Assembly: GCA_963810935.1 (NCBI GenBank)
Contig: CAWEPK010000001.1
Span: forward strand, 122,546 to 186,545
From: an uncultured delta proteobacterium
GTDB taxonomy: Bacteria > Desulfobacterota > Syntrophorhabdia > Syntrophorhabdales > WCHB1-27
Length of the DNA: 64,000 nt
Direction: 5' to 3'
The notes under the pieces: model-generated
Seen by the model: only the letters and a program-made list of their open reading frames with translations
The model's database searches: none
What the model was told of the DNA's origin: nothing
Position numbers and translations under genes: made by a program
In this document: piece after piece, positions 1-64,000 of the stretch
Numbering within the stretch: the stretch's first letter is position 1
How the letters are laid out: the number at the start of each line of letters is the position of its first letter

Positions 1-317
1 GAGAAGGGGAAGGGGTTCGGCCTCTGGAAGACCATGCCTACCCTGCGCCGCAGGTCGATGATGTCCATCGTCTCGATAGATGCGCCGTCGATCGTGATGT
101 CGCCCTCTATGGTGACGCCGTCCACCAGGTCGTTCATCCTGTTGAAGCAGCGCAGGAGCGTCGATTTCCCGCAGCCCGACGGGCCTATAAGAGAGGTGAT
201 GGAGTTCTTATACACCTGGAAATCGACGCCTTTGAGCGCGTGAAAGAGGCCGTAATGCAGGTTCAGCCCTTTCGTGCGCAGCGCAGTCTGCAAGCCTGTT
301 GAAAAGTCTTCTCTCAT
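1..317 (-). CDS. pstB: Phosphate ABC transporter ATP-binding protein (second copy; 3' end runs off the window)
   Basis: Manual translation from ATG 317: [23 protein letters not shown]...[19 protein letters not shown]...[18 protein letters not shown]. Walker A and PstB motifs; ATGA overlap with the upstream pstB. Confidence 0.92.
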
Positions 318-1075
318 CCGAATTTCCCCAGCACGTAATCCTCGGTCAGCTTGTGCTCCGGCTTCGTGAAGACGTTAACGGCCCGGCCGAACTCGATGAG
401 CTTGCCCATATAGAAAAAGGCGACGAAATCGGACGCCCTGGCAATCTGCTTCGTGTTGTTCGAGACGAGGATGATGGTATGGTACGTCTTAAGCTCCGAT
501 ATGGCCTCTTCGATCTTGGCCGTGGAGATGGGGTCGAGGCCGGAGCACGGCTCGTCGAGCAGGATGATCTCCGGCTGCAAAGCCAGCGTGCGCGCCAGGC
601 AGAGCCTTTGCTGCTGGCCGCCCGAAAGCTTAAGGGCCGATTCGCTCAGCCTGTTTTTCACCTCATCCCATAGGAACGCTTTCTTGAGGCTTTCCTCGAC
701 GATGGCGTGAAGCTCCGAGCGCTTGTTGACGCCCTTCAGGCGCGACCCGAAGGCGACGTTCTCGAAAATGGAGCGGGGCAGGGGGATGGGCGTGGCGAAG
801 ACGGTGCCCACCTTTTTCCGCAGGGCCGTGTCATCGGTCTTGTCAGAGAGCAACCCGAAGCCCTCGACATAGACCTCGCCTTCGAAGCTGCCGTTGTCCT
901 CGAAGTTTATCAGGCCGTTGATGACAGAGATAAAGGACGATTTGCCGCTCGCGGACGGCCCCATGAGGCCGAGCACGGATTTCTCGTAGACGTCGAGGTC
1001 TACCGATTTGAGCGCCTCCTTTTTGTCGAAGCGGACGCTCAGGTTTCTGACCCGTATCTTCGTATTGTGCTGCAT
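314..1075 (-). CDS. pstB: Phosphate ABC transporter ATP-binding protein
   Basis: C-terminal part of ORF 314..1384 from [39 protein letters not shown]; ends YVLGKFG. Confidence 0.93.
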
Positions 1076-1911
1076 CAGGAATACCTGGCTATCATCCTGT
1101 GCATGATCCAGTACGCCAGGACGTTGATGATGAGAATGGAGAAGACGAGGACGAGGGCGGTAGCGTAAGCTTTTTCCATGGAGATGCCCTCTCTGGCGAG
1201 GATGTAAAAGTGGACGGCCATCGTCCTGCCCGAGTCCATTATGCTCGCGGGCAGCCGGAGCGAGCTGCCCATAGTGAAGATGACTGCGGCCGTCTCGCTC
1301 ACCGCCCTGCCTATGCTCAGCATTATGCCCGTGAGGATGCCGGGGGCCGCGGAAGGCAGTATGACGCGGGTCACCGTCTCCCACTTCGTCGCGCCGAGAG
1401 AGAAACTGACCGTGCGCAGGTTCTTCGGGACCGCTTTAATGGCCTCCTCGCTTGTCCTGATGATCGTCGGCAGCACCATTATCGCGATGGTCAGGGTGCC
1501 CGACAGAAGCGACCAGCCCATCTTGAGCTTGATGACGAAAAATATGAAGCCGAACAGGCCGTAAATGATCGAAGGTATGCCTGCAAGCGATTCTACGCCG
1601 AAGCGGATCACGCGGGTCAGGTTAGATTCCCTCGTGTACTCGGTGAGATATATCGCAGTGCCGATGCCGAGAGGCGTGGCGAAGGCTATCGAAAGGACGC
1701 CGAGGAAGAGCGTGCCCACGATGGAGGGGAAAATGCCGCCGAGCCTGCCCATATCTTCCGGGTAGGAGAAGATGAATTCCGTCGTGACGTAAGGGAAGCC
1801 CTTGACGAAGATGACAAGGACTATCGCGACCAGGATGGCAACAGTGAAGATAGCCTGGGCGCTGAAAGCCACCCGCATCGCCTTGTCGGTAATCCTCGGA
1901 GGCACCCTCAC
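1075..1911 (-). CDS. pstA: Phosphate ABC transporter permease PstA
   Basis: GTG start overlaps the pstC stop; hydrophobic; LAGIPSIIYGLFG and EEAIKAVP...SLGATKWET motifs. Confidence 0.93.
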   Translation of the reverse strand: MRVPPRITDKAMRVAFSAQAIFTVAILVAIVLVIFVKGFPYVTTEFIFSYPEDMGRLGGIFPSIVGTLFLGVLSIAFATPLGIGTAIYLTEYTRESNLTRVIRFGVESLAGIPSIIYGLFGFIFFVIKLKMGWSLLSGTLTIAIMVLPTIIRTSEEAIKAVPKNLRTVSFSLGATKWETVTRVILPSAAPGILTGIMLSIGRAVSETAAVIFTMGSSLRLPASIMDSGRTMAVHFYILAREGISMEKAYATALVLVFSILIINVLAYWIMHRMIARYS

Positions 1912-2771
1912 TTTGCGACCCTCCTCTTCACCCAGAAATTTGCGAGAAGGTTCAGGCTCATGATGATCACGAGGAGGACGACGCCGGTGGAGAAGAGGGA
2001 CTCCCTGTGGTCTCCCGTTGCATATGCCAGCTCGAGGGCGATATTGCTCGTGAGGGTGCGCAGCGGGTCGGTAAGGCTCGTGGGTATCTTGAGGGCGTTG
2101 CCGGCGACCATGATAACTGCCATCGTTTCCCCGACTGCCCGTCCCATGCCGAGTATGAAGCTTGCGAGGATGCCGGAGCGCGCGGCCGGCAGCACGATCC
2201 TGTAAACCGTCTGCCATTTCGTCGCTCCCATGGCGAAGGAGCCCTCCCGGAAAGCAGGCGGGACGGTCATGAGCGAGTCGAAGGAGATGCTCGTAATCGT
2301 GGGGAGTATCATGATCCCGAGGACTACCGAGGTGGAGAGTATCGAGAAACCGGAACCTCCGAGGTATTCACGGATAAGCGGCACGATATAGATGACTCCC
2401 AGAAAGCCGTAGACGACCGAGGGTATGCCGGCGAGCAGCTCCAGAGACGGCTTCAGCACTATTTTTGTTTTCTTCCCGGCGTATTCCGAAAGGTAGACTG
2501 CGCACGCAAGGGCGAGGGGGGCGCCCACGATGAGCGCGCCGAAGGTGACCATGAATGATGAGATGATCATGGGGAAAATGCCGAAGAACCCCTTGGTCGG
2601 CGCCCACTTCATGCCGAACACGATATTTCTGACCCCTACCTTATAAAAAAGCGGCAGCCCTTCCGTCAGGATGAAGAGGAAAATTATAAAAAGAAAAAGC
2701 AGGGACGAGAGGGCGAAGAGGATAAGCACGAGCCTGATGAAGTTTTCCTTGCCGAACGCTTTCTTATTCAT
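1908..2771 (-). CDS. pstC: Phosphate ABC transporter permease PstC
   Basis: ELLAGIPSVVYG and GMGRAVGETMAV motifs; pst operon position. Confidence 0.95.
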   Translation of the reverse strand: MNKKAFGKENFIRLVLILFALSSLLFLFIIFLFILTEGLPLFYKVGVRNIVFGMKWAPTKGFFGIFPMIISSFMVTFGALIVGAPLALACAVYLSEYAGKKTKIVLKPSLELLAGIPSVVYGFLGVIYIVPLIREYLGGSGFSILSTSVVLGIMILPTITSISFDSLMTVPPAFREGSFAMGATKWQTVYRIVLPAARSGILASFILGMGRAVGETMAVIMVAGNALKIPTSLTDPLRTLTSNIALELAYATGDHRESLFSTGVVLLVIIMSLNLLANFWVKRRVAK

Positions 2772-3579
2772 TAATCGGAATGAGACCTTCCTTTTTCAGT
2801 ATCTGCTGCCCTTCTCTGGAAAGCACATAAGCCATAAAAAAACCCGCCGCCGCGCCGGGCTCTCCTTTTGTCAGGTAGAGGAACGGCCTGACGATGCGGT
2901 ATTTCCCGCTCATTATATTGGCGGCCGTTGCGTCCACACGATCGACGGCGACAGCCTTCACCTTGCTGTCTAATACCCCCAAAGAGATATACCCGATGGC
3001 GTAGGGGTCGGTTGCGACGACCTCCTTGACCGAGCCGTTCGAGTCCTGCACCATCGTGCTGTCGTCGATGCCCGTCTTGCCCATCACCAGCTCTTCGAAA
3101 GCGCCCCGCGTGCCGGACCCTTCTTCCCTGGTCACGGTGTCTATGTTCCTGTCTATCCAGCCCAGAGATTTCCAGTTTTTGAGCTTCCCGCTGTAAAGGT
3201 CCCTTATCTGCTCTAAGGTTATGTTCCTCATCGGGTTTGCCGGATTAACGACGATGGCTATCCCGTCGTGGCATATGACCGTTTGCTTCAGAATCAGCTC
3301 GTCGCCTTTCAGCTCCCTGGAAGACATGCCGATACCCACGGTTCCGTTGACGCAGGCCTGGATGCCTGCCGACGAGCCCCCGCCCTGTACGTTGACCGTT
3401 ATGCGCGGGTGCTCGATCTTGAAGTGCTCGGCCAGTTTTTCGGTGAAAGGCATGACTGACGTCGAGCCTGCTACAGTGACCGTGCTGCGGGCTTTTGAGG
3501 CGCCCTCCGCCTGGCCGTTGCAGGCGAGCAGACAGGGCACGAGTAAGAGAAGAAGCAGACTGCCGAACGCAATTCTCAT
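2764..3579 (-). CDS. pstS: Phosphate-binding lipoprotein PstS
   Basis: Signal peptide and lipobox (LLAC); AGSTSV, GGGSSAG, REEGSGTR motifs. Confidence 0.93.
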   Translation of the reverse strand: MRIAFGSLLLLLLVPCLLACNGQAEGASKARSTVTVAGSTSVMPFTEKLAEHFKIEHPRITVNVQGGGSSAGIQACVNGTVGIGMSSRELKGDELILKQTVICHDGIAIVVNPANPMRNITLEQIRDLYSGKLKNWKSLGWIDRNIDTVTREEGSGTRGAFEELVMGKTGIDDSTMVQDSNGSVKEVVATDPYAIGYISLGVLDSKVKAVAVDRVDATAANIMSGKYRIVRPFLYLTKGEPGAAAGFFMAYVLSREGQQILKKEGLIPINE

Positions 3580-4264
3580 AAGGAGTCTGACGGGTTGCTT
3601 CAGGTGCCTGATTATCTTTCCGTCCACCAGGAATATGACCAGCTCGGCGATGTTGACCGCGTGATCGGCCAGTCTTTCGAGATATTTGCCTATGAAGAGC
3701 AGCCTGGTGGCGCGTGAGATGGTCTTCAGGTCCTCTGACATATAGGTCAGCAGGCTCGCGGAAGACCTGCTCTGTAACATGGTCCACCTTCTCGTCGTCG
3801 CTCATGACCTTCGACGCCAGACGCGTGTCTTCCTTCACGAACGCCTCAAGCGATTCTTTCACCATAGTCTGGGCGATCTCGGCCACGTGAGGCAGGTCGA
3901 TATACGGCTTCAACTGGGGCTCCAGGTTCAGGTCGAGCACCCGCTCGCAAACGTTGACCGCCATGTCCCCCATGCGCTCAAGGTCGTAGTTGATCTTTAT
4001 AGCAGTCGTGATGAATCGAAGGTCCTTTGCCGCAGGCTGCCTGAGGGCGAGCAGCTTCAGGCAAAACTCCTCTATCTCGACCTCGTTCCTGTTTATGTCG
4101 TCATCGTCAGCGATTACGCGTCTCGCCAGCTCGGAGTCCCTGTTTTGCAGGGCATCGATGGCATTGCGCACTGCCTTCTCGACAAGCGACCCTTCAAAAA
4201 GGATCTTTGCCTTCAGCTCCCTAAGCTCTTCATCGAAAAGCTTGTAAATATGTCCCTCGATCAA
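3576..4264 (-). CDS. phoU: Phosphate signalling protein PhoU (two apparent +1 sequence errors, near 3755 and 3593)
   Basis: N-part in ORF 3245..4264 (QPAAKDLR, DLERMGD); C-part in ORF 2764..3780 (YLERLADHAVNIAE). One extra base in GAGCCTG separates the frames. Confidence 0.9.
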
Positions 4265-4448
4265 TAGTTATGCCCTCCCCACCCAATTATAGAATGTTTT
4301 CGTACGGGACACAATAGCGCCGATAACCGGGCTGGGCTGACCCACCGATCTAATCGTGAAAAACCGTGCCGCCGTGTCCCTTTCTCTTTATGAGGGGGCG
4401 ACCGGGTACCCGCTGCGGGTGTCCCGGTAATTGGCCCGTTCACATCGC

Positions 4449-4477
4449 TTGACACAACGGCGCCAATTTTGTATACA
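4449..4477 (+). promoter_or_regulatory. Putative sigma70 promoter of the Phe leader / MBL hydrolase
   Basis: TTGACA (4449-4454), 17 nt spacer, TATACA (4472-4477). Confidence 0.55.
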
Positions 4478-4519
4478 TATACGGCAACATTGAACGTGCA
4501 GACAGGAGAGGAGCTTAAA

Positions 4520-4576
4520 GTGACGACGCACAACTATTCCTTTTTCTTTTTTAGGAGGGCTCATCCTTGCCCCTGA
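4520..4576 (+). CDS. Phe-rich attenuator leader peptide MTTHNYSFFFFRRAHPCP (18 aa)
   Basis: RBS AGGAGAGGAG (4504-4513); GTG 4520; TAT TCC TTT TTC TTT TTT; TGA 4574-4576; overlaps the antiterminator arm. Confidence 0.8.
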   Translation: MTTHNYSFFFFRRAHPCP

Positions 4577-4675
4577 CGTGAGATAGCGACAGGAGCCGTG
4601 GGTGAGCCCTTTGCGCGCCCGCGGCTTTTTTGTTTCGATTGAAAGGCCGTGGGACCAAAAGTCTCACGGCCTTTC
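4556..4675 (+). promoter_or_regulatory. Transcription attenuator: antiterminator, terminator and second hairpin
   Basis: AGGGCTCATCC (4556-66) pairs with GGGTGAGCCCT (4600-10). Mutually exclusive terminator AGCCGTGGG (4594-4602)/CCCGCGGCT (4618-26) plus T-tract. Second hairpin GAAAGGCCGTGGGAC/GTCTCACGGCCTTTC (4641-4675). Confidence 0.8.
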
Positions 4676-4721
4676 GGCTTGTTCGGGCACCATCAGACCA
4701 TCGATAAGGAGGACGTTTTAA

Positions 4722-5657
4722 ATGGCCGTCAACATCCAGAAACCAATCCGGCTGACCGGGCACCTTTTCCAGTTGGGGACCCCTGCCTTTCCCGTCTATC
4801 TCTCGATAGGGAAGGAAGCGATGCTCGTGGAGGGCGGAACAGGCGCCACGTTCCGGATGATCGTCGACCAAATCGATTATCTCGGGATCGACCCGGAAAC
4901 GATCAAGTATATAGTCCTGACCCATTCCCACCCCGACCATATAGGCGCCGTCCCGCACCTTCAGCGCGCCTGGCCGCATATGCGGCTCCTCACGAGCGCG
5001 ACGGGCAAAGAGGTGCTGGGCAAGACCACGCTCTTCAAGCAGTTCCAGATCGTAGACCTGGGGATAGCGCAACTCATGAAGGCAAAGGGAGAGATAGACG
5101 CGCTGCCCGACCCGATAAAATATTACGCCTTCCAGGTAGACTCCGTCGTGAAAGAGGGAGACAGGATCGATTTGGGGGGAGGCATCGTATGGCGCGTTTA
5201 CGAGACGCCCGGCCATTCACCCTGCCATATCTCGCTTTTTGAGGAGCGGGAGAAAACCCTGGCCCTGGGGGACGCGGGCGGCTTTTACGTGCCCGGAAAG
5301 TGCGCCTTCTGGCCCAACTATTTCGAGTCCCTCGACAAGTACTGCGCGAGCCTCAGAAAGCTCGCCTCTCTTCCCGCCTGCCGGGCCGTCCTTAGCCACA
5401 ACGGCATGATCGATGGCGACGTATCGGGTCACCTGCAAAAAGCCATGAAAGCGGCCGAGCTTTATCACCTGGAGACGGTCGCAAGGGTAGCCCGCGGGGA
5501 AAGCGCGGAAAAAATCGCCATGGACAAGGCCAGGTTCGTAGACAGCCTGACGGACATCCAGCCTTTCCGGACCATATACGACCTGTGCGAGCTGATGATT
5601 AAGAATTCCACCTCAAACGGCAAAGGCGATTACCTGTCCAGGGCCGCCGGTGAATAG
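4722..5657 (+). CDS. MBL-fold metallo-hydrolase (possibly PqsE-like thioesterase class)
   Basis: THSHPDH (HxHxDH), TPGHS, GDA and LSH metal ligands; RBS AAGGAGGA. Confidence 0.88.
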   Translation: MAVNIQKPIRLTGHLFQLGTPAFPVYLSIGKEAMLVEGGTGATFRMIVDQIDYLGIDPETIKYIVLTHSHPDHIGAVPHLQRAWPHMRLLTSATGKEVLGKTTLFKQFQIVDLGIAQLMKAKGEIDALPDPIKYYAFQVDSVVKEGDRIDLGGGIVWRVYETPGHSPCHISLFEEREKTLALGDAGGFYVPGKCAFWPNYFESLDKYCASLRKLASLPACRAVLSHNGMIDGDVSGHLQKAMKAAELYHLETVARVARGESAEKIAMDKARFVDSLTDIQPFRTIYDLCELMIKNSTSNGKGDYLSRAAGE

Positions 5658-5729
5658 GACGCAAAAAACGGGTGGGTAAGCCGGGCCTTTTAGAGCGTTT
5701 TGCAAAGTTAAGCACCGATTCTCTCGGTC

Positions 5730-5805
5730 GTCACCCCGGTGAAAACCGGGGTCCAGTACTTGCAAACTCTTAAAAATACTGGATGCCGGCTTCCGCCGGC
5801 ATGAC
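5730..5805. repeat. REP-like double palindrome between convergent genes
   Basis: GTCACCCCGGTGAAAACCGGGGTCCAG ... CTGGATGCCGGCTTCCGCCGGCATGAC: two inverted hairpin units. Confidence 0.7.
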
Positions 5806-5910
5806 GAAGGGAGACGAACCGGCGGAACTCAAACGGGAATGAATTCTGCGGAATGATATAACGCCCATGCCTGCCCACACCCGGTGTTCGCGCCTGCTTC
5901 TTTTAAGCGC

Positions 5911-7347
5911 TTACTTCTTGATGCCCGCCAGCCTTTTGGCCGCGCGCTTTTTGCTCTCAAGGTCCGTTTCGCGATAAATCGTTACCCTGTGCGCCTCAGG
6001 CGAGCCGCCGCCGTGGATGTCGGAGATCGTGTCCGCGCTTTCCAAGGCCATCTTCTCGACGAACCTGTACATCTTCACGCGGTCCCCTACGTCATGGCCG
6101 CCCGCCGCTTTGAGGTACTTCTTCAAAAGCGGCCCGACTTCCGGGTTGTCGAAGTCCTTGTCGGATGGAAGGTCCGCTACGAACCCGCCGCAGATATCGA
6201 TCATAAGGCGGATCGCCTCGGCCACTTCCTTGCCCTCGTGGAGCTTGGAGGCGTTGGCCAGCACCGTGTTGATATAATAGTTGCCCGAAGGCTGCCTGCG
6301 TCCCTCGTAGGAAGCCGCGAGGCAGCATGCGTAGAGCGTCTCCGCCCTGTGGATCATGTCGATGATCTTCTGCTTGTGGTGGCTTACCTTTGCGGTGCCG
6401 TTATAGTCCATCAGCGTCAGGGCCGCACCGATCATGCAATCGATCTTGCCCGACTTGCAGCCGCCGTGGCTCTGCCTGTGGAGGGACGAGAACTTTACTA
6501 CCATATCCTGGGCGAACTCCGTCTCGCCGCACATAAAAACACGTTCCCAAGGCACGAACACGTCGTCGAAAATGACCGTCGGGCAGTACTTCGAATAGAG
6601 CGTGTTCCCGATGTCGCAACCGTCGATTTCGCGCATGTCGAGCGTAGACCTGCCGACCACGTGTATCACCCCCTTCGTATCCGCCGGGACCGCGAAGGCA
6701 AGGGCGTAGTCCTTGTCGTCCTTGCCCATCGCGCGCGTGGGCAGGACGATCAGCTCGTGGACCGACAGCGACCCCGTCTGGTGGGCCTTCGCTCCGCGCA
6801 CGACGATGCCGTCCTTCTTTCTTTCCACTACGCGCATGTACATGTCTTTGTCCGGCTGCTCCGTGGGGCCGAGGGAGCGGTCGCCCTTCACGTCGGTTAC
6901 GCCTGCGTTGGCGGCCAAGTCGTTCTTCTGCACGTGCTTCAGGAATTCGGTGAAGCGGGCGTTGTATTCCGTCCCGTATTTCCGGTCGATGTCATAAGTG
7001 ACGATGGCGAGCGTCGAGAGGCAGTCGAGCCCCGTGCAGCGCTGGTGGCAGGTGCCCACGAAGTTGCCGAGCCCTCGGTTGACCTTTACCCGCGCCACCA
7101 GGTCTTCGATGCTCGAAGGGGGCAGGGTGAAGCGGTTGACCGGCTCGTTGATGAGGGGTGACTGCGTGACTACGTAATCCCTGTACTCGTCCATGCCCGC
7201 TATCTCATAAGTCGCCCCGGTCGCCTCTATGCCTGCCCGCAGGCGCGGGTGGTCCACAATGTTCGTAAGGCGCTCGCCGAACATGTAAGCCGTGGGATGC
7301 AAAGCCCGCAGCGACTCTATATACTCTTCTCTTGTTTTAAGTCCCAT
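5911..7347 (-). CDS. 4-hydroxybutyryl-CoA dehydratase (AbfD) / HpaB-family FAD, [4Fe-4S] protein
   Basis: Start MGLKTREEY; CHQRC, TDVKGDRS, RGAKAHQTG, HRQSHGGCK, HGGGSPEA. Retains the Cys/His cluster ligands of the AbfD branch. Confidence 0.85.
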   Translation of the reverse strand: MGLKTREEYIESLRALHPTAYMFGERLTNIVDHPRLRAGIEATGATYEIAGMDEYRDYVVTQSPLINEPVNRFTLPPSSIEDLVARVKVNRGLGNFVGTCHQRCTGLDCLSTLAIVTYDIDRKYGTEYNARFTEFLKHVQKNDLAANAGVTDVKGDRSLGPTEQPDKDMYMRVVERKKDGIVVRGAKAHQTGSLSVHELIVLPTRAMGKDDKDYALAFAVPADTKGVIHVVGRSTLDMREIDGCDIGNTLYSKYCPTVIFDDVFVPWERVFMCGETEFAQDMVVKFSSLHRQSHGGCKSGKIDCMIGAALTLMDYNGTAKVSHHKQKIIDMIHRAETLYACCLAASYEGRRQPSGNYYINTVLANASKLHEGKEVAEAIRLMIDICGGFVADLPSDKDFDNPEVGPLLKKYLKAAGGHDVGDRVKMYRFVEKMALESADTISDIHGGGSPEAHRVTIYRETDLESKKRAAKRLAGIKK

Positions 7348-7381
7348 TTCCCGTAACCTCCTTGCAATATGATGATGCGAA

Positions 7382-8083
7382 TCAGAATTCCGATCGTTCC
7401 TGCTCTGCCAACATCTGCCGGACGGCATCCAAAACCTGCCGCTTGACGCTCGATACGTGCCCCGCAATAATAGAGCGCGCCTTCTTCGCGTCCTTCCGGA
7501 CGATGCAGTCGTATATCTGCTGGTGCTCCTCGTCGACCGACTGGAGCGATGAAACGGGGAGATAATTACCGCCGTACTTGAGAAAAAGTATGTCGAACAG
7601 GTTTTGAAGGATACGCATTTGCGTTTCCTTGCCCGATATCGACGCAAGGGTCAGGTGAAACTCCTTGTTTTTGAAAAGCCTTTCTTTCAGGTAGGACTCC
7701 CGCTGCGCAGACCTGTGGGCCTCGAGTGCGGACTTCAGCTCCGCAAGCGCCTTAGCGTCCATGCGCTCCATGGCAGGCTCGACCAGCGAAGTCTCAAGCA
7801 GCTCGCGCAGCTCGTATATCTCCTCTATCTCCTTCGTGCTGAACGGCGCCATGACGTAGCCCCGGTTCGCCTCGTGGCGCACGAACCCCTGCAGCTCCAG
7901 CCATTTCAGCGCCTGGATGATGGGCGTCGGGCTCATCTGCAGCCGCTCCGCAAGCTCCCGGTAGGCGATCTTTTGGCCCGGCACAAGCTCTTTATTGTAG
8001 AGCATCCGGCGCAGGCCCTGGTATGCGGCCCGGCTCCGGTCCTCTCCTTCACCATGCGTGTGATCAGTCACGATTTTTGCCAC
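7382..8083 (-). CDS. GntR/FCD-family transcriptional regulator
   Basis: wHTH ELAERLQMSPTPIIQALKWLE; FCD-type EIYELRELLE and EEHQQIYDCI. Confidence 0.9.
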   Translation of the reverse strand: MAKIVTDHTHGEGEDRSRAAYQGLRRMLYNKELVPGQKIAYRELAERLQMSPTPIIQALKWLELQGFVRHEANRGYVMAPFSTKEIEEIYELRELLETSLVEPAMERMDAKALAELKSALEAHRSAQRESYLKERLFKNKEFHLTLASISGKETQMRILQNLFDILFLKYGGNYLPVSSLQSVDEEHQQIYDCIVRKDAKKARSIIAGHVSSVKRQVLDAVRQMLAEQERSEF

Positions 8084-8200
8084 TACTCGTCCCCCCTTGT
8101 GGACGAACAAGCAACTTAATCTAAAATTTAATTAACTTTTCGCCTGGGGTCAAGCAAATTATGGGCTTCACGAGAAAGACTGTTGAAAGGCTCGGCGGGT

Positions 8201-8833
8201 TTATGCAGCTTTTCTGGCCTTGAGCGTCTTCCTGAGTCTTATCAGGCCGGCTTCTATCCTCACGAAGGAGATGCTCTTTCGGTCCATCTTGTCCAGGTCC
8301 AGGCCGTACCTGCCGGCAAGGTCTTTTACAATGGATAGCGGCTCGGGGTCGGCTTTTTTCCAGTATGGCCTCAACTCCCTCAGGAATATGTTGACCGTCA
8401 CGGGGCCGACGCCGTAAAAGCCGAGTATCCTGTTTTCCAGGTCCCGGCTGTCCGCGGCCTCACGGTGCAGGCGGCTTAGGCTGCCCCCGTAATCCTTGAT
8501 GAGCTGCTCGCAATTGCGCAGGATCTCGCGCGATGTCTTTTCGTCGTAGCGGACGTATCCGCCTTCCCTCATGATGGGGTGGACGAGGAAATTCCAGCCT
8601 GCCTCAATGATGGCGTGCGGTGTCAATTTACCGTGTTTTTCGAAGGCCCGATAAGTACGCTCGGCGACCGACTCCGATATGCGCGCCCCGAACAGGACGC
8701 TTGCGAGGAACCACTTGAACAGCTCGGCATCGTTTCCTCCCTTGAGATCGATGCCGAGCTCCTCGGCATACGTCCGGCTCTTCTTGAGGGAATTGACGCT
8801 AATGTCGCGGCCCTCCGCCGCTTTCTTCCCCAT
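8201..8833 (-). CDS. HhH-GPD / endonuclease III-like protein
   Basis: LFKWFLASVLFGARIS and HhH-like GFYGVGPVTVNIFLRE. Confidence 0.65.
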   Translation of the reverse strand: MGKKAAEGRDISVNSLKKSRTYAEELGIDLKGGNDAELFKWFLASVLFGARISESVAERTYRAFEKHGKLTPHAIIEAGWNFLVHPIMREGGYVRYDEKTSREILRNCEQLIKDYGGSLSRLHREAADSRDLENRILGFYGVGPVTVNIFLRELRPYWKKADPEPLSIVKDLAGRYGLDLDKMDRKSISFVRIEAGLIRLRKTLKARKAA

Positions 8834-8901
8834 GCAACCAACGTAATCTCTTTTTTTTCAAAAGAAAAGGGGGTTTACGTTGGATTAAGCTCGACCGGTT
8901 T

Positions 8902-9234
8902 TTAGCAATGCTCGCAAAGGCTTTCGCATTTCTGAGGCTCGTGTGGCGCCGCCTTCGTCAGCTCCGACCGCAGCGTAAAGCCCGAGCCTAAAGCACCCTC
9001 TGTATAATCGATCTTTATCGGCTTTACCCTGCCAAGCAGTGTTTTGTCGACAATGAACGTCAGGCCTTTCTCCGTGAAGATATGATCGTCCTCCCTTTGC
9101 TCGTCGAGGCCCATCACGAGATACGGCCCCTTCCATCCGCCCTCGGTCATCAGGACCCTTATGCTACGTGTCCCTTCGCGCCCTTCGAGGAGCTGCTTCA
9201 TCACTTCCGATGCTTTTTCGCTTACCTCAAACAT
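8902..9234 (-). CDS. IscA/HesB-family protein
   Basis: MFEVSEKA...IRV...GGWKGP...MGLDE...FIVDKTL: HesB-like pattern. Confidence 0.82.
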   Translation of the reverse strand: MFEVSEKASEVMKQLLEGREGTRSIRVLMTEGGWKGPYLVMGLDEQREDDHIFTEKGLTFIVDKTLLGRVKPIKIDYTEGALGSGFTLRSELTKAAPHEPQKCESLCEHC

Positions 9235-9383
9235 GCGAGCCTCCCTGGCTTTAGTTCAGGGCGAGGCAACCGCCTGCCCCGGCCTTTCGTATCGATCGCT
9301 TTGAATGGAATCTAATGGTGGGAGGATTAATTGTCAACCGGCCGATAGCCGGAGGGATTTCCGACGGGGCGCCAGCCCGGCCG

Positions 9384-11195
9384 CTACCCGTTTAAAGCGG
9401 CGCGGCGGCGTTCGAGATCGCCGAGGATCTGTTTGCGCAGGCGGATGCTGGCGGGGGTGACCTCCACCAGCTCATCGTCGTTGATGTAGGAGATGCACTC
9501 TTCCAGGGTCATCCGAATGTACGGCGTCAGGATGACCGCGTCGTCCGAGCCGGATGCCCGCATGTTCGTAAGCTTCTTGCCCTTGGCCGGGTTGACCACA
9601 AGGTCAGTCTCCCGTGAATGCTCGCCGATAATCTGCCCCTGGTAGACCTTCTCGCCGGGGCCCAGGAAAAGCCGCCCGCGCTCCTGGAGGTTGAACAGCG
9701 CGTAGGCGACGGTCGTGCAGTTATCCATGGCGACGAGGACCCCTTTGGTCCGGTTTCTGATCTCCCCCGCGTATTCGGCGAACCCGGCGAAGACGTAGTT
9801 CATAACACCCATGCCGCGTGTCTCCGTCAGGAACTCCGAGCGGAAGCCGAGGAGCCCCCTGGTCGGTATCCTGTACTTGAGCCGCGCCATGCCGTTCTTC
9901 TGGTCCATCGCGAGGAGCGACCCGCGCCTGCCGCCGAGGTTCTCGATGACCCTGCCCATGTAGTTCTCGTCAACGTCGATGATCAGGTCCTCATAAGGCT
10001 CCAGCGTCTTGCCGCCCTCTTCCCGCAGGATGACGTGCGGGCGGGTTACCTGGAACTCGTATCCTTCCCTGCGCATCTTCTCGATGAGGATCGACAGGTG
10101 CAGCTCGCCTCTGCCGGAGACCTTGTACCCCTGCGCGTCCTCAAGCTCTTCGACGTTGAGGGCCACGTCCGACAGGGTCTCCTTGAAGAGCCTGTCGCGC
10201 AGGTGACGGGACGTGACGTACGTTCCTTCCTTGCCGTAGAAAGGCGAGTCGTTCGGGACGAAGCTCATCGAGACGGTCGGCGGGTCCACCATAATGCCTA
10301 CAAGCGGGATGGGGTTGGCGGCCTCCGTCAGCGTTTCGCCGATCGTGATCGACTCTATACCGGCCACGGCTACGACTTCGCCCGTGCCCGCCTCGTCCGT
10401 CTCCTTCTTCTCCGCGCCCCTGAAGCTGTAAATCTTCCTTACGCGCGCGGGGCGAGGTGTGCTATCCGGCGTGGCTACTACGATTTCCTTGTCTGTACGT
10501 ATGCTGCCGGAAGTGATCTTGCCGATGGCGAGCCTGCCCAGGAAAGGCGAATAGCTGAGCGAGCTTACGAGCATTTGCAAGGGGCCTTCGGGGTCTCCCG
10601 ACGGGGCGGGGACGGACTCCACGATCATATCGAAGAGGGGCATCATCGAGCCGGTCTTCAGGGTGTGGTCGTTAGTGGCATAGCCATCCTTGGCGGAGGC
10701 GAATATGACGGGAAAGTCGAGAATATGGTCGGGCGCTTCCAGTTTTACGAAAAGGTCGAAGACCTCGTCCACGACAGCATCGCAGCGCGCCTGCGGCTTG
10801 TCGATCTTGTTGATGACGACGATCACGGGCAATGCGAGCGCAAGGGCCTTCTTCAGAACGAAATAGGTCTGCGGCATAGGCCCCTCGGCAGCGTCCACGA
10901 GCAAGAGCACGCCGTCTGCCATCTTGAGCACGCGCTCCACCTGCCCACCGAAATCGGCGTGGCCCGGCGTGTCGATGACGTTTATCAGGTGGCCCTTGTA
11001 AAAGAACGAGCCATTCTTGGATGCGATGGTAATGCCCCGCTCCCGCTCCAGGTCCATCGAGTCCATCAAGCGCTCCTCGACAACCTGGTTCTGCCTGAAC
11101 AGGCCGCTCTGCCTGAACAACTGGTCTACGAGCGTTGTTTTACCGTGATCGACGTGTGCTATGATCGCTATATTGCGTATTTTTGACTGTAACAT
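9384..11195 (-). CDS. typA: Translational GTPase TypA/BipA
   Basis: [46 protein letters not shown]. Confidence 0.97.
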
Positions 11196-11356
11196 GGTCC
11201 CTTTTGGCGCACCCGAATGACTTATTGTCGAGGGGTCTTGACTACGAGGCAATAGTATACAATAAAATCGTGCGATAATCAAGGGTTTGAACGTGCTTTT
11301 GCGATGAGGTGAGGGGTGATCATCCCGGCTCAAAAGGAGGGGACGGGCCGGCTGCC

Positions 11357-11731
11357 CTAGTTGATGCCGGTCGCCGCCCGGTCCAGCAGGCCGTTCAGGT
11401 AGTCGGCGCAGGGCACGATAGTACCGTCCCCGAGCCGGATCGTATACAGGGCGCCCGTCGTGGAGGAGCGCGTGGCTATACGTGCGACGAACTCCCTCGA
11501 CGTCTGCACCTTATCGCGGTTCGCCTCCCATTTCCGTTTCAGGAACCACGCGGCCGTTTTCGAGCTGTACGCCTTGCCGTTTCTGACGAACCGGGCGTCC
11601 GTCATGCCTTCCACGTGCTTTAACAATCCTTCTATCTTCTGTTGCTCATCCGGGCTGACCGCAGCCTGCCCGAAGGCCGCAACGAGCAGTAGTATAGCTG
11701 CCCCTGAAATGACCGTCCTGCCGAATACCAC
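11357..11731 (-). CDS. Exported hypothetical protein (DUF5329-like); start uncertain
   Basis: Signal peptide, then FVRNG...KW...FVARIATRSSTTG..Y. Confidence 0.65.
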   Translation of the reverse strand: MVFGRTVISGAAILLLVAAFGQAAVSPDEQQKIEGLLKHVEGMTDARFVRNGKAYSSKTAAWFLKRKWEANRDKVQTSREFVARIATRSSTTGALYTIRLGDGTIVPCADYLNGLLDRAATGIN

Positions 11732-11920
11732 TTTCCTTATGTTCTCCTTCCTGCCTCCTCGACGTAAGCGTAATGGTATTATTGCAACTGTGCCTCTGCC
11801 TGTCAACGGCGGGTTTCCCTTATTATTTTCTTGCGCCGCCGCCCGGTTGCGATAATAATATGTAAAAGCTTTCACAACCAGAGGCTCACTTGAGCCCGAA
11901 AGGAATAAGGAGGTGCCGTA

Positions 11921-12476
11921 ATGGCGCGAGTCACGGGGAGGGAAGAGAAAAAGAAAAAGATTATCGAAGTCCTCAACAAAGCGAGGGCTATGGAGACTGC
12001 AAGCAATTCACCAATACATGATCCAGCACTATAACCTGGACAACTGGGACTACGGCGAGCTGGCAATGAACGTGAAGCTGGTCGCAATCGACGAGATGCG
12101 CCATGCCGAGATGCTTGCGGACAGGATCGAGGAGCTAAGCGCAGAGCCGACGAGCGACCTCGCTGACCGCGTTGAAAGAGGCCAGCCGGTCGAGGCCGTT
12201 TTTACCTTCGACATGCAGCTCGAGGACGACACGATTGCGGTCTACAACGACTTCATCCGCATTTGCAGGGAGAACGGAGACAGCATAAGCGAAAAGCTGT
12301 TTCAACTGCTGAATGATGAGGAGCAGATACACTACAACTACTTCGATAACGTGGCCGAGCACATAGAGAAGCTGGGGCAGACGTATTTGGCGAAAATAGC
12401 CGGGACGCCCTCCGCTACAGGCCTGAATACTCAAGGGTTTGTGGCAAGGCAGAGCGGCGGAGCGCCTGCCGCGTAA
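11921..12476 (+). CDS. bfr: Bacterioferritin / ferritin-like protein (apparent +1 error near 11996)
   Basis: ATG 11921 with RBS AGGAGG gives MARVTGREEKKKKIIEVLNKARAME, then (+1) LQAIHQYMIQHY; ExxH motifs DEMRHAE and DEEQIH. Confidence 0.85.
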
Positions 12477-12513
12477 CGTGCGCCGGGCTGAAAAACGTGG
12501 TTTGAGAGGTCTT

Positions 12514-12792
12514 TTAGCGCTTCGTCCTTTCGAAACCTTCCTCTACGTATACGCCGACCGCGTAGAACCCGTCTACCTCTTTGGCGTATTCGTAAGGGTT
12601 CCTCTCTTCCGGGACCGCCTGCAAATGCGCGCCTTCAGGGACGGGGATGTCGAGCAGGGGCATCTCCGCCTCCCGCAACCCCGTAACGACAACCCGCACA
12701 GTGGGCCGTGTATCGCTCCAGGGGACCAGGTAAGCGTGGCCCTTGTGGTCGTACCAGCCCAAGAGTCTTATGTGGGTCCAGTCCATCTTCAT
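12514..12792 (-). CDS. Small hypothetical protein (internal frame uncertain)
   Basis: 92-aa ORF co-oriented with the adjacent zinc-ribbon gene. Confidence 0.45.
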   Translation of the reverse strand: MKMDWTHIRLLGWYDHKGHAYLVPWSDTRPTVRVVVTGLREAEMPLLDIPVPEGAHLQAVPEERNPYEYAKEVDGFYAVGVYVEEGFERTKR

Positions 12793-12816
12793 AATTGTTC
12801 TTCCCCAGGGGCAAAG

Positions 12817-13002
12817 TCAGTCCTTGGCGGCCTCTATCTTCGCAATCTGTTCCCGCACCTCCTGCAGCATGTGGCCGTGCAGCGTCAGCTTGAGCTTGCA
12901 AAAGGGGCATTCGATCTGGGCCCCTTCCACCATTTCATCGACCGGGTAATCCTTCTTCCTCCCGCAGACGGGACAGCCGAAGGATATGGTTTTACTCGTC
13001 AT
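12817..13002 (-). CDS. Small CxxC...CxxC zinc-ribbon protein
   Basis: CPVCG and CPFC; RBS AAGGAG before ATG 13002. Confidence 0.7.
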   Translation of the reverse strand: MTSKTISFGCPVCGRKKDYPVDEMVEGAQIECPFCKLKLTLHGHMLQEVREQIAKIEAAKD

Positions 13003-13147
13003 AGCGTCTCCTTTGCTCTTTCCCCATTGTAACATCTTGGCTCGAAAAATGACAACAGAAGCAAAGTGAGGCTAAAGCATCTTTGTTTTCAGGGTATTTG
13101 TTATTCGGCTTTAATTACGGGGAAAAGGCGCGGGAATATCCCGGCCC

Positions 13148-14326
13148 TTACCCGTAAAGCTTACCGACTTCCAGAAAGGCTTCCCTCGACTTCTCGATCA
13201 CGTCCATTTCCGTACAGAAGGCGATCCTGAAATAGCCCTTCCTCCCGAAGCCCACGCCCGGCACCGCCAAAATCCTGTGCTGCTGCAGGACCCTGATGAA
13301 CTCGACGTCGTCGGCTATGGGCGACTTCGGAAAAATGTAGAACGTCCCTTCCGGCTTCAGGACCTTGAAACCCGACTGGACGAGGATATTGTAGATCGCG
13401 TCCCTTTTCTGCTGGTAGCCCATCACGTCGACGCTGTTCTTCTGGAACCTGCCGACCAGCCGCTGCATCAGCGCGGGCGCGTTGATGAAGCCGAGTATCC
13501 TGTTCGCAAAGATCATGGCGTCGATCAGCGGCTTCGCGTCTTCCAGCCGCGGCGAGACGGCAATGTAGCCTATGCGCTCGCCGGCGAGCCCCAGGTCTTT
13601 CGAGTGGGAGAAGACCGAGATCGTGTCTTCATACAGGTTGAAGGCGTCGGGCAGCACAATGCCGTCGAAGACGATCTTGCGGTAGGCCTCATCGGAGATG
13701 AGGAATATTCTGCGGCCCTCCCGCTTTTTGCGCGCAAGAAGGTCGGAGAGCGCGCGCAGCTCGTCTTCATGGTAGACCGTACCCGTCGGGTTGTTCGGCG
13801 AGTTGACTATGATCGCCTTTGTCCTGTCCGTTATGGCAGCCTCGACGGCCACCGTGTCGATGCGGAAATCTTCGGTCGTCTCGACAAGGCGCATCACCCC
13901 GCCGTGGTTCTCTATGTAAAACATGAATTCAACGAAGAAGGGCGACAGCACCAACACCTCGTCGCCGGGGTCGAGTATCGCCTTGAGCACCACGTTTATG
14001 CCGCCGGCGGAGCCTACCGTCATGATGATATGGTCCTGGGTGAAGGGAAGACGTGAGTTTTCCCTGTGGAAGCCCGCTATCTGTGCGCGTACTTCCTCAT
14101 AGCCGCCGTTCGACATATAGCGGTGCATCCCCCGCGTCCCGGAGATGACCATGTCGCACAGTTCCTTCTTCAGCTCCTGGGGCGGCTCCGCGATGGGGTT
14201 GCCGAGGGTAAAGTCGAAAACCGAGTCCGCGCCATAGGCCTTCTTCAGCCTCTCGCCCTCTTCGAACATCGCCCTTATCCAGGACGAGCTTTCCATGAGC
14301 TTTGTTATCCTGTTCGACGTAACCAA
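13148..14326 (-). CDS. PLP-dependent class I/II aminotransferase (probably aromatic amino acid)
   Basis: NSPNNPTG, SDEAYR, SHSKDLGLAGERIG; in the operon behind the Tyr/Phe leader. Confidence 0.92.
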   Translation of the reverse strand: MVTSNRITKLMESSSWIRAMFEEGERLKKAYGADSVFDFTLGNPIAEPPQELKKELCDMVISGTRGMHRYMSNGGYEEVRAQIAGFHRENSRLPFTQDHIIMTVGSAGGINVVLKAILDPGDEVLVLSPFFVEFMFYIENHGGVMRLVETTEDFRIDTVAVEAAITDRTKAIIVNSPNNPTGTVYHEDELRALSDLLARKKREGRRIFLISDEAYRKIVFDGIVLPDAFNLYEDTISVFSHSKDLGLAGERIGYIAVSPRLEDAKPLIDAMIFANRILGFINAPALMQRLVGRFQKNSVDVMGYQQKRDAIYNILVQSGFKVLKPEGTFYIFPKSPIADDVEFIRVLQQHRILAVPGVGFGRKGYFRIAFCTEMDVIEKSREAFLEVGKLYG

Positions 14327-14330
14327 CCCT

Positions 14331-15521
14331 CTACCTCCCGTTGTAGCGCTTGCCCGCCCTCAAGAAACCGGGCCGCGCCTTAACTATCGTCTCCATCGGC
14401 ACGCAATAGGCTATGCGGAAATATCCGGGCCTGCCGAAACCGCGCCCGGGCACCATCAGTATCCTCTCTTCTTCCTGCGTCCTGAAAACGAACTCCACCT
14501 CGTCCTCGATGGGCGACTTCGGAAACATGTAGAAGGCGCCTTCCGGCTTCACGCACTCGAAGCCCGCTTCCGTGATCGTATCGTAGAGGAAATCCCTGCG
14601 CTGCTTGTAATCATCGATGCTGACCGAGTTCCTCTGGAACTCTCCGACCACGCGCTGCATCAGGGCAGGGGCGTTGACAAAGCCGAGCGCACGTATGGCG
14701 ATCATGAGGCCCGAGACGAGAAGCTGCGCGTCGGCGATGCGCGGCGAGATGGCGACATATCCTATCCTCTCTCCGGGTAGGGCCAGATCCTTCGAATGGG
14801 ACGTAACGGTCATTACGAGGTCGTAAAGTCCGAAAAGGTCCGGCAGGGGCGCGTCCGTATAGACGAGCTTCCTGTAAGCCTCGTCCGCGACCATGAATAT
14901 CTCGCGCCCTTTTCGTCTCTCCGCCATAAGCATCTCTGAAAGCCCTTTCAGGCTCTCGGCCGAATAGACGGCGCCCGTCGGGTTGTTAGGGCTGTTTATC
15001 AGCACCGCCTTTGTCCTGTTCGTGATCGCCGCCCCTATGGCCGCCAGGTCGAGCTGGAAATCGGGCCGCGTCTGGACTATCTTCGGTATTGCTCCGAAAT
15101 TCTCTATGTAGTTTTTGAACTCCCAGAAAAAAGGCGACGGCAGTATGATCTCGTCGCCCCGGTTCAGCATTGCCTTGAAGAGTATGTTGAGCCCGCCGGC
15201 GCAGCCGACCGTCATGAACACGTGCGTCGCAGTGAAGGACAGGCCGGACCGCTCGGAAAGGTAGGCCGCGATTTCCTCGCGCACCGTCTCGTACCCGTTG
15301 TTCGGCATGTAGCGGTGCATCCCGACCGTGGCGCATTCCAGGGTCTCGATCAGCCGGGCGCGCAAGCCGGCTGGGGGCTCGATGTCGGGGTTGCCCAGCG
15401 AGAAGTCATAGACGTTCTCGACGCCGTACTCCTTCTTCATGCGGATGCCCGCCTCGAACATCTTCCGCGTCCAGCCTTCCTGGTCCATCACCAGTTTTCT
15501 GATCTTGTTCGAAAGGATCAC
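14331..15521 (-). CDS. PLP-dependent class I/II aminotransferase, tandem paralog
   Basis: NSPNNPTG, ADEAYR, SHSKDLALPGERIG; RBS GGAGG before GTG. Confidence 0.92.
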   Translation of the reverse strand: MILSNKIRKLVMDQEGWTRKMFEAGIRMKKEYGVENVYDFSLGNPDIEPPAGLRARLIETLECATVGMHRYMPNNGYETVREEIAAYLSERSGLSFTATHVFMTVGCAGGLNILFKAMLNRGDEIILPSPFFWEFKNYIENFGAIPKIVQTRPDFQLDLAAIGAAITNRTKAVLINSPNNPTGAVYSAESLKGLSEMLMAERRKGREIFMVADEAYRKLVYTDAPLPDLFGLYDLVMTVTSHSKDLALPGERIGYVAISPRIADAQLLVSGLMIAIRALGFVNAPALMQRVVGEFQRNSVSIDDYKQRRDFLYDTITEAGFECVKPEGAFYMFPKSPIEDEVEFVFRTQEEERILMVPGRGFGRPGYFRIAYCVPMETIVKARPGFLRAGKRYNGR

Positions 15522-15534
15522 CTAACCCTCCAAT

Positions 15535-15638
15535 AAAAGAGGCCGTGAAATCCACGGCCTCCTGTATAAACTAAAAGGCCATGGGCCGTTTGCACCCATG
15601 GCCTTATGCCCCTCGCGGAGCACCAAGTCACGGGTGCA
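15535..15638 (-). promoter_or_regulatory. Transcription attenuator with two tandem terminators
   Basis: Minus strand: TGCACCCGTG (15638-29) pairs with CATGGGTGCA (15600-591). Terminator 1 AAGGCCATGGG/CCCATGGCCTT-TT (15605-15573). Terminator 2 GAGGCCGTGG/TCACGGCCTC-TTTT (15561-15535). Confidence 0.82.
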
Positions 15639-15675
15639 TGCTAAAGAAGTAAAAATAGACCTTGGTGCGGTTCAT
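15628..15675 (-). CDS. Tyr/Phe-rich attenuator leader peptide MNRTKVYFYFFSMHP (15 aa)
   Basis: ATG AAC CGC ACC AAG GTC TAT TTT TAC TTC TTT AGC ATG CAC CCG TGA; ATG follows the -10 box by 6 nt (probably leaderless). Confidence 0.82.
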   Translation of the reverse strand: MNRTKVYFYFFSMHP

Positions 15676-15681
15676 AGCGTT

Positions 15682-15710
15682 AATATACGATTATCCCATT
15701 CAGGTGTCAA
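15682..15710 (-). promoter_or_regulatory. Sigma70 promoter of the leader / aminotransferase operon
   Basis: TTGACA-N17-TATATT. Confidence 0.75.
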
Positions 15711-15783
15711 GTTAAATCGGGGGCCTACACGAGCCGGCGGCCCGGCTCGGCGCACGAACAAAAGGCTTACAGGTGCTCCCCGT

Positions 15784-17404
15784 CTAGAGCTTAAACCCGC
15801 TTACCACGTTCTTCAGTGCTCCCGACAGTGCGGTCAACTCACCCGAGGCCCGGGCAGTCTGCTGTGAGCTGGAGGACGTTTCACGCGCAACGATGGCGAT
15901 CTGCTCTATCTCCTTGGTGATTTCCTCAGAAGCGGCGCTCATCTCCATGTTTGCCGAGGCGATTTGATGGATGATCGATTGGAGGCCGTCCACGCTCGTT
16001 ACAATGGAAGCAAGGGCGCCGCCCGCTTCCCCGGACAGCCTCACGCCCTGATCGACCCTCGCTGCCGTATCCCTCATGGTATCTATCACTTTGACCACTT
16101 CATTTTGGATCCCATTTATCATCGTCCCTATTTCGGACGTGGATGCCGCCGTGCGCTCAGCCAGTTTTCGCACCTCGTCCGCGACTACGGCGAAGCCCCT
16201 GCCCTGTTCCCCAGCCCTGGCGGCCTCGATTGCCGCATTGAGTGCCAGGAGGTTCGTCTGGTCGGCGATGTCGGCTATCACCGCGACAATCTCGCCGATC
16301 TGCTTGGATTTCTCTTCCAGAGACCGCACAAAGCGGGAGGAATCGTTTACTGTGGACGCGATTTCTTTCACTTCCTTTACCGCTCTGTTGACGATATCTT
16401 CACCCTCCCGGGCGGTCCTGGCTGCGCCATTTGCAGACTCGGAGACGTCGCTCGCATTTTTCGCCACATCGAGCACCGTCTGGGACATTTCCTCGGAAGA
16501 AGTGGAAACTAAAGTTGTCCGTTCAGCTTGGGCGGAGGACGCCTTCGACATTTGTTCTGCGCTTGCGCTTAACTCCGTCGCTGCCGACTCAAGGGAATCA
16601 GCCGTCTCCTTGATCCTGCCGATAATACCCCTCCACTTATTAGCCATATTTTTCATCGAAATCAGGAGCTTGCCTACCTCATCCTGTCTGTCCGACGTTA
16701 TCATAACGTCAAGCTCCCCGTTTGCGAGCCTGTCCGATATCTTTACACTTTCCGCCAGAGGCACGGTTATGTTCCGTTTGAGGAGGAGCGTGGCAACAAC
16801 GCAACAGGCGAGGGTAATTATGCCGAAGGCGATAAGGAACAAGCGATAAGTCGCGCTCTGCTTCAGGGCATTGGCATGGGCGGCGTCCATATCCTGCTTT
16901 TGTAACGCCGCCAGACGTTCCAGCAAGGCGATACTGTTAAAAGAGATGGGGAGCGTCTCGCTGGCGTAGATACTTCCTGGCTTCTTCGTTCTTGCCTGAC
17001 TTCAACAACTCCAGGATATTATCGTTCGATAGCTTACCCTTGGCCGACGATTCTTTATACCGCCGGAGCAGGTCCGTGCCCCCTTCGGTCTGCTCCAGTT
17101 TATCGAGCTCCGCCATCAACCGGCCAAGCTCCTGCCTCTTTTCGACCAGTCTTCGAGTCCACTCTTCCACGACCCCCGCATCGGCGGCTATCAGCTTCAC
17201 TCCGAAACAAAGGAAGATAGCATTCACGGTTTTGATTGCCTGGTTAGTGTTCTGGACCCTGAGCACATCGCGTTTCATGACCTGGTCGAATTTCCCGTCC
17301 ATCTGCTTCATGTTCACGAAGGCAAGGGCCAGAACAAGCATGGTTATGAAAGTGAGGACCGAGAAAGCAACGGTGAGTTTTTGTCCAATGTTGAGACTTT
17401 TCAC
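15784..17404 (-). CDS. Methyl-accepting chemotaxis protein (apparent +1 error near 16972)
   Basis: TM and four-helix sensor (16937..17404), then TM-HAMP-MCP signal domain ([37 protein letters not shown]). Confidence 0.92.
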
Positions 17405-17602
17405 AGCGCCAACCTCCTTTTTTGTGCAAACAAGCCTATCGTCCGGGGCGGCCTCACTTTATCTTATCGGATAGGGTCCCGCACCGCTTAAATGACAAGT
17501 AACGACAAGGCCGCCCGGCGCCTCGTCTGCGTCATTCATTCGCATTGACATCGCTTCGCTCCCGTATTAATTTTCCTATAAACGGCGGTAAAGGACGGAA
17601 TT

Positions 17603-19441
17603 ATGGAGCGAGGGGCGATAGAGTATCTCGAAAGCCTGGCCAAACTGGTCCGCTACTACATACTTTTGGCGACGAGCAAGGCTGGGTCCGGACACCCCAC
17701 TTCCTCGCTCTCCGCAACGGACCTTATCACGACCCTCATGTTCGGGGGCTTCTTCCTCTATGACCCCGCGCGGCCGTCGCTGCCCAATAACGACCGCTTT
17801 ATCCTGTCGAAAGGCCACGCGTCTCCGCTGCTTTACGCCCTGTGGACCGTGGCAGGGCAGGTGAGCGAAGAGGAGCTTCTGCGCTACAGGACCTTCGGCA
17901 GCCCGTTGGAGGGCCACCCTACGCCCCACTTCAAGTACGCGGACGTGGCCACCGGGTCGCTGGGCCAGGGGCTCTCCATCGGCGTCGGTATGGCACTCAA
18001 TGCCAAGTACCTCGACAGGCTGCCGCACCGCACTTACGTCCTCCTGGGCGACAGCGAGATGGCCGAAGGGTCGAACTGGGAGGCCATGGAGATCGCAGCG
18101 CACTATAAGCTGGATAACCTCGTGGGTATAATCGACGTCAACCGCCTCGGCCAGAGAGGCGAGACGATGTACGGCTGGGACGTCGAGGTGTACGACAGGC
18201 GTGCCACAGCCTTCGGCTGGCAGACCATCGTTATCGACGGGCACGACTACGCCCGGATCTTCGCCGCGTTCAAGCAGGCCCTCGAGGCGAAAGAAAAGCC
18301 CGTAATGATAATAGCCCGCACGATCAAGGGCAAAGGCGTGCCCGCAGTCGAGAACAAGAACGGCTGGCACGGAAAAGTGCTTAAAAAAGAAGATATCGAC
18401 GAGGCAATAAAAGGCTTCGGGCCGCTGGATAAGTCGCTCCGGGGGCAGATAGCGCAGCCCCAGGACCTGGAGCCCCCCAAGCGCAGCCGCGCCGAGGCCG
18501 CGCAGCCGGATTATAAGGCCGGTGAGGCCGTCGCCACGCGCAAGGCATACGGGAACGCGCTGAAGCGCATATACCCGGCTTTCCCCGATATCGTCGCTCT
18601 CGACGGGGAAGTGAACAACTCGACGTACGCCGAGATATTCGAAGAGGCTTTCCCGGACCGGTTTTTCGAGATGTTCATAGCGGAGCAGAACATGGTGGGC
18701 GCAGCGGTCGGCCTCTCGGCAAGGGGTAAGCTCCCCTTCGTCTCGACGTTCGCCGCTTTCCTGACGCGCGCCTTTGACCAGATACGGATGAGCCGCTACT
18801 CGAACGCGAACGTAAAGTTCGTCGGGTCGCATGCAGGCGTCTCCATAGGGCAGGACGGTCCGTCGCAGATGGGCCTCGAAGACATAGCCATGTTCAGGAA
18901 CATCGCGGACGCAGTCATCCTCTATCCGGCCGATGCATATGCAACCGAGAGGTGCGTCGAGCTGGCCGCAGGCCACCGGGGCATCGTCTATCTCAGGACC
19001 AACAGGGGAGCTACGCCGGTCATCTACGGGGCCGCTGAGACATTCGAGATAGGCGGCCTGAAAGTGCTGAAGAAAAGCGGCGGCGACCGTCTCTGCGTGA
19101 TCGGCGGCGGCGTGACGCTCTTCGAGGCGCTTGCCGCATACGACGAGCTTAAGAAAGATGGCGTCCCGATCCGGGTGATCGACCTCTACTGCGTCAAGCC
19201 CATCGATGGCGCCCGTCTCATGGAGGCGCTGTCGGGGTTAAGCATTGTCGTTACAGTGGAGGACCACCACCCCGAAGGGGGGATAGGCGAGGCCGTGCGC
19301 TCCGCGCTGGCCGCCCCCACAATCACAGTCCACAGCCTGGCGGTGCGGAAGGTCCCGAAAAGCGGCAGCCCATCCGAGCTTCTCGATTACGAGGAGATAT
19401 CGCGCAGCGCCATCGTAAAAAAGGTGAAGGAGCTATTATGA
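17603..19441 (+). CDS. tkt: Transketolase (short, about 612 aa type)
   Basis: SGHPTSS, SKGHA, TGSLGQG, GDSEMAEG, EQNM, GQDGPSQM. Confidence 0.95.
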   Translation: MERGAIEYLESLAKLVRYYILLATSKAGSGHPTSSLSATDLITTLMFGGFFLYDPARPSLPNNDRFILSKGHASPLLYALWTVAGQVSEEELLRYRTFGSPLEGHPTPHFKYADVATGSLGQGLSIGVGMALNAKYLDRLPHRTYVLLGDSEMAEGSNWEAMEIAAHYKLDNLVGIIDVNRLGQRGETMYGWDVEVYDRRATAFGWQTIVIDGHDYARIFAAFKQALEAKEKPVMIIARTIKGKGVPAVENKNGWHGKVLKKEDIDEAIKGFGPLDKSLRGQIAQPQDLEPPKRSRAEAAQPDYKAGEAVATRKAYGNALKRIYPAFPDIVALDGEVNNSTYAEIFEEAFPDRFFEMFIAEQNMVGAAVGLSARGKLPFVSTFAAFLTRAFDQIRMSRYSNANVKFVGSHAGVSIGQDGPSQMGLEDIAMFRNIADAVILYPADAYATERCVELAAGHRGIVYLRTNRGATPVIYGAAETFEIGGLKVLKKSGGDRLCVIGGGVTLFEALAAYDELKKDGVPIRVIDLYCVKPIDGARLMEALSGLSIVVTVEDHHPEGGIGEAVRSALAAPTITVHSLAVRKVPKSGSPSELLDYEEISRSAIVKKVKELL

Positions 19442-20301
19442 GGCCGCAGCAGCTTAAGACGCGCATCTTCCTGGACGGGGGAAACACCGACGAGACGGAA
19501 GAGGCGATACGTACCCTGGGGTTCCTCGACGGCCAGACGACGAACCCTACGCTCATCTCAAAGAACCCCGGCATCCGGGAGCGTATTCAGCGGGGTGAAA
19601 AGTTCACTCCCGAAACCATCACGGAATTTTACAGGCAGACGGTCAATAAGATCTCGGTCATGGTCCCCAGGGGCTCCGTCTCAATTGAGGTCTTCTCGGA
19701 CAGGAGAACGAAGGCGGAGCAGATGCTGAAGCAGGGCAGGGAGATGTTCGGTTGGATACCTAACGCCCACATCAAATTCCCCACGTCCGCCGAGGGGCTC
19801 AAGGCTGCCTCGATTGCCGTTAAAGAAGGGATGCGCGTCAACATGACCCTCTGCTTCACGCAGAGCCAGGCTGCGGCAGTCTACGCTGCGACGAGGGGCG
19901 CCCGCCGGGGCGACGTTTTCGTCTCGCCTTTCATAGGAAGGCTCGACGATAAAGGCGAGAAAGGTATGGACCTCATTGCCAATATACTCAAAATGTACAG
20001 TGAAGGCGACGGCCACGTGGAGGTGCTTACTGCGAGCGTAAGGAGCGTCGAGCACGTACTCGCCGCCGTCGCACTCGGCACGGATATTCTCACCGCGCCC
20101 TTCGAAGTGCTCAAATCGTGGAGCGAAGAGGGCCTGCCGGTACCCGGTGAGGGTTACAAGTACGCGCCCCCCGGCCTTAAAGCCATCCGCTACCAAAAAG
20201 TCGACCTTTCGAAGGATTGGCCCGAATACGATATAAAGCACGAGCTGACCGATAAAGGTATGGAGCGTTTCTCACAGGACTGGAACTCGCTCATAAAATG
20301 A
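19438..20301 (+). CDS. tal: Transaldolase-family protein
   Basis: IFLDG, GQTTNPTLI, HIKFP, VNMTLCF, FVSPFIGRLDD. Confidence 0.92.
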   Translation: MRPQQLKTRIFLDGGNTDETEEAIRTLGFLDGQTTNPTLISKNPGIRERIQRGEKFTPETITEFYRQTVNKISVMVPRGSVSIEVFSDRRTKAEQMLKQGREMFGWIPNAHIKFPTSAEGLKAASIAVKEGMRVNMTLCFTQSQAAAVYAATRGARRGDVFVSPFIGRLDDKGEKGMDLIANILKMYSEGDGHVEVLTASVRSVEHVLAAVALGTDILTAPFEVLKSWSEEGLPVPGEGYKYAPPGLKAIRYQKVDLSKDWPEYDIKHELTDKGMERFSQDWNSLIK

Positions 20302-20359
20302 CGCGCATGCCCAAAGACCCCATTCCCATCCAATCACGTCCGCCGGAGGCAGCCGTAAC

Positions 20360-21925
20360 ATGAGGCCGCCCGCAGCTTACAGCCAGGGAGAGATCACCAT
20401 CGACAGCCGCTACCTCCAGACCTGCGACATCCCGACGGCCAAGCCGAGGGTGGAGCCGTTTACGCTCGTCATCATGGGAGGCGCGGGAGACCTTAGTAAA
20501 AGGAAGCTGGTCCCCTCCCTCTTCCACCTCTTCGCGGGCGGCGAGCTGCCCGATAATTTCACCGTGTTGGCCTTCGACAGGATAAATATGGACGCGGACG
20601 GCTACCGTTCAATGATGGAAGAGGCGGCAAAGCAGTTCAACGACACGACCCTGAATGCAGAGAAGTGGGCGGAGTTCAGCCGCCATATGTTTTATGTCCT
20701 CGGCACGTTCGAGCAGGATGGGAGCTTCGAGAATCTGCGGACCGAGATCGAGCGGGTCGGACCGCCCACGTCTCGCGGGGTCAGGGACGTCTTTTACTAC
20801 ATGGCGGTGCCCCCTAATGTCGTGCCGATGGCCGTACAGAAGATGAAGGCCCACGGCCTCTGCAAGGGGACGTTCCAGACCAGGATAGTGGTCGAGAAGC
20901 CTTTCGGGGAGGACCGCAAGTCTGCCGCCCGGCTGAACAGGATCATCACTGGCGCCTTCGATGAGAACCAGGTATACCGCATCGACCACTATCTGGCCAA
21001 GGAGCCCGTAGACAACATACTCTTTTTCCGCTTTTCAAACGCGGTCTTCGAGGAGGTCTGGAACAGGCGCTACGTGGACAACGTGCAGGTGACGGTAGCC
21101 GAGGAGATAGGCATCGAGCACAGGGGCGCGTTCTACGAAAGCGCGGGCGTCGTGCGCGACATCGTGCAGAACCACGTGCTGCAAGCCATCTCCCTTATGG
21201 CCCTGGAGCCGCCGATAGGCTTTGTGCCCGAGTTTATAAGGGACGAGAAGACGAAGATCGTACGCGCCATAAGACCCGTAGACGCGGACTATATCGACAG
21301 GTTCATGGTCAGGGGCCAGTACGGGCCGGGTGTCGTAGACGGCAAGGAGGTCCCGGGCTACAGGAGCGAGGCGTCCGTTTCTCCTGCCTCGACCACCCCT
21401 ACGTTCTTTGCCGGTAGGTTCCTCATCGACAACCTGCGCTGGGCGGGCGTACCCTTCTACATCAGGACAGGCAAGAGGATGCCGAGGCGCGTAACGGAGA
21501 TCTGCATACAGTTCAAGAGCCTCCCGCTGCGTCTCTTCGGACGGACCTGCGATGTGCTTGAGCCGAACGTACTTACCCTCACGATCCAGCCGGACGAGCA
21601 TATAGCCCTGAGCTTCCTCGTCAAGTACCCTTTTTCCTCCAACCAGCTTTACCCGGTGCGCATGGACTTCAGCTATAAGGAGGCGTTCAAGACGCCGTAC
21701 CTAGACGATTACGCGCGGATCCTGCTCGACATGGTAAGGGGAGACCTGACGCTTTTCGTCAGGGAGGACACCATAGAGGAGATGTGGGGCGTAGTAGACC
21801 CGATCAACGAGCGCTGGGAGTCGAACCCACCTCCCGATTTCCCTAACTACCAGGCAGGCACGTGGGGCCCTTCCGGGGCGGAAACGCTCATGCAGCAGGA
21901 AGGCAGGTCTTGGCTCACCACGTGA
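20360..21925 (+). CDS. zwf: Glucose-6-phosphate 1-dehydrogenase
   Basis: GGAGDLSKRKL, EKPFG, YRIDHYLAKE, RDIVQNH, RWAGVPFYIRTGKRM. Confidence 0.96.
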   Translation: MRPPAAYSQGEITIDSRYLQTCDIPTAKPRVEPFTLVIMGGAGDLSKRKLVPSLFHLFAGGELPDNFTVLAFDRINMDADGYRSMMEEAAKQFNDTTLNAEKWAEFSRHMFYVLGTFEQDGSFENLRTEIERVGPPTSRGVRDVFYYMAVPPNVVPMAVQKMKAHGLCKGTFQTRIVVEKPFGEDRKSAARLNRIITGAFDENQVYRIDHYLAKEPVDNILFFRFSNAVFEEVWNRRYVDNVQVTVAEEIGIEHRGAFYESAGVVRDIVQNHVLQAISLMALEPPIGFVPEFIRDEKTKIVRAIRPVDADYIDRFMVRGQYGPGVVDGKEVPGYRSEASVSPASTTPTFFAGRFLIDNLRWAGVPFYIRTGKRMPRRVTEICIQFKSLPLRLFGRTCDVLEPNVLTLTIQPDEHIALSFLVKYPFSSNQLYPVRMDFSYKEAFKTPYLDDYARILLDMVRGDLTLFVREDTIEEMWGVVDPINERWESNPPPDFPNYQAGTWGPSGAETLMQQEGRSWLTT

Positions 21926-22686
21926 CGGGCGGGCAGGGCATCAGCATCGTCGTTTTCGATGCACCGTCCTCGATATACCAATACATGCTAGAGAAATTCC
22001 GGGAGATATCGTCTGCGGCCGCCGCCGAACGTGGGTTCTGCACGGTGGCCCTGTCGGGCGGGCAAACACCCGTCGGTTTTTACAGGGAAGCGGCTGCCGC
22101 GGAAGACATCGATTGGAGCAGGACGCATATTTTCCAGGTAGACGAGCGGTTTGTGCCGCCTTCCGACAGCCGCAGCAACTTCCGCATGATAAGGCAAAAC
22201 CTTCTTGACCCGGCGGCGGTCCCCGGCGGGAATGTCTATCCCATACCCGTGAGAGGGGCGGATGCCGATGCCTGCGCGGTCGAATACGCACGCGAGATCC
22301 GCGCCTTCTTTGCTGCCAGGGCCGGCGTTACGGCCGAAGAGATGCCCAGGTTCGACCTGGTCATGCTCGGGATGGGCGAAGACGGTCACACGGCGTCCCT
22401 CTTCCCTGCCTCCGGCGCACTGGAGGAGACGGGACAGCTTGCGCGTGCCGTACCCCCGGAAGGCGAGCGGATTGCCCGCATTACCCTGACCCTGCCCGTT
22501 ATCAACAACGCCAGAAACGTCTTCTTTCTCGTGATGGGGAAGGGCAAGGCGGAGGCGCTCCGGCGGGTGGCCGACGAGGGTGATGCGAGCCTGCCGGCCG
22601 CGCGCATCCGGCCGCATAGGGGAAGCCTGGCCTTTCTGTGCGACAAGGCCGCCGCTTCGCAACTGGCCGCCTTTATCAGGCCGTGA
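21922..22686 (+). CDS. pgl: 6-phosphogluconolactonase
   Basis: ALSGGQTP, DERFVP, LGMGEDGHTASLFP. Confidence 0.94.
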   Translation: MTGGQGISIVVFDAPSSIYQYMLEKFREISSAAAAERGFCTVALSGGQTPVGFYREAAAAEDIDWSRTHIFQVDERFVPPSDSRSNFRMIRQNLLDPAAVPGGNVYPIPVRGADADACAVEYAREIRAFFAARAGVTAEEMPRFDLVMLGMGEDGHTASLFPASGALEETGQLARAVPPEGERIARITLTLPVINNARNVFFLVMGKGKAEALRRVADEGDASLPAARIRPHRGSLAFLCDKAAASQLAAFIRP

Positions 22687-22735
22687 TCTTCTCGCGCCTT
22701 TTTATCGTTGTCTTGGCCGGATTTCCTGACGGTAC

Positions 22736-23137
22736 TTACTGAACCGGCGTAAAGCCGTACTGGCGGAAATGGCTGTCGAACGTAAAGACCGTTTTAATGC
22801 CCAGATCGCGCATAACTTCAAAACTTACGCAATCGACCAGGCTCAGGCCCCTTCTCGATGCGGCAAGCAAGGCCGCGATGCCAAGGCGATGTGTTTCCGG
22901 AGTGACGAATTCAACCGAGAGCACCGGCACGATACTTTCCTGGAATTCCCTCACTGCCTCAAGCCCCAGCCTACTCTGAACGAGGGCGAAGGTCTCCACG
23001 AGAACGTAGTTCGTCGTAACCATATTCTCGTCGGACCCCATGATTTGCCGTCGCCAGGTCTCGGCCGATCGCACATGGTTTTCGTCGTCTGCGTCGAGCA
23101 GGGCGTAGAGAGCGGATGTATCGGCGAAGACTGCCAT
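22736..23137 (-). CDS. vapC: PIN-domain toxin (VapC family)
   Basis: VFADTSA, VLVET, SLVDCVSF, TFDSHF. Confidence 0.92.
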   Translation of the reverse strand: MAVFADTSALYALLDADDENHVRSAETWRRQIMGSDENMVTTNYVLVETFALVQSRLGLEAVREFQESIVPVLSVEFVTPETHRLGIAALLAASRRGLSLVDCVSFEVMRDLGIKTVFTFDSHFRQYGFTPVQ

Positions 23138-23383
23138 CTACTTGAGCGCCTCGGCTATATAGGCATCATGTCTCCTCGACACGTCTTTCTTGCCCGACCG
23201 GAACTTTCCAACTATACCGAGCGCCCGCTTGTGCCTATCCCCTGAAACTGTATGTGCTTTGGGCTCGATTGCGCCTTCAACGGCATCGCGGATAACCTCT
23301 GCCATCGATACCCCCCGGCGGGCCGCTATCTTCTTCACCTTTATTGCCTGTTCCTCTGTCAACTGAATCTGCGTCCTGACCAT
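23138..23383 (-). CDS. CopG/RHH antitoxin
   Basis: MVRTQIQLTEEQ...SMAEVIRDAV...DVSRRHDAYI directly upstream of the PIN toxin. Confidence 0.88.
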   Translation of the reverse strand: MVRTQIQLTEEQAIKVKKIAARRGVSMAEVIRDAVEGAIEPKAHTVSGDRHKRALGIVGKFRSGKKDVSRRHDAYIAEALK

Positions 23384-23410
23384 TTGAATGCCTCCATGAT
23401 GGCACAAGCA

Positions 23411-23445
23411 GATTACATGATAACACTTCATGCAATCATTGTCAA
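23411..23445 (-). promoter_or_regulatory. Toxin-antitoxin promoter with overlapping inverted-repeat operator
   Basis: TTGACA-N17-TATCAT; inverted repeat GATTACATGA-N7-TCATGCAATC (23411-23437). Confidence 0.7.
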
Positions 23446-23537
23446 TCCGATCCGCTATTCGCAAGTAGGCAAGCCGCTTCACCGCCAGCGACACCTGTAT
23501 TATATTACCCCTATCTATGTAATACAGGAGACTTGAC

Positions 23538-26500
23538 ATGAAAAGAAGGAGCATAACGGTAGACGGCTGCACCGCCTGCGCGCACGTCGTGCATGCGACG
23601 AACGAGATCATCACCATTTATCCGATCACCCCGTCCTCCCCCATCGCGGAAATTTGCGACAGCAAGAGCGCGGCAGGCCAGACGAACGTATGGGGCTTCG
23701 TGCCGAGGGTAACGGAGATGCAGTCGGAGGCAGGGGCGGCCGGGGCGGTCCACGGGTCGCTCTCCACCGGCTCCCTGACGACGACCATCACCGCCTCGCA
23801 GGGGCTGCTCCTGATGATACCCGACATGTACAAGATAGCGGGCGAGCTGACCCCCACGGTCTTCCACGTCACTGCCCGCGCCCTGGCCGTGCAGGCCCTC
23901 TCGATATTCGGCGACCATTCCGATGTAATGTCGGTCCGCTCCACTGGCTTCGCCATGCTCTGCTCGGCGAGCGTCCAGGAGGCGATGGACTTCGCCCTTA
24001 TCGCCCAGGCGGCCACCCTGGGGTCGCGCGTTCCCTTCCTCCATTTCTTCGACGGCTTCAGGACGTCTCACGAGATACAGAAGATCGAGGAGCTCTCCTT
24101 CGACGACATGCGGCAGATGATCGACGAGGAGTTGATCTTTGCGCACAGGGGAAGGGGCCTTTCGCCCGACCACCCCGTCATGCGCGGCACGTCCCAGAAC
24201 CCGGACGTCTACTTCCAGGGCAGGGAGACGGTCAACAAGTTCTACCTGAAGGCGCCCGAGATCACGAAAAACTGTATGGACCGCTTCGCCGGTATCGCCG
24301 GGCGCTCTTACAAGCTCTATGAGTACTATGGCGCGCCCGACGCGGAGAGGGTCATAGTACTCATGGGGTCCGCCTCCGAGACCGTACGCAGCACCATTGA
24401 CTTTCTGGCGGCCTCCGGGGATGCGAAGCTGGGCCTTGTTACAGTGCGCCTGTTCCGCCCCTTCTCCGTCCCGGATTTCGTAGCCGCCATTCCGAAAAGC
24501 GCATCCGCGATAGCCGTGCTGGACCGCACGAAGGAAACGGCAGCGCCGGGCGAGCCGCTCTACATGGACGTGCGTACTGCAATAGGCGAGGCGATGGAAA
24601 CCCACGAGGCGCCTTTCGACCGCTTCCCGAAGGTCGTCGGAGGCATCTACGGTCTCGGCTCGAAGGACTTTACCCCGGCCATGGTCAAGGCAGTCTTCGA
24701 TAATCTGGCTGCGGACGTGCCGAAGAACCGCTTTACTGTCGGCATTACCGACGACGTTACGAACAGGAGCCTGGACGTAGACCAGGGGTTTACCATCGAG
24801 GGTACGGGTGTTTCTGGAGGCATGTTTTTCGGCCTCGGCGCGGACGGCACGGTCGGGGCGAATAAGAGCACGATCAAGATTATCGGCGGAGAGACGGACA
24901 ATTACGCGCAGGGCTACTTCGTCTATGACTCCAAGAAATCGGGCTCCATCACCGTCTCGCACCTGCGCTTCGGCAAGGAGCCGATCCGCAACCCCTACCT
25001 TTTGTCGAAGGCCACCTTCATTGCCTGCCACAACCCGTCGTTCCTCAAAACCTATGACATGCTCGCCTCGGCCGCGGAAGGCGGCGTATTCCTGCTGACA
25101 ACCTCCCAGCCGAAGGAAAAGGTGTGGGACAGCCTGCCCCTCGAGGTGCAGCGGCAGCTCATCGAAAAAAAGATGCGCCTCTTCATCATCGACGCGGTGG
25201 CCCTCGCGGAAGAGCTGGGGCTGGGCAGCCGCATCAACATGATAATGCAGACCGCCTTCTTCGTAATCTCGGAGATTATACCGAAGGAAGACGCAATCCG
25301 CTCGATCAAGGAGCAGATCAAGAAGACGTACACAAAGAAGGGAGAGGAAGTGGTGAAGATGAACTACGCCTCCGTCGACCAGGCGCTTCGCAATATCGTG
25401 GAAGTGCCCGTGCCGGGCCGCGCAACCGGCAAGCCGATGCGCGGCCCCGTTGTGCCGGATTCGCCGCCCTTCGTCAGGGACGTCCTGGCGCCTATGATCG
25501 CCATGAGGGGCGACGACCTGCCCGTATCCGCCATGCCGGTGGACGGCACCTGGCCGACCGGTACAACACAGTACGAAAAGCGGCGTGTCGCGGTGCACAT
25601 CCCGGTTTGGGAGCCGGACATATGCATACAGTGCGGCCTCTGCTCGTACGTCTGCCCCCACGCCACGATCCGCATGAACGCCTATGACCCCGCCGTGCTC
25701 GTAAGCGCGCCGGCCGCGTTCAAGTCGGCGGATGCCAAGGGCAAGGAGCTTGCAGGGCTCAAGTTCACCGTGCAGGTCGCCGCTGAGGATTGCACCGGTT
25801 GCGGCTCCTGCGTCTACGCATGTCCGGCGCACAAGAAGGACGCGAAGCGGCAAGCCGATGCCCGATTTCAAGGCGATCAACATGTTCCTTGCCGAGCCGA
25901 TAATGGACCGGGAGGCCGCCAACTACGCGTTCTTCAGCTCCCTGCCCCTTCTCCCCCCGTCCCGGTACAGCGTGCGCAACGTAAAGGGGAGCCAGTTCGC
26001 GACGAGCCTCTTCGAGTACCACAGCGCCTGCGCCGGGTGCGGAGAGACACCGTACATCAGACTCCTCACACAGCTTTTCGGCGACCGCCTGCTAATCGGG
26101 AACGCGACGGGATGCAGCTCCATTTACGGCGGCAACCTGCCCACGATCCCGTACACTAAGCGTGCCGACGGGCGCGGCCCTGCGTGGTCGAACTCGCTCT
26201 TCGAGGACAACGCCGAGTTCGCCTTCGGCATGGGGCAGACGGTCAGGCGCTTCGCTGCCGAGGCCAGATTGCTTCTGCAAAAAATGTCTCAGTCGGCAGA
26301 CGCGCGGAAAGGCGACCTTATCACGGCGATACTTTCCGACGGAAACGGCAAGGCGGACGGAGACGACAGGCAGGCAATCGAGGAAAAGAGGGCAAAGATA
26401 GAAGACCTGAAAAAGCTGCTCGTAAACGATGCATCGCCCGGAAGCGCGCAGGCTCCTCTCCGTTATCGATTACATCATACGCAAGAGCGTCTGGGCGATA

Positions 26501-27139
26501 GGGGGCGACGGCTGGGCCTATGATATAGGCTACGGCGGCCTCGACCACGTGCTGGCGACGGGTCAGAAGACGAATATCCTCGTCCTCGACACGGAGGTCT
26601 ACTCGAATACGGGCGGGCAGATGTCGAAATCGACGCCCATCGGCGCGATTGCAGAGTTTGCCGCGGGAGGCAAGGCCATACCCAAAAAAGGGCTCGCCCT
26701 CATGACGACCACGTACGGCTACGTCTACGTCGCGCAAGTCTGCTTCGGCGCGAACCCGGCGCAGACGCTGCGCGCGCTGCTCGAAGCTGAAAGCTTCGAC
26801 GGGCCGTCGCTCGTCGTCGCTTACTCCACCTGCATAGCCCAAGGCATCGACATGGGGAAGGGGATCGAGGAGATGCGGCGGGCCGTGGCGTCCGGCCACT
26901 GGCCGCTTTTCAGGTACAACCCGGACCTCCTGAAGGAAGGCAAAAACCCGCTGACCGTCGACAGCCAGGAGCCGACCTTGCCGCTAGACCAATACGCATA
27001 CGGGGAGAACCGCTACCGGGCGCTTAGGATGAGCAGGCCGGAGCTTGCGGCCGAGTTGGTGAAGCAGGCGCAGGAGGCGGTAAAGTTACGCTGGAGCTAT
27101 CTGAAGCACATGGCGGCCTGGCAGCCGCCTGCCGGGTAA
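23538..27139 (+). CDS. nifJ: Pyruvate:ferredoxin (flavodoxin) oxidoreductase (apparent +1 errors near 25845 and 26440)
   Basis: YPITPSS, MQSEAGAAG, GLGADGTVG, two CxxCxxC motifs, ACAGCGETPY, GGDGWAYDIG spread over three consecutive frames. Confidence 0.95.
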
Positions 27140-27204
27140 AAAGCCTCACACGACGCGGTCCCTGGCCACGTATCCGTTGTCTGCAAATTGGCGGCTGAAA
27201 TAAG

Positions 27205-27272
27205 AACGGGGTGGGATTGCCGGATTTAACTACGGAGCGCTCGCATGATGCACCCGACTATTGCCCACCCTC
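27205..27272 (-). ncRNA. Short structured RNA (GUCGG...CCGUAG...CCGGC core, reminiscent of the Acido-Lenti-1 motif)
   Basis: Promoter TTGACA-N17-TATGTT (27307-27279); closing stem GGGTGGG/CCCACCC; inner stem GTCGGGT/ATCCGGC. Family resemblance is from memory only. Confidence 0.55.
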
Positions 27273-27353
27273 AACGTAAACATAATGGTGGCGTTCGGGG
27301 GTGTCAAGAACGGCCCGGACATTTTTTGCATTAACTTTCAAACGGTATTGTGC

Positions 27354-27501
27354 AAAAAAGAGGTGGGTCGAGGCTCGTGTGCGAAACATCCTGGGGATCG
27401 GCCCGTTCGCCATATTTCACTGAGAAGATTCTCGCCTCCCGGTTTGCACTGCCCCTTGTGCGCTACCGGATCCTCTCAGTTACTCTACCCTCTTCCCACC
27501 T
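27354..27501 (-). ncRNA. About 145-nt structured RNA of unknown family
   Basis: Promoter TTGACA-N16-TATAAT (27535-27508); closing stem AGGTGGG/CCCACCT followed by T6; inner stems ACTGAGAGGAT/ATCTTCTCAGT, CCGGT/ACCGG, GCGAA/TTCGC. Confidence 0.65.
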
Positions 27502-27611
27502 GATTCAATTATAAGGCACGGTAGAATAATGTCAAGTCCAGCAAATTATTTAAGCGGCCGGGGCCGCCTCTTGCCCCCACCGTCCGGTTAATATACAATT
27601 ACGCAAACGCC

Positions 27612-28046
27612 ATGAACTACGGTATCGCCTCTGTCCTCAAGAAAGGCTTCTTCAACGGCCTCTCCGTCACCTTGGAGATGGTAAAGGTGATAGTTCCCTT
27701 CTACCTCCTCGTCGAGATTGCCAGGCACCTCGGGATCATCAAGCTCGTAGGCGGGTTCTTCGGCCCGTTCATGCACCTGTTCGGCCTGCCGGGGGAAGCT
27801 GGCCTTGCGTTGATAGCGGGGTACACGGCGAACATGTACGCGGCCATCGCCGTGCTCTCGCCCCTCCACCTTTCGCCGAGAGACGTGACGACCGTCGCAC
27901 TGATGCTCGGAATAGCACACAGCCTGCCGGTGGAGACACCCATTACAAAGAAAACCGGAGTGAGCGCGTCCTTCATGTTCCTCGTCAGGATCGTTTTCAG
28001 CCTGCTCGTGGGGATGGCGCTCAACTTGATATGGAAATTATTCTGA
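27612..28046 (+). CDS. Nucleoside-recognition (Gate) domain membrane protein
   Basis: PFMHLFGLPGEAGLAL...NMYAAI...AHSLPVE. Confidence 0.75.
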   Translation: MNYGIASVLKKGFFNGLSVTLEMVKVIVPFYLLVEIARHLGIIKLVGGFFGPFMHLFGLPGEAGLALIAGYTANMYAAIAVLSPLHLSPRDVTTVALMLGIAHSLPVETPITKKTGVSASFMFLVRIVFSLLVGMALNLIWKLF

Positions 28047-28462
28047 CCTCCCTTTTTGGCGCCCTGCGCCTCTGCGCTATGCTGTTCTGCATCATCGTGC
28101 CCCTCACTATGTTCTACGAGCTGGTGAAGTCGAGGCAGGCGGCGCTGGCCGCGAAAAACAGGACGTTCATGGGGCTGTCCGGCAAAGGGCTGATACCGCT
28201 CCTTACGGGCATAATAGTCGGGATTACTTACGGGGCGGGCGTGATTATCCATTCGATACGCTCGACGGACATAGGGAAAGACGAGGCGTTCCTTATCATG
28301 CTATACCTGTCCGTCTGCCACGCCATGATCGAGGACACGCTGATATTCGTCGTCATCGGCGCGAACGGCTTGATCCTTATCATTGCGCGCTTTTTTCTCG
28401 CAACGGCCCTCACCTATGCCGTTTACAGGTTCCGCATGTACAGGCTGCGTCGGAATATTTAA
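28031..28462 (+). CDS. Nucleoside-recognition (Gate) domain membrane protein, partner
   Basis: GIIVGITYGAGVI...CHAMIEDTLIFVVIGA. Confidence 0.75.
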   Translation: MEIILTSLFGALRLCAMLFCIIVPLTMFYELVKSRQAALAAKNRTFMGLSGKGLIPLLTGIIVGITYGAGVIIHSIRSTDIGKDEAFLIMLYLSVCHAMIEDTLIFVVIGANGLILIIARFFLATALTYAVYRFRMYRLRRNI

Positions 28463-29712
28463 ATCGATTTGAGGAGGGCGGGCAGGGCCTGCGGGTCGAG
28501 GGGCATCTCCCTCTGGCTGCCGTCCTTCATGTCGCGCACCAGTATTATGCTGCGTGCCAGCTCATCCCCCGCGAGGATGAGCACGTAGTCGGCGCCCAGG
28601 CTGTTCGCGTGCTTCATCTGCGACTTGAGGGAGCCTGCGGGCTCTGCGTAGGCAAGCTGCATACCGGCCAAGACGAATGCGTCAAGGAGCGGTATGACCC
28701 GGGACCTCGCGTCATCTCCCACGGCTGCAAGGAAATAAAGCGGCATTTTCTTTTCCGGCTGTTTACCTGCGATCAGGGCAAGGCGCTCCATGCCGATGGC
28801 GAACCCGCATCCGGGCACGGACGGGCCGCCCATCTCCTCAACGAGGTTGTCGTACCTGCCGCCTGCCGCGAACGCCTTCTGGCTGCCTATGTCCTGCGAG
28901 GTCGCCTCGAAGACGGTCCGCGTGTAATAATCGAGGCCGCGCACGAGCCGCTTGTTCACGATGAACGGCACGCGCAGTTTTCCGAGGTGGTCCTGGAACC
29001 GATCAAAGTGGGACCTGCAATCCGGGCAGAGGTAATCGAAGAGTACAGGCGCCTCGGCTATAATGCGGCCGCACTGCTCGACCTTGCAGTCGAATACCCG
29101 CAATGGGTTCCTGTCGAGCCGTCCCACGCAGTCCTCGCAGAGGCCCTCTTTTCGGCCTTCGAGGAAGGCAACGAGGGCGCCTCTGAAGCCCTCCCTGCAC
29201 GCCTTGCACCCGACGCTGTTGACCTCCATCGCGTAATTTGCCACGCCCAGGTTAGATGCGACGAGGGCGATCATCCACACCAGCTCCGCGTCCACCATAG
29301 GACCGGGGCTGCCGAAGACCTCGGCGTCCACCTGATAGAACTGCCTGAACCTCCCTTTCTGCGGCCGCTCGTGGCGGAACATGGGGCCTATGCTGAAGAG
29401 CCTGCTCGTCCTCTCCTTCGCGTAGAGGGAAGCCTGGAGGTACGCCCGCACAAGGCCGGCCGTAGCCTCCGGCCGAAGGGTGACGGAGTCGCCGCTGCGG
29501 TCGGTGAAGGTGAACATCTCCTTCTCGACGATGTCGGTCGTATCGCCGATGCTCCTTTTGAACAGCTCGGTCTTTTCGAGGACCGGGACCTCAATCTCCT
29601 TATAGCCGAGCAGGCCGAAATAGGTCCGGGCCGTCTCCTCGATCAGCCGGAAGCGGCCTATCTCATCCCCGTATACATCCCTGAAACCACGCAATGTAGT
29701 GAAGCGTTCCAT
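28459..29712 (-). CDS. hisS: Histidine--tRNA ligase
   Basis: LRPEATA, FRHERPQKGRFRQF, LVRGLDYY, GGRYD, GFAIGMERL. Confidence 0.97.
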   Translation of the reverse strand: MERFTTLRGFRDVYGDEIGRFRLIEETARTYFGLLGYKEIEVPVLEKTELFKRSIGDTTDIVEKEMFTFTDRSGDSVTLRPEATAGLVRAYLQASLYAKERTSRLFSIGPMFRHERPQKGRFRQFYQVDAEVFGSPGPMVDAELVWMIALVASNLGVANYAMEVNSVGCKACREGFRGALVAFLEGRKEGLCEDCVGRLDRNPLRVFDCKVEQCGRIIAEAPVLFDYLCPDCRSHFDRFQDHLGKLRVPFIVNKRLVRGLDYYTRTVFEATSQDIGSQKAFAAGGRYDNLVEEMGGPSVPGCGFAIGMERLALIAGKQPEKKMPLYFLAAVGDDARSRVIPLLDAFVLAGMQLAYAEPAGSLKSQMKHANSLGADYVLILAGDELARSIILVRDMKDGSQREMPLDPQALPALLKSI

Positions 29713-29757
29713 AGCCTTCAAACTAACATCATCCGCGCTGCAAATCAACTTGTGGAT

Positions 29758-29913
29758 TCCCTGCAGCTTGCTGCAGGGAGACCTTTTTCCGCTTCGCTCC
29801 GTGGCAATTATTGGGGTTCAGCCCCCTCCACCGGCAAAGCCGGATGGAGCCTCCCCGCTCGGCGCGGCGCATACGCTTGCTTTAATACCCTGCTGCTTGC
29901 AGCAGGGTATTAA
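29758..29913. mobile_element. MITE-like element bounded by two near-identical hairpins
   Basis: TCCCTGCAGCTTGCTGCAGGGA (29758-79) and TTAATACCCTGCTGCTTGCAGCAGGGTATTAA (29882-913); no ORF of note inside. Confidence 0.6.
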
Positions 29914-30051
29914 TTTATCTGGGCTGGCGTCGCCCCCTCTACGGGCAAAGCTCGCGGAGCTTCCCCTTCATAAAAAGGAAAAAGCATTTAGGGCGATGCC
30001 GCGTCTACCTTTTGACTTTACATCACGCACCTTTTCCGCTTAAATATTCCC

Positions 30052-31176
30052 ATGAAAAAGACGCTTATCATCGCAATTTCGCTGTTGGTTCTGTGCGCTG
30101 TCCCCGCCTACGCCAAGCAGGTGGTGAAGATCGGCCTCATCGCCCCGCTCACAGGAGACGTCAAGACCTTCGGCGAATCGTCGAAGAACGCCTTCCTGAT
30201 GGCGGTCGAGGATTACTCGAAGACTGGCAAATACACGATCGCCCCGCTCATCGTGGACGACAGGAACGACCCGACGGAGGGCGCGAACGGGGCCCTCAAG
30301 CTTATCACGCAGGACAAAGCCCTCGCCTTCGTCGGCCCTCTCACTTCGAAGGTCGCCATACCGGTCAGCGAGATCGCCACGCAGTACAAGGCCCCCATGG
30401 TGACCGAGGCGGCCACGAGCCCGAAGGTTACGGTATACAACGGCAAGCGGAAGCCGTTCGTCTTCCGCGCGTGCTTCATCGACTCCTTCCAGGGGCGCGT
30501 GACCGCCACGTTTGCCCTCGACAACCTGAAAGTAAGGACCGCCGCCGTGCTTTATGATGTCGGGAACGATTACTCGCGGGGCCTTGCCGAAGTCTTCAAG
30601 GCGACCTTCGAGAAAGGCAAGGGCACGGTCGTCGCCTACGAGTCTTACCAGAAAGACGACGTCGATTTTTCCGCACTCGCGACGAAAGTGCGGCTCAGGA
30701 AACCCGAGCTTGTCTTTATCCCCGATTATTACAACAAGGCGGGCCTCATAGTGAGGCAGCTTCGGGAGAAGGCGGTGAAGGCCGCCGTCATAGGCACGGA
30801 CGGGTGGGACTCCCCGGACCTCATCAAGATCGGGGGCAGCACGATCATCGGCGGGTATTTCACGAACCACTACTCGCCGGAGCAGAAGGAGCAGGCCACG
30901 CAGCGCTTCATCAAGCGCTACAAGGAGAAGCACGGCGAAGTCCCCGACGCGCTGGCGGCCCTGACCTACGATGCGGCGATGATCCTTCTCCAGTCGCTCG
31001 ATAAGGCGGAAGCACCCGCAGCCGAGCCCCTCCGTAAGACCCTGTCCGCGTTGAAGGGTTTTCAGGGCGTGACGGGGACTATAAGCTTCGACGCAAACGG
31101 GGACGCGATCAAATCGGCGGTTATACTGAGGGTGGAGAAAGACGGCTTCAGATACGTCGCCACGGTTAAGCCGTAG
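30052..31176 (+). CDS. livK: Branched-chain amino acid ABC transporter substrate-binding protein
   Basis: Signal peptide; KIGLIAPLTG; FRACFIDSFQG; GTDGWD. Confidence 0.9.
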   Translation: MKKTLIIAISLLVLCAVPAYAKQVVKIGLIAPLTGDVKTFGESSKNAFLMAVEDYSKTGKYTIAPLIVDDRNDPTEGANGALKLITQDKALAFVGPLTSKVAIPVSEIATQYKAPMVTEAATSPKVTVYNGKRKPFVFRACFIDSFQGRVTATFALDNLKVRTAAVLYDVGNDYSRGLAEVFKATFEKGKGTVVAYESYQKDDVDFSALATKVRLRKPELVFIPDYYNKAGLIVRQLREKAVKAAVIGTDGWDSPDLIKIGGSTIIGGYFTNHYSPEQKEQATQRFIKRYKEKHGEVPDALAALTYDAAMILLQSLDKAEAPAAEPLRKTLSALKGFQGVTGTISFDANGDAIKSAVILRVEKDGFRYVATVKP

Positions 31177-31179
31177 GCG

Positions 31180-32070
31180 ATGGAGCTGCTCGCCTATACG
31201 CTGCAACAGCTCGTAAACGGCCTACAGTTAGGCGCTATCTACGCGCTCATCGCCCTGGGCTACACCATGGTTTACGGAGTGCTCAGGCTCATTAATTTCG
31301 CCCACGGCGACATCTTCATGTTCGGCGCCTTCATCGCCTATTACTGCATAGCGAAATGGCAGTTGCCCCTCGGGCTCGTCTTCCTCGTCACGATGGGCGC
31401 GACCGCCCTGCTCGGCCTGCTCGTAGAGAAAATCGCGTATAAGCCGCTGCGTTCCGCGCCCAACATATCGGTGCTCATCACGGCAGTCGGCGTCTCCCTG
31501 TTTCTCGAATATTTCCTGAGCCTCAAGAGCATGTTCTCTCCCAACTACATCGCCTTCCCGAGACCTTTCGAGGTCGAGGCGTACGACCTGGGCCCCGTCG
31601 CCATAACGAACATCCAGCTTATTGTCTTCAGCGTCACGGCGGCATCGCTCCTATTGCTCTACCTCCTCGTCTACCGGACCAAACACGGCAGGGCGATGCG
31701 GGCCGTCTCGCACAACAGGGAGACGGCGTCCCTCATGGGCATCAACGTAGACGGGACGATCTCCTTCACCTTCGCGGTGGGCACGGCACTGGCCGGCATC
31801 GGCGGCATACTCTACGGTTTCGCCTACCCGCAGATCAACGTCTTCATGGGCATCATGCCGGGTATAAAATCGTTCATCGCCGCCGTGCTCGGCGGCATCG
31901 GCCTTGTCCACGGCGCTGTTTTGGGCGGCCTCGTCATCGGCGTCTCCGAGGTCTTTGTCTCCGCCTTCCTCTCATCGACGCTGCGGGACGGCGTGATCTT
32001 CGTGATCCTGCTTCTGGTCCTCCTCTTGCGGCCGATGGGTTTCTTCGGTAAAGGGAGGGACAAGGTGTGA
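31180..32070 (+). CDS. livH: Branched-chain amino acid ABC transporter permease
   Basis: YALIALGYTMVYGVLRLINFAHGD. Confidence 0.93.
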   Translation: MELLAYTLQQLVNGLQLGAIYALIALGYTMVYGVLRLINFAHGDIFMFGAFIAYYCIAKWQLPLGLVFLVTMGATALLGLLVEKIAYKPLRSAPNISVLITAVGVSLFLEYFLSLKSMFSPNYIAFPRPFEVEAYDLGPVAITNIQLIVFSVTAASLLLLYLLVYRTKHGRAMRAVSHNRETASLMGINVDGTISFTFAVGTALAGIGGILYGFAYPQINVFMGIMPGIKSFIAAVLGGIGLVHGAVLGGLVIGVSEVFVSAFLSSTLRDGVIFVILLLVLLLRPMGFFGKGRDKV

Positions 32071-33029
32071 GGTTCTTTGCGGGTGCGAGACGGTTCATTC
32101 TGTGCTGCGCAATTGCTTACGTGCTGCTGAAGGTCCTTTTCGTCTCCGGGATAGCCACGCAGTACGTCGAGCAGATCGTCCTCTACGCCCTCGTCATGAT
32201 AATAGCGAGCCTCGGCCTCAACGTCATTTACGGGTACACGGGGCAGTTCTCGTTGGGCCACGCGGCCTTCTACGGCATCGGCGCCTACGCTTCCGCCCTT
32301 TTGACGTGGGCCTTCGCCATCGACTCCGTGGCCCTCTTCCTGCCCGTCCTTCTCGTGGCGGGCCTTTTCGCGGCTGCGGTCGGCGGCCTCATCGGCATGC
32401 CGATCCTGAAGCTCCGCGACGACTTCCTCGCCATAGCGACCCTCGGCTTCGGGATGCTCGTGCGCACCCTCCTCGACAACTCGGACAGAGTGGCAGAGGT
32501 GCTCGGGGGGTCGAGGGGCTTTATCGGCATACCGAGGATCACGAACCTCGAGCTTGTCTTCGGCGTCATCGCAGTGCTGATACCTGTGACGCGGAACATT
32601 ATTTTTTCGAGGTACGGCCTTTTCTGGCAGTGCATCAAGGACGACGAGCTTGCCGCGACCGCCTTCGGCATCGATACGGGCCGCATGAAGTCGATGGCAT
32701 TTATTTACGGCTGTTTCCTGGCAGGCATCGCAGGCGGCCTCTACGCCCACCTGTACACGTTCCTTCATCCGTCCAATTTCGATCTCCTGAAGTCGATAGA
32801 CTTCCTTATCATCGTGATAGTGGGCGGTATGGGGAGCATCACGGGGACGATCTTGGCGGGCCTGGTCTGGGTGGGCTTCATCGAAGGGCTGCGCATCGTG
32901 CTGCCCGCAGGCATGCTCGAGCTGCGGTGGGTCTTCATCCCCGTTTTCCTGATTATACTGATGATGCTCAGACCTTACGGGCTTATCCACAGGACGGAGT
33001 CGAGACTATTGGGGATCGGCAGGAAATGA
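32067..33029 (+). CDS. livM: Branched-chain amino acid ABC transporter permease
   Basis: GYTGQFSLGHAAFYGIGAY; LAIATLGFG. Confidence 0.92.
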   Translation: MRFFAGARRFILCCAIAYVLLKVLFVSGIATQYVEQIVLYALVMIIASLGLNVIYGYTGQFSLGHAAFYGIGAYASALLTWAFAIDSVALFLPVLLVAGLFAAAVGGLIGMPILKLRDDFLAIATLGFGMLVRTLLDNSDRVAEVLGGSRGFIGIPRITNLELVFGVIAVLIPVTRNIIFSRYGLFWQCIKDDELAATAFGIDTGRMKSMAFIYGCFLAGIAGGLYAHLYTFLHPSNFDLLKSIDFLIIVIVGGMGSITGTILAGLVWVGFIEGLRIVLPAGMLELRWVFIPVFLIILMMLRPYGLIHRTESRLLGIGRK

Positions 33030-33796
33030 GGGCGCTGGAGACTACAGGACTCACGAAGACCTTCGGCGGAGTGCGGGCTGTGAATAACCTTTCCTTCCAT
33101 GCGGAAGAACATGAGACGGTGGGGCTGATAGGGCCGAACGGCGCGGGTAAGACGACCGTCTTCAATTTGATAACGGGCCTTAGCCGCGCAGATAAGGGCA
33201 GGATCGAGGTCTTCGGCAAAGACGTGACGCGCATGGCGCCCTTCCACGCGGTAGCCATGGGCATGGCGAGGACGTTCCAGAATATCCGGCTTTTCGGCCG
33301 CCTGTCCGTCGTTCAAAATGTGACCGTCCCCATCATAGGACGCGCGGGCTACGGGCCGCTCGCCGCGGCGTTCGAGTCGGCCGCCTCCGCGCGCGCGGAG
33401 GCGGCGGCGCTCAGCCACGCCATGGAGATACTCGATTTCTTCCACCTCGCCGGTAAGGCGGACCAGCTTGCCGCAAACCTGCCGTACGGAGACCAAAGAC
33501 GTCTGGAGCTTGCAAGGGCGCTTGCCGCAGGCCCCAGGCTCCTTCTGATCGACGAGCCGGGGGCAGGCATGAACCCGAAGGAGATAGGCGATTTGCTCGC
33601 GGACATCAGGCGGGTCAAGGAGGTTTTCAAGCTGACCATCCTTCTGATCGAGCACCAGATGGGCCTCGTCATGAACATCTCCGATAGGCTGGTCGTGCTC
33701 GATTTCGGGGAAAAGATCGCGGAAGGGACGCCGGAAGCGATGCGGAAGGACAAAGCGGTGATAGAGGCATACCTGGGGGAAGACTTCACATGCTGA
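33026..33796 (+). CDS. livG: Branched-chain amino acid ABC transporter ATPase
   Basis: From ATG 33026 MRALETTGL; GPNGAGKTT; ARTFQNIRLF; LPYGDQRRLELARALA. Confidence 0.93.
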   Translation: MRALETTGLTKTFGGVRAVNNLSFHAEEHETVGLIGPNGAGKTTVFNLITGLSRADKGRIEVFGKDVTRMAPFHAVAMGMARTFQNIRLFGRLSVVQNVTVPIIGRAGYGPLAAAFESAASARAEAAALSHAMEILDFFHLAGKADQLAANLPYGDQRRLELARALAAGPRLLLIDEPGAGMNPKEIGDLLADIRRVKEVFKLTILLIEHQMGLVMNISDRLVVLDFGEKIAEGTPEAMRKDKAVIEAYLGEDFTC

Positions 33797-34500
33797 TGGT
33801 TATCTCCGGCCTCACCGTAGCGTATGGCGCCGTCAGGGCGCTGGACGACGTCGCGATGGAGGTGCACAAGGGAGAGGTGCTCTCCATCATCGGGGCCAAC
33901 GGCGCAGGCAAGAGCACGCTTCTGCGCGCAATCGCGGGGTTGGCCAAGCCTGCATCGGGGAAGGTGGAGTTCGAGGGCAGGGATATAACGAGGCTGAGGC
34001 CGGACAAGATCGTGCGGCTGCGCATATCCCTGGTCCCGGAAGGCAGGCAGATCTTCCCGAACCTCACCGTCAAAGAGAACTTGGAGGTGGGCGGCCATAC
34101 GCTCAAAGGCCGTCACGCCAGGCGGACGATCTTCGACATGGCGCTCCAGACGTTCCCGAGGCTCGCCGAAAGGCTCCACCAGCACGCGGGCACGCTCTCC
34201 GGCGGGGAGCAGCAGATGCTCGCGCTGGGCAGGGCGCTCATGGCCGACCCGGTCATGCTTCTCCTCGACGAGCCTTCCATGGGCCTCTCGCCCATTATAA
34301 CGCGCGAGATTTTCTCCCTCGTCGGGACGATAAACAAGGAAAAGGGCATCTCCATTGTTCTCGTCGAGCAGAACGCCCATATGGCCCTTGACCATTCACA
34401 CAGGGCATATGTCCTCGAGACGGGCCGTGTAGTTGCGGAGGGGCCCTCGGCTGCCGTCAAGTGCGACCCGGCCGTAGTATCTGCCTATCTGGGCGGATAA
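33790..34500 (+). CDS. livF: Branched-chain amino acid ABC transporter ATPase
   Basis: GANGAGKST; LSGGEQQMLA; DEPSMGLSP. Confidence 0.94.
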   Translation: MLMVISGLTVAYGAVRALDDVAMEVHKGEVLSIIGANGAGKSTLLRAIAGLAKPASGKVEFEGRDITRLRPDKIVRLRISLVPEGRQIFPNLTVKENLEVGGHTLKGRHARRTIFDMALQTFPRLAERLHQHAGTLSGGEQQMLALGRALMADPVMLLLDEPSMGLSPIITREIFSLVGTINKEKGISIVLVEQNAHMALDHSHRAYVLETGRVVAEGPSAAVKCDPAVVSAYLGG

Positions 34501-34624
34501 AAAGGTTAACCCTCATTTTGCAGGCCGCCGAGCGCGTGCCATGACAGGTCCGCATATCTTGACAGCCAATCCGCGCGGCTTTATCTTGCCATCAGCGGGG
34601 TCGGCCATATCAAAGGAGACGAGA

Positions 34625-37334
34625 ATGGGTAAAAACTCTCGACCGCCATTCGTTTCGATGCCTAAAATCCTTGTGCTTTCCGTGGCTGCCTTGCTCCTTC
34701 TGGCCTGCCTTCTCCAGGCGGCGTCGAAGGAAACAACGGGCCCGGAACAGGGTGTGCTGAAGGCAACCCTGCAAAACGGCCTGAAGGTCGTCATCGTCCA
34801 TAACGCGCTCGCGCCCGTCGTCACGACGATGATGAACTACATGGTCGGCTCGGTCGAGGCGCCCGCGGGTTTCAAAGGCATGGCGCATGCGCAGGAGCAC
34901 ATGATGTTCCGGGGCAGCCCGGGGCTTTCGGCGGACCAGTTGGCCGCCATCATCGCTGCCATGGGAGGGAAGTTCAACGCAGAGACCCAGCAGACGATCA
35001 CGCAATATTTCCTCACCGTCCCTTCGGCCGATTTTGACGTGGCCTTACGGATAGAGGCGATCAGGATGATGGGCGTTCTCGACAGTGAGAAACTCTGGGC
35101 GCAGGAGAGGGGGGCCATCGAGCAGGAGGTGGCGCAGGACTATTCGAGCCCCGAATTCATCTTCTACACTAAACTGCTCGCCGGCATGTTCAAGGGCACG
35201 CCTTACGAGGAGAGCCCCCTCGGCAGCGTCGCCTCCTTCGATAAGACGACGGGGGGGATGCTGAAAAAATTCCACGAGGCATGGTACGCGCCGAATAACG
35301 CCATCCTTGTCGTCGTCGGCGACGTGGAGCCTCAAAAGGCGCTCGCTGCCGTAAAGGCCCGCTTCGAGGTCATACCTGCGAAGAAGCTGCCGGCCAGACC
35401 GGCGTTTCACCTGTCGCCGGTCAAGCCTGAAACGATACACCTCACCACGGACGAGTCGTACGGGCTCGCAATCATCGCATTCCGCCTGCCGGGCTACGAC
35501 AGCCCCGACTACCCTGCCTGCCTCGTCCTTGCAGACGCCTTAAGCAGCGAGCGAGGGACGTTATTCAGCCTAGTGCCTGAAGGGAAGGCCCTCTACGCAG
35601 GCTTCAGCCTCGATACCTTGCCGCAGGCGGGCCTTGGCTACGCCCTCGCAGCCTTCCCGAAGGGGGGTGATGCACAGGCCCTGGTGAAAGAGATACGGAA
35701 GATACTGGAGGCCACCGTCAAGGGCGGTCTTCCCCCCGATCTTGTCGAGGCCGCGAAAAAAATGAGGCGGACGAGGGCAGAGCTTAAGAAAAACTCGGTC
35801 CTCGGACTGGCCGAGACCTGGTCTGATGCCTTGGCGCTGGAGGGGAAAGAATCACCGGAGGAGACTGTACGGGCCATCGAGAGGGTGTCGGTGGATGAAG
35901 TGAACGCGGCTGCGCGAAAGTACCTCGACATGGAGCATGCGGTAGTCTCGGTCCTCACGCCGGAATCCTCAGGCAAGGCTATGCCCGGAAAAACCGGCGG
36001 ACGGAGGGTCGAGTCATTCACGCCTACGCACGTAAAGCCCGTCGAGCTGCCCGGCTGGGCAGAAGCCGCGCTCAAGCGCCTGGAGATCCCGAAATCGACC
36101 GTAAACCCGGCAGTGACGGTTCTGCCGAACGGCCTGAAGCTCATCGTGCAGCCCGAATCGGTCAGCGACACGGTATGCGTTTTCGGCCGCGTGCGGAACA
36201 ATTCCGACATGGAGACGCCGAAAGGGAAAAAGGGCGTTGACGAGGTGTTGGACCAGTTGTTCTCTTACGGCAGCGCAAACCTCGACCGCGTCGCCTTTCA
36301 GAAGGCGCTGGATGAGATAGGCGCGCAGGAATCGGCAGGGGACGATTTCAGCCTCAAGGTGCTCGCCGGCCATTTCGAAAGGGGTGTTCAGACTCCTTGC
36401 CGATAACGAGCTGAACCCCGCGTTTCCGGAAGCGGCCTTCAAAATAGTCAGGCAGCAGGTCTCAGAGACGGCCGCAGGTAGGCTCGAAAGCCCTGATCAC
36501 CTCACGAAAAAGGCGCTTGCCGAGTCCCTCTTCCCGAAGGGCGACCCTTCCTTGAGAGAGGCGACCCCGGAGAGCATCAAGGCCCTTTCCCTGGATGATG
36601 TAAGGGCATATTACCGCAAGGTATTCAGGCCGGACCTTACTACGATAGTGGTCATGGGGAAGGTGACGCCGGAGACGGCCAGGGCGGTCATTGAGAAGCA
36701 TTTCGGAGCATGGAAGGCTGAAGGGCCGCAGCCCGACACCTTCCTGCCTCCGGCCCCGCCGAACCGTCCCTCTATAGTCGGCGTGCCGAACCGCAGCAGG
36801 GTGCAGGCAGAGGTCGCCCTTGCGCAAACTCTCGGCCTCACGCGGTCGAACCCGGAATATTACGCCCTCGAGCTTGGGAACCATGTCCTGGGCGGCGCCT
36901 TCTACGCCACTCGGCTCTTCCGCGATCTGAGGGAGGAGACGGGTCTGGTCTACACGGTCTCATCGACGTTCGACGTCGGCGTGACGCGCTCCATATACGG
37001 CGTCACTTTCGGCTGCGACCCTGGTAACGTGGAAAAGGCATCAGCCATCGTTATCCGCGACTTAAGGCAGATGCAGACGACGCCTGTCCCTCCGGAGGAG
37101 CTAAGGCGGGCAAAGGCCCTGCTGCTCCGGGAGATACCCCTGTCGCAGTCGAGCGTCGACAGCATCGCGGAGAAGTTGATCTACCTCTCGACGCATTTCC
37201 TACCTCTTGACGAGCCGATCGTGGCCGCCAATAGATACGTGGCGCTTTCTGCCGACGAGGTAAAGGCGGCTTACGCGAAATGGCTGCGCCCGGTCGATCT
37301 GGTCCAGGTAACCCAGGGCCCGCCGGCCAAGTAG
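34625..37334 (+). CDS. Exported M16 (pitrilysin-family) zinc peptidase (apparent +1 error near 36388)
   Basis: HAQEH (HxxEH); two LxNGL repeats; LREETGLVY in the second frame. Confidence 0.9.
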
Positions 37335-37555
37335 GGGGGGCAGGGAAGGAAAACAACGGGAATATGCATACAATTTCGAGGGCATATATCGCATCCCGGA
37401 GAGGGAGATTGTAACGCTTGTGCGCACGATACGGTCGAAGGTGACGCTATCGGCCCAGGCGGTCATGTTTTTTTGATTTTTTCTATTGACATTGTAACGC
37501 TATCTTGAGATATGTATACTATTCGTTACCCCATATATGAAAGGAGGTCGGGATA

Positions 37556-37729
37556 ATGCCTGCAAAGATTGACGAAGAAACCTGTTCGGCTTGCGGAGCC
37601 TGCGCGGAAGTATGTCCGGCGGATGCCATAACCGTTGAGGACAGCGCGAAAGTCGACGCCGAGCTGTGTACCGAGTGCGGGGCATGCGTAGAAGAATGCC
37701 CCCTGGAAGCCATTACGGTCGAAGAATAA
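37556..37729 (+). CDS. 2[4Fe-4S] ferredoxin (57 aa; missing from the ORF track)
   Basis: [68 protein letters not shown]. Confidence 0.95.
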
Positions 37730-37737
37730 TCTGAAGG

Positions 37738-37790
37738 GAAAAAAATAAGGGGGGGATGAGCTTACCCATCCCCCCATCTTATTGCATCTT
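37738..37790. terminator. Probable bidirectional terminator between convergent genes
   Basis: AATAAG-GGGGGATG...CATCCCCC-ATCTTATT hairpin with A/T-rich flanks. Confidence 0.6.
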
Positions 37791-37799
37791 TTGAGGCGC

Positions 37800-39803
37800 C
37801 TAAACGCCTTTTACTATCGCTTCGGAGATGTCGAGGGCCTTCATCGTCTCCGATTTCTCCTTGTCTTTTATTGCGTCTTCCATCATGATAAGGCAGTAAG
37901 GACATGCGGTTATCACGGTATTCGCCTCAACGCTTATGGCGTCGTCCATGCGCACGTGGCATATCCTGCCGTGATGTTCTTCCATCCATATCTTGCCGCC
38001 GCCGCCGCCGCAGCAGAAGCCCTCGTCCCTGTTCCTGGGCATCTCTACGAAGCTGTCTTTTTTCACTGCCCCCAGGATCTCGCGCGGCGCGTCGAAGATA
38101 CGGTTGACCCTGCCGAGGTAGCACGGGTCGTGATAGGTAGTGACCCCTTCAAGGACGGGGTTGATCTTGATCTTCCCTTCCTGCACCAGCTTATTGATGA
38201 ACTCCGTGTGATGGTAGACCTGGTAATCTGCGCCTAACTGGGCATAATCGTTCTTGAGCGTGTTGTAGCAGTGCGGGCAGGCGGTAACGATCGTCTTTAC
38301 ACCCATCTCTTTCAGCAGATCGATGTTGCCCTGGGCGATTTCCTGGTACTGGTACTCGTTGCCCGTCCTGCGCAAGGGGTCGCCGCAGCATTTCTCTTCC
38401 GGGCCGAGCACGCCGAAGGAAACGCCCGCCTTCTGCATTATCGTCGAAAACGATTTGGCGACCTTCCTGTTCCTGTCGTCAAGGGAGGCGACGCAGCCGA
38501 CCCAGTAAAGGACATCGACCTCTGTCTCGGTCGCCTTCTTTATGTCGAGCCCTTCCGTCCATTCGAGCCGCTTGCCTTTGCCCATGCCGTACGGGTCGAA
38601 CCTTGTCTGGAGGTTCTTGTAGAGCAGCTTCAACTCGGGCGATACCTTGCTCAGCGTCATGGTCAGATATCTTCTAATCTCAAGGGTTTTGTCGAAGGTC
38701 GGGATCGAAACCGGGCAATTGACCTGACAGGAGAGACAGGCGGTGCAAGACCAGAAGGTCTCTTCCGGTATAACTTTGTCCAGAATCCCGTCTTCGTTCT
38801 TGACGCCGGCCGCTGCGGCCAGCCATTCGCCCTTCAGGTCCTGTATCAGCTTTTTAGGCGAGAGTGGTTTCTGGGTCAGGTTTGCCGGGCACCTGTCCTG
38901 GCAGCGCCCGCAGCGTGTACAGGCGTCCAGGTCGAAAATCTGCCTCCAGGTGAAGTTCTCGATCTGATTGACTCCGAATTCCTCGGCCGTCTCGAAATCG
39001 GCAATAGGCGCCACGGCACCCCTCGGGGACTCCTCTACGCCCCTGAACAGCATGTTGAGGGAGGACGTAAGTATGTGTAGGAGCCTGCCGGAGAAGACGA
39101 CATAGGCGATAAGGCCGAAGGATATGAACATATGGAAATAATAGAGGACTGCGTGGGTGACTTTGATGCCGTCGGGCGACATGCCGACGAACAGGCCGGA
39201 AAGTACCCACCCGACGAAGCTCCACGCCTCGTAAGCGGGGCTGTTAAAGGCAAGCCTGGCAGCCTCGACCAGGAAGCCTGTTACCAGGACGGCCAGGATC
39301 CAGATGAGGGCTATGGCGTCGTCCCTCTGGTTGTCGAGCCGGTCGGGCTTGGAGACGTAACGCCTTATCATCGCCATGACGATGCCGATTATGGCAGCCA
39401 GCCCGGCAAGGTCCAACAGGAATGAAAACAGGATATAAAAGTTGCCGTGCAGGTAAGTGATGCCGAATAGCGGCCTGAAAAAGTCATCCTCGAAGGCAAC
39501 CAGCCCCGTACCTATGGCGAGGATCAGGAAGCCCCAGAATATGAAAAGGTGCATAAAGCCCGGGTAGGTCTCGCGGCGCCGCAATATCGTCTTGTGAAAA
39601 ATGGCACTCTTGATGTAATAGACGATCCTCTCTGCCAACCGATTGGTAAAGGCGAATGGTTCAGGCTTCCCTATTTTCCACATCCGGTACCGGGACCGGA
39701 TGCCGTAGATAATCAAAATGAACGATATTACCATGAGGGCATAGGCGAACCAACGGGCCGTCTGCCCCACATTCCAGAAGATCTCCCTCCCTACGTGCTC
39801 CAT
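37800..39803 (-). CDS. Membrane-anchored FeS oxidoreductase (NarI-like TM, 2 FeS, 2 CCG domains; FadF/DUF224 type)
   Basis: MHLFIFWGF, CTRCGRCQDRCP, CTACLSCQVNCP, CCG, ACPHC, YHDPCYLGR, CCGGGGG. Confidence 0.9.
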   Translation of the reverse strand: MEHVGREIFWNVGQTARWFAYALMVISFILIIYGIRSRYRMWKIGKPEPFAFTNRLAERIVYYIKSAIFHKTILRRRETYPGFMHLFIFWGFLILAIGTGLVAFEDDFFRPLFGITYLHGNFYILFSFLLDLAGLAAIIGIVMAMIRRYVSKPDRLDNQRDDAIALIWILAVLVTGFLVEAARLAFNSPAYEAWSFVGWVLSGLFVGMSPDGIKVTHAVLYYFHMFISFGLIAYVVFSGRLLHILTSSLNMLFRGVEESPRGAVAPIADFETAEEFGVNQIENFTWRQIFDLDACTRCGRCQDRCPANLTQKPLSPKKLIQDLKGEWLAAAAGVKNEDGILDKVIPEETFWSCTACLSCQVNCPVSIPTFDKTLEIRRYLTMTLSKVSPELKLLYKNLQTRFDPYGMGKGKRLEWTEGLDIKKATETEVDVLYWVGCVASLDDRNRKVAKSFSTIMQKAGVSFGVLGPEEKCCGDPLRRTGNEYQYQEIAQGNIDLLKEMGVKTIVTACPHCYNTLKNDYAQLGADYQVYHHTEFINKLVQEGKIKINPVLEGVTTYHDPCYLGRVNRIFDAPREILGAVKKDSFVEMPRNRDEGFCCGGGGGKIWMEEHHGRICHVRMDDAISVEANTVITACPYCLIMMEDAIKDKEKSETMKALDISEAIVKGV

Positions 39804-39929
39804 CGTATACCCTCCCTCGATCTGATGCGTACATAATGTTATGTGAAAAAAAGGACGAAAGCAATAAGAAATAATCACTCGTCCCCGCTACTCTGTTTTC
39901 TTGCTTATTTCCGGGTTTTTGACGATGTC

Positions 39930-40076
39930 GGGGGACGGGGCTGACCGGAGAGATTTCCGATGGATTTCGCGTTGTTTTAGAAGGCGCGCGACGCAGCGTA
40001 CTTTTGTGTACGTGAGGAGCCGTGCCGAGAAATCGACGCGAAAGGCACGGAAAGATCCCGGTCCACCCCGTCCCCC
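39930..40076 (+). repeat. Palindromic intergenic repeat, copy 1
   Basis: Long hairpin with core GGCGCGCGACGCAGCGTAC-TTTTGT-GTACGTGAGGAGCCGTGCC; homologous to 49893-50018 and 45535-45680. Confidence 0.85.
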
Positions 40077-40128
40077 ATCGCGATGAAATGCGTTGACAAC
40101 ACACGGCAAAAGCCTATAAGATGTTCCC

Positions 40129-40803
40129 ATGAAAGCCTTTTTCCGCGACATGGCCCTCGACCTCTGGGACAACTTCGCGGAGGTCTTTTTCAACGTCCTC
40201 CTCATGATCGGCGTCATGATCGCCGGCTTCATCGTAAGCTGGGTGCTGCGCAAGCTCGTCGAAAAGGCGCTGATACTCTTCCGCTTCGACAAATGGGCTG
40301 CCGACGTCGGCATAGTCACCTTCCTGGAGCGCGGCGGCGTTAAGGCGAAGCCTTCGACCATCATAAGCCGCATAGTCTTTTGGGTGCTGGTTATTACCTT
40401 CTTTTCTTTCGGGCTCAGCCTGGTAGGCATCACCCAGTTCACGGAGTACGCCTCACGCATTACCAGCGCCCTGCCTTACATAGTGATATCCATGATCATC
40501 CTGATTGTGGGCATCATTTTCAGTACTTTCTTAAGCAGGGTGATCTATATCGGGTGTGAGAACGCCAACATCGGCTACGGGGAGATTATCGCGAAGGGCG
40601 TGCGGATATTGCTCGTAGTCATCACGTTCGGCATCGTCTTCGAGTACCTTGGCGTTGGGAGCACCATTATCAGCATCAGCTTCCTCATCATCTTCGGGGG
40701 GATCATCATGACCCTCTCTTTGGCCCTCGGCATCGGCCTCAGCACGGTTATCACCGATTTCATCAAGGAAAGATTCCTGGGAGACAGGAACAGGAAGAAA
40801 TAG
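40129..40803 (+). CDS. TM-helix repeat membrane protein (CmpX / MscS-associated)
   Basis: Multiple TM helices; LPYIVISMIIL; LSLALGIG. Confidence 0.7.
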   Translation: MKAFFRDMALDLWDNFAEVFFNVLLMIGVMIAGFIVSWVLRKLVEKALILFRFDKWAADVGIVTFLERGGVKAKPSTIISRIVFWVLVITFFSFGLSLVGITQFTEYASRITSALPYIVISMIILIVGIIFSTFLSRVIYIGCENANIGYGEIIAKGVRILLVVITFGIVFEYLGVGSTIISISFLIIFGGIIMTLSLALGIGLSTVITDFIKERFLGDRNRKK

Positions 40804-40809
40804 GGCTGC

Positions 40810-41517
40810 TTAGGCCAGAAGGAACCGTCCCAACCAGTCGATGGCAAGCTCTATTGCCCGCGTCCTGTGGCCGGGGTCGGACAAGACGTGGTCCCCACCT
40901 TTTATGATTTCCAGTTTCTTGGGTGATTTCAGGTTCTTGTAAATAGCCCTGCCTTCATCCACCGGGACCGTCTCGTCCCGGTCGCCGTGGACCACGAGGG
41001 CGCACGAGACGTTTTTCGCCTCCGCCAGCAGGTCGTACTGCATGAAATCTTCGTAAAGGGCGTCTTCGAAGCTTATCCCGGAGACGGCTTCTTCCTTCTT
41101 TTCGAGACTGTAGGGCGTTGCCCAGAACGATGCGCATCGGACGCGCCTGTCTCTGGCCGCTTTGACCAGGGACGTGCAGCCCCCGAAGCTGCTCCCGAGC
41201 AGGCCGACCCTGCCGGCGTCTACCGACGGGTGGATGAGCGCCCACTCAAAGACCGCTTCGAGGTTGGCGACGCGGCCGCTCAACGTCGTCTCTTCGAGGC
41301 GTCCGTCGCTCTCCCCGCAGCCGGCGTAATCGAACCTGCACGCAGCCATGCCAGCCGCGCAAAGGACCTGCGAAAGCGCTTCGTACTTCGAGCTTTCCTT
41401 GTAGCTTATGAGGCCGTGGGAAAGGATAACGCAGGGGTGCCTGCCGTCTGCCCCCGGCAGTGCTATCAACCCCCTTATCCTGCGGCTGGATGCCCCTATC
41501 TCAAACCGTTGTTCCAC
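40810..41517 (-). CDS. Alpha/beta hydrolase
   Basis: SHG, GSSFGG nucleophile elbow, HGDRDETVP, GGDH. Confidence 0.9.
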   Translation of the reverse strand: MEQRFEIGASSRRIRGLIALPGADGRHPCVILSHGLISYKESSKYEALSQVLCAAGMAACRFDYAGCGESDGRLEETTLSGRVANLEAVFEWALIHPSVDAGRVGLLGSSFGGCTSLVKAARDRRVRCASFWATPYSLEKKEEAVSGISFEDALYEDFMQYDLLAEAKNVSCALVVHGDRDETVPVDEGRAIYKNLKSPKKLEIIKGGDHVLSDPGHRTRAIELAIDWLGRFLLA

Positions 41518-41998
41518 GATCCTGGATTTCCTTAAGCTGCTGATCGAGTATCTCTTCGAGCTGTATCAGGTTCAGCACGTCTTCTTTATTGTATTCCAGA
41601 AGGAGCCTCAAAGCGCCCCTCTGGCCCTTGGTTATATATTTTTCCCACAGGAGTATCGCCTTGTAGCCGTCCATGCCTTCGGTCTTTCTCTTGATGCCGA
41701 ACGTTTTTTCGAGCTCTTTCAGGCCTCCGCGCAGGCCGAGGCTCCTCTTCACCTTCAGCAGGTCGAGGGAGCAGCAGGCGCCTTTCAGGTCCATGTTTAG
41801 GTGCTTGCCCAACGTCGGCAAATCGAAGCTGTCGCCGTTGAAGGTGACTATCGTCTCCGCCTGCCCCAGTATGTTTTGCAGGTTCCCGAGGTTCACGTCG
41901 TCCCCGTAGAACTGTATGAAACCGCCCGGCTGGCAGAATATGCCGATCACGCAGACCTGGCCCTGCCTGTCTGTTTCAATATCTAGGTACGCCTTCAT
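41501..41998 (-). CDS. RNase H-like (YprB/DEDD) exonuclease domain protein
   Basis: YLDIET, TFNGDSFDLP, GGLKELE, YNKEDVLNL. Confidence 0.85.
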   Translation of the reverse strand: MKAYLDIETDRQGQVCVIGIFCQPGGFIQFYGDDVNLGNLQNILGQAETIVTFNGDSFDLPTLGKHLNMDLKGACCSLDLLKVKRSLGLRGGLKELEKTFGIKRKTEGMDGYKAILLWEKYITKGQRGALRLLLEYNKEDVLNLIQLEEILDQQLKEIQDRGTTV

Positions 41999-42081
41999 TC
42001 CGAAAAATCTCCTTTCCGCCGGCCGCCCCGAAGGTGTTGGGGCGCCCGGCTGTCAAGTGCCCGATTATCCCCAATTGGTCT

Positions 42082-43173
42082 TTACGTCTTAACCGTCACG
42101 ATCCCTATAATGCCGAATGAGAAGAAGAGCATGTTGGAGAGCCATGCCGCGAACAAGGGCGGAAAGGCCTCCTTATAGCCGAATGAGAGGGCTATCGAAT
42201 GGAACCCCCAATAAGAGATACCCAGACATATGCCCGAAAATATCCCCTTCGATACGTTCTTCGTTTTCGAATACCGTAAGCCCACGGAGAAGGCGGCAAG
42301 CACCATAATGACATTGATGAACGGGAACGAGATCTTGTTGTCCAGGTCCACCATGTACCTCCTGGCGTCATGGCCGTTGCGCCTGAGCCTTTCTATATAC
42401 CGCTTGAGCTCCTTATAGCTCATCTCCTCCGGGTTCTTATCCACTATCTTGAAAACAGACGGGGGCTCGGTGATGAGGCCTGTCATCGACTTATGCGTTG
42501 TCCGCGACTCTATCCCGTCGTTGCCGAAGGTCCTCTCCGTTACGTCCGACAGGAGCCACTGGCCCTTTTTGTCGTCTCCTTTCCAGACGCCTATCTTCGC
42601 GTCGTACCGCTTCTTTATCGCGTACTCATTCGAAAGCTCGAGGACGGTCAACCCCTTTATCACGTCTTTCTTCACGTCGTAGAAGTCGATGTTGCACACC
42701 TGGCCCCCGCGCTTGAACCATATCTTGTCGTTCTTGAAAACGACGTATGTCTGGTCTTCCTTGATCTTCACGCGCAGTATGTATTCTGCGGACGATGAGC
42801 TGTAAGGTATGATCCACTCCGAAAGGCAGAACGAGAGGACGACCAGGACCAGAGAGAACCAGATAAGCGGCTTCATGAGCGAGAGCGTGCTGATGCCGGC
42901 CGTCCTGACGACGATCACCTCGTTTCCCCGGATCATCATGATAATGTGGACCAGTATGGCGACGAGGAACGCAAGGGGCATGAGCAGGTTGAAGTTGTTG
43001 GGTATGTTTAAGGCGACGTAAGAGATCCCGAGAACGAACTTACTGAAGCTTTGAGTAAAGATATCCAGATGGTCGAAAAAATCGATCATCGTGAAGATGA
43101 TGATTCCCGCCAGCTCGCTGATGAGCAGGAGCTTGATCGTATTGGTTATGAGGTACCTGTTAAGCCTTCGCAA
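42082..43173 (-). CDS. lptG: LPS export ABC permease LptG
   Basis: NEVIVVRTAGIS; PEEMSYKEL; PPLFAAWLSN; follows lptF. Confidence 0.88.
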   Translation of the reverse strand: MRRLNRYLITNTIKLLLISELAGIIIFTMIDFFDHLDIFTQSFSKFVLGISYVALNIPNNFNLLMPLAFLVAILVHIIMMIRGNEVIVVRTAGISTLSLMKPLIWFSLVLVVLSFCLSEWIIPYSSSSAEYILRVKIKEDQTYVVFKNDKIWFKRGGQVCNIDFYDVKKDVIKGLTVLELSNEYAIKKRYDAKIGVWKGDDKKGQWLLSDVTERTFGNDGIESRTTHKSMTGLITEPPSVFKIVDKNPEEMSYKELKRYIERLRRNGHDARRYMVDLDNKISFPFINVIMVLAAFSVGLRYSKTKNVSKGIFSGICLGISYWGFHSIALSFGYKEAFPPLFAAWLSNMLFFSFGIIGIVTVKT

Positions 43174-44332
43174 AGCGCCGGTCCCATGTTCGTTTCAATC
43201 GTTGCGATATACCGCCCTGGTCCTCGCTGTTCAACTGCGTTATAAGGTAAAACCCGATCGCAGAGAACAATATGTTAGGCGCAAAGCAGATGATGATCGG
43301 CGGCGCCTCGTAAACACGACCTATGTTCTCCATGATGGCGGATATAATATAATAACATATGAAAATGAGGAGGCTGTAAACCACGCCGGAGAACTTCCCC
43401 TCCGTCTTTCTCTTTACACCCAGGGGGACCGTCAGCAGCACGAAGGCGACGATGGAGAAGGGCACGCTGATCTTTTTGTATATCTCCACCGCGAGCTCGT
43501 ACCTGGTCTCGCCCTTGGCCGACGTAAATGCCTTCCGAAGCTCCTTGATGTCCATTTCGAAAGGCCGTTTGCGCCATTCCCTGTTGGGCATGACGCTTGC
43601 GAGGTTCAGCGAGAACGTATAGTCCTTGAAGGAGAGGCTCCTGTAAGCGTCGAGGTGCTTTTCCCACCTCTGGAGGCTGCCGTTCTTCAGCTTGAAAGAG
43701 AGATCGAGCGAGGTAGTGTCGATATTGACCGTGCCGTTCTGCGCCGCCACTGTCTGCCGCACGCCCTCGTCCCTGTCGTCCGAGATGACGATGCCGCTGA
43801 GCATCTTATTCCGCGGGTCTACCTTATCGATGTAAATGACGACGCCGGGTATCGAATCGTTGAATATCCCTTCCTTGTCCTCGATGGAGATCCCTTTCTT
43901 CGCGATGTTGGCGAGGGTGGTCCGGAACGCGTCGCTGCTCTTGCTGAGGAGCAGGCTGTTGTTGAGGAAACCGGCGCAGAAGACGAACAGGCCGAGCGCC
44001 GCGATGGGAATAAAAAGGTACATGAGGTTGACGCCGCTCGCTTTGAGCGCCAGTATCTCATTCTCGCTCGAAAGCCTGCCGAGGACGACGACCGCCGAAA
44101 GCAGGAAGGCCATCGGAAGGGTAAACGTCAGGAAGGGAGGGCATGAGTAAGCGACAAGGAGAATTATGTCTTTAAGGTCGACGCCCTTATTGATGACGAG
44201 GTCCGCCATCTTGCCTAGGCGGCTCATTACCAGAATGAACGTAAATACGGCCAGCGACAAAAGGAAGAGAAGGACAAGCTCTTTGAGCAGGTAAAAATAG
44301 AATTTACGGCGAAAAAAGCTTATCCATTTCAT
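43160..44332 (-). CDS. lptF: LPS export ABC permease LptF
   Basis: FTLPMAFL...GRLSSENEILALKASGV. Confidence 0.88.
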   Translation of the reverse strand: MKWISFFRRKFYFYLLKELVLLFLLSLAVFTFILVMSRLGKMADLVINKGVDLKDIILLVAYSCPPFLTFTLPMAFLLSAVVVLGRLSSENEILALKASGVNLMYLFIPIAALGLFVFCAGFLNNSLLLSKSSDAFRTTLANIAKKGISIEDKEGIFNDSIPGVVIYIDKVDPRNKMLSGIVISDDRDEGVRQTVAAQNGTVNIDTTSLDLSFKLKNGSLQRWEKHLDAYRSLSFKDYTFSLNLASVMPNREWRKRPFEMDIKELRKAFTSAKGETRYELAVEIYKKISVPFSIVAFVLLTVPLGVKRKTEGKFSGVVYSLLIFICYYIISAIMENIGRVYEAPPIIICFAPNILFSAIGFYLITQLNSEDQGGISQRLKRTWDRRFAKA

Positions 44333-44466
44333 GCGTTAATCTATCATCCGTTACATCATTAGTCAATTTGGCGAAAACCGCAGTGAGAAGCGGCTTTTCA
44401 AGACAGGCCGGCCCCGCCAATGTTTATTCCGGCGAACCCAAAGCGGCCAGGATGTGCTGTTCGGAC

Positions 44467-45484
44467 TTACGGGCCGGTGCTGGTCCGGTGAGGGGCCTTC
44501 TCCTCGCATTCCCTTGCGGCCTCCAATTTTTGAATATCGCGGATCCGCAGGTGTTCTCTCAGGGAAAGCGCGAAGCCGACGACCGTGTAAGGGATGTACC
44601 AGGAGGCGTGATAGAGTATCGAAATCGTGAACCCTTCAAATTTCGGCACCCCGAAAATCGAGAGCAGGTAAACGAGCAGGAACTGGTAAAGGCCCACGTA
44701 GCCGGGAGAGGAAGGGACGGTAATGCCGACGTTGAGCAGCGCGCAGACGAAGGCTATGTGCCTGATATCTACGGGGATTTGCAGGGCGCGGGCGACGAAC
44801 CACAGCGCCGTGGCCATCGAAAACCAGATGCAGAAGGAGGCGGCGACGAAACAGACGATCTTGAAGGGCGAGCCGATGCGGGAGAGGTTTTCCTGTATCT
44901 CGATGATCCTCTTGCCGAATTTCGACAGGAACGAGCGCTCCAGGGAAGTGAGCCGCGCGGCCAGGCGGCCCGCGAAGGCCGGTCGTGACAACAGGATAAT
45001 CAGTATCACGCAGAACAGGACCATGCCGATTACCATCCAGATGGCTTTGGAGATGGCCGGAGGCAGGGTGGAGCGCGGGAAGAAGATCAGCATCATGAGC
45101 AACAGCCCGGTCAGGTCGAAGAAGCGGTCGAGAAGGACCGTGGCGAAGCTATAAGTGAAGGAGAGGCCCCGTCTTGTGGGAAAGGACGTAGCCCCGCGCG
45201 ACCTCGCCCATCCGGGCAGGCATGATGTTGTTTACGAACATCCCGATGAGCAGCGCTGTGAACGTCTCCCTGAAACGCACGTTGGACCCCGCCACCTTCG
45301 ACCACCTGAACGCGGAAAGGCAGATTGCCGTACCGATAAAAACCAGCGGCAAAAGAGCCATCCCCGGATTGGTCTGTTTCAGCAACGACCATATCTGGCG
45401 GAATTCGATGCCGCGCAGCGAGAAATAGAGAAGGACAATGCTCACGGCGAAGCCGAGAATGGTGAGGAAGGTCTGTTTCTTCAT
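44467..45484 (-). CDS. Lysylphosphatidylglycerol-synthase TM / flippase-like protein (apparent +1 error near 45167)
   Basis: SAFRW, NNIMPARMGEVAR, then ERFFDL and PSSPGYVG in the next frame. Confidence 0.85.
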
Positions 45485-45534
45485 AGCGGACAAGGCATTA
45501 TAGAGTATCCGCTCCAATTTTTCCAGTGTAGTGG

Positions 45535-45680
45535 GCGGCGGCGTGGGCCGGGCCATTTTCGCCCATAGCTTTGTCGTCGCATTCGGCACGGCGTGCTCAC
45601 GTACAGAAAAGTACGCTCCGCCGCGCGCCTTCAGCGACTTCGCGCTCTGAACGAAACTGGTCCTCGGCCCCCGCCGCCGC
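45535..45680 (-). repeat. Palindromic intergenic repeat, copy 2 (inverted, diverged arms)
   Basis: Reverse complement GAAGGCGCGCGGCGGAGCGTACTTTTCTGTACGTGAGCACGCCGTGCC matches the core of copy 1. Confidence 0.75.
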
Positions 45681-45871
45681 AAGAGTAAGGTCGCTTATTT
45701 CATCTGCAAGTCCTCACATCTATTCAAGCGTATGCGCTTTAATATTACCGCTAGAAAGCGAGACAACAGGCGGCTTAACTGGTTTGGCAATGGAATGCAG
45801 CCCAAATTGCCAGTCCGAGTTAAAACTGTTGTTGGGTGCCAAAAGGGGCTGTCGTCTATTCAAATATATAA

Positions 45872-48800
45872 TCAGGCGCCATGTCGGCGTAAATACTCAG
45901 AGAGCCGCTGGTATCGGTAATCCTCCAACAGTACGGGTGCAGCTTTCACGATAGCGTCGAGGCATTGCTTCAAATCCTGGGGTCTCCATGGTTGGTCCTT
46001 AATGATGGCATCCAGGAGCCGCAACGTCTCCTCCGGGAATCGTCCGGGCAGACCCGATTCATGCAGCAGGTGCACGACGAAGTCAGGGTGGTCAATCGGC
46101 TGCAGCCAATTCTGTACGGCGGTCAGCGCCGAAGGAAATTGGCCGCGAGCTGCAATACTAAGCCTGACAAGGCTGCGCGCGATGCTCTTCGAGGCAAGCT
46201 CACGTGATTTGGGCCATACACCGTGCCAAAAAGGCTGAATGCGATTTGTCCAGTAGTCTTCTCTTTGTTCGCCTGCCCCCTCCAAGGCTTGGGCCAGTGC
46301 CTGGCCGGCTTCGTCCAGTCCCTCCTGCGGCAATGCGCCGATGGCGACCTGGAAGTCTTGCTGGGAATAGGTCTCTTCCGGGCCCAAGGCTGCATACGTG
46401 AGGAATGTGACGAACTGCTCAGCATGCTCCTTCAAATCTGCATAATGGTAGACGGTGTCGAGAACCTGTGCTTTGAAGGCGATAAGCAGAGGGCGGTAGA
46501 GGCGCGGAGACCGCAGGAAGCCTTCCCAAGCCGCACGAGCCTCGACGGCATTAGCCTTCCACTCGAACAGCGGCAACAAGTGGGCTTCGGTCCAGAGTCG
46601 GTCCACGCGAAATAGCGCAATGAGGTGCGATGCCAACAGCACACGGCCGTGACGGAACTGAGAAACGCCAATGTCGCACAGTTGTGTGAAGATGGGTTTC
46701 AGATCCGAAGGCAACCTCTCGTTATCGCTGGGCTTACGCTTGAACCACAGGCTCAGTAAAGCCTGCGTCACATGCCCAATCGGGTGATTAATTGCCCGGC
46801 TGACAGGCTGGTCAGTATCCTCCTCATCCTTGTATGACAACGAAAGGATGCGTCGGCACAGGTCCAGGAAGATGTCTTCATTACGATCCAAGGACTCCGA
46901 GACGGCCTTCAACCACCAGGCAAAGCTGTGTGCGACCTCGTTCAGGGCTTCGTCTGGCATAGTTCGGACCAGCGGAGCAATATACCGCCACGACCGTATC
47001 ACACGTGCCTCCTCGCTCCAGGCCTGCAGGGCTTCGCGCCATCGCTCGGTAGGCCATTGCCCCTCCCGCGTTAGATCGTAGAGTGCGCAGGCGCAATGGA
47101 AGAACCGCGTTTGGCAGACCTCGCGCCAGGTATCTTCATCGAAAGGCCCTCGAGGGGGACGGGCCTTTTTGAGCCAGTCGAATAGTTCGTTGCGCTTTCG
47201 CGGCGCCACGTCGAGTTCCCGGCGCTCAAGGAAGTCGGGGTCGCCCGTGCCGCTCATCCAGTGCGAGAACTCGTCTCTTTCGTCCTTCTCAAGCCGCCAT
47301 TCGGAATGTACCGCCGACAAGGCGGCCAAGCGTTCAGTTGCGGCCGAACCGAGATTCCCGCCAGACGATTCCAGCTTGGCAAGACGCAGCCAGACCGAAT
47401 GATCCACCAAGTGCTGCCAGATATCGGGCTCAATTTCAGCCTTGTACATTGCCCGTGGCGGACCGGTCAGGATGGCCGTCTCCAGCTCGGCCTCGCGTTT
47501 GCTGTGTGAGATGAGAGCCTTGCAGCACCAAGAGGCGCAAGGTTTCGCGCTGCGTATCAATGGACCACAACCACCACGCTTCGTCGGCCACAAGCCAATC
47601 AACCCATTGGTCCGGCGCTATGCAGCCATCTTGGCTGGCAGAGAACAAGGCCAGACGCTTAAAGGTAGGGTACGCCATGCCAAACCAGGTTTGTGCGACC
47701 TGCGTGGCACGGGCGGGGTCGCTCTCTCGGACGACCAGCCAAGCGTCACGCACGAGCTCAATCAGGGCCACCCAGTCGCGGAACCCCCTGTTTTGCCAGT
47801 GCGGGCTGACGGAGGGCAAATCCCAGTATGACCTATCGGTGCGGTCGCTGGCTTCGCCGAGTTCACGAAGGAGGTCCAAAGCGTCGCGCAGTAGTTGCTG
47901 AAAGTCGTCAAGCAGTGCCGGCAGAGCGTCGCGCCAGTGCTGGGCATTCCCAAGATCGCGAAGCGAGGAATGCACAAGGTCGGCTGCTAGTACCAGCTCC
48001 CAATCGACGTATTGCCTCAGATGCTCGGAAGTTCCAGCATCGGCGTCGTCTTCTGGCCAGTGGAAGGGCTCGTTCAGAGTGACCTTGGGGGCAAGTAGTT
48101 CGCGCAGCTGGAAGCGCAGAGTTGTGTTTAGGCTCTCGCGTTTAAGCCGGCTCTGCCAGCGATAAAAGTCTATATCACGCGAAGGCGATTTCACCTGGTT
48201 TGTTATCAACAAGCGCCACAGGGGCCGGAGCAGCAGCCTAGGGATGGCGTTCGGAGACTGAGCCCGAATGTGGGCCAGTTCCTCCGTGTTGCCTTCGAGT
48301 TCCAGCCGTGTAAAAGTGTCGAGCCTATCTTCGACGAGCCACACGAACTGATCGTGCAGGCGGCCGCCGCGCTTGGCCAGCCACAGGATCAACGCCGGGT
48401 CGTCGAGGTGCCGCACCAGCCAGCGGGCGAGATGGGAGATCATCGGGTCCCATTGGCTGTCCACTGGGCCCGCCGATGTCAACATCATCCACGGTGCGTG
48501 TGTGTATGGAGCGGGGCGTCGAAGCAGGCTGAATGCAAATTTGTCGTCCTCTTTGGCGAGCGACGGCACGCCGAAACGCGCAAGGTCGGCGTGTCGGTAG
48601 CGTTCCTTCGAGAACGCCTCTAACCAATCCAGCGGCGGTGCGGGGTCGAAATCCGCAAATCGTTTGGCGGGCAGCCCCGATTCATCTGATATCGCCCATA
48701 GCATGCGGCCGACGAAGTCATCCTCTCGTGTGCTCGCAGACGGGCGTGCCATCGCGTAATCCATCACAATGCGTTCCTTACCGAGAACGCCGTCGCGATA

Positions 48801-49679
48801 TGTTTCGGCCCAGGCCTTCAAAGTACGATGCAGAGCCGAATGGTCGTGGTTGCTGGCGGGCACTTCGTAAAGGACCGGAACAACCCCCTTGGCTTTCCAC
48901 TCATCCCTCTTGGTGGTCTCTTGCCTGGGTGCGCAGTCGCCTAAAGCGTAAGCCTGGGGTGTCGTTTCGCCCTGCATCCTGTCAGCGGCCAGCGCATCCA
49001 TCATGTACCGCAGGACCGGGTCGTTGATGCTGTACCCCACAAAACAGACCACATAGCTGCGAAACAACTCGCTGACGAAGCGAGCCGCCCAGCGTTCGGT
49101 CAGATAGGCGAGGCCAAAGTCGCCGCTGGTCAGCACGAGCCGGTTGAGCGCGATATCGTCTATGTGCTCAGGGAGCAGCCCGTGCAAATACACCAGACCG
49201 TCCCATCGGCTGTTTTTCGGTATCGGCAGCATAGGTGCCGGATACTCCTGCAAGACCAGTTTCATGCGAGCCACAAGGCGCGCAAAGATGCGGTCAAAAT
49301 TGGTGGTGACCAAACGAAGCGTTCCATCACGGCCTCGTGCAAGTTGAAGCAGTGCAACGTGGGTGTCTGTGGCGCCTTTACGGCGTAGCTTCGGCTGGAG
49401 TGCTGCGAACAACGCCTTGCGGACATCCAGCCGTCCACCGGGTAGGCGCAGTTCGAGCAGGTTCAGGGTAGCATCGAACTGGTCACGTTCGTAGGCCTGC
49501 TGCTCGATGCTATTCCGCGTCGTGCCGACGAGGTGGTAGATATCGTCCACCAGGCCCTTGAACCCCGGCAGGCCGGCCGGGTAGGAAATACCCGCCCCGC
49601 AGAAGAACACCACGCGGCCTTCCTCGTGCGCTTGCAAGAGCGCATCGGGAATGTCGGGGCCGTTAGCTATGAGCTGCAT
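45872..49679 (-). CDS. dsr1: Defence-associated sirtuin, Dsr1-type SIR2 NADase (about 1268 aa once a +1 error near 47491 is removed)
   Basis: N-terminal SIR2-like domain (VVFFCGAGIS, TTNFD, YLHG, FVGYSINDP) and a long Trp-rich helical C-terminus; ORFs 47436..49679 and 45872..47602 join at TR-AELETAIL. Confidence 0.85.
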
Positions 49680-49892
49680 TTCCCAGCCTTTGATGCGAAA
49701 ATAAGGGTACGGAAAAAGCCCGTGCGGTCAGGTCTCTCATTGTAGGATTGTCTGCCGTTCACCGCTGGCAGTCTTCAGCCACGTCCCTGCAATCATTATC
49801 GTTTGTATCACTAGCTATCGAACAGGTCAAGCAAAATCCACCCTTTTAGGAAGAAGCTTATGCCCTAAGTTAGCCAGCCCGCCCCAGCAGCC

Positions 49893-50018
49893 GGGGCCGG
49901 AGGTTTTCGATGGATTTCGCGTTGTTTTTCGACGGCGCGCGACGCAGCATACTTCTTCTGTATGTGAGGAGCCGCGCCTAGAAAAACGACGCGAAGGCCG
50001 CGAAAGGATCCGGTCCCC
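49893..50018 (+). repeat. Palindromic intergenic repeat, copy 3
   Basis: Shares CGATGGATTTCGCGTTGTTTT...GGCGCGCGACGCAGC...GTGAGGAGCCG...GACGCGAA with copy 1. Confidence 0.85.
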
Positions 50019-50084
50019 CAACCAGATTATACTTGAGTCTGGCCGCCTAAAGTGGTGTAATTAATAACGGTGGAGGTAATTGTC

Positions 50085-50273
50085 ATGTGTCAGACCGTGG
50101 CCTACCTGGTTCAGGGAGGTAAGGAATTATTGCTGCTGGAGGACGTTGTCAGCATTACGCCTGAGGGGCCGACTTTGAAGATGGTCAATCTCTTCGGTGA
50201 AGAGAGGGTAGTCGTTGGTAAAATAAGCCAGATCGACCTCCTCACGCATCGAATCACCATACAGGCGGCGTGA
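50085..50273 (+). CDS. cooT: CooT-family nickel-binding protein
   Basis: MC start, LLEDV, NLFGE, IDLLTHRI; RBS GGAGGT. Confidence 0.8.
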   Translation: MCQTVAYLVQGGKELLLLEDVVSITPEGPTLKMVNLFGEERVVVGKISQIDLLTHRITIQAA

Positions 50274-50388
50274 GCCGCAGCGAACGATAAGGCGACGGCC
50301 TGGGTGCCGCCCCGTTTTGCAGCCTTCTTGACATCGGGTGTTCTATCTGTTGTATTAGTGGCATTAAATTAGTGCAGCCAATATAGGG

Positions 50389-51381
50389 GTGGCAATGAAG
50401 AATACGGCCATTATAGGCACCGGCTCTTACCTGCCGGAAAAAGTGCTGACGAACGTCGATATCGAGAAGTTCCTCGATACCTCCGACGAATGGATATATA
50501 CGCGCACGGGTATAAGGGAAAGACATGTCGCCGCGAAGGACCAGGCGACGTCCGACCTGGCGAAAGTCGCCTGCGAGCGCGCCATGCAGTCGGCGGGCGT
50601 CACGCCCGACGACATCGACCTTATCGTGCTCGCTACAATAACGCCTGACACGCACTGCCCGGCCGGCGCTAACTGGCTGGAATCAAAGCTCAAGTGTACG
50701 AAGGCCGTCTCTTTCGACGTCACGGCGGCCTGCTCCGGGTTTATCTTCGCGCTCCACGTGGCAGACAGGTTCATCAAGAGCGGCTCGAACAAGACGGCGC
50801 TCGTATGCGCGGGCGAGATCATGACGAGGACGGTCAACTGGGAAGAGAGGGAGAGCTGCATCCTGTGGGGCGACGGGGCGGGAGCAGTGGTGCTGACCGA
50901 GACTGACGGAGGCCACCGGGTCGTCTCGACGAACCTGCATACGGACGGGGCGGGAGGCGAGACGCTGCTGATGCCCGGCGGCGGTTCCCTGACGACCCCC
51001 ATTTCCCATGAGAGCGTTGACAAGAAGCTCCATTTCCTGAAGATGATCGAGGCGAACAAATCGTTCAAGGTGGCGGTCGGCAGGTTCGCGGAGGCCGCAG
51101 AAGAGGCGGCTGCGTCGAAGGGCTACACGATGAAGGATATCGACGTTATCATCCCCCACCAGGCGAACATAAGGATCATCCAGGCCATGGCGAAGAAGCT
51201 CCAGGTGCCGATGGATAAGGTCTACATGACCATAGAGAAGTACGGCAACATCTCCTCGGCCACCGTGCCCATAGCGCTCGATGAGGCGGTAAAAGACGGC
51301 ACGGTAACTGCCGGGAAGCACGTAGTCCTGAACGCCTTCGGCGGCGGGCTTACCTGGGCCGGCGCCCTTATCGAGTGGTAG
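50389..51381 (+). CDS. fabH: Beta-ketoacyl-ACP synthase III
   Basis: Cys-His-Asn triad (AACSGF, PHQAN, GNISSA); AFGGGLTW. Start may be ATG 50395. Confidence 0.92.
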   Translation: MAMKNTAIIGTGSYLPEKVLTNVDIEKFLDTSDEWIYTRTGIRERHVAAKDQATSDLAKVACERAMQSAGVTPDDIDLIVLATITPDTHCPAGANWLESKLKCTKAVSFDVTAACSGFIFALHVADRFIKSGSNKTALVCAGEIMTRTVNWEERESCILWGDGAGAVVLTETDGGHRVVSTNLHTDGAGGETLLMPGGGSLTTPISHESVDKKLHFLKMIEANKSFKVAVGRFAEAAEEAAASKGYTMKDIDVIIPHQANIRIIQAMAKKLQVPMDKVYMTIEKYGNISSATVPIALDEAVKDGTVTAGKHVVLNAFGGGLTWAGALIEW

Positions 51382-51595
51382 CATAAAACCGAAGGCTCGC
51401 TCCTTCTGCCGCACGTAGCGGCAGAAGAATACATAATAAGACCGTCGCTTGCTCACCAGTCTATATGGACCGTCTGCACCATATCCTCAACTGAGGCATT
51501 ACCCCCGCTTATCCCGCCGGCTTGACACAAACCGCTTGTGGCATTAAGTTTCGCCAGGGAAAATCCCGCTATCGACATGCATTCAAGGAGGCCTC

Positions 51596-52036
51596 ATGAA
51601 GAAGCGCCTGCCGGTATTTGCCATCGTGACAATAGTTTGCCTGGCCGCTGTATCGGCCGGCCTCGCTCAGATGTATGAGGGCTGGTCGCAGCAGGAGTAT
51701 ACGAAGCTGTATGACCCGAAGGCCGTCCAGACCGTCAAGGGACAGGTCATAGGCATTCAGGAGCTGATCCCCATTCAGGGGATGGCTCCGGGGGTGAGCC
51801 TTACCATCCGGCCGGAGGGGAATGGGCAGCAGATAATCGCGCACGTCGGCCCGGACCGATACGTCACGAAACAGAAGCTGCCTCTCGCTCTGCACGAGGT
51901 CGTCGAAGTGACAGGCTCGTTCGTTACCTTCGAAGGGGCGGCCACGATGATAGCCGCGCAGATAAAGATAGGCGGCAAGGTCTACAAATTCCGCGACCCG
52001 AAGACTGGCGCGCCTAACTGGGGCAAGGAAAAATAA
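51596..52036 (+). CDS. Exported hypothetical protein (OB-fold-like)
   Basis: Signal peptide; YDPKAVQTVKG...HVGP...VEVTGS; RBS AAGGAGG. Confidence 0.7.
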   Translation: MKKRLPVFAIVTIVCLAAVSAGLAQMYEGWSQQEYTKLYDPKAVQTVKGQVIGIQELIPIQGMAPGVSLTIRPEGNGQQIIAHVGPDRYVTKQKLPLALHEVVEVTGSFVTFEGAATMIAAQIKIGGKVYKFRDPKTGAPNWGKEK

Positions 52037-52050
52037 TAAAGGAGACCGCC

Positions 52051-52443
52051 ATGAAGACCAGGATTGCCTGCATCGTGCTTCTTGCCCTCGGGCTGGCTTT
52101 CTCCGTATCGGCGTCCGCCACCGGCCAAGGCGTCGTCCAGGAGCCGAAGGCGATCAATAAGGCCGATGTCAGCATAAGCGACCACAAGTTCGCGCCGGAC
52201 TATTTCCAGACGTCGCCCGGCAGCACCATCCTCTTCCATCTTACCAACACGACCGATACCGACCACAATTTCACGATAAAGGACCCGGATGGGAAAACGA
52301 TCAAGGACATCGATATCCTTCCTGGCAAGACCGCTGACGTAGGCGTTTCCTTCAGCCGCGCCGGCACTTATGAATTTTACTGCAACAAGGACCTTCACCG
52401 TCAGATGGGCATGAAGGGGAAGGTGATAGCCGCGCCGAAGTAA
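52051..52443 (+). CDS. Exported cupredoxin-domain protein
   Basis: HNF and YEFYCNKDLHRQMGMKG (His/Cys/His/Met ligands). Confidence 0.88.
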   Translation: MKTRIACIVLLALGLAFSVSASATGQGVVQEPKAINKADVSISDHKFAPDYFQTSPGSTILFHLTNTTDTDHNFTIKDPDGKTIKDIDILPGKTADVGVSFSRAGTYEFYCNKDLHRQMGMKGKVIAAPK

Positions 52444-52493
52444 AAGGGGAAGAAACGAACGGCAAGGGGCGGGCGCCCGATCTTGGAGGGGTA

Positions 52494-52844
52494 TTACCTG
52501 CCTGTGCCGAGGGTGCTTTCAGTAAACGGGGCGTACGTAGAAGCGCCCAGCCCGCCGGAGCCTGTCCCCGAGCCGCCCAGGGTGCTGTCCGTCCCCGTCC
52601 CGCCGCCGCTTTCCGGCATCGTCGTACTGAAACCCTCCGGATTGGTCGTAGCCGGGAAATCGGCGCCGGAAGCAGAGGGGAAGGGGGTTGCACTACCTGG
52701 GGGTCCGGCGCCTTCGATGGGCGCCTGGGGCGCATAAACAGCGCCTGGACCGGCTGGGCCCGGAGGGGCGACCGACTGGCCGTGAGCCGGAACTGCCATG
52801 GCCAGGAGCAGGACAGACAGAGCGGATAGAAGTGTTAGTCTCAT
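52494..52844 (-). CDS. Exported Gly/Pro/Thr-rich low-complexity protein
   Basis: Signal peptide MRLTLLSALSVLLLAMAVPAHG; RBS GAGGA. Confidence 0.55.
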   Translation of the reverse strand: MRLTLLSALSVLLLAMAVPAHGQSVAPPGPAGPGAVYAPQAPIEGAGPPGSATPFPSASGADFPATTNPEGFSTTMPESGGGTGTDSTLGGSGTGSGGLGASTYAPFTESTLGTGR

Positions 52845-52995
52845 CACATTATTCCTCTCGATTGCGAATATAAACACGTTATCTTTTTTGTCAATCCCTA
52901 CCCGTTGATTATGCCATTGCGTTAGAAAAGGAAATAGATAAGGCTACGAAACCTATAGGGTATATAGGCCGGACGAAACGAAAAGAGGGGCCTCC

Positions 52996-53100
52996 ATGGC
53001 CAGATATGATGAATGACGACAACAGCCGGTCGATAGGGAACACGCCGCTGATTAAGTTGAACCGCATCGCAGGTACGGATGCGACCATTCTTTCCTGGCT
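52996..53100 (+). pseudogene. N-terminal remnant of cysteine synthase (CysK-like)
   Basis: RBS GAGGGG and ATG GCC AGA, then DNSRSIGNTPLIKLNRIAGTDATIL; similarity ends before the PLP-lysine motif at the bioB 3' end. Confidence 0.7.
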
Positions 53101-53116
53101 TTTCGCCTCCGGTAGG

Positions 53117-54103
53117 TTAGTCCTCCTCCATAAGCGGCTCCAGTCCCAGGTCTCTTATCATTTCCATATCGAGAGCCGAGTCTCTTCCTGGTGTGGTCAG
53201 ATAGTCACCCGTCATGAGGGAATTCGCCCCTGCCACGATACCGAGCGGCAGCAATTGGCGAAGGTTTGCCTCCTTCCCGCCGCACAGCTTGATGTCCTTG
53301 TCGGGCAGGATGAACCTGTAAATGGCGATGGTCGCGAGCAACTCCGTAGGATGGACCGGCGAGACGCCGGCCAGAGGGGTACCGGGCCGCGGGTTGAGGA
53401 TATTGAAGGGCACGGAATCGACATTCAGCCCCTTCAAAGTCAGGGCGAACTCGATCCTCTGTTCCATCGATTCTCCCATGCCGATGATGCCTCCGCAGCA
53501 CGTCTTCAGCCCTGCCGCCCTGGCTGAAAGTATCGTGTCTATGTCCTCCTGGTAATCGTGGGTCGTGCAGATATTATCGAAGAAGCTGCGTGCCGTCTCC
53601 AGGTTGTGATGGTAACTGTAGAGGCCCGCCGCCTTCAGCGCTGCCGCCCTCGCTTCGTCGAGCATGCCGAGAGACGCGCAGGGCCTTATGCCTGCCGCCC
53701 TTATTCCCCTCACGGCATCGTAAATTAATTCCCACTCCGCCTCGCTGTCGATGCGGGTGCCGCTTGTTATGATGCCGAACATATGTGCGCCGCATTCTTT
53801 CATCCGCCTGGCGGCATCCAATATCCGGGCCGTCGAGACCATGTCATAGACGGGGGAGTCGGTCTCATAGTGGGCCGACTGCGCGCAGAACCTGCAATCC
53901 TCGGTGCATCTGCCCGACTTGGCGTTGATGATCCCGCACATATTGATACGCTTACCCTTGAAGTGCTCCCTTATCTCCGAGGCAGCGGCCATGAGGGCGA
54001 AAGGGGTTTTTGAACCTATCCCGCGCAGCATGAGCGCCTCGCTGTACCCTATGTCCTTTTGTGCTATGGCCCTCTCTTTCAATTGCGTTAACGTTTGGCT
54101 CAT
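53117..54103 (-). CDS. bioB: Biotin synthase
   Basis: CTEDCRFCAQS radical-SAM motif; YHHNLETA; CCGGIIGMGE; GDYLTT. Confidence 0.96.
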   Translation of the reverse strand: MSQTLTQLKERAIAQKDIGYSEALMLRGIGSKTPFALMAAASEIREHFKGKRINMCGIINAKSGRCTEDCRFCAQSAHYETDSPVYDMVSTARILDAARRMKECGAHMFGIITSGTRIDSEAEWELIYDAVRGIRAAGIRPCASLGMLDEARAAALKAAGLYSYHHNLETARSFFDNICTTHDYQEDIDTILSARAAGLKTCCGGIIGMGESMEQRIEFALTLKGLNVDSVPFNILNPRPGTPLAGVSPVHPTELLATIAIYRFILPDKDIKLCGGKEANLRQLLPLGIVAGANSLMTGDYLTTPGRDSALDMEMIRDLGLEPLMEED

Positions 54104-54349
54104 CTATTCGTCTCCCATGTCATCCACTCGATCCGCTTCAAGACCGACCGAGCCTGTATGCCTGATGATTCTATTTAATCTTTAGTATAATTGTCAAGAA
54201 TAAGACGCAGGCGAGATACGGCGACTTTACGGGCGGAGTAAACGGGCCGTCGTTTCAGGCATTCTCTGATGGGGATCGGGCAGGCAACGGGCAACGCTTA
54301 CCGTCAGGGAATATAAACCCTTGACGGCATTGTGATGATAATAAAAAAG

Positions 54350-54423
54350 CTCCCCGGGCAGGACTCGAACCTGCAACCTACTGGTTAACAGCCAGCCGCT
54401 ACTGCCGGTTGAGCTACCGGGGA
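54350..54423 (-). tRNA. tRNA-Asn (GTT); CCA not encoded
   Basis: TCCCCGGTAGCTCAACCGGCAGTAGCGGCTGGCT-GTT-AACCAGTAGGTTGCAGGTTCGAGTCCTGCCCGGGGAG; one extra T in the D-stem. Confidence 0.92.
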
Positions 54424-54595
54424 ACAATGATTAAAGTAAACACGAAAAAAGGCGCCGAGTCAATATTCTCGCGCGTATTTGTCCGGTCCGGCCGCCCTGG
54501 CTTCCCCGTCCCCGGAATGCGTAAGACGCGGGCCTGCTTTATTTTGGCGCCCGTACCGTGCAATAATAAATGCGCAATACGGAGAATTATAGGCT

Positions 54596-55381
54596 ATGTA
54601 TCGATGGGACGCGGAAGATTATGCGCGCAATTCGGCCGGACAACAGGAATGGGCGCTGGAGCTTATCCCGAAGCTCGGTCTGAAGGGCAATGAAAGGGTC
54701 CTGGACGTCGGCTGCGGCGACGGGAAAATAACGGCGGCGATTGCGGACGCGCTCGATTTCGGCTCCGTTCTGGGCATCGACAGCTCGCCCGAGATGGTCG
54801 CCCACGCGACAAAAGCGTTTCCGGAAAATCGCGCCAGGCTTGCCTTTGCCTGCCTGGACGTGCGGGAGATAAGCTTCCTGCGGGAGTTCGACGTGGTCTT
54901 CTCGAACGCGGCCCTCCATTGGGTGCCGGACCACGGCCCGCTGCTAGTAAAAATCAGGCGCGCGCTGCGGCCGGCAGGCAGGGTGCTGCTTCAAATGGCA
55001 GGAAAGGGCAACGCGGGCGCTGTAGTGGACGTAGTAAGCAATGTCGTCCGTAAATCTCCCTGGTATCCCTTTTTCGATCGTTTTGCCTTCCCCTGGGCGT
55101 TTTACGGTGCAGAGGAATACGCGGGCCTTGTGGAAGCGGCCGGCCTGACCGCGAGGCGGGTGGAGATCATCCCCAAAACGATGCTTCACAAGGGCCGGGA
55201 GGGACTTTCCGGCTGGGTGCGGACCACGTGGATGCCATACAGCCAGAGAGTGCCGGCAGATATGCGGGACGCGTTCGTCGAAGAGATAGTCTCCGGGTAT
55301 GAAGCGGAGCACGGGACCGACGCGGAGGGGTTCTTTGCCGTTTCGATGAGCAGACTGGAGGTGGAGGCGTCAAGCGCTTGA
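54596..55381 (+). CDS. Class I SAM-dependent methyltransferase (Tam-like)
   Basis: VLDVGCGDG; FDVVFSNAALHW. Confidence 0.9.
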   Translation: MYRWDAEDYARNSAGQQEWALELIPKLGLKGNERVLDVGCGDGKITAAIADALDFGSVLGIDSSPEMVAHATKAFPENRARLAFACLDVREISFLREFDVVFSNAALHWVPDHGPLLVKIRRALRPAGRVLLQMAGKGNAGAVVDVVSNVVRKSPWYPFFDRFAFPWAFYGAEEYAGLVEAAGLTARRVEIIPKTMLHKGREGLSGWVRTTWMPYSQRVPADMRDAFVEEIVSGYEAEHGTDAEGFFAVSMSRLEVEASSA

Positions 55382-55512
55382 GGGCCCCGGCAGCGGACTT
55401 TTGTTATCTGCCGAGAAGCCGCAATATGGCCGCCCCGCGACCTCAAATTATGGGAAGAACGTTTGAAATCCTGGCGCCGGTGTGTTATAAAACTAATTCA
55501 GCCACGAAGCGT

Positions 55513-55589
55513 GGGCCGCTAGCTCAGTCCGGTAGAGCAGCTGACTCTTAATCAGGAGGTCGTAGGTTCGAATCCTACGCGGCCCACCA
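55513..55589 (+). tRNA. tRNA-Lys (CTT)
   Basis: GGGCCGCTAGCTCAGTCCGGTAGAGCAGCTGACT-CTT-AATCAGGAGGTCGTAGGTTCGAATCCTACGCGGCCCACCA. Confidence 0.97.
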
Positions 55590-55939
55590 ATATTTCTAAG
55601 CTATTTCAATGCTTTTCGTCAATCACCCCAAAAACAGGCAGGCTAGAAAAATAGGGTAAAATAGGGCATTTTGAAACCGATTTGCAGGCAAAATGCAGGC
55701 ACAGAATTAGTGTAAAAGTCTTCTGTTTACAACCCATTCCTGAAGATACAGCTCGCAGTCTCTCTCGGTAGTTCGTCAACCGGGATGATGAGGGTGCGGC
55801 GGGCAGCATCGCGCTCTATCCCCTTGGAAGTAACAGTAAAGCTGGAAAGTGCCGCTTAAGCCGCTAAAGTCAAGCTTCTGGACAACTTTAATGGACTTTT
55901 CCGGCTTTCGTTGACCTTGACGGCAGCCACACGTAACGT

Positions 55940-56668
55940 ATGGCACAGGAGAAAACCGTGGAAGAGGTGTTCTTTTCTGACTATCTTGAGAAACAAGCGA
56001 AGAAAAGCCTTGTGGCGTGCGTTGCCTGGGCCATGGCCGCTATGACTCTTCTACTCGCCGGGATCGCTACCGGCATCGCCGTGATCCTTGCATCAGGGGC
56101 GGTGGCCGTCGTGGTCACCCTTTTCGTCGTGGCCACGCGCGGTCCCCTCTATGTGGCTTATCGGTGCGGAATCCGAGGCGAGCAGATTCTCCGGGCCCAG
56201 CTTCTCTCGTCCGGGCTGCCTGACGATTACACCGCCTATTACAACCTCCCCTTGAACGGCAACGGCAAGCTCTCCGACATCGACTGCATCCTTGTCGGCC
56301 CTTTCGGTCTTTTCGTCTTCGAGGCAAAGCACCATCACGGCCTCATTCTGTATAGGAACGGGGTTTGGGCGCGGATCAAGGCAGGCCGAAGGGGAACTCG
56401 CTATTGGGGCCAGCTGGGAAATCCTTCCGGTCAACTATACCGCAATATCAGAAAGCTCAAGGAGCTGCTTGGGCACACAGACGGCCTCTGGCTTCACGGC
56501 GCCGTCGTCTTCACAAACCCGCGGGCCGTCCTCGACATCGAAGGACTCCGATGGGTCAGGGCCATAGCCGTGAAGGACCTGGAGCAGATCCTTTCCAAAA
56601 GAATGGTTCTTTCCGCCGAGCAGATCGATAGGATCAACGCTCGCCTCTCCACCTTAGTCAAGAAGTAA
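55940..56668 (+). CDS. Membrane-anchored NERD (nuclease-related domain) protein
   Basis: Two TM helices, then GIRGE...N...DIDCILVGPFGLFVFEAKH...NP..Q. Confidence 0.88.
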   Translation: MAQEKTVEEVFFSDYLEKQAKKSLVACVAWAMAAMTLLLAGIATGIAVILASGAVAVVVTLFVVATRGPLYVAYRCGIRGEQILRAQLLSSGLPDDYTAYYNLPLNGNGKLSDIDCILVGPFGLFVFEAKHHHGLILYRNGVWARIKAGRRGTRYWGQLGNPSGQLYRNIRKLKELLGHTDGLWLHGAVVFTNPRAVLDIEGLRWVRAIAVKDLEQILSKRMVLSAEQIDRINARLSTLVKK

Positions 56669-56861
56669 TATAAGGATGAGGACAAACCCAGGGGCCAGCA
56701 CGGGCACGTCCGGAGTATCTTCATTAGGCGGTTTGCCGAGCAGCGAAATCGACCCGGGCGTGAGCGCGGGTTTTCTGTTGCCGGAATCCGAGGTACGCAA
56801 AAGTTACGCACATAATATGAATTTATTAATTCATATCACTTCGACGGAGAGGAGAAGAGAG

Positions 56862-58565
56862 ATGACCACGAGCAGAGGAACGGGCATGATGGAGAGGATA
56901 CTGGGCACCCTCATGGGTCTGCCTCTCGAGGAGAGCATGGCGCTCCTCCCTCGCTGGATGGAAGGAGCGGACCCTCGCCGGAAGGTTGCCATGTTCACCG
57001 CATGGATGAACTGCGAGAAAGACATGAGACTGAAAAGGACCCTCTTCGTCGCATGGATGGCGGCAGAAAAGAAAAACGAGAAGTTCCTCAAGGACATATG
57101 CGTCAAGGCGTCGGCCGTCTACGTGACGGAGGGCTTCGCCCGCGCCAATGCGTCGAAGATCGAGGGCTGGATGACGAAGGCGTTCGAGCGCGACATGACG
57201 CTGACGCCGGGCGTAGTCGCGAACATGGCGAAGAATAACTTCCATATGCCGGAGGCGATGCTCCCTTTCCTGAAGAAGCTCGCACGGAAAGTCAAAGAGA
57301 GGATACGCCTTCGGCGGAGGAAGAATTCGGACGGGACCGCTCCGAGATGCCGTTCCTCAGCGACGGAAAGCCTTCTCGTTGAGGGCACTTACTCGCTGAA
57401 TCTTCCCCTCGCTGAAACAGCACAGGCGATCAGCACCAGACGGGCTGCCCAATCGCTCCTCCCCGGCGTCCTCGCTGAGCCTCCCTCGCTGGATTCCAAG
57501 AGGAGAATAGAAGACTACGAAGCCCTCATCGCCCCTTACCGGCCCCTCCTCGCTGAGGTCGCCTCGATGGAGGTCCTCGATGACCTGCTTAGGCTGCTCT
57601 ATGAAGGCGGCGACGCCCCCTCGGTGGTCGGCTGGCCGGGCAAGATGTCGGATTGCGAGTACAGGAACCTGAAGGGGCATGAGCATTTCCTCCAGATTCT
57701 CCGAGGCGTCTCCCTCTACGACCACACCTACAACGTTCTGAAGGCCGCCCTCGACATTGCCCGGGAAGAACTGCGACAGAAGCACGACTTCCTTCTCCCC
57801 GCCATCATCACCGCCGCCCTCGGCCACGACATGGGGAAGATCGAATCTCTGTGGGGTTCTTCCCCCGGCCGGAAACACACCCACGAATACGTTGGAGAGG
57901 TCAAGCTGGAAGAGATGCTCGCGTCCCATGGAAACAAGGTCTTCACTGAGACCGTTGTTGCCGCAGTCGCCCGCCACCACGCCGATCCCAAGGAAGACAC
58001 GATTGCGAGGATCATCATGGACGCCGACGCCAGGGCGAGGAAATGCGAGATCACCTCGGCCGATCCTGCTTTCACCATAAAGCCCATGACCGAGTGGCTG
58101 GATCTGACCAGGTTCGCCGAAATTACCCTGCCGCACATCAATGAACTCGTCGTCAAGAACCGGAGGGCCGTCTGGAAGGCGATGTCCTTCGACGGCATCG
58201 TCTACTGCGCGCCGGATTACGTCCGCGATATCCTGAAGGTCCTCTCCTTCGAGAAGAAAGTCCTCGACTATCGGCTCCTCCGCCAGTCCTTCAAGATGGA
58301 CAACCGGGCGGTCCTCACCGAGTTCTCCGCAATACTGAGAAAACACGGCTACCTCGCTTACAAGATCAATGAGGCCTACTTCGGCCTGAGGTTCCTCTTC
58401 CAATCGAGCATTCCCGACATGCGTCAGCCGGAGCTATGGGCCATCCCGGTGAAGATTGGGCTTTTCCAGGCAAAACCCTCGGCCATCGAGGAACGGAAAG
58501 CGGATTACCTGAAGACTGTCGTCTCAGTGAGACCTGTTGCGGGCGGCTATGGGCGAGCGGGATGA
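56862..58565 (+). CDS. HD-domain protein, MobH/TraI_2 relaxase-like
   Basis: SLYDHTYNV...AALGHDMGK...HE...HH...DAD. ATG 56862 has RBS AGGAG; the ORF is open from 56676. Confidence 0.7.
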   Translation: MTTSRGTGMMERILGTLMGLPLEESMALLPRWMEGADPRRKVAMFTAWMNCEKDMRLKRTLFVAWMAAEKKNEKFLKDICVKASAVYVTEGFARANASKIEGWMTKAFERDMTLTPGVVANMAKNNFHMPEAMLPFLKKLARKVKERIRLRRRKNSDGTAPRCRSSATESLLVEGTYSLNLPLAETAQAISTRRAAQSLLPGVLAEPPSLDSKRRIEDYEALIAPYRPLLAEVASMEVLDDLLRLLYEGGDAPSVVGWPGKMSDCEYRNLKGHEHFLQILRGVSLYDHTYNVLKAALDIAREELRQKHDFLLPAIITAALGHDMGKIESLWGSSPGRKHTHEYVGEVKLEEMLASHGNKVFTETVVAAVARHHADPKEDTIARIIMDADARARKCEITSADPAFTIKPMTEWLDLTRFAEITLPHINELVVKNRRAVWKAMSFDGIVYCAPDYVRDILKVLSFEKKVLDYRLLRQSFKMDNRAVLTEFSAILRKHGYLAYKINEAYFGLRFLFQSSIPDMRQPELWAIPVKIGLFQAKPSAIEERKADYLKTVVSVRPVAGGYGRAG

Positions 58566-59181
58566 CGGATTGCTTTCGCGTGGGGTTTAGCGCAACATGG
58601 CAGTGCGGACGCTCCACTCTTGACTGCCTGGTTGAGGCATCTGTTTCTGGCAATGGCCTCCACACCACGCATAGGATGGACGCTATTGGGGTAAGACCTT
58701 GAAATAGCGGCCTTAACCACTTGACGGTGCCAGCCGGACAACAAGGCCGTTCTAAGTTCGAGAGGACCTCAACACATGCACTGTCTGCTCGTCTCCACGT
58801 TCTCATGGTGATCCTCGGTTCCTGATTTCGGTCTGTTGCTTGTGCGCAGACCGCAGATTTTGACGAGAGCTAATCTTCACTAACCTGCAACGGTTCGTTG
58901 CGCTGGTGTCCTTCCTGAATTCCTCAAGATCATCCTTTTCCTTGTACAGCTCTACTTCAAATGGCATTATTGATATTGCGAGATCGGTTCAAGAAAAGAT
59001 TCTTTTGTCAGCCAGGAGAGGACGGCCACGCATCAAGAATGAAAGGCGTTGGCTGGCCTGAGCCAATTCTTTCACGACTGGCGAAAAAGGGGGGTGAAGC
59101 ATGGGGCTGAGTTGCATTCTTGGCCATACGTGGGTCAGCTGCAAGAATGAGAATAATATATCGTCACAAGTGTGACAGTTA

Positions 59182-59748
59182 ATGGAGGACATTCTGATGG
59201 ACACAATGGCTTTTTTAGTATGGTTTATGCCGGTGATCTTCATGATCCATGATTTCGAAGAAATCCTGATGGCCGAAATTTGGGGCAAACGTTACCGGAT
59301 GAAGATCGGACGGATTTTTCCGAAACGGCGGCCTTTTGGGCTGGGTGAAATCAAAGCGTGGCAAACACCCACTTTTTCCATTGGAGTCGCAATTGAGTTT
59401 TTAATCTTTTCGGCGATCAGTTTCTTTTCTGTTTTATTCCAGAACTATCTGCTCTGGTATGGGGCTTTCTTGGGGTTGCTGATCCACATGGTTTTTCTCC
59501 ACATCCAGGGTTGCTTCTGGTTCAAAGGATATGTCCCGGGAGTCATCACTTCAGCAATCCTGCTGCTGCCAGGCATTTGGGTTTTGGCGCTGGCTCAAAA
59601 TATTCTTCAGTATGGTTGGGGTGAAATCCTGATCGCGGCTTTAATTGGATTTCTATTACTCGCCATCATCATTCCATCCTTGCATAAGCTTATGGGAGTC
59701 CTGTCTGGATGGTTGGATCGTTATGCACTGGAGCAAAAAGTAGATTAG
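59182..59748 (+). CDS. HXXEE-domain membrane protein
   Basis: MIHDFEE; YVPGVITS; hydrophobic; lower GC than the flanks. Confidence 0.85.
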   Translation: MEDILMDTMAFLVWFMPVIFMIHDFEEILMAEIWGKRYRMKIGRIFPKRRPFGLGEIKAWQTPTFSIGVAIEFLIFSAISFFSVLFQNYLLWYGAFLGLLIHMVFLHIQGCFWFKGYVPGVITSAILLLPGIWVLALAQNILQYGWGEILIAALIGFLLLAIIIPSLHKLMGVLSGWLDRYALEQKVD

Positions 59749-60440
59749 TAAGGTTCTTTATCCATAAGGCACTTATCTATATCCTGAAAGTGGGTTTGAA
59801 AAAGTAACCATTAGACCCTCACCCCCCAGTGGTGATTGGTGCAGCTTTTTGCGGGCTCTCGCCACGACCGATATGTCCTTTTCAGTTTTCGGACGGCTCC
59901 CGCCCAAGCCTCAGGTCGGCGACCGGTAACCATCGCTTGAGGATAGCTTTTCTTCCTGCTGTAGGTAAATCCTTGGTGGGGGTGTATTCTTCACCCCACC
60001 GGCGCTGCTGCCTGCCAGTATGATAAGCTGAAAGAGAGTTTCTGTTGAAATGTCTATCAATACCACCTTCAAATCGAAATCTTCAATTGGGTGCTGCAAT
60101 TCCTTTGACGTTTTGCAGCGACCACATGTTCAATGCCTCTGGTGGGTTCTTCATAGCAGCCTGTTTCTCCACGGTGCCTCCTCCCCTACTCAAAAATCTG
60201 GCAGTTCTTCGTAAGGAAGGTGCCCAGTCTTCTTTTGCCGATACAAGAGATGATGCATTGCCGCTTCTGGTAAGGCTTGCAGCCATAATCGACAAGATGT
60301 AGAATTACACAATTATGATTACACGGGTGCAAGGACGTATCGACGCAGGCAGGAAGCATACGAGAACATCTCCGGCATAAGGGCGTGAGCAGAATCGGAC
60401 GTCCCTGATCGATCCGCCGGGCGAAGAGGGGGAGAGGACC

Positions 60441-63419
60441 GTGACGAAGCCATCCAATCCCGGAGGCAAGAAGCAGAAACCGGCCGCCGGAGAAAAAAAA
60501 GAGACAGGGCATCACCGCAGCGATGGGCCCTTCCCCATCGTGGGCATCGGCGCCTCAGCCGGAGGCTTGGAAGCCCTCGAGCAATTCCTGGAGCACATGC
60601 CTCAGGGCAGCGGAATGGCCTTTGTCATCGTCCAGCACCTGGACCCGACGCACAAGGGCGTCATGCCGGAGTTCCTCCAGCGCGCCACCCCCATGCAAGT
60701 CATTCAGGTCAAGGACCGCACCCCGGTCCAGCCCAACCACGTCTATGTGATACCGCCAAATAAGGATATGTCCATCCTTCACGGTACACTCCACCTGCTC
60801 GACCCGACGGCGCCCCGGGGCCTGCGCCTCCCCATCGACTTCTTCTTCCGCTCCCTCGCGGACGACCGCAAGGAGCGGAGCATCGGCGTCATCCTCTCCG
60901 GCATGGGCACCGATGGCACCGTGGGCCTCAAGGCCATCAAGGAAAAAGCGGGGGTGGTTTTCGTACAGGAGCCGACTTCCGCCAAGTTCGACAGCATGCC
61001 CCGAAGCGCCATCGACGCAGGAGTAGCCGACGTCGTCGCCCCGGTCGGGGAGCTTCCCGGAAAGATCCTCGCCTATCTCGAGCGGGCCCCCCTCTTGACG
61101 AAGCCGGGATTTCTTCTCGAGGGCAAGGCCCAGAGCGCCCTGGAAAAAATCGTCATCCTCCTGAGATCACATACGGGCCACGATTTTTCGCTCTACAAGA
61201 AGAGCACCGTGTATCGCCGGATCGAACGGCGCATGGGCATCCACCAGATCGAGGGGATCACCGAGTATGTGCGGTTTCTCCAAGCAAATCCGCACGAGCT
61301 CGAACTCCTTTTCAAGGAACTTTTGATCGGCGTGACGAGCTTCTTTCGCGATCCCGAGGCGTGGGAACACTTGAAAGAGATCATCCTCGCGCTTATCAAG
61401 GACCGTCCCTCCGGTCAGGTGCTCAGAGCCTGGGTGCCCGCCTGTTCCAGCGGGGAGGAGGCTTATTCCCTGGCGATGCTTTTCAAAGAGACCCTCGACG
61501 TGGTGAAGCGAGGGAAAAACTTCTCCCTCCAGGTCTTTGCCACCGATTTGGACCGTGAAGCCGTGGATGGGGCCCGTCAGGGCGTCTTTCCGGCCAACAT
61601 CTCCGCCGATGTGTCTCCCGAGCGCCTCAAGCGGTTCTTCGTCAAAGAAGAGAATGGCTACCGGGTCTGTAAGGAGATCCGCGAGATGGCAGTCTTCGCC
61701 GTGCAAAACATCGTCATGGACCCCCCCTTCACCAAGCTCGACATCCTGAGCTGCCGGAACCTCCTAATTTACCTGGCCCCGGAGTGCAAAAGAAACTCTG
61801 CCTCTCTTTCAGTACAGCCTCAATCCGGGAGGGATTCTCTTTCTGGGGAGCGCGGAGACCGTCGGCTCCTTTACCGACCTCTTTGACCTCTCGACAACAA
61901 GTCCCGGCTTTATCGGCGGCTCGACGCCGCCCCGCGGACGAACCCGATGGAGTTCCCTTCCTCTTTTGCCCCTCCCCTTCGGGACAGCCCTGAGGGTGAA
62001 ACCACCCGTCAACATCCAGTCCCTCGCGGATAAGGTGCTCCTGCAGCGGTATTCCCCGGCGGCGGTGCTCGTCAGCAACAAGGGCGACATCCTCTATATC
62101 AGCGGGCGGACGGGCAAGTACCTGAGCCCGCGGCCGGCAAGGCAAACTGGAACATCTTTGCCATGGCCCGGGAGGGACTGCGCTACGAACTGGCCGAGGC
62201 ATTCCAAAAGGCGCTTCGACAGAAAAGCGCAGTCACCCTCAAGAACCTTAAAGTGGCACCAACGGCGGGGCGCAGGCCCTGGAGCTCACCGTCCAGGCGC
62301 TCGTCGAGCCGGAAGGCTTGCGGGCATGCTAATGATCGTCTTTACGGACGTCGCGGCGCCTCCTGAGACAACAACCCCGGGCAAAACCCGGCGGACCCCT
62401 GCGGGCGCCGCCCGGCTGGCCCAAATGGAGGAAGAGGTCCGGCAGGCCCGTGAGGAGCTGCGTAGTACCCGCGAAGAAATGCAGACGTCCCAGGAAGAGC
62501 TAAATCGACCAATGAGGAATTGCAGTCCACGAACGAAGAATTGCAGTCCACGAACGAGAGCTCACCACCTCGAAAGAAGAGATGCAGTCCATGAACGAGG
62601 AGATGCAGACGGTCAACCTCGAGCTCAGGGTCAAGGTGGACGAGCTTTCCCGGACGAACGACGACATGAAGAACCTCCTCGACAGCACGGACATCGCCAC
62701 CTTGTTCCTCGACAGGGAACTCCGGGTGCGCCGTTTCACTAGCCAGGCGACAAGGTCATCAAGCTGATCCCGGGCGACATTGGCAGGCCGATTACCGACC
62801 AATCTTCCAGCCTCATTTATCCCGAGCTGGCCGAGGACATGCAGGAGGTACTGCGGACGCTCGTGTTTGCTGAAAGGGAGATCGCCACGCGTGACGGGCG
62901 CTGGTTCATCGTGCGTACCATGCCCTACCGCACGCGGGAGAACCTGATCGACGGCGTGGTCATCGCCTTACCGACATCACCACATCCAGGACGCTGGAGG
63001 CGAAGCTCAGGGAGAGCCTCGCGCTCTATCAGGCCCCTTTCGAGGGGATCGCAGAGGGCATCATGTTTCAGGCCTCAGGAGGCGACGTCACCTTCGTGAA
63101 TGGCGTGGCCGAACGTATCCTGGGTCTTTCCCGCGACCGGATCGAGGAGCATCCCCTCTCGAAGGCCGTCCATGAGAACGGGTCGTCCTTCGCCCCGAAA
63201 GACCACCCGGCAACGGTCGCTCTCTCCACGGGCGCACCGGTTGAGAATATAGTCATGGGCGTACTCAACCCCTCGTCTCAGCGGAGGGTGTGGATCAGCG
63301 TTAACGCGACGCCCGTCGTGCTGCCGGGAGAAAAGAAGCCTTCCCACGTCTATATGATCTTTCGCGACATCACTGAAGGCCGGATGGCTCCTGGCGGAGC
63401 AGGGGAGACGAGACCGTGA
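60441..63419 (+). CDS. CheB-CheR-PAS fusion protein (multiple frameshifts after about 61790)
   Basis: GIGASAGGLEAL, VQHLDP, LSGMGTDG; VTSFFRD, CSSGEEAYS, SCRNLLIY; EELQSTNEE coiled coil; IATLFLD PAS. Confidence 0.88.
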
Positions 63420-64000
63420 AAAAGGAGAAGGGCACGCCCATTGATACGGGGCTGCGACGCAGGGCCGAGGAGCGGCTGAAAGGGGCAAAGAAGGAAACAG
63501 CACCCTCCCCGGCAGAGCAAGACGCGCGCCGCATGGTCCACGAACTCGAGGTCCATCAGATCGAGCTCGAGATGCAGAACGAGGAACTCAAACAGGCACG
63601 GGCAGAACTCGAGAAGCAATTAAAGATTTACTGCGACCTCTACAATTTTGCCCCCGTCGGTTATTTCACGCTCGACAGGGCAGGGACGATCCTAAAGTTA
63701 ACCTCACCGGCGCCAGGCTCCTCGGGGTCGAGCGGTTCCGCCTCGTGGGCAGACGCCTGGAGTCGTTTCTGAGCGCTGGATCGCAGGAGCCCTTCACCGG
63801 GTGTCTCGAAGAGATATACAAGGGAACAACAGTGGCGACGTGCGGACTGGCCCTCCTCACGCAGGGAGACCGGCCCCGGTACATACAGATCGAGGGGACC
63901 CCCTTTACATCCGGCGGGGAGGCGGTCGGTCAATGCCGGGTGGCGATGATCGACATCACCGAACGCCGGCAGGCGGAAGAGACCCTGCGCCGCTACGAGT
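63416..64000 (+). CDS. PAS-domain sensor protein (partial, frameshifted near 63705)
   Basis: LRRRAEERL...VHELEVHQIELEMQNEEL...LYNFAPVGYFTLD; ends DITERRQAEE. Confidence 0.85.

Follow-up and report, generated by a model that had tools for sequence, protein, structure and literature searches.

In pheL and pheM, a leader open reading frame containing the cognate codons is followed by an antiterminator that cannot form together with the terminator. The trpL leader has the same organization (PMC1183508); unlike the one described below, its scheme has a single terminator and includes no second stop reached by a relay. In Salmonella and E. coli the attenuator of the his operon (hisL) likewise combines a leader peptide carrying regulatory codons with an extra hairpin ahead of the terminator, which has been proposed to cut basal read-through (PMC1183508). 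When the E. coli K-12 his leader was inspected by eye, the middle hairpin and the terminator were seen to have a common GGAAGA...TCTTCC stem, the 3' arm of the former being complementary to the 5' arm of the latter. An earlier, sequence-only reading of the DNA studied here had not known such a relay as standard in classical attenuators; the his leader already has one, with related stems, and because the switching principle is known from it the surprise of the present elements is limited.

According to a citing paper (PMC4833913), chains of RNA helices in attenuation were outlined by Lopatovskaya, Seliverstov and Lyubetsky in 2010 (PMID 20198868); beyond that citation a literature search, which did not extend to the 2010 study itself, revealed nothing describing the present element and nothing dealing with this lineage. 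The 2010 study may already describe it. An antiterminator, co-terminator, co-antiterminator and terminator were reportedly predicted there by computation in delta-proteobacteria, and the chain is said to be defined as a series of four helices in which adjacent ones exclude each other, a definition which the geometry found here fits.

The DNA studied is a 64,000-nt stretch, hereafter the window, from an uncultured delta proteobacterium (GCA_963810935.1, contig CAWEPK010000001.1, positions 122,546–186,545 of the forward strand). Its GTDB lineage is Bacteria; Desulfobacterota; Syntrophorhabdia; Syntrophorhabdales; WCHB1-27. Two leaders, A and B, each consist of a Phe/Tyr leader peptide, an antiterminator, a hairpin (T1), a cross helix and a second hairpin (H2). 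Leader A lies ahead of a gene for an MBL-fold hydrolase and leader B ahead of two genes for PRK06836 aminotransferases. As in the his relay, the 3' arm of T1 can sequester the 5' arm of H2. The middle hairpin of his lacks a U tract, whereas in the present elements one usually follows each of the two hairpins; moreover the sequence is unrelated to hisL and without His codons, other amino acids are sensed and many operons make use of the cassette. What looks new is that, in a single cassette that is widely reused and absent from Rfam, T1 and H2 each have a U tract.

We consider it reasonably probable (about 0.63) that both elements are ribosome-controlled attenuators in which, judging from sequence, a single Phe/Tyr stall would disable two serial terminators through a relay of alternative pairings. 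On a shortage of Phe or Tyr the ribosome would stall in the leader peptide, the antiterminator would take the 5' arm of T1, and the freed T1 3' arm would capture the emerging 5' arm of H2, leaving neither stop formed in time. The two stems would be alike because the relay requires likeness, and the gain of a double stop is likely to be reduced basal read-through. The leader reading frame, antiterminator arms, T1, cross helix, H2 and U tracts are all seen in the DNA, as are their conservation and covariation; in folding predictions the antiterminator overlaps the end of the reading frame and cannot form alongside the terminator.

Leader A is on the plus strand. Its promoter has a −35-like hexamer, TTGACA (4449–4454), with no consensus match at −10, and is missing from the 12 hits of the promoter search. 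Leader peptide A (4520–4576; 18 codons, GTG start, Shine-Dalgarno sequence (SD) at about 4504–4513) contains one Tyr codon (4535–4537) and four Phe codons (4541–4552); other MBL loci likewise have Phe-rich leaders. The antiterminator predicted by folding (4556–4610; arms 4556–4566 and 4600–4610) has a probability at the first pause of 0.81–1.0 with a stalled ribosome and 0 with the ribosome on the stop codon. Hairpin search and folding placed T1 at 4591–4636 (arms about 4591–4604 and 4616–4629, U tract 4626–4635) and H2 at 4639–4683 (arms 4639–4655 and 4661–4677, weak U tail). Between them complementarity and folding indicate a cross helix (4618–4653) of 11 pairs, joining the T1 3' arm (4618–4628) to the H2 5' arm (4643–4653). 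The MBL-fold hydrolase (PF00753; 4722–5657, plus strand) scores under the cut-off for all of the best 25 NCBIfam families listed, and its identification as a beta-lactamase was rejected (74 bits, cut-off 240). An HpaB-like ORF at 5911–7647 was rejected as a member of the leader A operon since it lies on the minus strand.

Leader B, on the minus strand, is preceded by a sigma-70-type promoter found by promoter search (15682–15710; 11 of 12 matches, 17-nt spacer). Leader peptide B, read from the sequence (15628–15675; 15 codons), has the regulatory run Tyr-Phe-Tyr-Phe-Phe at 15657–15643 and is likely leaderless, because its ATG sits 7 nt past the −10 box. In the predicted structures its antiterminator (15591–15638; arms 15638–15629 and 15600–15591) encloses a small inner hairpin. 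T1, from hairpin search and folding, occupies 15568–15605 (arms 15605–15595 and 15585–15575, U tract 15576–15568), and folding gave H2 at 15532–15563 (arms 15563–15552 and 15548–15537, U tract 15540–15532) and the cross helix at 15552–15584 (T1 3' arm 15584–15576 with H2 5' arm 15560–15552). At the second pause this helix is predicted at 0.95–1.0 when the ribosome is stalled and at 0 when it is on the stop codon. The SD of the first gene (15531–15526) follows H2 directly. That gene specifies a class I/II PLP aminotransferase above the PRK06836 family cut-off (14331–15521, minus strand); a second PRK06836 aminotransferase, identified by family search (13148–14326, minus strand), likely shares its operon.

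The four arms quoted in the sequence-only reading were all found where it had placed them and are complementary, G-U pairs included. Both leaders fold better than 200 of 200 shuffled versions (z −3.7 for A and −4.1 for B). Genome-wide, 645 terminator-like hairpins were found, with six tandem pairs among them. In three of these pairs, namely the two in the window and an element with a Trp leader, the duplex between the arms is strong (−15.9 to −21.2 kcal/mol), against −1.7 to −7.2 kcal/mol in the other three. The genome holds three copies of the cassette, the third being the one with the Trp leader. The consensus GCCRTGG...CRYGGC is by itself unspecific, with 134 matches in the genome. Searched against Rfam at the gathering threshold, the window yielded two tRNAs and nothing else, both leaders being unmatched (best E-value about 1). 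A look-up over 14900–15900 gave no RNA holder.

The earlier suggestion of a lineage-wide module, to be sought with a covariance model, is supported by conservation across Syntrophorhabdales and beyond: model R1 matches all 96 genomes from Syntrophorhabdales and, in a wider sample of the phylum, 97 of 151. H2 is conserved as well, both hairpins being parsed at 70/80 aminotransferase loci and 13/13 MBL loci, and 79 of 83 loci have an antiterminator duplex more than 3 kcal/mol better than its shuffled mean. Over the order, a loose pattern search gave matches no better than a reversed control and was not used; in a metagenome pattern scan 20 of 119 loci, among the matches listed, passed the filter. 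The proposed restriction to an aromatic regulon did not hold, as the same cassette precedes ilvB, leuA, leuB and an acyl-CoA dehydrogenase gene with Leu, Ile or Val leaders. Across the elements the leaders are rich in Phe, Tyr, Trp, Leu, Ile or Val; leader ORFs with cognate codons were called for 155 of 168 non-window elements, two His calls being mis-assigned Ile leaders. In relatives the downstream gene supplies the amino acid sensed in the case of aroF, ADH synthase, trpE, trpD, trpB-like, leuA, leuB and ilvB. A wider reading, which we put forward tentatively and with the odds against it, is that of an uncatalogued portable double-terminator cassette with a locked GCCRYG core, reused with varied leader peptides in Desulfobacterota, Spirochaetota and some Chloroflexota, in which one stall would flip two real terminators and the core would perhaps also be read by a factor.

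At least five U residues within 9 nt are present after T1 in 152 of 170 elements and after H2 in 157; in 142 both hairpins are followed by them. These counts bear on the rival of a simple his-type relay where a single terminator works: T1 would be mainly a structural switch hairpin and H2 the stop, the U run after T1 being retained for its pairing with purines ahead of T1 and H2. We regard this as doubtful: the his leader does function with a middle hairpin devoid of a U tract, and 18 of the 170 elements have fewer than five U after T1, several of them with a strong H2 tail (L359, L360, L374, L294), yet the tract after T1 is retained in the great majority. In leader A, moreover, it is the T1 tract that is strong (8 U in 9 nt) and the H2 tract, already noted as weak in the sequence-only reading, that has 4 in 9. 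In four leaders sharing the stem motif of these elements (L256, L257, L259, L264) only one hairpin is intact, which counts against the two-stop relay but also makes it likely that a T1-type hairpin terminates alone. Within the preferred two-terminator relay, the sequences suggest that copies differ in which of the stops they rely on, leader A relying mostly on T1, and H2 of leader A may be a poor terminator.

In folding simulations the cross helix exceeded 0.5 at the second pause in 130 of 170 elements when the T1 5' arm was removed. With T1 free, H2 exceeded 0.5 there in 158, and the number was 166 once the T1 3' arm had been shuffled; the simulated ON state was still won by H2 in 37 of the 170. 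Without a ribosome leaders A and B both fold into the antiterminator at the first pause, and upstream of the antiterminator they show no strong hairpin of the pause or protector (1:2) type that couples polymerase and ribosome. H2 re-forms in the full-length RNA of both leaders, and at equilibrium leader A, when stalled at the last Phe codon, goes back to T1 and H2; the relay must therefore be kinetic. At equilibrium the E. coli his leader is predicted to keep its terminator even with a stalled ribosome, so a proven switch can be missed by such folding.

The T1 3' arm and H2 5' arm covary in the set of 170 elements, of which 114 lay outside model training. Cross-helix cells were paired in 1454 of 1530 cases, against 1427 ± 3.8 with H2 arms permuted inside gene clusters, and 0 of 2000 permutations matched the observed pairing. 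As the elements are related by descent, the p-values overstate the case. At core position 3 a T1 3' C stands opposite an H2 5' G in 56/63 elements, the cross helix having an A-C mismatch in 7/63, and a T1 3' U stands opposite A (75/107) or G (30/107); at position 4 the odds ratio is 25. An origin of the similar stems by terminator duplication or conversion, or as a protein-read motif, with cross pairing a by-product and H2 overcome otherwise, would account for conservation of the GCCRYG core across phyla, single-hairpin leaders included, for outer pairing that also exceeds shuffles (91.3% paired, 4/500) and for a cross helix broken at its centre in seven elements. This explanation appears improbable, since it predicts symmetry whereas the changes are biased to preserve cross pairing, and expression of the gene would be shut off if the second terminator were constitutive. 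Among discordant cells 151 favoured cross and 55 symmetric outer pairing; for the 114 elements not used in training the figures were 110 and 36. By cluster, 18 favoured cross pairing and 4 outer, with 5 ties. The bias holds both where H2 strengthens (position 3, 25 vs 6) and where it weakens (position 2, 10 vs 0; position 4, 8 vs 2), so that GC content alone does not explain it. It is reversed at positions 5 and 6 (7 vs 11 and 6 vs 11) and absent in the largest cluster, the aminotransferases (14 vs 15), and in the ADH-synthase cluster (3 vs 6). All four arms changed together in L288, and the three arms readable by eye agree in L401 and L405, which also argues against the by-product explanation. 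The earlier interpretation is upheld in part: conservation, directional covariation and folding support the relay and the lineage-wide module, whereas a specifically aromatic regulon and a relay foreign to classical attenuators are not supported.

Very improbable is a post-transcriptional role for H2, as 5' stabiliser, nuclease site or modulator of first-gene translation instead of terminator: full-length leader B re-forms H2, and its T1 3' arm, once free, is predicted to cover the SD by pairing, and H2 lies near the start codon in many aminotransferase loci, but 157 of 170 elements have a U tract after H2 and the distance of H2 to the start codon varies between some 10 and more than 200 nt.

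The amino acid sensed can be read from the leader codons, which therefore suggest functions for unknown genes, such as that of the MBL hydrolase, and the cassette is a searchable marker of amino-acid regulons in little-studied anaerobes. If both hairpins terminate, it would be a compact natural means of lowering attenuator leak. Chorismate synthase was not found in this genome. Should the portable-cassette reading be true, the targets (MBL hydrolase, aminotransferases, phenylacetate-CoA ligase homologues and importers) would point to unknown salvage routes for aromatic amino acids in genomes without that enzyme.

In the window (G000:C1:122546-186545 of the source genome), leader A lies on the plus strand ahead of a gene for an MBL-fold hydrolase (4722-5657) and contains an ORF with a Phe/Tyr run (4520-4576). 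On the minus strand, leader B (ORF with a Phe/Tyr run, 15675-15628) precedes two PRK06836 aminotransferase genes (15521-14331 and 14326-13148), the closest named relatives of which are in Syntrophorhabdales MAGs. Each ORF overlaps an antiterminator at its end and is followed by two hairpins, T1 and H2, and the cross helix joins the T1 3' arm to the H2 5' arm; the arms quoted in the sequence-only reading were found in both leaders and are complementary. Among 645 terminator-like hairpins in the source genome (G000) there are six tandem pairs, three of which show strong arm-to-arm duplexes, namely both window elements and a Trp-leader element on contig C10. A search of Rfam returned no family for the window elements. 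Leader B has a promoter near consensus, with its ATG 7 nt beyond the -10 box. Among 65 aminotransferase loci where both the -35 and the leader could be assigned, 43 have the start codon 35-38 nt from the -35, which suggests leaderless translation of the leader peptide in the window (start region 15675-15710, minus strand) and in its relatives. Genes for a GntR regulator and for a protein of the HpaB family (5911-8110, minus strand) are convergent with the MBL gene.

Both hairpins were parsed in all 13 MBL loci and in 70 of the 80 aminotransferase loci; the ten others are eight Chloroflexota loci, one that lacks DNA upstream and one that has T1 alone. A covariance model, as proposed from the sequence alone, was trained on 56 hand-picked cores (R1) and matched 96/96 of the order's genomes at E <= 0.01, with reverse-strand echoes among the counts. 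Under the stricter cut-off of E <= 0.001, R1 matched 97/151 genomes in the phylum of genome G097, 30/101 in that of a Spirochaetes record and 14/101 in that of a Dehalococcoidia record; in the latter two phyla many matches are weak, and some of the 17 inspected have no clear leader. G000 holds three elements. The element is real and widely conserved.

Since any two similar stems are cross-complementary, the cross helix was compared with the outer pairing (T1 5' arm with H2 3' arm), which the relay does not use. In the training alignment 95.6% of cross-helix cells are paired (1/500 shuffles as high) versus 91.3% of outer cells (4/500). Together, 56 rows from training and 131 matches aligned by the model gave 187 rows, of which 17 were removed as reverse-strand echoes or duplicates, so that 170 remained; this set excludes L214-L243, the 30 top loci at order level, and the weaker phylum matches. 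Here 1454 of 1530 cross cells are paired, versus 1404 under global permutation (reached by 0/2000) and 1427 +/- 3.8 under within-cluster permutation (0/2000, a significance inflated by kinship). Cross-helix position 3 is C-G in 56 elements, C-A in 7, U-G in 30, U-A in 75 and U-C in 2; position 4 is A-U in 143, G-U in 17, G-C in 6, A-C in 2 and otherwise in 2. Discordant cells favour cross over outer pairing by 151 to 55, kinship again inflating significance, and clusters do so by 18 against 4, another 5 being tied. This bias is seen both where H2 gains and where it loses G-C pairs; it is reversed at positions 5 and 6 and absent from the aminotransferase and ADH-synthase clusters.

A single ribosome stall would, through a relay of pairings, disable both terminators. 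RNA folding of both leaders treated the ribosome as a block. At the second pause, leader B adopts the antiterminator and cross helix with a stalled ribosome (0.95-1.0), and T1 and H2 once the ribosome sits at the stop codon (1.0 and 0.91). In leader A the switch is clean at the first pause; at the second pause the cross helix reaches 0.91 with the T1 5' arm held away, and at full equilibrium the leader reverts towards T1 and H2, so the relay would require kinetic trapping. Across the 170 elements, the cross helix prevails in 130 once the T1 5' arm is taken away; H2 prevails in 158 if T1 is free to form and in 166 after shuffling of the T1 3' arm. A U tract (at least 5 U in 9 nt) lies after T1 in 152 elements and after H2 in 157; 142 have it at both sites and 3 at neither. 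At the level of sequence, the anatomy and covariation of the relay element are established. A two-terminator relay switched by one stall is the most likely reading (probability about 0.63), in which termination at each stop, the timing and the amino-acid response are inferred. Its main rival, the same relay with a single working terminator, is rather unlikely; because this rival shares the relay, the relay as such, with one or two working terminators, is highly probable.

Conservation of the GCCRYG core extends across phyla and to four leaders with one intact hairpin only, which is beyond what the relay alone accounts for. Single-hairpin attenuators with this stem motif occur at loci L256 and L257 (genomes G099, G098) and L259 and L264 (G096, G097), where the downstream gene, judged by eye, is a probable 2-hydroxyacyl-CoA dehydratase subunit for the Tyr/Phe leaders and a probable trpS for the Trp leaders. 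At L122:701-761 (minus strand; no R1 match at E <= 1e-8) a T1-like hairpin that shares this core and lacks an intact H2 precedes an ORF whose start resembles, by eye, Erm/KsgA rRNA methyltransferases. At locus L249 (G000:C15:76964-77041, minus strand; weak R1 match, E 0.29) a single similar hairpin lies ahead of a probable cold-shock gene.

To the sequence-only reading the design was not known as standard in classical attenuators, yet one of these has the relay: the E. coli his leader likewise has related, cross-complementary stems, although, unlike most copies of the cassette, its middle hairpin has no U tract after it. The element would operate like the his relay, to which it is not homologous. 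A four-helix chain was reportedly defined in delta-proteobacteria by Lopatovskaya et al. in 2010, and the element may be what they predicted. Chains of RNA helices are credited to Lopatovskaya et al. 2010 in PMC4833913, and PMC1183508 proposes that an extra hairpin reduces the his attenuator's basal read-through; nothing further came from PMC9413887. A literature search that took in few subscription journals and no supplements found no paper on this element. It is a variant on a known kind of attenuation, and new as a variant.

Among the 168 elements outside the window, 103 leaders were assigned to Phe/Tyr/Trp, 37 to Trp, 7 to Leu, 3 to Ile/Val, 3 to Thr/Ile and 2 to His (wrongly, as these are Ile leaders), while 13 calls were weak or absent. 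Downstream genes were clustered, and cluster representatives match DAHP synthases, ADH synthase, two TrpE clades, TrpD, a TrpB-like enzyme, AHAS, LeuA and LeuB, as well as an acyl-CoA dehydrogenase, ligases resembling PaaK and a periplasmic binding protein. The candidate aromatic regulon is therefore too narrow a description: the Leu, Ile/Val and Thr/Ile leaders make the module mostly, not exclusively, aromatic. In genome G081, of the same family, an element heads an aroF-aroB-aroD-aroE/K-aroA-aroC operon, after which comes the MBL gene with a leader of its own; in genome G083, where aroC was located as well, one heads an aroF-led cluster ending in pheA. Ile-rich leaders and the cassette stand ahead of acyl-CoA dehydrogenase at six loci (L197, L208, L281, L282, L294, L295), hinting at Ile synthesis from branched fatty acid. 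Cassettes with Phe or Trp leaders ahead of PaaK-like CoA ligases and periplasmic binding proteins (loci L342, L356, L358, L211; L280, L348, L368) are consistent with aryl-acid salvage. Cassette-like elements at L387, L390 and L391, in the phylum of genome G100, precede, by eye, a probable asparagine synthetase A (Asn-rich leader) and a probable tyrosyl-tRNA synthetase.

The third G000 element has a four-Trp leader (L213:3386-3683, minus strand; G000:C10 about 15385-15697). Its downstream trpB-like ORF is reduced to a remnant of 47 codons and is immediately followed by a 363-aa aminotransferase-like ORF, so this Trp attenuator may by now control another gene. A search of G000 (93.5% complete) for chorismate synthase, prephenate dehydratase and TrpE found none of them, nor was chorismate synthase found in three other genomes of the genus; it was found in 48/96 genomes of the order. 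These negative results suggest aromatic auxotrophy or salvage, and the window aminotransferases may therefore use salvaged keto acids to make Phe and Tyr.
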